A DNA stretch of 64,000 nucleotides. Origin: Ophelia neglecta (lineage: Eukaryota). Shown here in pieces: positions 1 to 64,000 of this stretch (the stretch's first letter is position 1; each line of letters opens with the position of its first letter). A program made the position numbers and the translations under genes. The stretch spans positions 64,356,001 to 64,420,000 of the forward strand of contig OZ260664.1 of the NCBI GenBank assembly GCA_965285935.1, written 5' to 3'. The notes below the pieces were generated by a model. It did not search any database and was not told where the DNA came from. It saw only the letters and a list, made by a program, of their open reading frames with translations.

Positions 1-194
1 TAAATGAAAATATACATTTTGTATCTACATTACCCAAGCCTAAATTTGACTTTTACAATTTGGTCAAAGGAGATTATATAATGACAGTAAGACAATGTGT
101 CTACATTATGCACTGATTTAATCAGATATGGTTTTCCTGGTATTCTCGTGACATAAATGGGACTATGCAAGCCTACAGACTTGAGGGGGATCTT

Positions 195-439
195 TCACAC
201 ACCATGCTGGCCCTGGGGTTTTGACTTGGCATTAGGCCGCTGCCTGCGGTCGCTTTCCTCTCCACCCGTGCTGTGTCCATTGCTCCTGTAGCCACGATTA
301 GCCTGCTCTTGTAACTGACGTTTTCTCTCTGACTTGGGATATGGATTGCGTGGGGCTAGAACTGCACTGTAGTTACTGTCTGTGCTGTACGGACTGGTGG
401 GACGCTTGGCTCGTTGGCGGTGCTTGGCTGCCTTCTTCA
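195..439 (-). CDS. robo: Robo last visible exon (VKKAAKHR...RPTSPYSTDSNYS...); ends at TGA 195-197 or splices at G|gtgtgt after 203
   Basis: tgtgattgcag|TG AAG AAG; phase 1, GC-rich, stop-free to 195. Confidence 0.82.
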
Positions 440-3400
440 CTGCAATCACACAAAACAATCTAACTTATAATTTATAATATAAATGTCATTAAAGCTGTGG
501 CCAGGATCATGTGTAATGTTTTTAACTGTAATAATTTCAAGCTAACTCAACTGTGTACAGTAAGAAAACTGTTTAAAAAAGGTTTTCTGGCCTTCACACT
601 ATGTATATGATATGGGGACTACCAGTACATTTATATTTCTATCATATTCTAACAATGGTATAGAGAGACATTGCTGTTTATATTTTCTAAGTCTACAATA
701 TTTATTGAACACTGGCAGGTACATGTAGATTGTAAACATGAGCATACATTTCACACAGTCAGGTATGTTCATGTATGTTCACAATCATATCCATTCATAT
801 TTTTCAACTTTAAAGCTTATCATTTCTTTCACTCACACATGGAAAATTAGTAAATATGAACCAACTAAAAATGTATTAGGACTTTTAATTCAATGTGAGT
901 GAAATGTGCTAAAAAAATCCCTGAAAAACTTAGACACTTTGAATTTAGAAAAGCTCTTGGGCTAGCAATTGTGGTTAAAATATTTAACAGTGGTAGCAGA
1001 AAAAGAAATTGAAAGATAATATTAAGGTTCATTCAAATTAAAATATCATGCTACTGTGATTAATATGCATGCAGATAATAAAAGTATCAAATGTTCTGCT
1101 TTGCTGTGAAAAAGAAATGTATTAGAAAATGACAAAAAAACAGGCATGTTATACTAGAGGTATGGGATACACCACACATCTAGAAAATACTACATAGCTA
1201 CTCCTTTTATAGTATTTTCATTTTAAGCTTGGGTTAAGTCAATGGTTTAGTAAGATATAAAGATGGGAATTTATTCACAGTTCATTTCCTTGTGTTTTTG
1301 TAGAAATGAGCAGTGAAGATATGAGATCTATCTCAAAAGCAACTACAAATATAAATTGATGTCTAGGAGAGCTATGTAGTAAGTAGAGTAGACTATATGT
1401 ACCCAGATTGGGGTTTTGGCCCATGCCATATCCCATGGAACCGGGATGGCCCACTGGAAAGTACAAAAAACATATACAAGTCACCGTACATAACCCAAAC
1501 ATTTGTCGTTAGGGCACTTATGACATATGACAACATCCACAAAGCTTGGTCACTTCCAGTGTTACAGTACAGATGTAAATGTACTTCCACAGACTCAGTG
1601 GGATCTAGAACCTTCACTCATGTTTCAGAATGCTGATTTGAGACATTTCCTACATCTCGGGGTAATGTATTTTGGTATGTAGGAATCATGACAAGTCTGC
1701 ATATAGACATGTCTGTTAATCATCTGGACTTCACTGTATGGCATGCAATGAGTTTTACATGTATATTGCAATTTTGGAGTATAAAAAGGTAAAAAAAAAT
1801 GATGTTTATTAACCTTTTTCCCTGGGTTGTCCAGCATTTGGGTCTGACACTGTTGAACCCACTACTGTCAGCCCCGAGAGTTCAGCAGCCTTGGCTACTG
1901 CACTGGCAAAGTCCGCTTCGGCGAAAAATGAGCCATCACTGCTGCTGGCAGATCTGCTGTGAACACTACTACAGTCACTGTTGTCATCAGCGCTGGCCCA
2001 TGAAGCTGGAGAGTGGTATAGATACAAGTAGATTAATACACTGTAACGGTAAGTCATGTTCATCAAGCTTAATTATCGGGTAGGTAGCTTTTCATATTCA
2101 TAAAGGAAGATGACCACCACTTTGACATAGTAATGAGACAAATAAAATTTCAATTTTTTTCAGTTTAACTGATATTATAAAGCCATTTAGAGTGTACAGT
2201 GCTGTCATGTTACCTGCGACAGTGTCGACATCTCCGACACTGGAGGTGGGAGAGTGACAGTCCCGTCGGGGGTGTCCCTCCAGGTCCGAGTCCGGCTCGT
2301 AGTCTCTCATCAGGTGGTCTAGCTCTGACACAGGGGACTCCCCACGCCCCCTGGGATGATAGTCATCATGGTGGTGGTAGTCACCTGGGTGGTGAAGACC
2401 GGAGTGGTCCATTCTGGAAACCAATGTCAGTAGGGGTGAGTAGGGCGGCCACAACACAGTTAATAGAACAGAACTCAACAGCCAAACACACAAACCAAAG
2501 TATAGCAGGGTAAAACAGGCAGCCAGTAAGCTACATGTAGCTCTATATACATGTAAATAAAGACTGGCCTTTAATAGCAATAATATCATTACTGACTGAA
2601 TACTTAGCAATTTGACTTTTATAGCTCTACATAAAGCAGTGCATTGCAAATATGGTGTAACATCAACTGTTAGTGAGGGAAAGACATTTAGGTCTGACCC
2701 GATGATGGCCTGAATATCCATGTATATTTTTAATTCCTTTGTAACTGTGGGGCTGTGCTGAAGGCTGGCAGTACTTGACAGTAGCTGGAAGCCTCCGGCA
2801 GCTGTGTCAGAGAGGAGCCCAGAGTGCTTACCTATTAATTGGTTCCCCCACCAGACTTGGTAGAGAGGACTGAATGCCACGGTCCATCATTGGGTCTTCA
2901 GGGGCAGGGGAAGGAGGGGAGTGGGGGTTGTTCATCCTGAGAGGAGGCACTGGGGCCCCCTCTGTGTCACTGTAATGCCTGTACACCTCCCCGTCCCTTA
3001 TGGGTACCAGTTTATAGGCACGAACAGGAGGCGTAGGACCTCTCTCAGGCTCACTCATGGCCCTTGGTGAGTAAGCTCGCATATCATGCTGGGTACGCGG
3101 GGACATGGTGCGAAACTTGGGAGAGGGTGCTCGTTCCTGGTAGGGGCGATTTTCACTGTTGTAGCCCCGAGGCCCCCCCACCCGTGGGTCTGGAGGGTAA
3201 TCCACGTAGTGGTCCCCTGGGTAGACCTCGTGTCCACGTGGGGGGTATTGGGGGAGACGTTGGTAGTGACCCCCTCGGTCAGAGTACCTGGTAGGGGAGC
3301 CCACCCTGCCAGGGGTTGGGGAGTCAGGCGGAGTGCCTATATCACTGGGAGGGGGGTGCTCTGGTGGCGGTGGCAGGAACAACACTGGCTGCTTCCCCAT

Positions 3401-6400
3401 CCCCATGTTCAGGCATTCCTCATCTGAAATCAAATACAATATTTATTTAGGAACCTATTGTTTTGTCTGAGTTCTAGGAAAATGTGAAACATCTTATTCA
3501 ACTCAGTTTGCTGTCAGGATCAGAGATACTCTGTATTTGTACTCTGTACTTGATACATTCTATAACCAAAAGTTATATATTTATTCAAAATAAGAAAATG
3601 GAAAGGAAGCTTGTACTATACAAAGCCAGAGATAAATCTTTTTATAATAAATGAAAGTCATTAATTTATTGTCCACAGTTCATTATAGGGTGTTATAATA
3701 TCAGTGGGGAAAAAAAGGTATAAACTGTTTGATGTATTTGATACATAAAAAGGACTTCTGAAGACATTTTATCAGTAAAGATAACATTAACTACCAGAAA
3801 TCACATTATTCATTGGGCATGCTTAGTCTGAATGAGAAGCAGTGTACAAAGCAAAGAGTGTGCTAGTAGTATCTATCAAGAGGAGCTCTCTACACATGTA
3901 GATAAGAGTCGGAGGGACACACCTTGTGGCCGGCAATGGTCCGACATTGGACTGCCCTGCTCACATTGCTGGCAGCACTCCCCACCTTTATCTAAAACAC
4001 GAGAACAAGCTCGCACCAATATTCTCGTAAATACTAAAAAACTACTCAACTACACTACCATTAAAAATTGTTAACCCATCCAAGTTTAAGCCCAAATAAG
4101 AAACAAGATATAAAATTATATTGTAAAATTAACCAAACTGTCATGCTAAAATGCCTTAAGTATTGCATTAATTTATTTCACAGGTACAACAATGGTAGGA
4201 CTTGACTGGGTTACCAAGTTTACTAGTATCATTGTCTTTTCCAAATCACACGTAATTGCATCAGCAGTCTTGATTCCACAAGTTGATAAAGTTTACTTTA
4301 CACACAACATGTACATCGAAGTTATGCAGTAGCTAGGGCCAAGTAAATTACACGTACAAATTTAACCATCAACAGTTTATTATATTGTTTAAAAATCAAT
4401 GTAATTGTATACATATCCACACATATCAATTCGTTCACTGCTAAATTTATTATTGCAAGTATGTCCCTCTATTTGGGATGGAATGATCTGTATTTAGTAG
4501 CGGTTCTGTTAAAGGGCCTCACCGGTTATATTCCTGCTATTGTCCGAGTTGGACTCTGAGCTGATCTCCGGCTTGAGGCAGCTGTCACTGGAGTGGCTGC
4601 CGGCCTGGTGCATGTAGTTCTCCGGCTGTATGGGTCTGAAGGCGCTCTCGGGCAGCGGTGAGCTGTGCTGCTGGTTGATCAGGTTGTTGCTGGTGACCAG
4701 GGTGGTGGTGGCGTACGGCGTACAGTTGTTGGGGTTGTTTTTGTTGTAGAAGGTTTTCATGGGTGGCTGTTGCACGTTGGGGGTGTTGTACAAGTTCTCC
4801 TTCAAGGCATCCTCCTTCGATCGCTGGTCCATCACATTGGTCACATCTGGTTGGCGATCAACTGGATGTCAGTAACAGCAACACATTCAACAAGCCATTT
4901 CATGCATTACAATTTAAGATAAGTTTTTCACTGTATCACTTTAAATGAGCAAATAGGAAGATGAGGAAAATGCAAAAAATAACTCAGCTGAAATTAAAGC
5001 AGTACTTCAGTAAATTCGATCAAGATTTATATTTTCCATATACTCATAAAGTATTAATCGAGGGTGTAGCCTGCACACTCTTACAGTCATATTTATTATA
5101 GGGTTGCCATATTTGTCCCTGTGGAGGATCATTCTCATTATGGGAACCATCGTCTTGACAACATGTGGGAACACACGTCTGCTTGCCCTGGTTACCATGT
5201 GAGGGACCAGTGTCAGCATTCCTTGGGAAAAGTAATGAAATATAACCTGAGAAACATGCTACTCACCATGATTTGCAATGTCTTTCTGCAAGTAGTTAGG
5301 AGCGTTGAGGGTGTTGAATAAGCCACCAAGCCTGTCGTAAAAGAACAAAGCATGAATGCAAAGCCACTGCCCAAACCAAAGCAGCTAGCTATCACACAAA
5401 AAGAAAACAGGATGAATATGGTTAGGATGAACTGGAGAAGAGGTCATTGTGATATCTAAATGATATTGATGATGATAGTGATGATGATATTGATGATGAT
5501 ATTGATGATGATAGTGATGATGGTGGTGAAGAGGGTGAGGATGAGTGAGTTATATAATGTTGTTAGAATATGTATAAAATGCTGGTATGTGTAAATAGGA
5601 TTAGAGCAGGTGGATATATGGACAATTATATACTACTGCCTCAAGGAAGATATCTGTGAAGAAGGATACTACAACCATTAACAGCAGTAGAATATTAGTA
5701 ATCTAGCTTGGTTTTAATATGATTTAAAGACATATAAAGCCAGTAGGATGCATAAGATATGTTTACGGTGAGCCGTTCTATGCCAAATGCATGAGCCAAT
5801 TGCCCTTATTAACCCAGGCTTATAGTCCGGTTATCAGGAATAAGTATCAAACTTCACTTATTATTATATACTTAATTAAGCTTGTTTTACAAGTATGATA
5901 ACTATTAAGTCAGCAGTGTCTTTACAACAACATTTGGATTGAGGCAGGACACAGAAGTTAAAATTCATCTTTCACTAAGTTCCATCAAAGTTCATATGAA
6001 TACATTGGACCATTGCTCCAAAATGTTGACACATTGAAAAACCAAATGAACTAATCTAAATTAAAGGTACCTGGTTGTATCCTCTGATTTATGTACAGGC
6101 ACTGCAAAAAAGAAAGGAAAAGACTAAAATCATTTCCATCATAACAACTGAGGGGGGAAACATCCTGGATTCCAATTTCAGATTGTTTTTGTGCACAGTG
6201 TACAGTAAAGTAACAGTGTTACACACCAGTCATGACTCCGTTTTTGTGAAGTTTCTTTCTGGCTTTCCTTTTTCTGTACAGCCATATACTGAAGAAACAG
6301 AGTGCGATCCAGAGGGTGCCACCGATGGTGCCAATCAGGGTGGCAATGAACCAGGGCTCCTTGAATATCCCTTCCTTCTTAGAGGCAGAATTGTCACCTA

Positions 6401-9400
6401 CAAAAAAGTGTTTGAAATCAACAGAGATGCTTACATACATTAACAAGATAAATATAAGAAAAATAATATACAAAAAAAAAATAACTATCTAATTCCTGAT
6501 CAAGATATTAAGAAATATCTGTCAACTCCACAGAATATGGCAGGCATAATCTAATGCCATTTAATTTTTTTCTTTCAAATATGCAATTAATTATCGAAGA
6601 TAACATAACTTTTTGTTGACTTACCAACTCTATGTTTTTCACTTTTAACGCCATCTCCCATTCTGTTGTAGGCTAGTATTTGAGCATTGTACTGCATGCC
6701 TCTCACCAGATGGTCAACCACAAATGAGGTAGTGCTACTGTTCACCTTAATCTCACGATTAAATTTGCTCTCATTGGCAAAAAGGAAAATCTGAAAGAAC
6801 ACCATACAAATTTAATAATGTTTCATAAGAATTTTTTAAATTGATTTCAATAACTTTTAATTAATATCTGTGAAGCATGCAGAAAAATTCACACTTCCTA
6901 ATTTGTAGTAGTGAAGCTGTGGTACCTTGTATCCTTTCAACGGCCCATTGGTCCTCTCCTTCGGTGGAGGGTCCCAGAACAGACGTACTGTACTGTTGTT
7001 TATCATAGTTGATTTGATGTTCTGAGGTGCGGCTGATGGCACTGGGAAATGAATAAAACAATTAACACACATTTCACCAATCTTCAATAAAACTAATGCT
7101 AAGATCAATGGAGGCAGATTAGATTGTCGAAGGGATATTAGATGACTGCTTGAGAAGTTCTTGGAGATCGTAAAGCTAAAGTTTTAATCTGACAACCACA
7201 AGTTGGGCTCACCATCCTCAAATGTCCTGACTCTGACGGTGTTGCTCTCCTGGCCCTCGACCGTCAGGTAGAACGGCTGGATCCGGACCTCATACCAGGT
7301 GTATTTCTTCAGGTTTCGTAGCACGTAGTCCTCGGAGGTGGCATGCGAGACGGTCTCTATAGTGAACTCTACATGATAATGGTGTCCATGGGTCAGGTGC
7401 TCTTCAAGATCTGGCATCACTCGGTACTTGATGTGAAAACCTTCTATAAAACGCTGAGACTTGCGAACCTGCAGTGAGTAGAGTAAATAGCAAATAAGAA
7501 TCAAAGCTAATTAGAATAATACAGGGAAAAAAATGACTGGAACATCTCAGAAAGTGGAAACATGATATGAAAATTTATACAAGTTGAGAGATGAAGAAGA
7601 ACATTTTTTTAGTTTCTTGGATTACTCCCATAATGTACTTATTCTATGATAAATACCAGAATCAAAATAGCTTAATTGCTGGGTGTGGACATTTCATCAA
7701 TTAAATGCTCATACTTACATCCCAGTTGAGTTTGACAGCAGTGGATGATATGACCTCAGGAGATTTCATGTGAATCACTTGACCACTGAGTTTCTCAGAG
7801 ACCAGCGCGATGTCGAGCTGGGGCACTGTTGGTTTGACACTGTGTATGCCTCCTCCACCCTTGGTTCTGATAGGCGCTGTCACCTGACTAGGCAGGCTCA
7901 GCCCGTGGGAGTTCTGTGCTCGCACCAGGAACATATAGGCTGTGTCCGGGCGTAGGGTCTGCACAGTAAATGACTGCTCCGTGATACTGTCCGATGCCAC
8001 CACCCAGCCCTAGCCAAAACAAAAAAATATTAAAAGTCAATATATAAACATAACATAGAACAACAACAACATCAAAATAGTTTTTCTTAGGCTAGTAATA
8101 TGTTTTTCATGATAAATTGTTGATGTAATTTTCATAAATAATAAGGTGATCATTTTCTAATTTTATGGTTAACAAGAATTTTCAAATGAAGAAATTGGCA
8201 TTGTTTAGTGGTTTAAAGGAAATCAATAAAACTGTCAAAACAGCAATGCACAGCAAAGTGTACCTCTCAGAGAAGTGAGAACTGTCCTTAAAAACAGTTT
8301 TCTTCATCAAGTTGATGTGCAAATCAAAGTGTAAAAAGAAGGCAGTGACTAAGCTTAAAGTGGACATGTCTCCTTACCTCTCCTGTCTCATGACTAAAGT
8401 ATTCAACTGTGTAAGCGAAGACCGGTGAGGCGCCATGATTGGCATTGGCTTTCCACATCAGCCTCATACTGGTCTCTGTGGTGTCTGAGATGGATGGCTT
8501 AGAGGGAGGGCCGGGGAAGGTGGATGGTTCAGGGGTACGATGGAATATCACAGCCGGGTTGGTGGGAGCTAAAATCAAAGGCAAATATACATTGAAAATG
8601 AATTATTATCTCAAATTAAGCACTATAATAAGTTATTACTCACTTGTAGTCACAAAAATGTCATTTTTACTGTTTTTCTGTCTTAATGTAAGTCAGTGCA
8701 ATTTGTTCCCAGATAGTTTTAATTACATTGTAGTAGATTGCACTTACCTTCCACAATGAGAGCCGCACTCCATGCAGTCTCTCCAGTCTCACTCAGTGCC
8801 TTACATGTGTACATTCCAGTGTCTGTCCGCCTCAGGTCGGAGATCTGTAGGGTCCCGGAATCTAGCAGGGCAAACCTTGGGTCTCTCAGGGCAAGAATAC
8901 GCATATTCTTCAGCCAGCGTATAGTGGGAGGAGGGTCCCCACTGGCTGAACACTGTAGCATGGCTACACTGTTGACAGGTAGGGTCTGGTTCTGGGGACC
9001 TTGGTGAATGATAGGTGGCGGGCGTGGATCCACATCTAACACACAAATTAACATAATTGGTTAGCAAATTGCATATGTGGTTTATTGGTTTTCCAAATAA
9101 GTTATTTGTATATAAGTAGCATATCTGTAAAATTAATTCTTCCATGTTTGAGAATCACAGATGTTCCCTTACCCTTTACTTCAAGCCTGGCCTTGGCGTA
9201 GGAGCTGCCAGCCACACTGAGTGCCTGACATATATACTGGCCGTCATCTTCCTTCCTAACAGGCTCAATCACCAGGGTACCATCATCTGTCACAGAGAAT
9301 CGACCATGGTCCTGACGTGGAAACATCAGGATCTACAAAAAAAACCCACAAATATCACATGGTGAAAATTTAATGCAAGACAAATATATTAATCTTACAG

Positions 9401-12400
9401 GGTACAAAACATTCTGCAAAACTACTGCAGTGTTTGCAGCTTAGCAAGGCATTAATGTGAATTGTGCATGTCAAGAAAGAAAAAAACATTTGGTTTTTGA
9501 GAATGTAACAGTCATGTATAAAGAAACCTCATTTGAATACTGTCTAAGGTTACAAGTACAGCAGAGACAGTGTATATAATAATACCTGATTATTTACCTC
9601 ACTGGTTTCCTTGTTCCAGAAGACAGCTGGAGGGGGGTTACCAGTCACCTCACACCTAAACGACACCCTCCTCCCCACCCCAACCACCTTGTCTATGGGC
9701 GTAACAATGAACTTAGGCTGAGCTGAAAAACATCAATCAAGATAACATAAAGCACACATTAGTTACTTCATAAAATAGACATTTATTTATCATAATAGAT
9801 GAGCTTCTCCTGTACATTTCAAGGTCTCTGAATGACTTGGCAATGAATTATTATTGTAAAAAGCGCTTGGCAGCTGCAGACGGGCACTTCATAATTCACT
9901 CTTATCATTCTTTCCTTGAGATTAAAAGCCTGACTGTAAAACACTTTAAGATCAGTTCAGTATTCTCGCAGTCTCTCCTCTCTACGTTACTTACATCTAC
10001 AGTTTAAAGTTAAGTTTTAGCTTTTTCATGTGTTGCTTTAAGAAATTTTTTGACAAATAGTGGCAAGGCGGAATGGCAAAGAAATTAAGAATCAAATGGA
10101 ATAAATTTACACAAGGAGAAAAACTCATGGTGCAGGAACTTGACAAAATGGTAGTAAGAAGTGTTTTAAACCTCAACAAAGAAAGGGACCAGTAAAAGTA
10201 AACATTCTGAGATCATTTACCTGAGCAGGAGAAAAAATAAAATTTTCAAATTCCTATTTTAATTTTGTTCTCATTTCCAATAAAATTGCCCAGGGCAGTC
10301 TTGTTAATGAACATATTAAAAATGATGGCTTAGACTCTTTGTATTTACTTACAATTGACCGTGAGTGTGGCGGAGGCTTCCACATATCCCACGGAGTTTT
10401 CTGCTCGGCAGATATACGTTCCTTGATCATTCTCCTTTACCTTGGTGATCTGCAGACTTTTGTCTTCAAGTATATTAGACCTAAAACACAGCCTTCAGGT
10501 TAGCTACAATTATACTACAAACTTTTACAAGATATCGGAAAAAAGGTTTATCCCCTAATTAACAGGACACTAAATGGAGTTATTATGTTAAAGAGAAGCT
10601 GCATGTACGACCTCATAGCCATGGATTTATGTCAGCTTAGTACATGGTTCCTACTGTTAATCAGTAATCAATTTCTAAAATCCTCAATATTGCCATAGAC
10701 TTTGAATTTTTTAAAGTATGTTTACATCAAGCAACAGATACTCTTAGCCCATGCACTTACCGGCCTTGAGGTATCTGCCCCTCCTCTTTCTTCCAGATGA
10801 TGGTAGGTTCCGGATCGCCATTAGACTGGCACTCAAACCGGACATCCTGCTCCTCCTCCACTAGCTGGTCTGATGGTGATTTAGAAAACTTTGGCTTCTC
10901 TGGAAATAATAAAAGATAATGTGTCTCACAACATAAAAATCCCTGTCACCATTCTTTCAGATTCGACTTTAACATTACATACAAACTTCTACATGCTGTC
11001 TGAAGTCTCAAATGAGGCCTTAGTAATCTAGCCATTAACCTGTATATTTGACTCACCTCTGACAAGGAGCTTGGCCGGTATGCTCTCCTTCTCACCAGCC
11101 ACATTTTGTGCTATACACACATATACGCCAGAGTCCTCCTTCCTGGCATTCTGTATCATCAAACTGCCAGCCTCCTGTATTATTAAGCGTCCTTCGGCCC
11201 GTACCACCTCTCCGCCTTTCTTCCATTTAACCCTGGGCTCGGGCAGCCCACGGGGCGGGTTACACTCCAGGACTGCTGTGTCCCCCACTGCGACCTCTGT
11301 GTTGCGAGGTTGAGAGCGGAAGTCATCACGCAAAACTGGAATGGGAAGGCAATGTCCTGTGTAAACACATCTACATGGCAAGACAACTGTGATTAGATAG
11401 ATACTGCAAAAATATAATGTAAACCTATACCAGTAGTTGTAATTGTACTGTAACCAAACAATGTTCAAGGGCAGGAATTTTTTGGGATTTTCACTAAATT
11501 TGTAAACTTTTCCTTGCAGACACAAAACTTGGAAGGTTGACCACACGAGTTATTTTAGTACAGTAGTACTGATCTGTGAAATTTAATGTGCCAAATAAGG
11601 CCGAATTCCAAAATCTGGCTTTTCCTGTCACTAACATCTTGCGATTTACATTAATAGTTTGCAGAGACAACTCTTATGTCAGGTCTATGTAAAGTGTATA
11701 TCAAAGGCACATATATCAACCATGTAATCTAATTACATAGAAATATACTACTGACAGATGAGCCAGTAAAATGTAAGATCCAGCTGATGCTATAGTAGTA
11801 GCTCTGTGAAGTTCTAAGCCTCCAAGCCGACTGATACTGGAGGTTCTCTGAATGCCAATAAAGCCATTCGTCCTACTTAAATGATGGATGAGCTGAGGAA
11901 AACGCACACATTTCCTAAGTATCGTCAACTGTATAGTGCTCAGGATTTCTGCCTTCAGCTATCATGAAAACCCGATAGAGGAGACATAAAACTTTGTGTT
12001 CAAGCACATACCCTGCCTCGGATGCACCTGCAGAGATTATGTGAGGCTGATTCACAGTTTTTATATTGGGATGATAATCCGGTGGCTCATTCATAGCATT
12101 GTTTGGGAATTACAAAAACCCTACGGGGAATAATGGCGCTTCAGATTACCGCAATTATGAATGTGATAAGGCGGGATTCTATGATTCCTGCATCGACAAA
12201 TCATTAATCTGCAAGCTATTTCCACACCAAAGAAAAGCCATTTGTTGTATCATCAAGAAATACACCTGGGGATTCTGAACAGGACTGCTAATTAGATGTC
12301 TTTTTGAAATAATTAATTTTAGCAATATGACTTCATAGCAAGGACAAGATAAAAAGTGTCTGCCACATTGCCAAAGCACATATTTGTAAATAAAAATTGT

Positions 12401-15400
12401 TGTTTTTGCAATGGGTGGTATCAGTTCCTGAAAACTCGGGAACAAAGAAAGAACTACAAAGCTAGGTTGTTGTATGTCTGCGTTGAGAAACACTGTATTT
12501 ATTAAATGTTGCCAGACTAGTATAATTAGTATAGTATCTATGTCTGAGTTTGGAATCAGACATGTGTTTTTCATTTACCCCCCCCCCCCTCCCGCCAGTC
12601 ATGCAATGCTTTGTGTAAAAGGTGAAAGCTTAAACTACATTGAAAGCAACATTGGCCTATTAAACATGTTAAAAAAATACACATAACATTAGCTTACACC
12701 ATACTAGCTTTTGCAGTTTACTTAAAACCTTCTGTTAACTATTTACAAGCAGACCTTCATTTGGCAGGTAATAAGGTATCACCTCTATTTTTTTACAGGT
12801 AAGATAAGAAGTTTGGTCATTTACCCCCACCGTACTCACTGATTAAGGCTCTAAACTATGGCGCCAGTTCACCGGCTCTAAACCAGCCCCCACCAGAGGA
12901 GCAATTAGTGAGGCTGACAGCTATTACATCTGCCAGGATCACAACATACAGGAAAAATAAACTGCAAAGTCAGCAATTATGGCAGAAAATAAGGACTGCA
13001 GACTTCTGGCCTCCAGAGCAGCAAATCTCAACTCCTATCTAAATACAATCATCTGTTCTAGGTGTTCAGCTTACATGTTTAAACGACACCTATAAAACTA
13101 ATAAGTTTTTGGGAAGTGGGGTATACATTTAAAAAGACACTGGGGTTTTTGGAATTTGGAAAAGGAACCAAACAAACAGATGCTGGGTCACAGCAGGTTA
13201 ACAGAGGTCTCAGAGAGGGACTGGGTCATGGTTCAGAGGACTAGGACATGGGAACGCCTGCCAGGAACCTCTCCCAGGGGGACAAGGGAGAACCAGCCAG
13301 GGACATACGAGGGCCAACCACTTGGCCTCCAGTCAGGGTTTACCCCTGAGACTGGCAGAGGGAAGCATTAGGGTTGGTGACCTCACTCAGTAACTCACTA
13401 CTCAGCCATCAACCATCCTCAACTTCCTCCAACTCCTCAAACTAGATTCAACAAGCTGAAAGCTTTTGCTTGACCTTACAAGTGTCTGAAAGCCTCTAGA
13501 CTGTTGTATACAATCACCATCATTGGCCCCTCTTCACCGAGATGATGTGGTCCAGCCTGCTGACCCTTACATCCTTATTGTGGTCCTTGAGTAAATATCA
13601 ACTTGTAGTTTCTATCTTGCTCAGGTCCTTTGAGACTGTTTGTAAGAGGGAGATGATATGATAGGATGGTTATCTCTCACCCCAGAACACAAGACGTGAA
13701 GCAGCCTGTCCTGAACCAGGAGAAGATAAAGACTTCATTACTACCTGTCTACATTACCAGCCAGCCCACTCAATGAAGGCTGTCCTATCCAATCAGTCAC
13801 AATGAGAAGGGAATGTGTGGCCGATACCAAGAAAAAACACAACTCTACATCATTAACGTACAGCACATACCATGCAAAATTGGCACTTGACATCATACAT
13901 ATGTATTACATTCCTTCATTGCTGTGTGATTGCTTTAATATAAACAATTATTTCCTAGTTAATCCTTTGAAGTGAGATCTTTTGTTTTGTTGAATTGTGT
14001 GTATTTTTATTTAATCATTTGATATGGGATCCTTTGCTTTTGTTGATTTGCATGTTATAAACTTACAATCTATCAGCCATTGGGACAATCTGAGTGTGGC
14101 TGGCTAACCTTTCTATTTGCCATGCAATCCCCGGAGCCTGGAGGAAGGCCAACCCCTCGGAATGTGTGCTCCACTGGCAGACAGTGTCTCCCCCTTCAGG
14201 GTTATCACTGCCCTTCACTCAGCCACACGGCTTTGTGAACTTGGCCTTTCAAACTGTGCTCTCCTTGTGTGAGTTTGAAGATTAATGAATGACAACATCA
14301 CCAAAATATCAAGGCAATAGTGCCAAGCATTTCTCAACACTTGTCACTTATTAGCTCTTAATATAATTCCCGGTGGCATACCACTTCTAAACTGTATAAT
14401 GATATGTGAAACTCACAAGGGAAGAACTTGATTTATCATTCCACAGTTTTACAAAGCATGCAAGGGCACAGATTCAGGCTACTTCTCACCATTTCAGTTT
14501 GTTCACCTGTCTTACTGATTTATAGTTGACTGTTACTATAATAGTGATGGCTCCTTATTCATTGTAATTAATCAAAGCATCTGTCAGATATAACAAACTA
14601 CATGACTGTACATAATAAACTTCTGGCTTGCCAGACCACTTTTCTGATTTGGTGCAGTGATATTCAATGACACCATTCACAGCACACTGAGCGTAGGGCC
14701 CTTGACTTAACACATCTCAGATTTATCTCACAGCTACCTGAGAATACCTGTGTAACAGTCAGGAGATTCCAATATTACCTGAGGCAAAATTGACAATAGA
14801 TAGTGATTTGATTTACCTGCAACTGATCACTGTCAACTCCAGGGGGGGGGGAGGGGAGGGAGGGGAGGGGGTCAGCGGCTTGGACTAATCTGAGAACTGA
14901 TTACAAATATCACTGCTACCAAGGCAGGAAAAAGTGAGCCAAAGACTTAGTGGCCAATATAAATTAATAATGTGTTTATCATTCTGCTCTGTCTAACCAT
15001 TCATACAAGGGGAGCTCAAAACAGGGCCCCATACATGTTAATCTAGGTCCCCTCCCGCCTTCTGTATATCAACTGCTCAGCATGTGGTCCATTAAAAATA
15101 TACTTGTAGTAATGAAACAAAGGCACGATTTAAATGTTATAGCTAATATTCAAAACCAGGGCATACTTGGTTTCCTCTCATTCCAAATATTATATTAAAA
15201 ACCTGGGCAATATTACTATTTTTTATAATTTTTTCTGAAGAGGCCTTTAACATTGAGAATTGCCTGAATCTGAAAGGTGCTTCATGTACCAGTATTTTTG
15301 TAGTACGGTAGCCAGAGGGGCATACATAGACATGTACAACATTGCAACTTTTACCAGCTTGTAGCCAGAAATGGCAAGAGACACTGGCAAAATGTCAAGG

Positions 15401-18400
15401 AGACCGGCTGGCTTTCCACTTCCTGGCCAGGATACAACACCTTACTTGGAACATGCGTTCTCCTAGATGAGTGTGGAAAAAACCCCGGGGCAAAGACCAA
15501 CATCATCAACTGTGTCCCCTTTTTCAACTTTGTCCTTCAAATTGCTTCAAATTATAACCTCAAACACTTGAAGGTCAGAGTCACACCCAAGGATTGGCAG
15601 CAGGGAATTAAAAGCATTTCCTGGTGAAAGCAAATCAAACAAAGCTTGTATTTTCACACCTCCTGCAGTGGATCAATGACAAAAACTAAAAGACAAATGC
15701 TTAAACCCTGTGTACAAACAGATCCCTGTGAATCCCATCAAAGCACTTCCCCAAAAAACGGTTAAATCAAGGCTGAAGGTGCTGGGTGTGTATATTGACA
15801 GAGGGGAGAGCGCCGGCCCACAGAGAGTCTACAAACAGACTTCTGACACAGAGGCTACACACTATCTATCAGCCTTTTATTAACTGTTGTTTCAATAACA
15901 CATCTTAAGGAATTTCAAAAGATTACAAAAGACACAGCAAATGGGGATAAACAAACAGGAAGGTTCTGTAAGTGTTCTCAGCACAATTATCCTTTTTTTA
16001 GCACCTTGATTATTTTCAATATTGATACACCTCTGTGGGATGAAGACAAATATTTTAATTACCATACAAATATATTATTGAACTTGTTTGACTGTTGCTA
16101 TGTTTATACATACAAACAAAATAATATTGCCTCAAAAAAATCCCAAAAAGGAACATGTCAGAGGGATAATAGTTCGATAGTTAAGTTAACATTTGTGTTC
16201 AACTAAAAGAGAAAAACAATAGACACAGAATCTACAAGGGCCACCCAGAGAGACAGTGGGTTTTTACATGTAAACCAAGGTATCGCCAGCCAGCAGAAGA
16301 CATGGTCGAGAGGCAAACCACTTGTGGTCCCCAGTAGTATTGACAGTGTGGCCATGTCCATTGCCCACCCTGTAGAAGATCTAAGCCATGTAGAGGGCCA
16401 CAAGTCTCAGCCATGGCTGTACATACAAACACAGCACAAATAGATTGCAAATCTACATTCTGACGGCAGTTCTGTCTCTCACAGAACAAATATACAAGGC
16501 TGGCAATTAACCCCCTCGACAAGTGGTGAGCCAGGCAACACCTGGCTGACATGTCAACAGCTACCAGCCAACCATATGTAACACATGACTACACCGTTTG
16601 GGAACAGAAAAAGCCAGACAAACCAGCATGTTTCCAAACATCTACCATAAAGTGTCTGGAGCCTACATAAAGAAGATCATGCCCACAAAAAGTGGCATAC
16701 ACTTTGTCTTTCTGAGGTTTGCCCATTTGATTATGACTCAAACTTGAAATCTGCTCCATAGCAAAGAAGTGGTTTTTCTGCCAATGCTAGTGATGTGAAC
16801 ATGTAGGTCCCAGAGTACAATTTCAGTCTTAAGAATATGGATGAGAGCCAGCTGAAAGTGCTACATTATTACTCCCGCCTCTGATTTATGTGGGTTGGTA
16901 ACTGCCAAGGGAGAAGTGTGTTTATCTCCAATGTCTTACCTCTTACCATCTTACCTCTGTGGCAAAAAATGCCACAAAAAACTGCCACTTGTACAGACAC
17001 TTTGAACATAGCTCAATTGAAATCCCAATAGCAAGACTAGAGAATTGAAAAATGTAATGCTAGACTTCCATCCGATAAGATTTTTATTTCTGGGAACATT
17101 GTAGCTAGTAAATTTGAGTTGGGAGTAATGTACCATTGCTTATTGTTCTTCAGGAATGATACAGATCTTCCATTTACAGGAAAATGACCACATCTTGGTT
17201 TATAGGCTGGTTTAATTTTCTCTTTTGTTGTATACCAGCTTACATGGCTTTATTTACTGACACTGTCATACCCATGAAAAGCACCACATCCAATATCAAT
17301 AAATGTTCATATATCAGGTAGGAGCCAGAGCAATGAGCCATACTGCAATTACATTGTTCATCCTTGTGCAAAAATACCAGTAAGCACACACAAAGGCAAT
17401 GCTCAACTGTCTGACGGTCCAGTCCTAGAGTTAACAACCGACTCCTGAGAACACTTCATCTAATAGCAGGGAAATCGGGCCATTACCGCCAGAGCAAAAA
17501 GTCTGTGTCCCGACTAAATTGGAGACTTGAAGGACAGTACTACTCTACTGAAGGAGGTTTAACAGGGAGATTTGACAATTACTGATGCAAAATGAAGGTG
17601 GAAAAGTGAGATATGCAGAATTATTGCTAATTGGCCACGTTGTGTGATTCACACAAAATCCCCCTGGAATGGTGGACAGGATGTTGGCGGGTACTAGAGA
17701 GCTATCTCCCCTGTAACACACACAGCCAGAGTGGGGGTAATATGGTCTCCCTGGGTCAGCCAGAAAACCAAGCCTAATCAAATCATGTTGACAATGTCAC
17801 ACAAATGGCACACATGACCAGCCGCCTGTGTTTTACGAGGGCTAGCCATTGTTAGTGGTGATTCATGCAACTTTCACACAATGGCCACGAGATATCATGT
17901 TTGAATGAGATTATCTAAGAGATTAAAACTTGAGAGAGGGATAGAAAATTGAATTTTACTAGTAGACAGCTGATCAATATGGATTGAAAGCTTCCAATAA
18001 AGTGGTTAAAATCTGTTAGAGTTGGTCACAAATGGCAGCCTTCATATTGACTATGGAACAGGAGGGAAAAAATACATCCTGAATTATGTTTACCAGCGAT
18101 TTCAATGCACCATCCAACGATCTGTAACCGAATTAGCCATCTTCAACTTTACCAACACTGACATAAGGCAACTTTAATCAAATCAATTCAAACACTAAAT
18201 TATATTTTCATGCCAATCTTCATTTGAAATGAAGAGAGGCCAGCTTAAAAAAATAATACGATTTGTGATCTGCACCCTACAATGCCAAAACAAATTAACC
18301 ATCTGTCCATTTTCCGGTCAATCGGAACTATATGTTAATAATGAAAATGTAGGTCTCCTAGTGGATGAAGCACAGATTGGCATCACATAACAATGAAAGA

Positions 18401-21400
18401 AATTCCATTGGCTGAAATCAGTGGACTGGAAGATAGAAGTGATTGAATGCAGATGAAGATCAATACATCATTTACTCACATCCAGGTGTTTCAAATTGAT
18501 TTTGAATACTGCCACCTATGCTGAGTGAGGCTGGTGCAGAAGATATTTGGACTACACGTGCCCCGAGGTGTCAGGCTAGAGATTTAGACTGTATGTCGGG
18601 AAGTGCACAGTTGTGTTCTGTATTCTTCTGCCCATGTAACACATTGGTTCCACGTGTCACGTATTGTATTCCTTTGAGGCTAAATTGGCCTCGGAATTCA
18701 ATACCAAATCGTGACCACTGAAAGCTGACACAGGGGTCCCCAGGGAGGAACGTGACTTCTTCTAAAGGAAAATTCAGCGGAAAACATTGCCAAGAAGAAA
18801 GAGTGATCAAGGAGCAAACATGGGATAAGTGGATGAAAACAGGCTACAATGCTGGCTAAATGCTAACAAACAAGTTGAGGATGGCCAATAGCTTTTGATG
18901 GGAGCCAGCAAACACTAAAGTTACCACAAAAGACATGGTTAGCAGATATACATGTATCATCACTCAATGGTATACACACAGCATAATGTATCCAAACATG
19001 TGCAATTGATAGCGGATGCCAGAATGCTGATTGCATGATTTAGCTACACTTTTAAGTGTGAAGCTTGCTTTAGGTGAGTGGGTAACATGGAAAATCCATA
19101 CACTATGGTAATCCTATCACAGAAGGTGTGAAGAGCACACAATCACAGGCAAAACATCACCTTCACCATCCTGAGCAGAATTTGTCTAACACTCATCTGC
19201 AATTCATTATTCATTGATAAATATTGCATTACATTCCACTTGAATCTGTAATACTTTAGGAAGCAGCTTAGTATTACAACAAATGTGTTGTCTCGGTCTT
19301 TTTGCCCAAAAATCTTTATTATAAAACCATTTGTAATTAATTTTGCATCATCTAGTCTCCAGGCAACAAAACCTGCCAACTTAATGATACAGTTGCAAAA
19401 AGCTCTGTCCTCCCTTATTATCTCAGTTACTTGGTAATCTTCCACACACTTCATAATAGGATGCTAACTTTCACATGCTTGTCAAAGTATACTTTTTCTT
19501 TGATTTTTTCACTCTACAAACTGCTGAGTTTAAATGCTACAAGAAAAACCCCCAGCACAATAGAACGCCAGTAGAGGTTGACATAGGGTTATCAAAGCAA
19601 GGTGATCTCATTAGTTTGTTGTGTGGGGAGACAATGAGAAGAAGACCCAGTACACAACCTCTAACACTATCTCTCTGTTCTCAGCCTCAGAGTGGAGAAG
19701 TCAAGCCCCCTCTTTTTTGCTGGAGGTCTGTTGTGTTTAGTCTATGCCAGCCTAGGTGGTCCCAGTTTATTATTTTCACATTAAACTTGACAATCCTTTG
19801 TGTTAGTATGTCTTTTCTGTAGAAGACCCTAGACTGGGGGTGACTGGTAGAGTTCATATAGGTACAGACAAATAACTTTTCATTCAAAACCAAATCAAAA
19901 TACAGCAAGCAATCTAAACTTCAAGTGTCTATCTCTACCTTTATGAAGGGCAAAATAACTTCAAATTGTAATGATAACATTGAAGTCTGCTGCCAAAGAT
20001 GATGGCTAGTGGTGAATAAATGTAAATGCATCAGGGGCAAAGGTGTGATTAAAGGGTAAATCAGATTTGATATTCAGGTACTCCCCGCTTCAAAGGTGCC
20101 GTTTTACAAGCAAGTGCACAGTGTATCCAAATTATCACTACATCTGTGACAAGGTGTGAATTATCATAGCAGGAAGATTGAATGTATTACCTGCCCCACA
20201 TGGCAGAGATAACAAATGACATTTCAAACTTTCGGCTGTAACACCTACAGATCTAGATATCATCCCAAGTGAAAGAAACGTTCTATGATTCGGTGTACAT
20301 AAAAGCAACGATAACCCTGCACACTACCAGCTGCACCTCTCTCACAGCTCTGACGTACGGAAGCATCACCGTAATTATATTTTAACATAATTTCTAGGGA
20401 ATGATTAATGAAATATGTGTTTCTTTTAGGCGGGCTGTTGCCACTTGAGACTTGACACTGGGATAGGAAGGAATCTGGGTTTGAAAGCGGAGCATGTGTG
20501 GAGGCTGGAGTGGCATGCGTAGGCCGGAGTGGCGAGTGATCTCTGTCAGCAAGGTGGCCATTCACTGACTTTATCAAACAACCATCCTAAGAAAAAAGAT
20601 TCAATATCCACCAAGTTGTCTGGGGTTGACGGGCAGATATGTGAGGAATAGTATACCCCCCCCCCTCCCTAGCCCCCTTCTCATGAAGAAACATCTGTCC
20701 AGACATGTTTACCACATAATTGATGAATGACTTTTCAAAGTCATTATAAAATCAACTTCTAACAAATAGAGTGGTTTTCATTATTCCTGATGTCCTTTTC
20801 ACTTTTTTCCTTCCTTTTTTCCCCCAAAAACCAAAGGAATACACACTGTCAAAAGAAATAAAATCTAACCTGATATGCGACTGTGGTTAAAGCAGGACAT
20901 AACAGCCGAGTAAAGCGTGGGATCAAGCAATCCCCGCCCAGCTTCTGGCATTCATTGACATCATAAATAACATTTGACTGCCTGCTTAGCTTAAGATTTG
21001 TAATAAATAAATCAACAAGAATAAACACAGAATAACCTGTCTGCCTCAGCGCACCATGAGGAAACCCCTCGCTGTCTAGTGGGTCTAACCTTTTAAGTGA
21101 CCAACATTCACCAACCCTCTGCTAAGGGTGTCCCTTCTTGTAAAGGTAACCCATTAAACCACCTAGTTGACTCATATTTTCTCTTTCCACCCTGAAACCT
21201 ATCACATTATTTCCAACGATTAATGTAATCTCACAACCAGGCTCACCATACACCACTCCCTGACCCGCTCAAATCACCATGGACACATAAAACCTCAAGA
21301 TAAATGCTTCCTACATAATACAAAGCCAGACATTGAAGCCTACCATTCACCACTGTTGCTGGTCTCAAAGACAACCACACAATATGGCGTAGTGATCATT

Positions 21401-24400
21401 ATTGCTCAGAATATAAGGCCCAACTATGAAAGCTGTTCTTTTTCTAAAGCAGGGAACTTTCAACCTAATTAGGCGTGGACGATTCCTGGCCTAAGTGTGA
21501 GCGTCTGATTAAGTTGGCCTGCCTGAGGGAGATGAAGCTATGATGATTTGCTCCTGCCACTCCTCTAAGGTAGTTATGTGGCCCCAAAGTTGCCCATTCT
21601 GTGTGCAAATCTGTTTGTGCCTAAAGGCCATGCTTTGTCAGCAGTTAAAGACGCAGCCATTCAATGGGCATGATGTAATTTTGCAGGAACGGATTTCGTT
21701 CGGTTTGGTTGCTAAGGTACATAATGACCTTCATTGCTAGGGACATCAGGTGCCATGAGGAAGGGGTCAATAGGCGAGTCCCCTTCAGGGACACCACCGC
21801 ATTCACTGCTGCCCTTGGGGGTGGGGAAGAGACCCTCATATGGGTGGAAGAAGCCCGGATACGGATTAACTTTTAATAAATTCCTCCCCTGAGGCTCCCG
21901 ACCACTGGAAAAATGTCAGGTCAGGGGCTGAGCTCTCAGCTTTATTACTCAACTCCTTAATTAAATAGTTCACGCTTTGTCCCCTTTCTCAGAACTGGAC
22001 TGATACACTCAGCCCTGTGAATTATTGAATTAGGCAATATTCAATTTTCCCATTTGTATTTGAGAAATGTTAGTGCCAATTATCATCAGACTTGGTGCAA
22101 ATGTGTTTCCCTTAAGATCCTGGCCCTTAGGCTAAGTCAACCGTGTATAGCGGCTGAAATAAGTTTATCTCACTTAACAGCTCATTATTTCTTATAATCA
22201 TTTCTGCTTAAAAGAAATGAGGAATACAAATTTTATATAGGAGACACTAGTTCAGAATGGAATGGCAAACACAGATTGAGACGGGCAGTATACCGGGTAG
22301 TTACATTTTGTTCATAAACCGAAAATCAATGCCGATGGCCAGCAGAATATAGGAGGCAAATGGATAGTAATATACGTTACATGGAATATAGAATAGTCCT
22401 GCTTTCTTAAATTGAGAGATATTTCATTCAATAAGGAAGAGAGGCCCCTGTTAGGATTCAGACTGAGTCAATTTAAGAAGGGCGACACCATCTCAAATGC
22501 AATTTTGGTGTAAAATGACTGTAGATTTGTGTTTGGGCCAACCGTTCACCATTTCCATTACTTCCTAGAGAAAGTAAACTTGGCGAGATGGAAACCGCGC
22601 ACAGCTAATCAATATGGCTTTATCTACATTCTCAAACACGTAAAATGTCATCAATCCTGGGGCAGCTCGCTATTACCGGCAGAGTTTGTCTAGAAATCTG
22701 CCAGTTCTTGCCACCGTTTCTTCATTTTCCCGGATTGTTGACCTAGCCACGGTAAACAGTCGACTAGATGGAGTTGACACAGGCAATGCCTTGCCAGAGT
22801 TTAGACTTAAGACAGGCCCCTTGACCCTGGTACTGACTAGGGTTTTCAGGCCCTTTTCCACACTGATTTGATGGCCATTTCTGCCAGCCCACTTCCCTTA
22901 CACAAATACTCTCTTGTATTGACCAGCCAGATACCAATATCTTATTTCTATTGATTGGCCCAGTCCTAGCACGGCTGTCCACTCCTCATCAAGCCCAGTC
23001 CGTGTAGCTCTCATTGCCCATTTCCGCAGTTCTAGCCACTCGATACCTCAAGGGCACAGTGTCATATTTATCTTCTATCAACCATTACATGTGCATTTTA
23101 TCCTAGAATATTGATATTTGAAGATGCGATTCGGGCCTTTAATTCTATAACTTTAACACCTCCATTAAAGCCAGCTGCTCACTCTACAGATAATTCAGAG
23201 TATTGGGTATTTTGGTAAGACAGTATTGATTCCACACTGTGATTTCTTCTTTTGATTCATTTTTTCAGACTGCTACTGTAAGATCGATGCACCTTTCAAT
23301 CAAATGGGTATTAGTGCACACTGACAATGACATTATAGCAACCAGCTCTATTTACAATAGAGTAGTCTCCGTTAACATTCTGATATTGCTGCCATTTCCT
23401 TAATTATATTTTTGACCTTTAACACCCTCTTTGGTCAATGTGTTGCTAATAACTTATATAGATAGAGTATTGATTAACTTACTGTTTGATGAAAGAGGAG
23501 AGCCTATACACTCAGTGTATCAAACATGAACTTGATGTCATGTGCAACATAACAAGATCAATAACAAAATTAGTTGACCAGTGGTGGCATTTTCAATCTC
23601 ATCTTCTTCTCATGCTGAACATTAGAATTTGAATATTTTTTATATCAAATGAACATAAAGGCAATAGCCACATTAAAGAATTTTATATCCAAATAGTAGG
23701 TTTTCTGGGAATTCATAGTGTGTACATGTACGCAGATACAGGAAGATTTCTTGACAATATACACACCAGGAAAGCAGTTACTAAAGGCCCACCCTGTATC
23801 GCACATAGAGCTATAATAATTCATAACTACACAGCTTCCTGGCAGTCACCTGACCCTCTGTTTCCACCCCCTGTGGATTATTATATTCCAAATTATGTCC
23901 ATAGGAGTTGAAAGCTTGCATTACATAACAAATAGGGCTAACACTGTGGCATTCTGGGTAATTGTGGCTGTTTGACCCTGGTGCTCTTTGTGCGGGCCCT
24001 GTGTTCTCGTCAGCCTTGCTCTTACATCTTTTATTTCCGCCCCAGGCTAGTCATGGTCAAATTGAATGATGTCCAATCAATTAAGGCACAAATTATACCA
24101 GGCATGCATAAATGTATTTGCTGAAAAGTGCTTCTGCCCAAAGCAGACATGTTTTATTAAATACTACTCGGGTTGTGTAGAGGATAACTCAGGGGCATGA
24201 GGAAAGGGGCAAGAAAGGGGGGAGCTGCTCGGAGACCAAAAAGGCCACTGAGATTCTTACAGTCAGACGACATGCATTTTTACACTAATCGGGAGCAAGC
24301 GGCAAAAAATCATCCCACTTTCCCTCTTATAAAAGCTCAATTTCTGCCCTTTCCTTATTTTAGAGTCAGATTTGAGTTACAATTCCTACAAATGAAAAAG

Positions 24401-27400
24401 TGTATAGCAGACTACACTTGCCAGTCAAGAGATGTAACAAGTGAATTTTTTGATAGGACTGTATTACTTCTAGAAACCGCAGTGCAATGATGTTTTACAG
24501 TGTATTCATACATATCCCATGAGTATAATTATATTCCCTGGCGCTTGTTGTCGCCTCCTGTTGTCAGACTCAGGTATTACTCAAGGTAACTGCTAAAACA
24601 CAACACTTGGCAGGAATGGAATGAACTCCACAAATTAAATTGCCTACCAACTCTCGTATTCTGACTGTAGGTCACCTTTGTTCTGCTGCCAATGGTTGCT
24701 GAAGAAACACAAATAATATTTTGGTTGACTGAAGCTAGGTCTGGCTCCCTGTCTGCACCAGTCTTTGATGGCTCTACTCACATGCCTTCATTTTCATTTT
24801 GATAATTATACCTCTTTCTCTGTTGCTGCCAGAAATATGTTATGATGACTTGCCCCCTGTTAGGGTTATTTAATCAGTGGCGAAGATTATAGAATGTGGA
24901 AACCAAGCTTTAAATCTACCTAATGTACTCATTCTACAGGGGTACAATCAAGCATTGAAGAAATGAGTTGCAATCATTATAATGTAACACATTAGACACA
25001 TTTAATATGCCGGGGTGCCTCAAAAACAGCTTTGATCACTATTCCAAACCTTAAGTCACTTACAAAGGGTTCAGATTTTTTTGGCCACTGTATTGATATT
25101 TTGTCGGTTTCATATTGGGAAGTGTTCTAGGCCAATGATCTGCCGGCCCTTATGATCACTGTTCTGGTGCTTGAGCACATCAATCTGGCCTTGAAATTAT
25201 GCAGACAATTTCTCAGCAGTAATAGTGTTGCTTTCACAGTCATTCACAAATAATTTGAGTGTCCATCATTGGAGGGCTTGCTCTGTGCCATCCACATGCA
25301 TGTCACGGGTACATTATTTCCCTATTATCTCGCTTTCTGAGTTATGGGGATTATGGGAGAGGGGATAAAACGGCAGTGAGTCAGCAGAAAACCTCACTCG
25401 TTATCGATGCCATGCATCAACGTCATCTAATACAAAGATCCACAATAACAGGAGACGCGTTGGGGAACCTCGCCACTCCCAAACTGTCAATCCCTTCTGC
25501 TTAAAGAGGATGAAATAAAGGCCTGTCCCCACCGGTAAGCTCATTTCTAATCTGAGGGCATCATTAGCAGCTCACCTATCTACAAGTATAATTTTATAAA
25601 TGGAAACTTGCAAAGATATGTTTTATTCTAAGTTTTAATCTGTTGCCAATCAAACAATTTCTGATTGTAATCATGTGAGCCTTTCTGACATTCAAACAGG
25701 TATCTAACTATCATCAAATTTCATAATAACCTGATCAAGCCATAATTGAAGAGAACATTTTGGATATTAATCTATTATAATGATAAAATCTGTCATAAGA
25801 AATTTGCATTCAAAGAGGCAATTATTTTTTTTCCTGTTATTCTTCCTGTGTCTCGGGTGAGTTGATGACACACTGGGGGTCCATTACCAGATGCCATGTT
25901 GCTCAATATGACTGGGCCGCATTCTTCCACAAGAGATTTGAGAGGTAATGAAGGCAATATGGGTGGAAGATGATCAGTATGCAATCCAGCACATGTTAAG
26001 CCAGTTGTTTATGTCCTGATTAAGGCTGCGGACCTGTCCACCCCCTGGTGACTCACCCTCCCCAGCCTCAACACCTCCAATACACAACCACCTCCCTAGA
26101 GGAACTCACAGGTTGTACAATGTGTCAGCCAGAAGGCAGTGGCCAAATCCCATTCTAACAATGACATCTTTTATCACTTTTGTCATCACATTATGTGAAC
26201 GGGGTATTTGCCTTGAATTCTAAAGGAATTAGAAGCAAAATCTGTCCAAAATTAGGAATGCTAGAAGAATCCTATTACATCTAACTCCCACTGGTGTGAC
26301 TCATATAATTCCTTTAACTGCTTAGAACACAGGAACATGGGAGCATTAGACGGAAGTAACTTTGAAAAATTAGTGCCCAAGACCACGCAATCAGAAGCTT
26401 GCCTCCAAGATCCACCACCTTTACCTAGCTGAAGTATAAACCTAGCTGAAGTAGTACGGTGCTTTGAGTGTTGACATTTGATTAAATACCGTGGCGTCCT
26501 ATGACCTATGGATGCTGACCTTTGACTCTTGACTCAGTGACCTGTAGCCGGCCAGAATCAGTGTGAGATATACATTTCATTCTCCCACACAAACCAGACG
26601 AGCACCAGTCATTAGCATTACACAGGTACAAATCTCTGGTCACCTGTAAAATTCAGCAATAAATAAGAAGCCCCAAAACCTAACCCTTATTGCCCGATTC
26701 ACTTAACACACAGCTCAGCCGAAGGGAAAAAAGCAGTGGGAGGCAAACATAAAAGAACCAAGGTCTGGAAAACCTCTTGCTGCTCCATTACCAAATTGGG
26801 AAAAACTGAGCCTGAAGCTTTATGTTATTGGACAAACAGATTATGGGTGGTTGTCTACAGAGGTGTATTGCACAGTGTCATAAGACATCAGCGTCTGACC
26901 ACAGTAATCAGAAGGAGGCTGGACCACCTGCCCTCTGATTGCCAACCACAACTGGGAAATAGGCAAACTTGTAAGTGCTCTCTTGGAATTGACTTCAGGG
27001 CCTAGCTCAGACAATAGGCAATCTTCAATACTGTAAAGTGTTAATAATACCGGAAGCAGTGCATTGTACCTCTGCATAGTAAAACATCTACAATTAGAGA
27101 GGGTGTAGGAAAGCAATAGCTACTTTCTTTATCCAACCCATAATACAATTCCATAAATGTAGCCTGTTATTAAACTTTTTGATCAGACAGTATAATCTAA
27201 GGGTTATGTTTTTCTGCCCTAGTTATCATGATAACAGTATCATGTGTATGGTATGAACACATATAGGTTCAATAGTTATAAAAATTAAAGGGCACATGAC
27301 TGAGAAAATGGGCTTATTTCTGTATCAAATAAAACATTAAAAACTCCTTGGAAATGTTTGAGATATTACATGAACCTATACATGTAAGATGGGCTGAGTA

Positions 27401-28196
27401 AAAACAAGGAATGGTATGCCAGTTCTCCCTTCTATAATAGAAGGCTTTAATGCCTGCAGAGCCTGGGATCAGTTTGGCTGGCTTTCTTTTTCACTCTCCT
27501 CTCCTCATGTTTCAGAGTTAAGCCTACAGAACATGTTCTTTTTAGATGTCCCGGAGGCACACCATGGAGTGTGGAGATCCTCTAACAAGGTGAACAACAA
27601 TGTCTAGTGACTGTACAGGCCAGGATGGCTCCTAGAAGACCGTTTGTTGGCCTACACAATGATCTGGCAAGCCAAAGCCGATGTCAGCAGATCACAGTGA
27701 AGAAAAATCAGGCTATCAAATATACATCTCCGCTGTTTGGACTAGTTTGTGGAAGGATGCCTTTTTATTTTTTAACAACCAGTTTATTAATGATAAAAGA
27801 TCTATACTATTATTGAAAATAATATCTATCACTCTTCTGTACTACTTTCATTATTTGACTGGTTCTCCTTACCTGCAATTTCCAAGGTGGCATTTCTGCT
27901 GATGACGCTGACTCGTGTCTCGGGATTGGTGGCGTTGCAGTAGTAGACCCCCACATCCGGCTTATTGTTCTTGTTGTGGATGATCCTCAGGAAAAAGAGC
28001 TGTCCACTTGGTAGGAGCATCCGATGGGAGGTGTGGTCCTCGGTGGCTGTGGTCACCGGACGGCCATTACGGTACCAGGTGACGATGGGCGGTGGATCTC
28101 CTTCTGCCTTGCAGTTCAAGGTGGCCGGATCATTCTTCGCCACATACTGGTCTTCAGGGTGTTCTATGATCCGAGGATTGGTTATCTGCTGAACAC
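195..28196 (-). CDS. robo: Roundabout (Robo) receptor, multi-exon gene span; 5' signal-peptide exon not in window, 3' end may extend past base 1
   Basis: Exons join in consistent phase with GT-AG boundaries into ~1455 codons: 5 Ig + 3 FN3 + TM + cytoplasmic tail. Robo hallmarks: PRIIEHP..PATLNCKAEG.P.P..WY, SHRMLLPSGQLFFLRIIH, NATLEIA|VLRDDFR, PPPIIHQGPQNQTL, TPYATT (CC1), LPPPPEHPPP (CC2). Confidence 0.96.
1814..2005 (-). CDS. robo: Robo cytoplasmic exon with conserved SW.S...SSDGSFFAEADFASAVAKAAE motif
   Basis: ccactctccag|CT TCA TGG...AAA G|gttaat; resembles the vertebrate Robo [21 protein letters not shown] motif. Confidence 0.9.
2214..2413 (-). CDS. robo: Robo cytoplasmic exon (RMDHSG...DVDTVA)
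   Basis: ctgacattggtttccag|A ATG GAC...GCA G|gtaaca; phase 2-1, with branch point. Confidence 0.85.
2832..3423 (-). CDS. robo: Robo cytoplasmic proline-rich exon with CC2
   Basis: ttgatttcag|AT GAG...AAT AG|gtaagc; FLPPPPEHPPPSD (CC2, the Ena/VASP-binding motif in other Robos). Confidence 0.92.
3923..3991 (-). CDS. robo: Robo candidate symmetric cassette exon (69 nt; DKGGECCQQCEQGSPMSDHCRPQ)
   Basis: ttgttctcgtgttttag|AT AAA...CAA G|gtgtgt; GC-rich island in an AT-rich intron, phase 1-1, stop-free. Confidence 0.65.
4523..4861 (-). CDS. robo: Robo cytoplasmic exon with CC1 motif (acceptor at 4861 or in-frame at 4846)
   Basis: ...ENLYNTP...CTPYATTTLV...NIT; donor ACC G|gtgagg; C/G-ending codon bias. 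Confidence 0.9.
5085..5221 (-). CDS. robo: Robo candidate alternative exon B (137 nt; RNADTGPSHGNQGKQTCVPTCCQDDGSHNENDPPQGQIWQPYNKYD)
   Basis: tttcattacttttcccaag|G AAT GCT...GAC T|gtaaga; stop-free, GC-richer than flanks, same 2-1 phase as exon A; acceptor is AAG, which is weaker than YAG. Confidence 0.55.
5267..5331 (-). CDS. robo: Robo cytoplasmic exon A (65 nt; RLGGLFNTLNAPNYLQKDIANH)
   Basis: ctttgttcttttacgacag|G CTT GGT...CAT G|gtgagt; phase 2-1, restores frame to the CC1 exon. Confidence 0.78.
5460..5530. repeat. Imperfect (GAT)n microsatellite; reads (UCA)n / YCAY-rich on the robo transcript
   Basis: tgatattgatgatgatagtgatgatgatattgatgatg... Confidence 0.85.
6071..6101 (-). CDS. 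robo: Robo 31-nt juxtamembrane microexon (VPVHKSEDTTR)
   Basis: Very strong polypyrimidine acceptor (cctttcttttttgcag|TG CCT GTA) and donor ACC AG|gtacct; phase 1-2, bridges the TM exon to the phase-2 exons downstream. Confidence 0.75.
6227..6397 (-). CDS. robo: Robo exon, transmembrane helix and basic stop-transfer segment
   Basis: ttttttgtag|GT GAC...ACT G|gtgtgt; EPWFIATLIGTIGGTLWIALCFFSIWLYRKRKARKK. Confidence 0.93.
6625..6790 (-). CDS. robo: Robo exon, FN3-3 second half
   Basis: ttctttcag|ATT...GTT G|gtaagt; IFLFANES...LVRGMQYNAQILAYNRMGDGVKS. Confidence 0.93.
6926..7041 (-). CDS. robo: Robo exon, FN3-3 first half
   Basis: atttcccag|TG CCA...TAC AAG|gtacca; VPSAAPQNI...VRLFWDPPPKERTNGPLKGYK. 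Confidence 0.93.
7213..7468 (-). CDS. robo: Robo exon, FN3-2
   Basis: tcactgcag|GTT CGC...GAT G|gtgagc; FIEGFHIKYR...LRNLKKYTWYEVRIQPFY...SNTVRVRTFED. Confidence 0.94.
7719..8009 (-). CDS. robo: Robo exon, FN3-1 C-terminal part and start of FN3-2
   Basis: ttttggctag|GGC TGG...TGG GAT|gtaagt; GWVVASD...LRPDTAYMFLVRAQNSHGLSLPS...AVKLNWD. Confidence 0.94.
8378..8568 (-). CDS. robo: Robo exon, linker + FN3-1 N-terminal part
   Basis: ttgattttag|CT CCC...GGA GAG|gtaagg; ...FPGPPSKPSISDTTETSMRLMWK...YTVEYFSHETGE. Confidence 0.94.
8748..9035 (-). CDS. robo: Robo exon, Ig5
   Basis: tgtgtgttag|AT GTG...GAA G|gtaagt; DVDPRPPPIIHQGPQNQTL...DTGMYTCKALSETGETAWSAALIVE. Confidence 0.95.
9173..9332 (-). 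CDS. robo: Robo exon, Ig4 second half
   Basis: tttttgtag|ATC CTG ATG...AAG G|gtaagg; ILMFPRQDHGRFSVTDDGTLVIEPVRKEDDGQYICQALSVAGSSYAKARLEVK. Confidence 0.94.
9598..9722 (-). CDS. robo: Robo exon, Ig4 first half (alternative in-frame donor at 9586)
   Basis: tttttcag|CT CAG CCT...AGT GAG|gtaaat; SQPKFIVTPIDKVVGVGRRVSFRCEVTGNPPPAVFWNKETSE, phase 1-0. Confidence 0.92.
10353..10480 (-). CDS. robo: Robo exon, Ig3 second half (absent from ORF track)
   Basis: tgtgttttag|G TCT AAT...AAT T|gtaagt; SNILEDKSLQITKVKENDQGTYICRAENSVGYVEASATLTVN, phase 2-1. Confidence 0.93.
10761..10899 (-). CDS. robo: Robo exon, Ig3 first half (absent from ORF track)
   Basis: attatttccag|AG AAG CCA...GGC CG|gtaagt; EKPKFSKSPSDQLVEEEQDVRFECQSNGDPEPTIIWKKEEGQIPQGR, phase 1-2. 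Confidence 0.93.
11057..11335 (-). CDS. robo: Robo exon, Ig2
   Basis: ttcccattccag|TT TTG CGT GAT...AGA G|gtgagt, 279 nt; [34 protein letters not shown]...YVCIAQNVAGEKES. Confidence 0.96.
11446..11565. mobile_element. Possible degenerate short MITE with TACTGTA...TACAGTA ends
   Basis: Only 7-bp terminal inverted repeats; single copy seen. Confidence 0.25.
27873..28196 (-). CDS. robo: Robo exon, Ig1 (Slit-binding domain)
   Basis: ttttttgtcggcag|GT...GCA G|gtaagg, 324 nt, phase 1-1; GVQQITNPRIIEHPEDQYVAKNDPATLNCKAEG...RNATLEIA. Confidence 0.96.
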
Positions 28197-30066
28197 CTGC
28201 CGACAAAAAATACAAATAGGCATTATTTTCTGTGGAGAGAGACTTGAATACATGATAGCACATCTTAATAGTGAGAGGCAGAAGATGGATCATAAAAATC
28301 AGAAACTTAATACAGATTCCCTTTAGGGTTCAAGGAAAATTGGAAAGACTCGGGATAAACAGATCCATGAAAAATCCATCAGAATTCATCAGACATGAAC
28401 TAGATGAAATGTCCTTTAGCAAAAAAATCCCAATCTTTGTAGATTTATTTCTGCCGCTCTCAAGGACAGCCCCTAATTAGGAAGCTTTTTGGACTAGGTT
28501 GGCTGTCTAAACCCTTTTTAGTCATACATTATGTAGGCAGATGGGAGGCTACATGGTCTGAACTGCCATTATGTCCATTAACATTGAGCTTGGACTCCCA
28601 TAGGGAGCAGACAGGGCCTGACACCAAACTCCAGGTGAAAAGAAACAACACAGACAGCCTTAAAAATAGACAGCCACCAAATCTACCCAGCAGGAATCCT
28701 GGCTTCTGTGGAAACTACTTTAGGAGATATTTAGAGGCAGCAAATACATGCAGGAATAAATTATATTACAAGGAATGCAAGTATGGATGGTTTGTTTTAT
28801 TCACTTTACCTAGACACAGTGTCTACCTGGGCTAATTTCTTCGGCTGGAGAAATGTTGCGGTGCCTGGTACCTATCACAGGTGAATTCCTGTATTGTTTG
28901 TTTGATCAGCTCTTACTGGCACACCGGACACCAGTTCAGTGCTTACCTTCCAGATTCACCTGGTCAACATTTCTCTTACTTGTTTATACCTGACTCACAT
29001 CAACTGACCATCCAAAAATCATGGCACCAGGGTCATTCTGGGCTACCATACTGTTTTTACCCTAAATCATTTATGTTGATTATTACCAAAACAGATGATG
29101 TATGAATGAGATCTGATGAAGTACAGTGTTCAAAGTAGAAACCATTTCTCAGTCTTATCATGTTAGTTATATTATATGTGGAGGTACATAAAAACTTAAG
29201 AGGGATTAATCCAATGGTTGGTGAAGACATCCAGGTGTGATCAGGAGGCAGTAGTAAGGCGTCAGTGTCAGGAGGTGTGGAAGGCTAATAACCCCTCTAC
29301 ACCCCCAGCTTCCCCCCATATCAACCACCCTTTGTCCTGTACCCCCTAGTGAGTCAGGAAGGCAACAGTGGCTGTATTCTACCAACACAACTATGTAAAA
29401 AATGCCCGGGATGTACAGCCTGCCTGGAACTGCTGCTTTGAGCATCACAGATGTTCAAGCCTGTCAAATTCAGTCTGTTTATTATCAAGGTGTTCAGCTT
29501 TACTTTCCCTTACTGTTAATAAGCCAAGCACTACATGTATTGTGAGCATTGTTAATATAAGATACTGAGAATAATTTATACAAGAATCCCCTTTTTTACC
29601 GAGCGGGGAAAAGTGTATAATTTACTTGCGGTGTACATGTATATCACTATCCAAAAATATAGCAATTATTTTGACAATTAGCAGATGGCATATCTGTTAA
29701 CCATCTGTAAAGAAGGATTACAGTCCTTACTTCTTTTCAGTTCAGTTCATTTGACCCAAAGAAGAAGCTGTAAGCAACCTTTGAAGTCAGATGACTTTAG
29801 ATATGGCCTATGTCAAACAGATACACAGAATTGCAAAATGCAGGCACACTGCAGTTGCCACTGTTAAATGACAGACATTTGTCACTGAGAAAATACTTGG
29901 CTTTGAAAGGGCAAAACATCCACATAACAGGGGTTTTTAGAGGGGCAAGACATACCCTCAAAAAGAGTTGTGAGAGAGGCAAGGCACCCTCTTACTAGAC
30001 ATGGGCTTTGAGACGGACATCAGTTTTAAGAAGGACAAGACACCCCCTGAGGCTTTGAGTGGGAGA

Positions 30067-30317
30067 GGCTTTGATAGGAACAAGACAACTGTTCACACCA
30101 TAGGGGCTTTGATAGGGACCAAAAATCCGTTCACACCATAGGGGCTTTGATAGGGACAAGACATCGATTCACACCATAGGGGCTTTGATAGGGACAAGAC
30201 ATCTGTTCACACCATAGGGGCTTTGATAGGACAAGACAACCATTCACACCATTGGGGCTTTGATAGGGACAAGGAATCCCATCAAAAAATAGGGGTTTTG
30301 AGAGAGACAAGACATCC
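30067..30317. repeat. 38-bp minisatellite (TTCACACCATAGGGGCTTTGATAGGGACAAGACATCTG), ~6 copies, with decayed copies spreading over ~29930-30435
   Basis: ttcacacc recurs at about 30092, 30130, 30168, 30206 and 30243. Confidence 0.92.
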
Positions 30318-33300
30318 ACTAGCACCACCTGGGGGGAACATACCATCCCATCACCTCACTGGGGCTTTGGGAGGGACCAGGCTTCCACATAGCACATTCC
30401 CTGGCACGACAGAAGCTTAGAGAGGGACAAGACACCGCCTTGACTGCAATAGGCTCTAAGGTGAAATTTTAAGAAGCCCTCTGCCTCTGTTAGAGTGAGG
30501 AGATGACAGGGCTTTGGGTTTTGAGCAGACCATAAGCAAATTGGCCCTGACAAAGAATGAGGAGATGTCTACCATGTGACAAGACAGTTTTATGAAAGAC
30601 AAAAATCTATGACATTGACGGGTCTCTTGAGACTGCAACACATACAGCTCTGTCAGTTGACCAATAAAATTCAATAACATTAGTTTTCTACTCTTTGTAA
30701 TAACTATCTTCTGAGCCATGGAATATTTACTAGGAAATTAGAAGACAGTCAGAAGGAATGATTTATATATTCTGTCAGAAGCCCATTTGTTGGTTCATGG
30801 CAAGACCTCCTAGCATCTATTTGCCATGCTGATGTGCTTCAGGAGGAATTTTCTTTGAGGCAGAGACACATTGCAGGATGGCATCAAACTACTAGCTATG
30901 GTGTATATGAAATGCTTTGTTCACAAGTTCTGTTTTATTCCACATAGCAGGCACTTGGAACAAAAACATGATTAATACCATATACTGCACATGTACTTAG
31001 TTCTAGCCTGTAGTTGGTTTTTGTATACAACACACAGATTAGGCACTTTCCAGCAAAACGAAGTATTCATAGGGTGCATTGTAACACTGCAAATGAAATT
31101 GCAGCAGCAATCATAAACCAATAAACATGATGATTTGCTAAACAGCTTAAAAAATGAATTCAGAGTAGTCACTGTAAAGTTATTCACTATACATATGACT
31201 TACATATCAGTCAAAGGAGCGATGAGACTTGCCCTTTACCTGCAATCAGTTTTGTTTCAATCAGTATGCTACAAACTGACTGATCCAATATACTTAAACA
31301 CTGTTAAGGCGGCACCATGGGTTAGAATACCACAAGTGGGGTTACTTTTGCATCTCATTATAAAATAGTTATTATCAGTTAAGGTCATTAGGAACTGGCT
31401 GGATATGGCCTATCACATGTTTCCATTACCTGATAACTTACTCTTATCACTCAGCACTGCTAGTTTTCAGCACTGTGCCTTGAATTACTAGGATCTTGAC
31501 CCCCACCCAGTACTCACTCATCCAGCCATCCACATTCATACACCCACCCCTGTTGTCTGCCAGGTCCCAGGCAGAGACCAGGTTCCCTACTCTGATGTTG
31601 TTTTGGTGGTCAGAGTACAGACTGAGCCTTTTGATGAGGGCACTGAGGTCAGGCTTTTGTGCCTACCCAGAAGATCAGGTGTGGCAAAGCAGGCCAAAGG
31701 ATTAGATGGTGGGATTGCCTACAGTTACACCTGGTGGCCAATCAGGGACACTGGGGTGCCCTCTATCAGATAGGCTTCCCCGCAAGCCACATGCTGACCA
31801 CAAAAAGCCCTCTGATCATCAAAGACAAAGACCGTTTGTTTTATACCCTTGTGACATTGGTATAAGGAGATATGGCTACCTGATCAATAGCAGGGCTGGG
31901 TGTGCCTAATATCTTCACTGGCCCAATACTGGCAGCCATTGTTTGCCCTTGCAAGACCTTTATTGCAAGAAGACACACTCGGAGAAAGAGAGTGATCTAT
32001 CATTGGAATGCATATTGTAGTCAGCTCCAGGCAGCACACTTCTTCACCCTGTGTCTGAGCTTCCTCCAATCAATGAGCATTTCAAACTCAGGTGCAGGAG
32101 CCAATTGATTACACATCTAATAGATTCATCTTAGTGTTGAAATGAACTTTTTGTTTATTGTTCTTGTCTTCAGACCTCCCAGTAGGTTCTGATTAACAAG
32201 TGGCTGAAAGCAGTCTCCAGTGTACCTTTGATTCTAAGTTACTTTCAGCTGCCTCACATATTCTATGAAAATGGCACATTTCTATGCTAATTGCTGCTGC
32301 TGTATAACACTCTGTCCAAGGTGATCTCCTTGGAAAAGACTGGATGGAGTAGACTGGAGCCAATCAAATCATGTTTCTGCCTGCTGGAGAGCACTTTGGG
32401 GAGATTGTTACACACACTTCTTAATCTATCCTGACACCTCATCCTTGTATAACCAAATATTGTAGTAAATGGAGCACTTAGGTATGGTGAATGACATCAC
32501 CAAAGGAAAACTATCCAAATGACTCACAGTTTTGACCAAGAAGATATAGTTAACCAATTCCCATACAAGACTCAGTATATCTGACATAGCAATTATTGCT
32601 GGCCCATCATACTATTTTCACTATCTTCTCAAAACACTGAAATTCATATCTGAGCTTTGTGGAAGGGATTCAAAGCACTTGGAGATTGTGTTAACCCCCA
32701 AGGCCAGCCTATCATTCCAGTTGGAAAAACAGGCACAGCAGGACTCAAAAAACAATAGCTGGCAGGGAATCAGGGGAAAACACCTCTAGAAAAAGTTCAC
32801 AAGACACCCAAACCCATTTCCTGTTTTCTGTACATGTATTCTCTCCTCTTTGCAAACAGATCTACATATTTGTATCCATCTTCAGGTGGCAATAAGCCTG
32901 GCCTCTGGCCCTGGCACCTGGATTCACTTTTCCTATTAGGCTGGACTAGAAGCCTTAGAGTTCACACAGATAAAAGAGACCAAACACACAGAAGACACTG
33001 AAGGAAACTCTCTAGGTCTGTGGTGGATTGCGGCTCAGATGGAGATCTGTAGAGGCCGGAGTCCCTTGTTTTATTGCATTCATTGATCTGAAATTAAAGG
33101 CTGTGGAGAAACAAAGGCAGCACACTTAAAGAGGATTGAATTGGTGGAAGGGAGCATTGATTAGAGCCAGAAGAAAGCCACCCCAGTACATACCCTGTCC
33201 TATCTTTCAGATCAATTGCCCATCATCAGCAATTGGCATATCTTGGCAGCAGAGAGAACCAAAGGCCAAGCTGTCGGAGCCAATCACATCATCACCTAAA

Positions 33301-34491
33301 CCAAACCACCTACTGGCAATAGACAAGGCAATGGAGTCTTTTCTTTTGCTCCTTGATGGGATTCTTTTTCTCCCAGTTTAAACACAATACCAACTACAGG
33401 GGCAATGCAGACAAAAAATCTTGGTAAAAATAGCTAAGATTGTCTGGTGGGCTAGTCATGTATTGGCTTCATACATGTTCTTATCAAAGCTGATGCTATC
33501 CTACGCACTACAACTGGAACTATATGGAAACATTTATTGATGACATTGTACTAGCAACCATAGGGCAAACAAATACTTTATTGCTTTTCTGGCAAAGATC
33601 ATGGTTGAAAGAAAAACCTGCACTTTCATGTAAGGAAACACAAGCCAGCAGGCCCATTTGTTAACAACTATCTAAGTGCTGATATGACCTGCAACATACC
33701 ATTCTGTTATCAAGGAGATTTACAGACAAAAAAGTCCTGACACAATTGTGCACTTCTGCCCTTTTACTTTGTAGTTGCAATCACTGAAGAAAAAAAAAGA
33801 TTTTCTAGTAACATAAAACAGAACATTGTTAAATGTCTGCCAGAAACAAGCACAAATCACTGATGTTTTATGCTGTATGGTGGCACTCCTAATACTATTG
33901 GGGCAACATCAATGTCAATCAAAGGCATTTGTCACCTTTAACGACTTCTACCATGTTGTACACATCACGAAGACCAGAGAGACAATGGTTAATTCAATAG
34001 GCAGAGACATGAGTTGCCAGAGGCAGATAGACAGACCAAGGCCTGCAGACCAGCACCCAGGATGGCACAGACCAGTCTTCAAGGGATCAGGAAGAAGGAA
34101 GAATTGACACTCCCTGTACCAATCAACATGCAAATCTAATAAAGACAGCCTTCCACATCTAATTCCCTGCCAAATGTAGACAATTAGGATACCCATTGCC
34201 AATGAGACAGCAGTCCCTCCACAAGAACAGGCCTGATCACAAGATGCTCCCCTCAATGGCATTCAGGTCCTTTATGTAAGGTCTGGAGCTACCAGCCTGT
34301 GAAAAAGGGAGAATGTACTAAGGGCATTACTCATAACTGTCAGCAATTCATCCTACAATTAGTATAATGCAGATAGTCCTTGCTGAATTTTCAAATAGCA
34401 AACAATAAAGAGGTTGCATCTTATAGCTGTGACTCCTGTAATAAAACTAACAGAGTTAAACTGAAGTCTGGCAAGAAAATTGTATTAGCCA

Positions 34492-34583
34492 TGCCAGGAA
34501 GTGAAAGAAGCTAGAAAGGCAATGCTTCCTTTATGCTTGCCAGGAAGTGAAAGAAGCTAGAAAGGCAATGCTTCCTTTATGCT
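34492..34583. repeat. Perfect 46-bp tandem duplication
   Basis: tgccaggaagtgaaagaagctagaaaggcaatgcttcctttatgct x2. Confidence 0.95.
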
Positions 34584-35595
34584 TTCAGCATTTTGATAAA
34601 TCACTCTGGTTTGCAACTCCTGCATGTCCCATTTACAGTCATCTATTTTCTCAAAATGACTGCACACAGTCAGTTTTTACCGTCTAACACACGGAACAAG
34701 CAGGCTGAAGAGAATGTTTGCTGAGGTGTGCTGTGCATCCCATTATCTGAATCTAAGTTATCTGAATCTCAGGCGATCAGGGCACATGTTAGTACATGGG
34801 AGCCATGTATGTGGGTTGTTAATAGCTTTTGATGCCTCCATCCTAGAAGACATGAGAAAGTGGCATAAGACAAATGACAATTTACTGGCCGTTTACCTTA
34901 TCATTTACCTGTTAGTTGGGTTAAATTCGCATTAGTGGTGGACGTCTCACTCACACACTGAAACTTACACATCTAACCTTCCCATTTTCATGTACAGTTT
35001 TTTAGCATACGGGTTCAGCAGATTTCCTGTTTACCCAACATATATTAGAGAACAGACAGACACAAGTCAATTACACCCTCTGATGTAAAGCCACTTTTTG
35101 TTACCAGGCGCTGGTTCTGTTTTTCATCTCTCATCGAACCAGCTGATCGTCATTTCCAGAAATTGCATAAACGTCTTTCAAAAAATGTAGTTCGCAAGTA
35201 ACAATTCTTTTCAACTATGATTATACCTCCGCTTCATGGCAGCTACAGGCTGGTTTGCTGTCAGATACAGAAGTTTTATAATCTACAGAAGTTTCCTATT
35301 AACATACATAATGAGAAAATGTACGATGCATCAACTAATAACAATTTATCCTCCATCAGACTCATAAAGTAATCCAGACATAAAGGTTTTTATGAATAAT
35401 TAAAGCTCATAAATATTTGATTTGGGAGTGACATGCTTACAAGTCAACCAGCATGGTCCCATTGGCATGCACATCTGGCTGGAGGGTTGTTAGTAGTATT
35501 CTGGAGTTTCAAATGATGAGAAAATCATCTCCATACAGGGCGTGCCAAAGAAGAGTGCTCTTAGAGTTAGTCATCAATCTCCCTGATTGGGCGGT

Positions 35596-35653
35596 AGTCT
35601 TGTGATGTTTTATGACAGTCTTGTGATATCTATAATAGTCTTGTGATGTTTTA
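35596..35653. repeat. ~21-bp tandem repeat x3 (AGTCTTGTGAT...)
   Basis: agtcttgtgat recurs three times at a 20-21 bp period. Confidence 0.75.
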
Positions 35654-38600
35654 AGAATTAACAGGTAGCCATCTAACACAGAGGTAATAATGTTTATATA
35701 ATATTACCACTGGTGTGACCATATGATAAAGTAATGTGCTGATGGTGCACAGAACATAAAATAAACAATTATTTTGAAATCTACAAATTTTATGTTCCAT
35801 TAATTGAAAATGTGCATGCCATGAATCAAGGATGTATGGGGTTTTTCAGCCACTAATAAATGACAATGTCTAGCCACATAATAAATATACTATAATTCTG
35901 TCAAGTAATGAAATCTTTAATAGGAATGAACAGCTTGCCATTTGTTGTACCACTATGCGATTCAAAACGATAAAATTTTACATTATGGCATGAAGTCAGG
36001 GCATACCATTAGTTTAAAAATCAGTTTTTATCCACACAAATACTATTCTATATTATTTATTCAGTATGGAAACAAAAGTTTGTGGCATTTCCATTAAAAC
36101 CCACAGATTGATAATGGGTAATAACAAAATGCACCATTTAACAATCAATAAATCATTTTGACATAAATAAGCTAGTGGTGTATTAACACCTGTGCCTGAT
36201 TGATCCAGTTAATAGCATATCAAAGACAAATTACTTGTAAAGGTAGTTTGATACCAGGGAATGAAGCATTAGTAAAATGAGCATGTCTTAGTTAGAGGCC
36301 TGGTTAACTTGTATAAAACACACATTCATCATCACAAGTTGACTGGTCACAGGACATTAAATATTCAGGTAAGCACATGGGGTTGGTAACACCTGTGGTG
36401 ACTATTTAATGTCTAGATTGAACTCGGATTCAATCAGTTGATGCATTACCTGATAGAATACAAGTATGCAAAGCTCGCTAAAGATTCCTCTGATACAAAT
36501 TGATATAAAAAATATACAGGCATGGACCACTTTAATGATTTTAAATGTAAATGGGTGGTGTGCTGTATGTGATCAAATATCAAAGAATCAGTCCAATTGT
36601 GACTTTTTTATCTGAATTATGGCCAGTGCCTGGCATATTGTGTGTAGACACACACACAATGGTATGTAGTATTTCTACACCTATTGCAGACTCTGGTGTT
36701 AGTATTCTGAGATGGTAGTGTGTGTTTGGTGAGTGTGATACAAGGTTCAGTACAGTGTCAAAGCCACAAGCCAGCCGCCTCCGGGTACACAAGGTACACA
36801 ACTTATCATAACTTGTAGTGTCAGCCTCCAGCCACTATCACTTCTTACCTCCTAGCACTATCATGTCTACAACCAACAATTCATTTACAAAGGAAATACA
36901 TATCAATCACTGAGATGACTTGAGAAAACTACTAAGGTTTGCATACCACAACCACTATTTTGTCAGATGTTTTATATTACAATATGAACACCATATTACA
37001 GAAATCTCCTCTATAAAATCATGTCTGACGGGTGTAATTTTCTTGTCTTGTCTGCCCTCTCACAGAGACACCGATATGACAAAAGACTTATCATGGCCAT
37101 AGCAAAGTGTTGGCACTAAATGCTATCTGAACTACACTGTCTGTTTTGTCAGTAAACCACCCTTGGGTTAAGTGCTGCCCTCCCCTTGTTTTTCTGTTCA
37201 CTATTGAGAGAAGTGCTCTGACCCTTCCTGGGGATATTTATTGGATTCTGGTTATCACTCGGAGGACCTGTGTTAGGCAGGTATTATGTGCCAAGATAGA
37301 AGCTTTGTAAATGCTGGATAAGAGTCTGGAGATGCCAGTAATCTGCCCCCTGCATCCGCTTATCAACAAAAGAAAGCAACTGACCATTACCAAGTCTCCA
37401 GCCCAAGGGGCCAGAGACCTTAGAAACACTGCCAGATACATATTGGCTTGTCAAGCGCAGAAGTGACTTCTAGTAGGGCATCATTGGTATTCAGTCATCT
37501 GGTATTGTAATTTCAAGTCATAATGAGAAATATTCACATCATTACCTACTGGTCATTAAGTTGTTTACATCAGATGGTGACATAACACTGGCAGTGTTAA
37601 AAGTTCAAGCAGAAGACACAATAGTAATTGACCTATCCTTGGCTGTCTGTTCTGTTTATTTCACACCTATACATCTGGGAGTACTGTTTAAAAACCCCCA
37701 TCTGGGTCCAAACACAAGGCCTAGACAATGACAAGCAGCAGCCCTGTGCTCCTCAAAGCTATTTTTCTGCTTGCCTGCACTGGGCAGAAACTGAAAGGAA
37801 CAAATGGCAAAGAAACCGAGACAGAAGTTTCAGTAAATTACTAATGACAGAGCTCATTTTACTGGAGCCTGTCTTGACCATATGTTAACTCCTCGATCAT
37901 CTTCACACGGACAAGACCAACTGCCCGCAGCTATCCAAACCAATAAATAGAAATGCTAAGTCTTCAGTTGGTGTTGGCTTTCAAGGCCTTGATTAGTTGC
38001 CATAAGCTGGACACATTAGTGGTAAACACCATGCAAGGTTAGGTCTAAACAAAGTGGAGGTGAGGAGTGTGTATTTGAGGGTTGTAGGTATGTGAGGGAG
38101 GTATTGTGAGGGGTTACAGATGTGATCATGGCCAGCCTGGTACACAGAGCAGCCAGTTACACAGGGGGAGTCGTACATCAGCCATGGGCGGCCTGCCTCA
38201 CTTAGTGACCTTCGTGGTCACCTACATCATCCTCTACCCGGCCCTGGTCAGCAGGCTGGGCTACGCTGTGAACCCAAGGAGAAAACTAACACCTTCCCAC
38301 ACCAGTAGCAATTCCACTCCCACAAGTTTACAATTCAGGCTAGTTTGTATGTGACAACAGCAAACTTCTCCTCTAAATGTAATCCAGGTTTGTTCAGAAA
38401 CCATTTAACTGGTAAACCAGTTGGGGTAACTTGAACTGGGCTCTCCCAGCATCTGAGAGCTGGTCAGGAGCTAAACATGCATGGAGAACAACATATGTTG
38501 TGAGCCAACTCTACCTCGACCAACAGCACAGAGAAACATAGAGATAAAAAGTAAATAGAGGTAACTGAAGTCCCATCTGAACCCCACACCCCTCAATCCC

Positions 38601-39007
38601 TACCCCACACCATCACTGTATCATCTTCACCAGTACATATGGTCCTTGTGTATCTTGGCTAGCACAGGATACATAGCTATGGGGTTGTTATGGCAACATG
38701 ACCATTACCATGACAACATGTAGCCAGAAGGGGAGTCACATCTGAAGTACCCTTGCCTGGCAGCAAGTGGTGGTGTCTGGCGGACTGGATCAAAGACAAA
38801 CTAGATATATACAGCCCTCCCAGCACATTGTACAGGGCAGAAGAAAACATTGGGGAGTCTGTAAGGACAGAATAAACATCACAGCCAGAAGTGTTTGATA
38901 CGCAGTGGTAAACCCTAAATGGCTGGCACATGGGAAAATACACAGACAACTGGCTGTCAAGGGTGTAGATTACAACTCAGACATACAACTCAGCCACCCC
39001 CCACTTG

Positions 39008-39266
39008 AGAATCATTCTCAGTGGTGCTGACTACTTTGACTGCTGTGAAGGAAGGCAGCACCACCAAGGAGACCCAAGCTGAGGAGCACTCACACTCACC
39101 TCTCCTTGAAGGGAACCCCCTCACCATGGCTAGCCACTGACCAAAGAGGGCAACCAATGGAGTGGAGGGTCCACTTCAAGGGCTCAGAATAAGAATGGGA
39201 TCAATGACCTCCTGTGAAGTGCCTGAGCAAAAACTCAAGTGGGCAGCACCACCCAGAATGGTTCTA
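39008..39266. mobile_element. Palindromic foldback/MITE-like element, copy 1
   Basis: Left end agaatcattctcagtggtgctgactacttt is approximately the reverse complement of right end aagtgggcagcaccacccagaatggttct; inner arm ccaaagagggcaaccaatgg...gggtccacttcaagggctcaga is shared with the other copies. Confidence 0.7.
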
Positions 39267-40430
39267 AACCCTGGCCTCTGACACTAAATGAAGCCCACCT
39301 CAAGCTTTGATCCGGAGAGCCATAACTTTAATCAGCTTGAAGACCTGCTATCAATTTTAATTCCATGGTATTATGCCAAGAACGTTCAGTTTAAAAAAGC
39401 AATTAATTGTATTGTATGGAGATGGAGTGTTATGGAGGGGTTTGGCTAGTGCTGAGGAGACTGATAATCCCATATTTGGATGTGTCTTGAGTGTGTAGAT
39501 CAGGGGTCTGATGACAGCTCATCAATCAGACAGACAGTGGGAGCCTCCTACAACTGTCCTGAGCACAACACACCACCACCACACACTCCACTGAATCATT
39601 GTCTTCTCCATCACTAGATCACTGCCCCACTGAGAAACAGAGAAATGGAGTGCAGGCCCAGACAAAGGCCTCTATATGGCTCTACAAGGACTGGACACAG
39701 GCCAGTTAACTAGAGCAGGCAGCCCATCAGTTGATGAGCCGGCCAGGCTGATGCAGCACACAAGCCCTGACATGTATCATATCAGTGTGTTAGTCTTATC
39801 ACCTGTACCCAGTATTGGGCACTACAAAGGATTCACAACATGATCTGATCAATTCAATATGCAGTGGCCAAAACCAATCTAGCTCATGATCCAATACAGA
39901 GAGCACATTTAACTTTAGAGAGTGATTGTCAGACGAGATTGTGTTTGCAAATATGGAAGAATATTATTGTCCTGGCAAATGTGTCACAATTTCAAACAAA
40001 AACTAATAAAATATCTTCCTGGATTTGTGCTGAAAATCATGAAAGACCGTAAAACATCAGGAATGTGATCAGCTGTCATGGATCACGGTCCAGAGTTTAT
40101 TGACAAGCCTGTCTGGGCTATTGTCAGAATAGTCATTTACCATGTTCTCCAAATATCAGGCCATCCCAAAAAGACAAATCAAACAAAGCTTTAAATCAAT
40201 TGTCTTGTAATGACCACCACTGTGTCATATTTCACCATTAGCAAATGTTGAAATGCAAAAATCACGTCCAAAATGAGTCAAATTTCCTGGAGATGGCATT
40301 GGGCAAACACAATATCAAATGTATGGGTCAAATATTAAATCCTGACCAAGTGGAATGCAAATGGAGAAATGTGAACTTAAAACACAGACAGTGTTCTCCT
40401 AGCATTGGTCAATTTGTTATACACATATAT

Positions 40431-40643
40431 TAGAATTATTCTGGGGTGTTCTGCCCAGTTCACTTTTTAGAGAAAGATGTGGGTCATAATCTAACTCTGA
40501 TCCCTTGGAAGGGACCACCTTCTCCATTAGTTGCCCTCCTATAGCCAAAGAGGGCAAGCCATAGAGAGGAGGGTCCATTTCAAGGGGAATATAGTCCAGT
40601 TATGATGGGTGTGAAAGTGGGCATCACCACTGAGAATAGTTCT
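40431..40643. mobile_element. Palindromic foldback/MITE-like element, copy 2
   Basis: tagaattattctggggtgttctgccca ... cccttggaagggacc..ttgccctc/gagggcaa..gggtccatttcaaggg ... aagtgggcatcaccactgagaatagttct. Confidence 0.68.
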
Positions 40644-40954
40644 CTATGATTTGCCCTCCACCTTGGGAGGAGACAGGGACCTCCCTGGGAGGAGACAGGG
40701 ACCGGAGACCAGGGTTGGTGTACTAAAAAACAGAGTCGGACATGGCATCTACAATATGAACATGATCTGAGCACCAATAGATAGTGTAAAGCGTCCCAAA
40801 ACACTCCACGCACCACCAGGCTTACAGCTTCAATCAAACAAGTAGTATGGGATAAACAGATTCTCACTTAGACTCTAATTATGATACCTGGATTCTATTC
40901 CAACTGATACATCAAATCAGTAAAGTGGGCAGTGCCATCAATAATGATTCTACA

Positions 40955-41201
40955 GGAACCAGTCCTGTTTTTAGACTAGCTGAGAACGTGGTTCATCTGG
41001 AACCAGTCCTGTTTTTTAGACTAGCTGAGAACGTGGTTCATCTGGAACCAGTCCTGTTTTTAGACTAGCTGAGAACGTGGTTCATCTGGAACCAGTCCTG
41101 TTTTTTAGACTAGCTGAGAACGTGGTTCATCTGGAACCAGTCCTGTTTTTTAGACTAGCTGAGAACGTGGTTCATCTGGAACCAGTCCTGTTTTTTTAGA
41201 C
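40955..41201. repeat. 44-45-bp tandem repeat x5.5 (GGAACCAGTCCTG T5-7 AGACTAGCTGAGAACGTGGTTCATCT)
   Basis: Units start at 40955, 40999, 41044, 41088, 41133 and 41178; identical except for T-run length. Confidence 0.96.
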
Positions 41202-44200
41202 TTACCACCGCATTCACATGTACATTCATTCGTCAATTTAAACGATAAACATTTAGCAATATTTTTGCCCTAAAACTTTTAAGTGATGAGCTTTTCTCCA
41301 CCAACTAATCAAGATAAGGTCACTCAATACATTAAATCTTGTCAGTCTTTTCTAAATACTGCATAACTGAGGGTAATTTACATTCCGGGTCAAAATCTGT
41401 TTTTTCTTCTTTCAAACTCACAAGGCTGATCAGATGAGGCTGGAGGTGGAAACTGTGCACTTTTATCTAGAAGATGTGAAGACTAAATTCTACCATGAAC
41501 CATCAATCTAATTAGCTGTACTTATTTACCTATAATTCTAGGAAAAGCCTTCATGAATGTGGCCCTGCCATCACAATCATGACAGGCATTGGTATACTGC
41601 ACCCAAGCCAGTAATGAAGTCTGCTCTAATGTTTAAACTCATAACTTGACAGCACTTGGAGACTGACAAATATTTATTGCACAATTAAGCCTCTCAGACA
41701 GTTCTGCTCCACTTGCTGGAGCCAGGAATTAATTGGCAAGGGACAACTAAAATCCACACAGAGCCTCACAGCTGTGTCCGGAAATGGGCTAAGAGGATGC
41801 TTGTGTTTTAATTACCCCCAACTTGAGATGTGCAAATTCTCCAAGCTACATCTTCCTCAAGGTGTGTGGTATCCTTTAAGAATGGATCAATGGCAAGGGC
41901 AAACTTATTATTTTTTCTCATCAACTTTTAACTCAGACATCAGACTCTTAACCGATACACTAATAAAAGCATACAATCTTGTTGGTATTTCTATCAGCAA
42001 CGGCTGTAACTTTTTTAAACTAGAAACATTACACTGGTGGCAAAAAATGACACCTGATTGCTTGGCAGTACGTTATACTCTGGTGTAGTCTTGCATGAAA
42101 TTAGGCCTAATGTGTTTTTGTAGGTACAACAGGAAGGCTAAATCATTCTAAATTCTTTTGAGATAAAAATGCAGACTGCATTTGTGACACTTTCTGCTTT
42201 GAATATTCCATTCTGATGGCTTAGAAAAAGTTCACACATATCATGTTTCTACATCACTAATCATTTTAACAGGTAATATATACATGTACTGGCGGAATTA
42301 GGGCTGGGAGCACAGGGGTATGTATGCCCCCTCGTGTCTATCCCACAAGTTGCTCCAGAGAGTCATCATTCTTGGGGCTAGACCCCCAAACCTTGCCCCA
42401 AGAAACGATAATGATCTCAAAACCCCCAAGTGTAGTCTGCCTACCCCGTAATGAAAAAGCTAGAACAGCCCCTGTCTCGGGCAATCACCTGTCACTGAAG
42501 GACACATAGCACAGTCTATATTAACTTAAATCTCAACTCCAAGTGACTTCAAAGGACTCTACATGTCTCTATTTACTTGTTGGGGTGTCAACTTAAACAT
42601 ATCATCTGATATTAAGTTAGATTGAAGGTCTAATATCAGCAAATTTTCACCTGATATTTGTACAAGACCCTCTGTGTACAGAAGAAAAGGGCAAGGTTAA
42701 GTTGTATAGGGGTCTTAATAACTCTGACCCATGGGCTATTCAAATGTCATATCCTGCCTACTCCACTATTTCTACAATTCAAACTCTAACAGAAAGGTTC
42801 TTCAAACACCACCATTGTTATATCAAAAGAGAAGGCAATATACAGCTTTATCAGGGAGTAAAGAGCGCTGAAGGACTGCCCATGAAAAGCCCACCGGGTT
42901 GTGGGCCAGCCGAAAGCCAAGCATTGACTACAAACAGTGTGGACACATTTTGAATCTAATCCGGTCCTTTTATATACTTCTACTTTCTTTGAAGAGTTTG
43001 CACATGTCAGTGATACAGTATATAAAGAGAGCAATCCAGCATCTATTACAGTACTAACCCCACCACCCTGTAAACTAGATCTTTGTATATATACACACAA
43101 TAGACTAACTTACAGCATTGATAAATAAAACCTCCTTTATCAGACTCCCATGATTCACTTGGTGTGCAGGTGGCCGGCCACAGGGGCACAGCGGCCTCAA
43201 CACATGCATAGCTACATATCCTACATCAACATGTAGCTGTTGATACAGTATACTCACGGAAAATTCAGCTTGAAAAAATAATCTCTGCCAATAGATATAT
43301 GAGATTTGCTGATATAAATAAAGGAACTATGATATTGTGGGTGAATTTGCTCAGGTGCAGGCATCTCTCACTCAATTTGCCTGGTAGCAAGAAGTCAGTT
43401 TGAGCTGTTGCCTTTTCCTTGATCAAGCAGGCAGCTAGCTCAATGTATGATGCATAAACTTGGGGCCATTTACATTAATATGTGTAAGTATGACTGCTGT
43501 TGGCTACTGTCAGGTGTCGATGGAATAAATCTGTGTTTTTTCAGGTAAAGTGGCTTTCCTTCCATAGGGCAGGTGTGGTTCAAGAAGCTCAGAGAGGCCC
43601 TGGTGGCAAACCAGAGGATACATAACCTGCCTGGTGGATGACAAGGATGATAGTTTACAGGTATCATGCCCACATCGTCATCGCCTGCAGGTGTGTCTTC
43701 ATGTACCTGATCAAAACCTGAACAAGTCACATCACAAGCTGTCAACTGATGAACCAAGGTTCCAGAAATTAAGAAAATAAAATCCTTCTCACATACTGAT
43801 GGGCATTAATACAATTTTAATTTCATTGCAATCAATCTAAGAACAGGCATGCCAGTCCTAAAGCTAAGATAAACAGTGTTTTTTAACCAACAACAACCAA
43901 CAAAAGCAGTTTCTTAAACGTAGCTTCCAGAATATCCCTGGGAAGGAGAAGTTACATGTACAAGTAAATGACAGTAAACTGGAATCTCCAATTTTTTTTC
44001 AACAGCAAACAATAGGCACTATGTATATAAAACAAGGAAAGACAGTTCACCTAGTATGACATTTTATATAAATATATACTAGAGGCAATTTGAGATGGTA
44101 TAATGGTGATGCTTTCATGGGTAATTTGAGCAGAACTGTGTTTTGTCAGGTAGATAATAGCCGTGCGTCTGGCTGATCCTATAATAGCCAGGTCAATGTT

Positions 44201-47200
44201 GAGTATTATACCTGGGACAAAGCCGGTCAATGGGTAAATCCTTAATGCCATCATTACAGACAAGTAGGTAAAAACACAGGCCGCCCCAGTTAGACATGCA
44301 AAGCCTCCAATCAGAGGGACAGCTCCCGGGGTAACCAGCACTGTATAGCTATGCTCCCAGACAATTCTCTTGTAACAGTCGATTTACAACAAATTTATCC
44401 AGGAGAAAACCAGGTACATACAAGCTAGACAAGCAGGCGGCATTATTCTACCATGGCATGGTTTTGTACTTGAGTACACTGTCTCCAAGGCTTTCTGCGC
44501 CATGAAATATGCAGACGGATATATACATGTACATGTAGAAAAGCCAGACGCCATGGCGCCTGCCCAAATGGATCAGCAGGTATCAGAGAAGATTCCATAT
44601 TAATGTATGACATGATGTGAGTTGGTACATGTACAATGATGGCTGGGGAAACATCAGAGTGGAAGCCTTCTACAATCAATTCTTTATCAAAGGCCAACTT
44701 GCTGGGTAAAACATGACAATGGAGCAAATCACAGCAGGTATCAGAAAATCTGAAGGTTTTTTGTCTGAAAGATGGCAACCAACTGTGAGATCTAATTGAA
44801 AAGTTGGCTTGACAAGATGAAACTTCATATAATAAATTGAAGTAAAGCTTTCAAACACTACTTAGATGTTTTGAAAGTAATCATCTTAACAAAAAAAATG
44901 CATTTCAAAGAAAATTATTTTTATTTCTATTCTAAAGGTTCCCTGTGCACACAACCAAGATCAGGACTAGTGAAGCTTCATTAATTTTAGTGTTCTACTA
45001 ACAACTCACAAAATGACATCCTAAGTGGTAATTAAATCTGTGCTTTAAAATTTAATAAATGCAAGAATGGCAGTTGAATTTGAGAAGGGTGTGCTGTAAT
45101 AGTTTTTAAACTATGGCCTGATTACTTTAACAATTTTGTAAAGCTTGGTCTCAGCGGCTAGGTGATGATAGTAATTACAGATACAGACTTGTGATAGTAA
45201 TAATCTGGTCATCTACAACCAATGCTACTTGCCTACCTATTATTAGTGTATTCATCTTTAGGGAGGGGTGACTGGGCAAACTGCAAGCGAGCACATACAC
45301 ACATTTTGTCTATTCATTGTCTGTTGGTCTCGGAGACGGTTTGCCCAGGGTGGAGGTGGTACAGGGTGGGGGTTAGGGCAGGGTAAATGGCCTGACCTCT
45401 AACATTTTATGTTCAGGAGGCTCCATCACATTCATCAATCCATATATCACCTTAATCTGAGAACTTAAACACAGACCACAATAAATACAACATAATTGGG
45501 GATTTAAAGGCTTATTGGGTTTTGATAATGTGTTGTTTGCCTGCATTTAACCTGTCAACTGTGCGATTGTGTTTCACTTTCAAGCTGCAGATGGCCAGAT
45601 AGGCTTGTTCAAAGTCCCCGAGCAATGGTGTGCACCATCGACCATGTCACTGCTACGCCTTTCAGCATATCATTAAACTTAATTAAAACTGTGGCCACTC
45701 TAATCAAACCTGTCACAGGTTAAAAATGACTTTCATGTTGCTCCCAATGAAAGGTGGCTTAGAAGGAACTCAGTTTAACCGAGGATGACAAACAAGCGCA
45801 TGCCCATGACTGGGCAATATGTAATTCATGGAAAAATAGAAGTGGGCTTTTAGAACATCATGCGATATTGAGTTATTGTCTAGATATAAAGCTATACTGT
45901 GTCCTCCACTACACAATCTGATGTTCCATTCCCATTTATCTTCATTCAGACAATACAGGCTTTCATGCTTAAAGAGTTGGCCATGAAATACATAGAATCT
46001 CAGCACTGACTATTCATTTTCCCAAGGACTCCTATGATTCGCCTGTAAATGTCATTTAACCAGTTGCACAGTCTAGCAGTGCTCAGGATATTACACAGAT
46101 AACAGGACCTTCACCAATAGCATTGTCACAAAGATATCACTGCAATTCTCAGATGACCTTTGAAATAAAGGAATGAAATGAAGGAAATCAAGGATGAACA
46201 AAACCCCGCTAGATGAGAGAAAGAGAACACAGAACGTGTGAAGGGGACTGTCGTCGCCATTTCTCAACAAGTTTCATGACAATTGCTGCAAATAGAGCTT
46301 ATTTGATAAACCAGGTCCATTACGGGCACTCCAATTGTGAAAAAATGCATGTAACATGTGCTATGGGTTTTCTGATAGGGCAGCAGCACATGTGAAAACC
46401 TCACAAACAATAGACAATGCCTACTGATTTTGTACATGCTTCAACAACAAACTGTTCTGGACAATCAATTCCTGGCACAATTAGAGACACTGGTAGGGTT
46501 ACAAAGGCATCATCTCTGGGAAGAGAGGAATTCATTGTTTTGTAAAGTGAAATGCAAGAAGCAGATGGACTGGTCACATGCATGTTAATGAAGGAGAAAT
46601 ACAAGTATCCTATGCCATATGCCACATGCCTATTGTTCAGCTTGTCATTTACATATAGATAGAGCAGCATTTTTATGAAAAGAGTTTACACCATACATTC
46701 TCAAGCGATATTGATATTCTGCATAAATTTCATTTAGTTATATAGTGAATCATGCCTATGTATTTGTAGATTAACCTCTTAGACACCTGTCAGTCAGTGG
46801 TGCCTCACCCTGTTGTCAAGACAACCATTGATTATTCTGACCACTGAGGAGAGTAGGAGTATTAACCCAGGGGGTCTCGGGAACTTTAAAGGCCCATGGG
46901 GTTTTGTCAGAGTAACAGATGGATAATGCATGAGCACTGAAATTCTGGTCCAAGCCTTCCTCATATTTCCAGGTGTATGAAGATAGGCCGTGACAGGTAG
47001 TCAAATAAGCTCATTGATATATGATAAAATAAAGAGCACTTCTAAGATAGAGGCAGACGCATCCTGATGATGAGAAAAGCATGTGTGGGTGGAAAGACTG
47101 TTTTAAACATTTGAACAAATCGCCACACAACATATGCGTAGCTAGCTAACTAGGCAGGTTATTTGTCTAAATACTCGCTCCCCCCTGACTCCCCCCAAGG

Positions 47201-50200
47201 TGAGTTGATACATGTAACAGTGTATGTGTGAGGTACCCTGCAGTGGTGATAGGTTCAGTTGCGCCGTGTGTCTGTCATCCCCAATCCACCACCGTAAACA
47301 CCCCCCTGTATCAGGGCCTGGGCCTCAGCCCTGTCCTAGACAGGCACACCCTCTCCTCTTCTATCACTCAACTCCTGTTTAAACAACATCTATCCTGCTT
47401 ATATCACCCTTTCTGACAACCCCTAACTGTTTTTCTAATTTCCAGTATTATGATAAGTTTTTCAGTGAGGTAATACACTCCCAACCGCTGTTTTTTGAGT
47501 AGAAGACAAGATGTTTGGTTTGGAACATTGCCGATACTGATGGAAATCTTAGGGTAATTTCACCTGGAGAGGAGATAAGCTTGCCCAACCATCCACTTCT
47601 TGCTCTGCGCAGCCATCACTTGTGTTAAGTCTAACACACGGTATGTTTAAATGCCCCTCCATGTTTAATGCTCCTCCCTATCATAAAATACACATATAAA
47701 TGGATTTACTTCAGGGTTTCCGTTAACTTATTTTTTTACGATCTGTCTCAGCCGGAAAGATGAAACAACAAACAAGTTCATGCCTGCGCTTGGTAAGATG
47801 ATCTCTAATTACCAAATTATGTTCAATTTTTTTCACGAATTGACTTAAAGAAAACAGTTTAGAGTGATTGAGATTATCAGGCGATTTATTTGACTAAGTC
47901 AAGTGGTGAACAGATCAATCAATCTTATCAGGCGGTATGCTGTCTTCGCTGCTCAGATGCTGTTTATCGATCTGGGCAACTATCAGGACTATGGCAAAAG
48001 TTACCCAAAATACCAAGGTAACAGTTGGAGAAATAGCTATTTTTTGTGTACCTGGCCCCACCAGTTTCTATGGTCGCCATGACAGCAGGAAGCTATCAGG
48101 GAAAGACAGATGTTGGCTGGTCACTATGGGAGGTCTCCATGGAAACCAGGAGTTAGAGAGCCACCAATACATAGGTAAGATGCTGGGGACAGCAGTAGTC
48201 CATACCCTGCTTACAGGGGTCCCATTGAGGGTGGGGTGATACAATATTCCATAATACACCAGGTATTACAGATATCTCTGGTATCACCCCAGCACCCAGG
48301 TGATAGGTGCTACCAGAACATGGTCACCCCTTTCGTGCCAACAACATTCTCCATGCCATTCTCCAAGCCCTACTCACATGATTCATATACACATGGATGT
48401 TCATTCATCAGTCACAATTCTATTTCATGAATAGCAAGATGAAAAAACAGAAAAAAAACACCAAAAAGAGTTTAATGATATATACTGTGTGAACAGAGCA
48501 TGTCGTCTGTGTACTAGATAAGTCTTTCAGTTTTGTTATAATAATAGTTTTACAGTGTATAGATCCTGCAGAGACCTGATCCCACATGACCTTAGCCCAG
48601 CGTGATAGTAACATATAGCACTCATGGCCCAGGTTAAAATCTTCCACTTCACTAATTATCAATGTTGTTTTTTCTGATGTATCTGCTGAGTTGAAAGCCC
48701 GTTACTTTATTTCCTGAGGTCACAGGTCACAGGTTACTCAGGTTATTTATATTGGTGGGTGAATCACCAAGTGAAAGGCAGCGATCATTAACATCAAAGT
48801 GCTATGTCACCACCCAATAGTCTCCACACAAAAGAAAAACCTTGATTTCAGCATCATTTGCTTCCGTCAATCATTGAGGACTCTCCATATACAGACATCA
48901 TAGAGACCATACGATACTGCCTCAGCTAATATAGACTGAACGATACCTCCCCAAGGCTTATTTACTCAATATTCTGTCTCATCACCAAAGATTAATATCA
49001 ACATGATGGAGAGGAACATGTAATTTTGTTAATAGTAGACACACAATATAATCACATGGGTATTTAAATGCCAATAAGAGAACACTGTGGCTGTTTTCAC
49101 TACCAAGTATTGGTGTGGTGTAATGTACTCAAATGATTAGGTTCTACAAGCTCAAGGCATTGCTCATATCGCCACACTGATGTTGATCATTGGGACATTA
49201 TTAATCAGGTGTGTCATCTCACTTATACTACTTTATATATACATATATATATATACTAGGGATATGTGCAGGATGTGCCAGGTGGCGGGCTCAGGGGCTG
49301 GCTAGATGGGCTCAATGCCGTCTGCTTGGCAATCATCCTGGTTCCCATGACAATGTCATATATACTGTGGCCATGATTGCAGCGCTGCACTCAATCGATC
49401 ATGTATAATGATCCCCAATGAAGTAAACACTAAATTGCTCTTTCCACCGATTGTGACAATTTCTATCAAATTATTGCTGCTTAATACAGGTGGCTTGGCC
49501 AAATAAACGTAATTTGCATGGCTGAGCACGAATAATACAAAATTTGAACCATATTGGTTTTAACCGCCTACCATGTGCCCCACCACTTCACTATTGCAAA
49601 ATAAAAGTAAAGAACTGCCATTCTCATTGTAGCTATTTCTAATCAAGCCCAGGGCTAGACAACACCAATAATACTGGTCTGCCTGAATGAGAATTTCAGT
49701 GAGTGTTCATTTAAACTGAGTTGATAGTTGAGACAGTTCAATGTGGTTGATCAGCTCTGGTGCCATGCTACACACCGTCTGGGAGGAGGAGAGGGTGCTG
49801 GCTAGGTCTTAGGAGCTGTCCCTGAAGGCACCCTGGACGAACCCGTCTCTGTTATCAGCCTCCCTCAGCCAACTATATAATCCCTCTCCTAATGATATTG
49901 TGAATTTTTAAAGACACAGAACAAGAATATCGGAGTCTGATCTGTTAAAACTGATATGAAATGAGCTAACTATTAGGTGAAGAATCAATACTACTAGTAA
50001 TACAGTCAATTTCACTCTTCTTAGAAACAAACCAAGTGTTTTTTGATGATTGGCTAAAGCCTAAGAGAATTTGGTTAAATTGAATAAAGCTCCTGCGAAT
50101 GTAGCTGAGGAGATTTTTCGACTCCAATCCACTCTATTAACTGAAGCTTTGTTTTAAGCACACATGTAGCTTTATAAAGGTACCGAGAGGGGAGTAGTGA

Positions 50201-52933
50201 TTGCAGACCATATAAGGGAGATGATTCATATCTGACCAGTCCAAAACCACTACCTGCCATACATGTGTGCACAATGCTCTGGCCAAACAAGAAAGAGATC
50301 AAAATGGTGCCATAACCAAACAAGTCTCCAGTGTGCACGGCACCTACATCGATTTGCCTTAAGCCCTCCTCAGTTGAGTATGCAGGCCAGGCTTCTAGCC
50401 AGCCCAGAATACATACTTTCCATCAGAACCAATTCATCAGGAAACAAATTTGTGTAAATTACAACCAATCAAGAGGGTCCTATGTATGGCATATCAAGTC
50501 TTAGCCTCCTCTTGAGGATGCCCACAACTCATACATACTGTTTCGCTTCAATTATAGCTGAGCTATTCCAGTAAGGCGGCATTTTGCTTACAAATTTAGT
50601 TACAATGCTCTCCATGTACTTCAAAGGGGACTTATCTTATGGAATCCCAGTTTTGGTAGGCCTCCATAGGATGGAGCAAACTAGATTCAATTGCCTGAGG
50701 AAATGCAGCTTTTTTATCACAATCTCAATATAATGGTCCATTGAAATGCCTGGTGACAAATGTCCTCAGCTAGCCTGGAATTGGCCAGTGCCACCATTCT
50801 ACATGTCCAGCCCTGTATTCTGTATGGCAGGGAAACCTTAATGAGCAATGTGCCACATTTTCTGCTTCATTACCTTGGTAGCTAGCCTATCCTCAGGGCA
50901 TTATGGGGGATTTGGTAACCCTGGTGATTGTGGGAAAAGAGGCTGCATATAAATGTCCAATGCTGTAAAAATGTCCAAGTACAGTGAAGTATGGGTCAGT
51001 GAACACATCCCAGGTCAGGCACATAGGAATTGGATTCTTTGGATGCTGGGAATGCAACACAATTGTATTGGTCCACCTCTACATTCATCATAGGATTGGC
51101 AGGTGGCAGTGGAAAATTGAATATACGTTGCCATGCCAAAATGCCAGGAATATCAAATATGAACCCAATATAAGCGCTGTATTTTCAGAGCAATCAATCA
51201 GACATAACGTTGAAGGGCGGTGGGAGCAGATGAACTAAATACTGAAAGTCCTATAGGGAATGTACCCAGCTCACAGTGTTTTTCGATCCACTCTTTTCTA
51301 CTAGCAGAATTCGGTACTATTTTGGTATCCAAGATGTTGGTACATTTATATCCTAAATTCTTCTAAACAAAAAAGAAAGAGTAGCTTGTGGTTATACAGA
51401 GTTTCATAGCCCAAAAATTTAGTTGTTTTCATAAATTATGCACTAGAATGATAATCAAGTCAACATTTACCAACAAGCTATAACATATGTTTTCCTCCAA
51501 TTTTTCATCCATGCCTATACTAACTATGTGTTTAGCCTAATACAATCCGGGCCCTGGCTCTAAGCCACCATCTCTGGTCATACACACCAGTAGTCAAATA
51601 TTTGGCATGAGCAGTGTATTACGGATCTCTCTAAAACCAAAAGCCAAATCAACATTTTTCTAGTCAACCTTTTTACTTGATGTTAAAAAAGTTTGAATCA
51701 AGATATCTGAATAGCCATATAAAACTCATCTGCTGGGTTTTAGGTACATTATTCAGGGTTTAACCCTGCCTGAAATGCTCCAAACTGTATTATGTCTTTC
51801 TAGATAGGCTAAATACACGTAGACAATAAATCATACTTGAACTCAATCCAGCCAGAGAACCTTCTCACTGACACTTGTACTCACTATGCAGACACAACCT
51901 TTCAACTTAATATTACTAGGTTTTACTGTGACATTTGACAAGATTCAGTCAGGGCACTCCTCTGTTTTCTCTTTTCAAGGTCGATTGAGCCTACTGCCTG
52001 TATATCAGTAAACTCAAGGCATCTCCTGTACAGTTTTGTTAAAACCGGGTGTGAATTTAGATAATAAGTGAGAGCCTGTAGCAGTTGAATTCAAGCAGAA
52101 CAGACAGTGTCATTTGTGATGGAATCCACAGCAGATTTTAAACTCTTTCATCAAGAGGGGATGTATGCTGGTGCTTTTCAGATCAAAACCACATTTGTGG
52201 TGTGCCCTACCATGGGGATACATATCAATAACAAACTGTTTCCAAATAATTATATCAGCACACAGCTGGTAGTAGCCAGTTAACCTCTGCCCCACCCAAT
52301 GTTACCTTACATATAATTAAGGCTAATTTGACTGCTGACTTCTAAATTATTGTCAAATCATTCCATAAAATGGGCAATGTTATCCCAGCATTCTACCAGA
52401 TGTATTACTTTCAGGCAAAACTGGCTCTTTAATATGTCAGACAAACTTTACACATTTCCACCCTTTGGCAAGAATCTGACACCTCAGTAACACAAGATTT
52501 TTATGAGATTCTAAAAGTGACGTTTGACCTACACACATGGACAACAAACCGAAGGCCGTAGCCAGAAGCATATCCTGACCAACTTTACATATGTAAAGAA
52601 TCCCAGGTAACAGATAGGGTGGGCATAGAAAAATAAAAAATCAAATCAAATAAGGTTGGCTATGAAAATACATACTCTGTTACTGGGCTTCATTCATAGA
52701 TACCGGTAGTCTCTGATTTGAGCAGATAGAATATGAGATGACAGTGATGGATGTTGCAGGGGGTTGAAGCAGGTTGAGATCAGGGAGGAGAAAGCAGATC
52801 CTGGGCTAACCACAAGGGGCTGATGTGTAAAGCAGTAGCCACAACCCAGGGCGGCTTGCAGAGCTTTCTGCTTGATTACCACAACACAGGGAAGACTCCA
52901 GGTAGAGGGTCCAGGTGAACCCTCTCACCTGGC

Positions 52934-53064
52934 GTCAGTGTGCAGGGCAGGGGGGCAGTGGTCTGGATACAGCTACTGTCAGTGTGCAGGGCAGGGGGGC
53001 TGTGGTCTGGATACAGCTACTGTCAGTGAGTAGGGCAGTAGGGCTACAGTATGCACACAGCTAC
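52934..53064. repeat. 44-bp tandem repeat, 2 near-perfect copies + 1 decayed copy
   Basis: gtcagtgtgcagggcaggggggc(a/t)gtggtctggatacagctact. Confidence 0.9.
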
Positions 53065-56000
53065 TGGGGCAGGAAAACTCATTGTCTCTCACTAAACAGC
53101 ACCAATAAACCACTGCAAAAACACTCAAATGTTTACAGGTACGGTGTTGTAGTGTATCTTTTTAAACTATAAATCTGAGCAGTTGTATTTGTAAGACTGC
53201 CGAAAACTCTAGCCCATTATCGCAATAACTAACTGTGCATCACATACTAAAGTCTCAAAACTAAGATCGGCCTATTGATACAACCCTTCAATACTGCCAA
53301 AAATAAATCAAAAATGACAAATTAGAAGGATAACCGGTGGGTATGTGCAATAGGTAAATACAAGTTTTATCAACAACCTTGCCATTCAGCCTTCAGAGGC
53401 TCTGAAGTGTTTTAGCTGATATGACACTAAGGCTGATGATGTGCCCTGTCACTAATGGTAAAACCCTCTGTGGTTTCCCCACAAAACTGAACAATTTAGC
53501 AAATCTGAACAATTTCAAAGTACTGTGTATATGTATACAGCACATATCTGCTGAGGCAGAAAATTCCCTGTGAGAGAGGGAGGACTGGCATATCAGGAAT
53601 CCTAAACACTGTGCTTAAACTGCTCTAAAACTCTAATAAAACCATTAAAACCTTGAAGAATTTCTTACTCCATCAGGGGTTCAGATTTAACATTCAGGAG
53701 GGAGTCGTTTTACATAAAACATTTGCCCTCGGAGCTTTGCTCAGTCAGGCACACACTGCAAGCTGGGTGTTTCCTATGATAAAATTTTACAATTTGACAT
53801 ATCTGAATACTATGTTTTCAGACACAAACATGTACACCTCATTTAACATGATACAGCTGCACAAAAGGCAAAGAAAGTCCAAATTCATGCTGATATGATC
53901 TTAATGAATAGGTTATATTAGATTTAACACATTCCAGTTCTCACATTGTCCCATGTATATATGTTTGACAAAAAGGGTAACGTTCCACCATACCACCAGC
54001 GATATCACCGGCCTTCGGTGTAAGTGGTTTCACTGATGGCGAGGTTCAACAGTACAGACTTCAAGAGGTGATGGCTAGGGGTGGTGTTAAGATTTACACC
54101 CAGACATACACGTCTGATTCAACAATTACCAATTATACAAAAAACATCAACAAATAAAAGCACATCAATTAAGTAAAAACTTCAAAGAGCAGACTCCAAT
54201 TATTCATATTTCTCACACTGTTTAAAGGCCATCAAACTATTATATATACATGTATATTTTGTCACAGACCTATTAGAGATCTTGCCATGATGTAAAGTGG
54301 TGACAAGCACCTTGAAAGCACCATTTCTGTGTTTATTAGCTATTTTCTAACAATTTGTCAAGAAAGAAGTTTTTGAATGAGCATATAATTTCTATGAGTG
54401 CTGTTGATCATGCCATAGAGTTTACAATGTGTTCATCGTACAAAACATGCGCCAACATGGGACTTAGCGGCTGGGTCAATTGATGCACTTAGACTGGCAT
54501 TTTCACACAATTGGTGGAGAATTATTGTGGCTGAATGACGGGACCGTCATCCCCTGATGCCAGCTATGACAAATGTGAGCCGTAGATTATTCACACTAAT
54601 AATACACCAGTTTACCAATATGCACAATTTTCACGCCTAAAATTCCAATTAAGAAATGGATGCAAACACAGGAAGTGAGTCACTTCCAAGGAATTGGACA
54701 AAAGCTATGAACAACAGGTTCAATTCTCATATTGTCCATATAAGATCATAGGCCTCAGTGATTTTGGCCAGAAAATTTACAGATTAGCTTTAGCTTAGCC
54801 AGATGCACCATTTGGCAACTTGGAATGTGCATGGAATGTGCTTAGGCTGCATATAAATGTGGCCGCAACACTTTTTTCAAATTGAATGGCATGGGCTGTG
54901 ACAATATTGAAGCTGGCACCTTGTTGCCTTGCACATACTAAAAATGCAGATTTTTCCCTGGTCGATTGCAAGGGGTTTCTCTCAATGATGGATTGTCCTC
55001 GATCATCTATTTCCTAATTTAAGCCACAACAAAAATTACTTAAAGTGTTCTAATGTGCCCCGAACATGGATAAAACCCGGCAACCCAAGAACATTTCCCA
55101 ATTAGAGCCTGGACATTCATCATCTGTCTGAGGCAGCCTTAATTTTCCCATTAATTTTCAGAGAGCCTGTCTTGACTGTATTTATTCACTATTTTCTGCT
55201 CGGAGCACATGAACAATGCTGTGAAGGGTTTAACTCAACACTGACATTGACCAAAATAATGGCGGTAAATTTGCATTTCCACAAAGCGCTCAGTGGAAAT
55301 CACGCAACGCCCACTCGTAATACTGTGCCATGAATCAACGAGAATGTAGGTCAGCTGATATTGCACCATATCAAACTTGTCATAATTCCATATTACTGTG
55401 CTAAAAATACATTAAATTCTATCCTAATTGTATAATATGACCAATTTTCACACACAATTTGGTGTTTGACTCGGGCAGTAACATGAGATTCAGAGACTAG
55501 TAGTTGACAAATGGTAGACAGATGAAGCCTCACAAAGAGCTTAAAACAGGTGCTTAATGGGCCTGGATTATCTCTCCTGTTGAAATGGCCATGTCCTTCT
55601 CACACCTCCTTCTATCATATCTGTTCATTTACAAGGTTTCAAGTCTCACCTGGACTATGAAAGCTGTGTAGTTCTATCTGATGTAATCTGTCAGAGTAAT
55701 GGAATGGATTGGGGCCGGCAGGTACCCAGATAGCCAGCATAGCTGGTTGAAATGGCGGACCGGGTGATCCTTCAGGGTCAAGACACCCGCTTTATCTGCC
55801 TCTGATGAGTTCCCCGGCATTGGGCACTGGGCACTGAAGAAAGGGCTCTGATGGATTATTACCCAAACATCCATCAAAAAAAAAAAAAAACTGATAAAAC
55901 ATAGTTAGGAGGGATAAAAACTGGAGATCTTTCCCCGGCAGGTTTTTCTTGCCACCTTCAGGCCTGACTTGGCGAGGACTGTGATGACAATTTAAGGCCC

Positions 56001-56819
56001 CACCTAAACTGTTCCACTTGCTGTCAGTTATGGCATGACAGCTTATAAAAAATGTTTAATGCTATCAAAATATTTACCATTAGATAAAACCTGTGTTAGA
56101 TACTATTTCATGATAACACAACTCACATAAACTATTGTTCCTGTTTTCATACCCAGCAGCATTATCTCAACTTCTTGTCAGTAGTAGCTAAACAATGACT
56201 ATAAGGTCAACTTTGTTTTTACTGTCGGTATTACTGATTTTCCTAAATAAAAGTGTCAAGCGGGATAGGAAAACAAGAATTGGATTATGAAGTTGCCTTA
56301 TTTTTAACCACCTGATCCTTCTTCTTTTTATACCTCACAAAGCTGATTATGTTGAATAAAAAGGATGAGAACTATAGAAATGACTCTGATGTTCTCTGTT
56401 TAGCTCTCTATTTGCCATGGGCAGATGCAAACAAAAATTATATTTCTATTTTTGAAATTTTTAATTTGCAGATGCATACTCATGGTCATAAAATAGTGTA
56501 GAATATAAAAGAATAGTGTATGTTCTTTACAGGGTTTCCTGGTTTAAGGATTCTAGCTAGGTCAACAGCTATATAAACGTGACCATTGTTGTTCAGCATA
56601 TTTTTTTAATATGTTGTTTTACAAGATTGCCCTTGTCAGTTTTATTGGAAATTGGAATTAAATCTAAATTAAAAATTGCCAATTTTATTCTTCCCTGCAC
56701 ATGATCCTAGAACCTGTACTTTTAACAGTTTTTTTTCTGGAGTTTTTAAACACTTCTAGGTACCAGTTAGGCAAGTTTTCTGCACCATGCTTTTTCTGTC
56801 TATAGGCTGCTCCTGACTG

Positions 56820-56894
56820 TAGGCCCTTCTGTTTTTAAGCCCTTCTGTTTTAAGCCCATCTTTTTAGGCCCTTCTGTTTTTAGGCCCTTCTGTT
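56820..56894. repeat. ~16-17-bp minisatellite (TAGGCCCTTCTGTTTT), ~5 copies
   Basis: direct inspection. Confidence 0.85.
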
Positions 56895-57231
56895 CATAGT
56901 CCACAAGTTAGTTAACATGTATGACCCTTCTGTTCCAAGGTCTCTTTGGTCCACAGTTCTCATAAAAAAAAGTCCAGACATAAGTTGGATGTCATGTTAA
57001 CATATAAACAAGTCTGTTTATAAATCAGAACCTTTACAGACATTAGAATTATCCAAATGGCTCATTCCCTGCCTGTCGCAGGAAACTGTTTTGCCACATT
57101 CTAAACCTGTGAAATGAGACTGGAATCAATTTTGTGTCCGAATGAATCGACTCCAGACAGATGTGTAGGCTTACACGTGGAAATGAGATGGTATCAACAA
57201 TTATTAAGTCGGGAGATGGGTGATTCTTATT

Positions 57232-57287
57232 TAATCATTCTCAGGTAAAGTATTGCATATAATCATCCTCAGGTAAAGTATTGCATA
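57232..57287. repeat. 28-bp tandem duplication
   Basis: taatcat(t/c)ctcaggtaaagtattgcata x2. Confidence 0.85.
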
Positions 57288-60200
57288 GAGTTAGGTTTAT
57301 CGAATGCATCGCTTGCAACACTGACAAAGCGATTAGAATACAATCAACATCTTTATGATGCATTCATTTTTTACTGTAGCATGCATGCACCAACAGCATA
57401 AAACATAGGCATCTACATGTATATGTATATGTACTGATAAAAGAAGTTTTAATTTTATGTTGCTCTAACATGCAAATTTAATAACTATATAAGTTGTTAC
57501 AGAGAGGTTGACAATGGCGTTTGGGATACTTGATATACAGGTAGAGTTTACAATGTAGTTTCCAGTTTGTACTTTCCTTGAACCTAGCAAATAGTTCTTA
57601 GTTCCATCTGCAATTACCAGCTTCAAGTGTCAAGTGATGCTTACCTGTAAGTAAACAAAGGATTTTTCATTAGGAATATAACCTATCTAATGTGAAAACA
57701 GACACATTATTTAATATGTGATACTGATTTATTAAGAAGTTTTAATAATTTATAAGCAAGTAGCATGCATGACATTGTAATGAATCCACAGCATCTTACA
57801 CTCATCTTCTAATGTTTCTCTATATCTGCTGGCAATATGCACAGTTTAACCTTTAGTTTAAACCTTGTTGGGGGGTATGTACATCCCCTATTCACCCCCC
57901 ACTCCTGTATCCTCCTCACCCTTAGTGGCAGTTCCCAGGGGCTATGGAGTTTAATTGGGTGGTTGGCAGTAATGACTCCCCAGGTAGCAGACCACAATGG
58001 TGCTCCACATGAATGCTAACCACCTCACTGAACTAACCAAGACAGCCTGCCACAATTCTTCTATATGTATATTGGTCATCAACAAGCCATGGGACACTCA
58101 TGATTTCGGATTTCAATGTTTATGTTCAATGGTAGGAATGATTTTATATTTGGAACAAAGTCAATAGAGCAAGAAAATTTCCAAAGAAGTGGAGACAGAC
58201 ATTAGGTCCTTCAAGATTGATACTAATAAGAGTCGGCTCCTGGGTGGCGAACCTGAGACCTGAGGGCAGATATGTTCCTCTATAGGCAGGGGTGTATTGT
58301 TAGAGTACAATAGAAGGGGCAGAAAACGACCCACTGTCTCCCCACCCCTGGGAGGAGATGGCACAATTCTAGTATACAACAAATCAACATGTCAATCTGA
58401 GGATGGCATCACAAAGGGACATGTCATGAAGCTGAAACTCCCATATTTCACAAAATGGATTACTATATTTGGTGGTATCAAAACTTACCCGGAGCACCTC
58501 AAGTCAATTGTATGCAAATTTATTTCCAATTATACAGCACCTTGGCGCTAGTTCAAATTATGCTATACAATTAGCCTAATGACATCTCCTGGACTGATTG
58601 TAGTCAGGGGAGCATTTAAATATTGATCTGAGCTCATCCATACAGTTACTGATTGATCTCACCCAGTGGGACATCTCTACAGGGACTGGTAACACAGGTA
58701 GAACAATCAATGAGAGATAACCTAAATCTGGCCACTAACAACCACTCCACATCAGGGCTACACCAACAACAGATCCTAGCAAACTGAATGCACAAGGCAT
58801 TTACTCAGATTCCCTTTCCCCAAACTGATACAACAAATATTTTTTCATAACAAAAAATTCTTTTTGTTGACCCCACTTGGCTCTAACTAGTTAGTTATGA
58901 CTGAACAGCAGGATGCTCTTGTTGATTGAAATGACAGGCCATACTAAATAATACAATGTTTTGACACTTTTGGCCATCGGTAGGCCTTGGTAAACTACAA
59001 GTATACATATTTGATATTGATGGGCACAAATGGCCTCACATGACTAACACGTTCAGCATGCTCACGGCTCGGCACATTGAGTCACCCCGCTCTAGTGGGA
59101 CTATGAATTCTGCCTCCAACTAGGTGTGATACATAAAGCCTATATATGGCCTATCTTTCCTCATTTGGTGAGAGTGGTATGATGCATGTTTCACTATTCC
59201 ATGACTGTAATCTGCTGGGATATGGCACACTATAATAATTAGGCCAGCCTGCACCTCTCTGCTTAAAATGGTTTCATGGACAGGTAGTTACAAGCATGGA
59301 TTATTTACAAGGGATATTTTTAAAAGTGCCTCTTACTAAAAAATGAAAAAAAATATTTTCTAAGAATTTTTATCTTCGATGTTGGCATGAATTTTAAACA
59401 CAAAACCATAAGAAAATTTGACCACCAATTGTTTGAACACAAAGGACATATAGTCATTTATATACAGAACTATACTTTCTGCTTCAAACATTTAATAACA
59501 ATGTCTCATAAGGTATCTTTCATGTTAACCAATATTGTTTTATAAATACCAAAGGAAAGTATGAAGTATGTAATAATCTAATATAGCAGTGTCCTCGAAA
59601 GGTGAATAGATATTTAAGTAAAGTCAAATCAAAGCTCTTAACACAATAAGGTATCTCAGTTGGATAGGTTGTATGAATAATTCTGTTTGTTGAATGTGGA
59701 ATTTTGATTCAATGTATGAGTGAATTACATAATAAATAGTGCCTTAAAAGAATTTGAGAAATTGATTATTTTTTCCTGCTACACTAATTTTGTCCCTGTT
59801 GTACAAAATTAGGTGCATATCTTGGGAAAAAACTGGTCCTTAGACCTTTAACTGAAAGGAGCAGACTAGAGGAAATGCCATCAAGGACCATATTCCAGGG
59901 CCAGTCGTCTATGTACTAAAGACCTCTAACAAGCACCTTAAGCCAGCTATGTCTTGTGCCCCCTGTCATCATGCTGTCACTATCATGTGGCAATGTGTTC
60001 TCCCAGCATCTATATATATATATTATATATTTTTTCATTTATTGGATTTTAAACGGACAGGGCCACCCCATAACCTGGCAGGGGGTAACCACGCAGCAGG
60101 GTGATGAGGGTCATGTGAAAGGTTATACTCAACCTAACATCAAGAGGCGAAAAGCAATGGTGTGGGGCGCTGAAAGGTACACAAGTGCTACATCACATTA

Positions 60201-61636
60201 GCCAAGCCGTCTGCTAATTTATGTTACCACAGCAACTGATTTGCCCTTTCTCACAGACATTTTGTACTAAGTTACTAGGTGGTAACAACATGATGACATC
60301 TCATACGCTGACAAATGAAAACAGTGTGCAACCAAATCTCTCACTACCACCTGAGCCTGTATGACCAATACTCTCAGAGGGCGTCTTGCAGAAAGACACA
60401 AGTAATTCAATGCAAATAGTACCAATTCTTCTCAAGTCTGCTATGTCTCCAAGATATATTCCTCCATGGGCCTTATCAAGGCTGGCAAGAACTGTTACAC
60501 AATGTCACAGGAGGGGTGTGACAACCAATGACAATTAGCCTGGGGTATGTTATTGAGACTCCCCTTTGTTTACAGATTCTGCCTATACCTTTCACTATAA
60601 TTGTGCCTGAGGCATGTTAAGCTAAAATATTTACCTAATTTAACAAAGTTCCTTGGCCTAATCTACATCAAGATTTATCAGCTGATAGCATAGTGTAGGT
60701 TTGCAAATGTTTGAAATAAGAAATCAAATATACTAAATGTCTTTTTTGGTGGAGATTAATGCTAGCAACCAAGGAAACTGACAACTCCTCCGCAAAATGG
60801 CCGCTGGGCAATTCCTATAGATGTATAGACCCGAGGCCCCAAAGACACATAGACACCAGAAAATTAGGCTTGGAGGTTGTCTAATTCTGACCCTGATTGC
60901 CAACATTGACAGACAAGTGACAGGTTTACTCCTAAGGTCTCCCATCAAAACACTGATCCCCGCCCTAGAGAGCCGGGCCAGATATGTGTCTTGCCTTGTT
61001 TATATCCATTACCAGTCATAAGTGCTCTAATAGGCCATCCCAGCCCTCCTCCCAGATGTAGGCTCCAGATCCCCATCAGTCAAACAAACATGGCACGGAA
61101 TTTAGTAGGAAAACAAGAAAATGTTATGTTTGGCATCACAGAGATAGCTTTATAACAACTCCCATTAAATGCCATGTATTTTTGAAGCAGTGCCTTGCTG
61201 CACAATCTGTGAATTAACTACCAGTTAAAAGTAGGAAATATGAGAACATTTAAAAACAAGCAATTTCAATTTAAAGCATTTTTTTACAAAAACAAAAGCA
61301 ACTCTATACATAGGTTATGCCACAACATCAAAAGTTGCATTAATGGTGCGACATAAAAACACCCCAGCTTGTGAACTACATCTGGTGTCTGTACTACCTT
61401 GTACAATAACATTTCATCTATTTGAAACAACTGTTATTCTTGTCTGACACTTACTGGCTCACAGAGAAAGTAGCCAGACTCTGCCCAAGGACAGTTTAGA
61501 AGAGCTGTGTACTTAACAGCATTGTTAACATTGAAAAGAGTCAGGGTTTTTACCATCAGGATAAAGATGAAGCCATACATTTGATTCTCTGTTACAAGCA
61601 GCTCAGCAGATGCTGGCTGTCTTTTTATGACTGCTC

Positions 61637-61917
61637 TAGAACCAGTCTCAGTGGTGCTGCCCACAGTGAATGTCACAGACAGATGTGGCTTACCAGTTGA
61701 CAAGAAACCACATGCACATCATAATTCAACTCTGCGCTCCCTCTCCATGTACCCTCCTCTCTTTGTAATGCCCTCTTTGGCCAAAAAAGGTAACCCACAG
61801 AGAGGGGGTCCACTTCAAGTGGCTCAGAGTCTGCAGATCAGCTGCCACCTCATCTATCACATGGGAAGTGATTAAGTGAAAACAGTCAAGTGGGCAGCAC
61901 CACTGGCGAGGGTTCTA
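61637..61917. mobile_element. Palindromic foldback/MITE-like element, copy 3
   Basis: tagaaccagtctcagtggtgctgcccac ... ccctctttggccaaaaaagg (centre) ... gtgggcagcaccactggcgagggttcta; TA at both ends. Confidence 0.72.
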
Positions 61918-64000
61918 TAACTCCTGTAACTAGAAAGACACACTACATGGAGGCAGGCAAATAACAACTCTAAACACAATTTCAAGAATCTTGATGAGTT
62001 GGGGGAAAAAGTCAGCTTTCCCATTTGAGCCACAGATGAAATTTGTTGTCCTAGCTGTTAAGATTTACTAAACAACCTAGCTATCAAGACTTCACTGAGG
62101 ATGACTTAATGACCCCCCCCCCCTCAAATTTGAATGGTTATTGTAGATGCAATGAATATAATTAACTAATCAGAGATATGAAGTTAACATTCCCCATAAA
62201 GGGCAACAGCAGACTTGTATTGGATATGACTGTGGTAACGAGGGGCCAGCATGAGGCGTGTACTCATTAGTACAGAAGTGACCTCTATCTGACCAATGGC
62301 ATGAGACATGGCCATCACCCTTCCACAGGTGACCTTCCACCCCCAGTAACAACCTTAGTACTGTGGATTGCAAGAAAAATGTGCCCAGAGGTGTAATCTT
62401 CACTGGAGTGGGAGAGACCCTACGTGTGGCTTTCATTTGTATAATGGAACAATTCTGACACAGGGAGGGCCATTTCTAAGATAAATGTACAGCTTTTTGA
62501 TGGCAATGGCCTCCTTAGACTTAGTGACATAAGCTGACAGTGTGTACCACTGCCTTCAAACTCCAACCTGAAGATAACAGGTGTTGTTACTTATACTGGC
62601 TAGATGTGGGATATCTTTGCTTTATGAGTCTGGTTCTCACATAAAGGAAGATCCAAAACACATCTGTTAGGCATTCCAAACCAATGTCATCACCAAAAGC
62701 TCAGGGTTTTTGTGCAAACCAATACTGTAGGTTCAACAAATATACACCAGTGATGTCACAATGAGAGGATGTACTTGTCTCTTGTTTATTTCAAGATGAC
62801 AAATTGCACAGTTGGGGAGGTGATCTATCACACTTAACTAGTAGATGAAGCAAAGACAAAAAATCTAGTTCACAGTACTACATAATCCTAGTGATTGTGG
62901 ACATCTAACAACCTTCCTGTACACTGATTTTACCTTCAAGGAAGGTAAGAACTGGCCCTGTCATCTACCATCACCATAACAGTCGACAATGACACTGGCC
63001 CCACACAAAGGTCACTGGCCTAACATGATGGATGACCATCTTCCTGTGAAGACCAGGCCACTGTTTGCCTTCATCTCTCATGATTTATGATCACATTAAA
63101 AATGGACCCTTTATAACAGCAAAGAAATATTATTACAAAATTCAAATAATTTCAAAGCCCTCCCTGATCTATTAACCTATTAAACTGGTCAAAGAGCCAG
63201 TTTGTCAGGCCAATAGCAGACAGATCTGATGTGTTTGGTTTTCAGGCATTAATTAATGGCATTAATGAGCAGGATGTTTATAAACGCTGATGATCCATCA
63301 CAGTTTCCTTCAAGTCAGAACTTGGTAACTGTGAGCATGATTTGTTTGAATTTCACTTAATGCCCAAGGTAAACAAACATTCTTTGACTCTCTGTTCTCA
63401 AAATTGATAAATCCTAAGTGCTATGTTTGCCAGAGCCTCCCTATCTAAAACTCATGTGGCCACACAATCTCTGGTAAATAATGTTGACCAAAGAACCGTT
63501 ACTGTTTTCAGTAGCCTAGAATAATTATACCAAACTTTCAATTCTGCCCTGCTGGCACCTGATCAGTTTGTGGGACATGGAGAAAGAGCTGGTTGGATTC
63601 TGTTAACACAGACTCTCTGAAACTGGGCCATGATGATATCGTACTTCACCAGCCTCCCAAGTGAACCACACCACGCCAGGCTGAAAGCTACAGACATAGT
63701 ATAGGTGATAAAGTGAGTGGCTATAATTGATCTTCTCATCTGAAGGAAACTGACCACCACACATGGGGCCAGGTAACGGCCTGGTACCAGTAACTAGTAG
63801 ATTAAGGGATCTCCCATTAATCCAGTCTCCATGCTACAAGAAGACAGCCACCATAAAGTAGTGTACTCTGATCAAGGAACATGACTGTACAAATATAGAA
63901 TACATGTGAGATGAAGAATAGTTCATGACAAGTATTTATTTTAACCCACTTGAGTGTTTTCTGAGTGCTAAGAAATAAAGAACAACTACTGCCCTGCTTT

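Follow-up and report, generated by a model that had tools for sequence, protein, structure and literature searches.

The window, a stretch of 64,000 nucleotides of Ophelia neglecta DNA, carries a Robo gene on its minus strand. Joining eighteen exons between positions 28196 and 2832 gives a single stop-free frame, and the joined protein shows 55% identity over approximately 1,300 aligned residues with the Robo of the nemerteans Tubulanus and Lineus, 57% with a transcript-derived Robo and 38-52% with molluscan Robos. These identities mark the animal as a lophotrochozoan, and an annelid by our guess. The 18-exon frame and the exon-by-exon matches place the product among the Robo receptors, with five Ig domains, three FN3 domains and one transmembrane (TM) helix, the fn3 match on one exon being weak and below the cut-off. 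Of the conserved cytoplasmic motifs of the CC0-CC3 series, TPYATT and the poly-proline motifs are present and align with those of named Robos. No second Robo gene was found in the 762 Mb genome among the candidates scored (33 of 364 in one search and 2 of 2 in the other). Positions 28260-64000 of the window, probably the Robo 5′ intron or upstream sequence, showed no long reading frame whose product could be recognised, and the signal-peptide exon of Robo was not located in the window.

The part of the gene that encodes the juxtamembrane region is organised as follows:

6397-6227, minus strand: TM exon of Robo, phase 1 to 1; 72% identity with Tubulanus Robo and 82-88% with other relatives.
6101-6071, minus strand: microexon of 31 nt encoding VPVHKSEDTT, phase 1 to 2.
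5331-5267, minus strand: exon A, 65 nt, phase 2 to 1; acceptor CAG, donor G/GTGAGT.
5266-5222, minus strand: spacer of 45 nt from the A donor to the B acceptor, GT..AG, T-rich (42%), predicted to be too short to splice.
5221-5085, minus strand: candidate exon B, 137 nt and 45 codons, phase 2 to 1; acceptor AAG, donor T/GTAAGA; encodes a Cys cluster and a Tyr motif.
5084-5044, minus strand: read-through past the B donor to a TGA at 5046-5044; probably intron and not a terminal exon.
4861-4523, minus strand: shared downstream exon carrying the ENLYN and TPYATT motifs, phase-1 start, donor at 4523.

The TM exon had one match in its own genome. The A/B region was likewise single-copy in a DNA search of that genome, so B gives no sign of being a common repeat. 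The microexon has a counterpart at the same position in three related loci (L002, L003 and L004) and a peptide counterpart in mollusc Robos. We take the motifs of the downstream exon to be CC0-like and CC1. This exon has two in-frame acceptors 15 nt apart, scoring 4.7 (4861) and 3.6 (4846), and the residues encoded between them are kept by homologues; 4861 is the main acceptor and 4846 a weaker in-frame alternative. If B were joined to 4846 the junction would read Tyr-Asp-Tyr-Val, which resembles an SH2 docking motif.

Two further places in the gene were recorded. After the CC1 exon, the open frame accommodates a 69-nt phase 1-to-1 exon at 3991-3923 (minus strand) whose peptide is rich in Cys (CCQQC); as its phases are symmetric, it could be a cassette. 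The 5′ part of the 418-nt intron at 2831-2414 (minus strand) includes a window of high GC content (0.52), and this intron may conceal a further small exon; nemertean Robo has residues at this position that are absent from the present gene model.

A preliminary description of this DNA had proposed A and B as a mutually exclusive pair, and the coordinates, lengths and phases that it gave for A, B and the microexon are all correct. The two share their start and end phases, and each restores the downstream frame. When joined in silico, microexon plus A and microexon plus B both remained open with either downstream acceptor, which bears out the claim that each alone links to the CC1 exon in frame. 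Stops arose in the joins of microexon plus A plus B, of the microexon alone, of A or B without the microexon, and of A with the spacer retained. The accompanying claim, that including both exons or skipping both shifts the frame, stands for A plus B and for a skip that keeps the microexon. It fails for a skip that takes the microexon as well, as the TM exon joined directly to 4861 or 4846 is in frame, and this leaves room for a third form.

The length of the spacer was compared with introns of the same genome, sampled from 20 myosin loci. One intronless myosin served as the reference to which the other 19 were aligned with a spliced aligner set to a minimum intron of 25 nt. This gave 282 intron calls; 83 of them, in which 4 or more of the 8 residues on each flank were identical, were taken as confident. 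The confident introns had a minimum of 86 nt and a median of 207 nt, none of the 83 being shorter than 86 nt. With a looser threshold of 3 of 8 (133 calls) a single 45-nt call appeared, the next smallest being 71-75 nt; that call is an aligner artefact and reads through as the myosin P-loop. The 149 calls of lower confidence, among which further short ones fell in loops that aligned poorly, were disregarded. All Robo introns (n = 17) were at least 125 nt long. Within this sample, which consists of myosin and Robo genes only, the 45-nt spacer lies below the minimum intron and is about half the floor of the genome. Judged from the size distribution, A and B could hardly be joined, and the earlier statement that such an intron is too short to splice thus gains local support from both minima. 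The survey also brought up an intronless myosin-head gene at G000:C8:42860759-42862801, which may be a retrogene, together with myosin paralogues clustered in tandem at two places, near 56.73-56.81 Mb on C5 and near 2.84-3.00 Mb on C8.

Two other readings depend on this spacer. B might be a poison exon, with A and B joined over the 45-nt intron, the frameshifted message degraded and the level of Robo tuned in this way. The A+B frame does stay open through B, with a stop only in the next exon, and C. elegans removes introns down to approximately 40 nt according to the accessible text of one study (PMC4165533). Against it stand the floor of the confident introns here and the coding-like signal described below, which lies in the 2-to-1 frame of B and not in the A+B frame, and we regard a poison exon as very unlikely. 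Less credible still is a one-base assembly slip at the B acceptor that hides a phase-1 start and makes A and B tandem exons of one frame. One extra base would put A+B (65 + 137 nt) in frame, and the B acceptor lies outside the cover of the haplotype contigs. The spacer would nevertheless remain at about 44 nt, far under the floor, and the sequencing run X1, although it may be the assembly's own source, contains 0.99 of 85 sampled words of 4520-5335.

Exon A has relatives elsewhere. A scan of metagenome contigs gave four candidate loci: two of them (L003 and L004) span the A/B region, L002 ends before exon A, and L005 was discarded as a spurious short match. In the search for further related loci, viral contigs gave no match and genome contigs a single one, bacterial and spurious. 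L003 and L004 are distant, with roughly 50-88% exon identity. In L004, A is present with 76% identity over 21 aa and a phase-1 donor, and in L003 a more diverged positional orthologue has the same start, phase and position. On these alignments, exon A is a conserved exon of the Robo gene. Among 179 proteins fetched, 122 reach from the end of the TM to CC1 (38 distinct segments) and include 30 named mollusc and nemertean species as well as transcripts, with no named annelid. A loose x-K-(D/E) motif occurs at the position of A in 121 of the 122. Local alignments of A with the mollusc Y-x-(Q/H/E/R)-K-(D/E) segment were mostly not significant (7 of 10 proteins), and A thus appears linked to that segment by position and loose motif only.

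For B the searches came out differently. Neither L003 nor L004, both of which have A, holds a counterpart of B as DNA or as peptide in the introns around A. The comparison of both peptides with related genomes that had been suggested earlier therefore recovered A in each of the two loci and B in neither. As these loci are distant, the absence does not refute B but confines it to a narrower lineage, and an exon kept at the family level would escape detection. The Cys cluster or a W-x-P segment was found at the A/B position in none of the 122 homologous proteins. No homologue of B was found in the PDB, in Pfam or in a protein collection that, searched at lengths of 80-2000 only, is weak evidence. 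Matches to B in the ESM Atlas were to bacterial hypothetical clusters only, under 0.9, and were treated as noise. A resemblance of B to the start of the intron after A in L004 was not significant (p 0.24 for peptide and 0.11 for DNA). That intron of L004 does contain, 362 nt after the A orthologue, an open stretch, rich in GC and followed by a good donor but unrelated to B in sequence, whose tandem acceptors would give a 53-nt 2-to-1 exon (L004:11276-11328) or a 51-nt 2-to-2 exon (11278-11328).

A and B differ in length (65 versus 137 nt), their DNA alignment scores 12, below the shuffle mean of 15.4, and their peptides score 14. By these comparisons the two are not duplicates of each other, and homologous tandem duplication does not describe the pair. 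Cephalopod Robos (octopus, cuttlefish/squid) carry lineage-specific peptide blocks at the same place, on both sides of the A-type segment, which indicates that the juxtamembrane region does gain lineage-specific exons. These blocks have no similarity to B and add in frame to the A-type segment, whereas B would replace it. Short cephalopod blocks (P0076, P0139-P0152, P0054 and P0055) were seen to vary between isoforms and species.

The splice sites of B were scored with matrices trained on the 83 confident introns. The B acceptor scored 4.3 (14th percentile of real sites), against 4.7 for the true downstream acceptor, and the B donor 6.3 (25th percentile), whereas the sites of A reached 8.1 (acceptor, 65th percentile) and 9.8 (donor, 81st percentile). 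An AAG 3′ end, as in B, was present in 3 of the 83 confident introns. Control sequence of about 80 kb contained 6 open 2-to-1 pseudo-exons neither of whose sites was weaker than those of B (approximately 0.075 per kb), one of them as long as B. At this rate the introns on either side of A should together contain about 0.09 by chance, and the short Robo introns about 0.4 in total; taken by itself, the splice geometry is thus no more than mildly unusual. With a first matrix, which was built on 20 Robo sites and penalised AAG heavily, the number was about tenfold higher (14 acceptors within 16.5 kb, 24 within 35.7 kb); the pseudo-exon count is therefore model-dependent.

These figures bear on the main competing explanation, that A is constitutive and that B goes unused in the intron behind it, either as a pseudo-exon arisen by chance or as a former exon in decay. 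Splice sites in the lower quartile, the number of splice-compatible frames expected by chance, larger still with the first matrix, and the lack of a counterpart in L003, L004 or the 122 homologues would all agree with it. The composition of B points the other way in part. Its GC content is 46%, against 25-38% in Robo short introns, and its T content is 22-23% in both halves, against 38-42% on either side. B is thus a T-poor, GC-rich island along its full length, bordered by T-rich tracts at the predicted splice sites. Windows of 137 nt at least as GC-rich as B were nevertheless found in 4 of 41 myosin introns of at least 200 nt, which again favours an unused B. A composition score contrasting Robo tails with intron translations, trained on ten other Robos, gave 15.3 bits for the predicted frame of B, close to the median of 16.0 for the gene's own Robo tail, and about zero for its other two frames. 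Among 255 control open frames of at least 45 codons in 79 kb, none reached 15.3 at its best window (maximum 14.0). This speaks against an unused B, the signal being confined to the frame that the splice sites predict, although a recently silenced exon would show the same composition. The test was designed after B had been seen and the true exon A scores -2.1; it is therefore supportive and not proof. B looks like coding sequence in its predicted frame, and an unused B, for all that agrees with it, seems to us unlikely. RNA structure around A and B was not above that of shuffles (z 0.42) and lends no support to a docking-site mechanism.

B could also be used with other boundaries, as a phase 1-to-1 cassette following A from 5153, as an exon spliced directly to the TM exon at the acceptor 5246, or as a short exon of 26 nt with its donor at 5196. 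The frame is kept when 5153-5085 is added to A, and the cassettes that cephalopod Robos add on both sides of the A-type segment, one of them after it in octopus, provide a parallel; the acceptor at 5153, by contrast, is in the 1st percentile and is preceded by T-poor sequence and not by a pyrimidine tract. The acceptor at 5246 outscores 5221 (6.4 against 4.3), yet it lies 20 nt from the A donor and would add a T-rich, intron-like stretch. The donor at 5196 likewise gives a 2-to-1 exon but falls below 5085 with the larger matrix (4.5 against 6.3). With 5246 or 5196, A and B would exclude each other all the same. Taken together, such boundaries appear improbable.

A second haplotype was available as DNA contigs for the intron after B. 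Its divergence is high over about 115 nt of 4932-5074, with 10 substitutions and 3 gap bases that include a 2-nt deletion at 5074, and these changes alter the read-through peptide beyond the B donor after three or four codons. The variant-free segment 5075-5105 counts for little, as it is the 31-base end of an assembly bubble, and the haplotype contigs leave 5106-5440, with A and most of B, uncovered. The stretch was matched in three sequencing runs from one sample and one study, which behave as DNA and are uninformative on expression. The preliminary description had noted, correctly, that B read past its donor stops at the TGA at 5046-5044, and had suggested that B could instead be a terminal exon. 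The frame indeed runs 13 codons beyond the donor, and the resulting Robo would be truncated before CC0/CC1, akin to a dominant-negative receptor; mouse Robo3 is described as altering its tail by intron retention in the splicing text of a review (PMC12308364). The suggestion is weakened by the second haplotype, where an indel changes the read-through frame, by the lack of any AATAAA or ATTAAA between this TGA and the next exon, and by a composition that becomes intron-like right after 5085. We consider a terminal exon hardly probable.

From its sequence, B is probably used as an exon. The fuller reading that we lean towards, with rather less assurance, is a lineage-restricted pair of non-homologous, mutually exclusive exons, with A as the default and exclusivity enforced by a steric block together with a frameshift. 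The two-isoform proposal of the preliminary description survives here in its anatomy, its frame logic and a coding-like B. The two exons are not equals, A being conserved in related loci and B having no counterpart in L003, L004 or the 122 homologous proteins. In such a pair the microexon donor at 6071 would pick either the stronger A acceptor at 5331, as the default, or the weaker B acceptor at 5221, as the minor choice, the default being suggested by the stronger splice sites of A. The chosen exon would then be spliced to the CC0/CC1 exon at its 4861 acceptor. The 45-nt spacer would physically prevent A and B from both being included, and an A+B or microexon-only product would be frameshifted, meet an early stop upstream of further introns and be directed to nonsense-mediated decay. 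The use of 5221 and 5085, the unspliceable spacer and the decay of aberrant forms are what we infer.

Two receptors would result, differing only in a segment of 21 or 45 aa approximately 27 residues inside the membrane. B would add three cysteines, possibly for lipid anchoring, and two tyrosines, possibly for phospho-docking, before CC0/CC1; these roles are speculative and assumed from general knowledge of such motifs. One GCATG element lies directly after the A donor, and regulation of the Rbfox type through GCATG elements is likewise our speculation. More tentatively than the pair itself, the arrangement might be pictured as a newly arisen, non-duplicated exon captured 45 nt behind an ancestral juxtamembrane exon, forming a switch doubly locked by steric block and frameshift, by which some neurons would get a Robo with a Cys cluster and additional tyrosines close to the membrane.

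Robo output depends on the cytoplasmic tail. If the favoured pair is real, an either-or swap of the juxtamembrane segment would provide a clade that has received little study with a new means of tuning Slit-Robo signalling. In mammals, exon 6b of Robo1 and Robo2 and exon 21 of Robo2 are cassettes that change repulsion, and in the accessible text of that study mouse Robo2 exon 21 encodes 42 aa between CC1 and CC2, Robo1 exons 18 and 21 also having been assayed (PMC6687390). Robo2 exon 21 resembles the model for B in that splicing of a cytoplasmic segment can alter repulsive activity, whereas these mammalian exons, as described there, are included or skipped and would differ in this from the exclusive pair proposed for A and B (PMC6687390). 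A review of Robo names 6b and Robo3.1/3.2 only in its splicing text (PMC12308364). Robo3.1/3.2 shows splicing that alters the Robo tail, yet by C-terminal intron retention, and thus resembles only the terminal-exon alternative (PMC12308364). ROBO1 splicing events were classed as skipped exon or alternative 3′ site in the part of another paper available to us (PMC11863264), and a term search of a leech robo paper found isoforms or splicing not mentioned (PMC10071614). A mutually exclusive pair of Robo exons was not found in the literature searched, of which the accessible parts were covered; supplementary genome-wide exon catalogues could list one.

The mechanism itself is textbook knowledge, with C. 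elegans egl-15 5A/5B as a known example, and A/B would be a new instance of it, in Robo. In the accessible text of the C. elegans study, 29 mutually exclusive clusters are verified, 22 homologous and 7 non-homologous, with 5 having unspliceable spacers and 14 relying partly on nonsense-mediated decay (PMC4165533). If real, A/B would be a clean case of such a pair arisen without exon duplication. The closest likeness is with egl-15 (FGFR), whose 5B and 5A exons are 14 nt apart (PMC4165533): as with A/B, non-homologous exons of unequal length lie in a receptor gene, with a spacer below the minimum intron of the species. The five C. elegans steric clusters (egl-15, let-2, bet-2, gly-5 and gly-6), as far as that text describes them, have exons of 3n length verified by RT-PCR or reads. 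The A/B pair, with its candidate B known from sequence alone, differs from them in encoding a cytoplasmic segment and in having exons of 3n+2 length, so that the steric block and frameshift with nonsense-mediated decay would act together.
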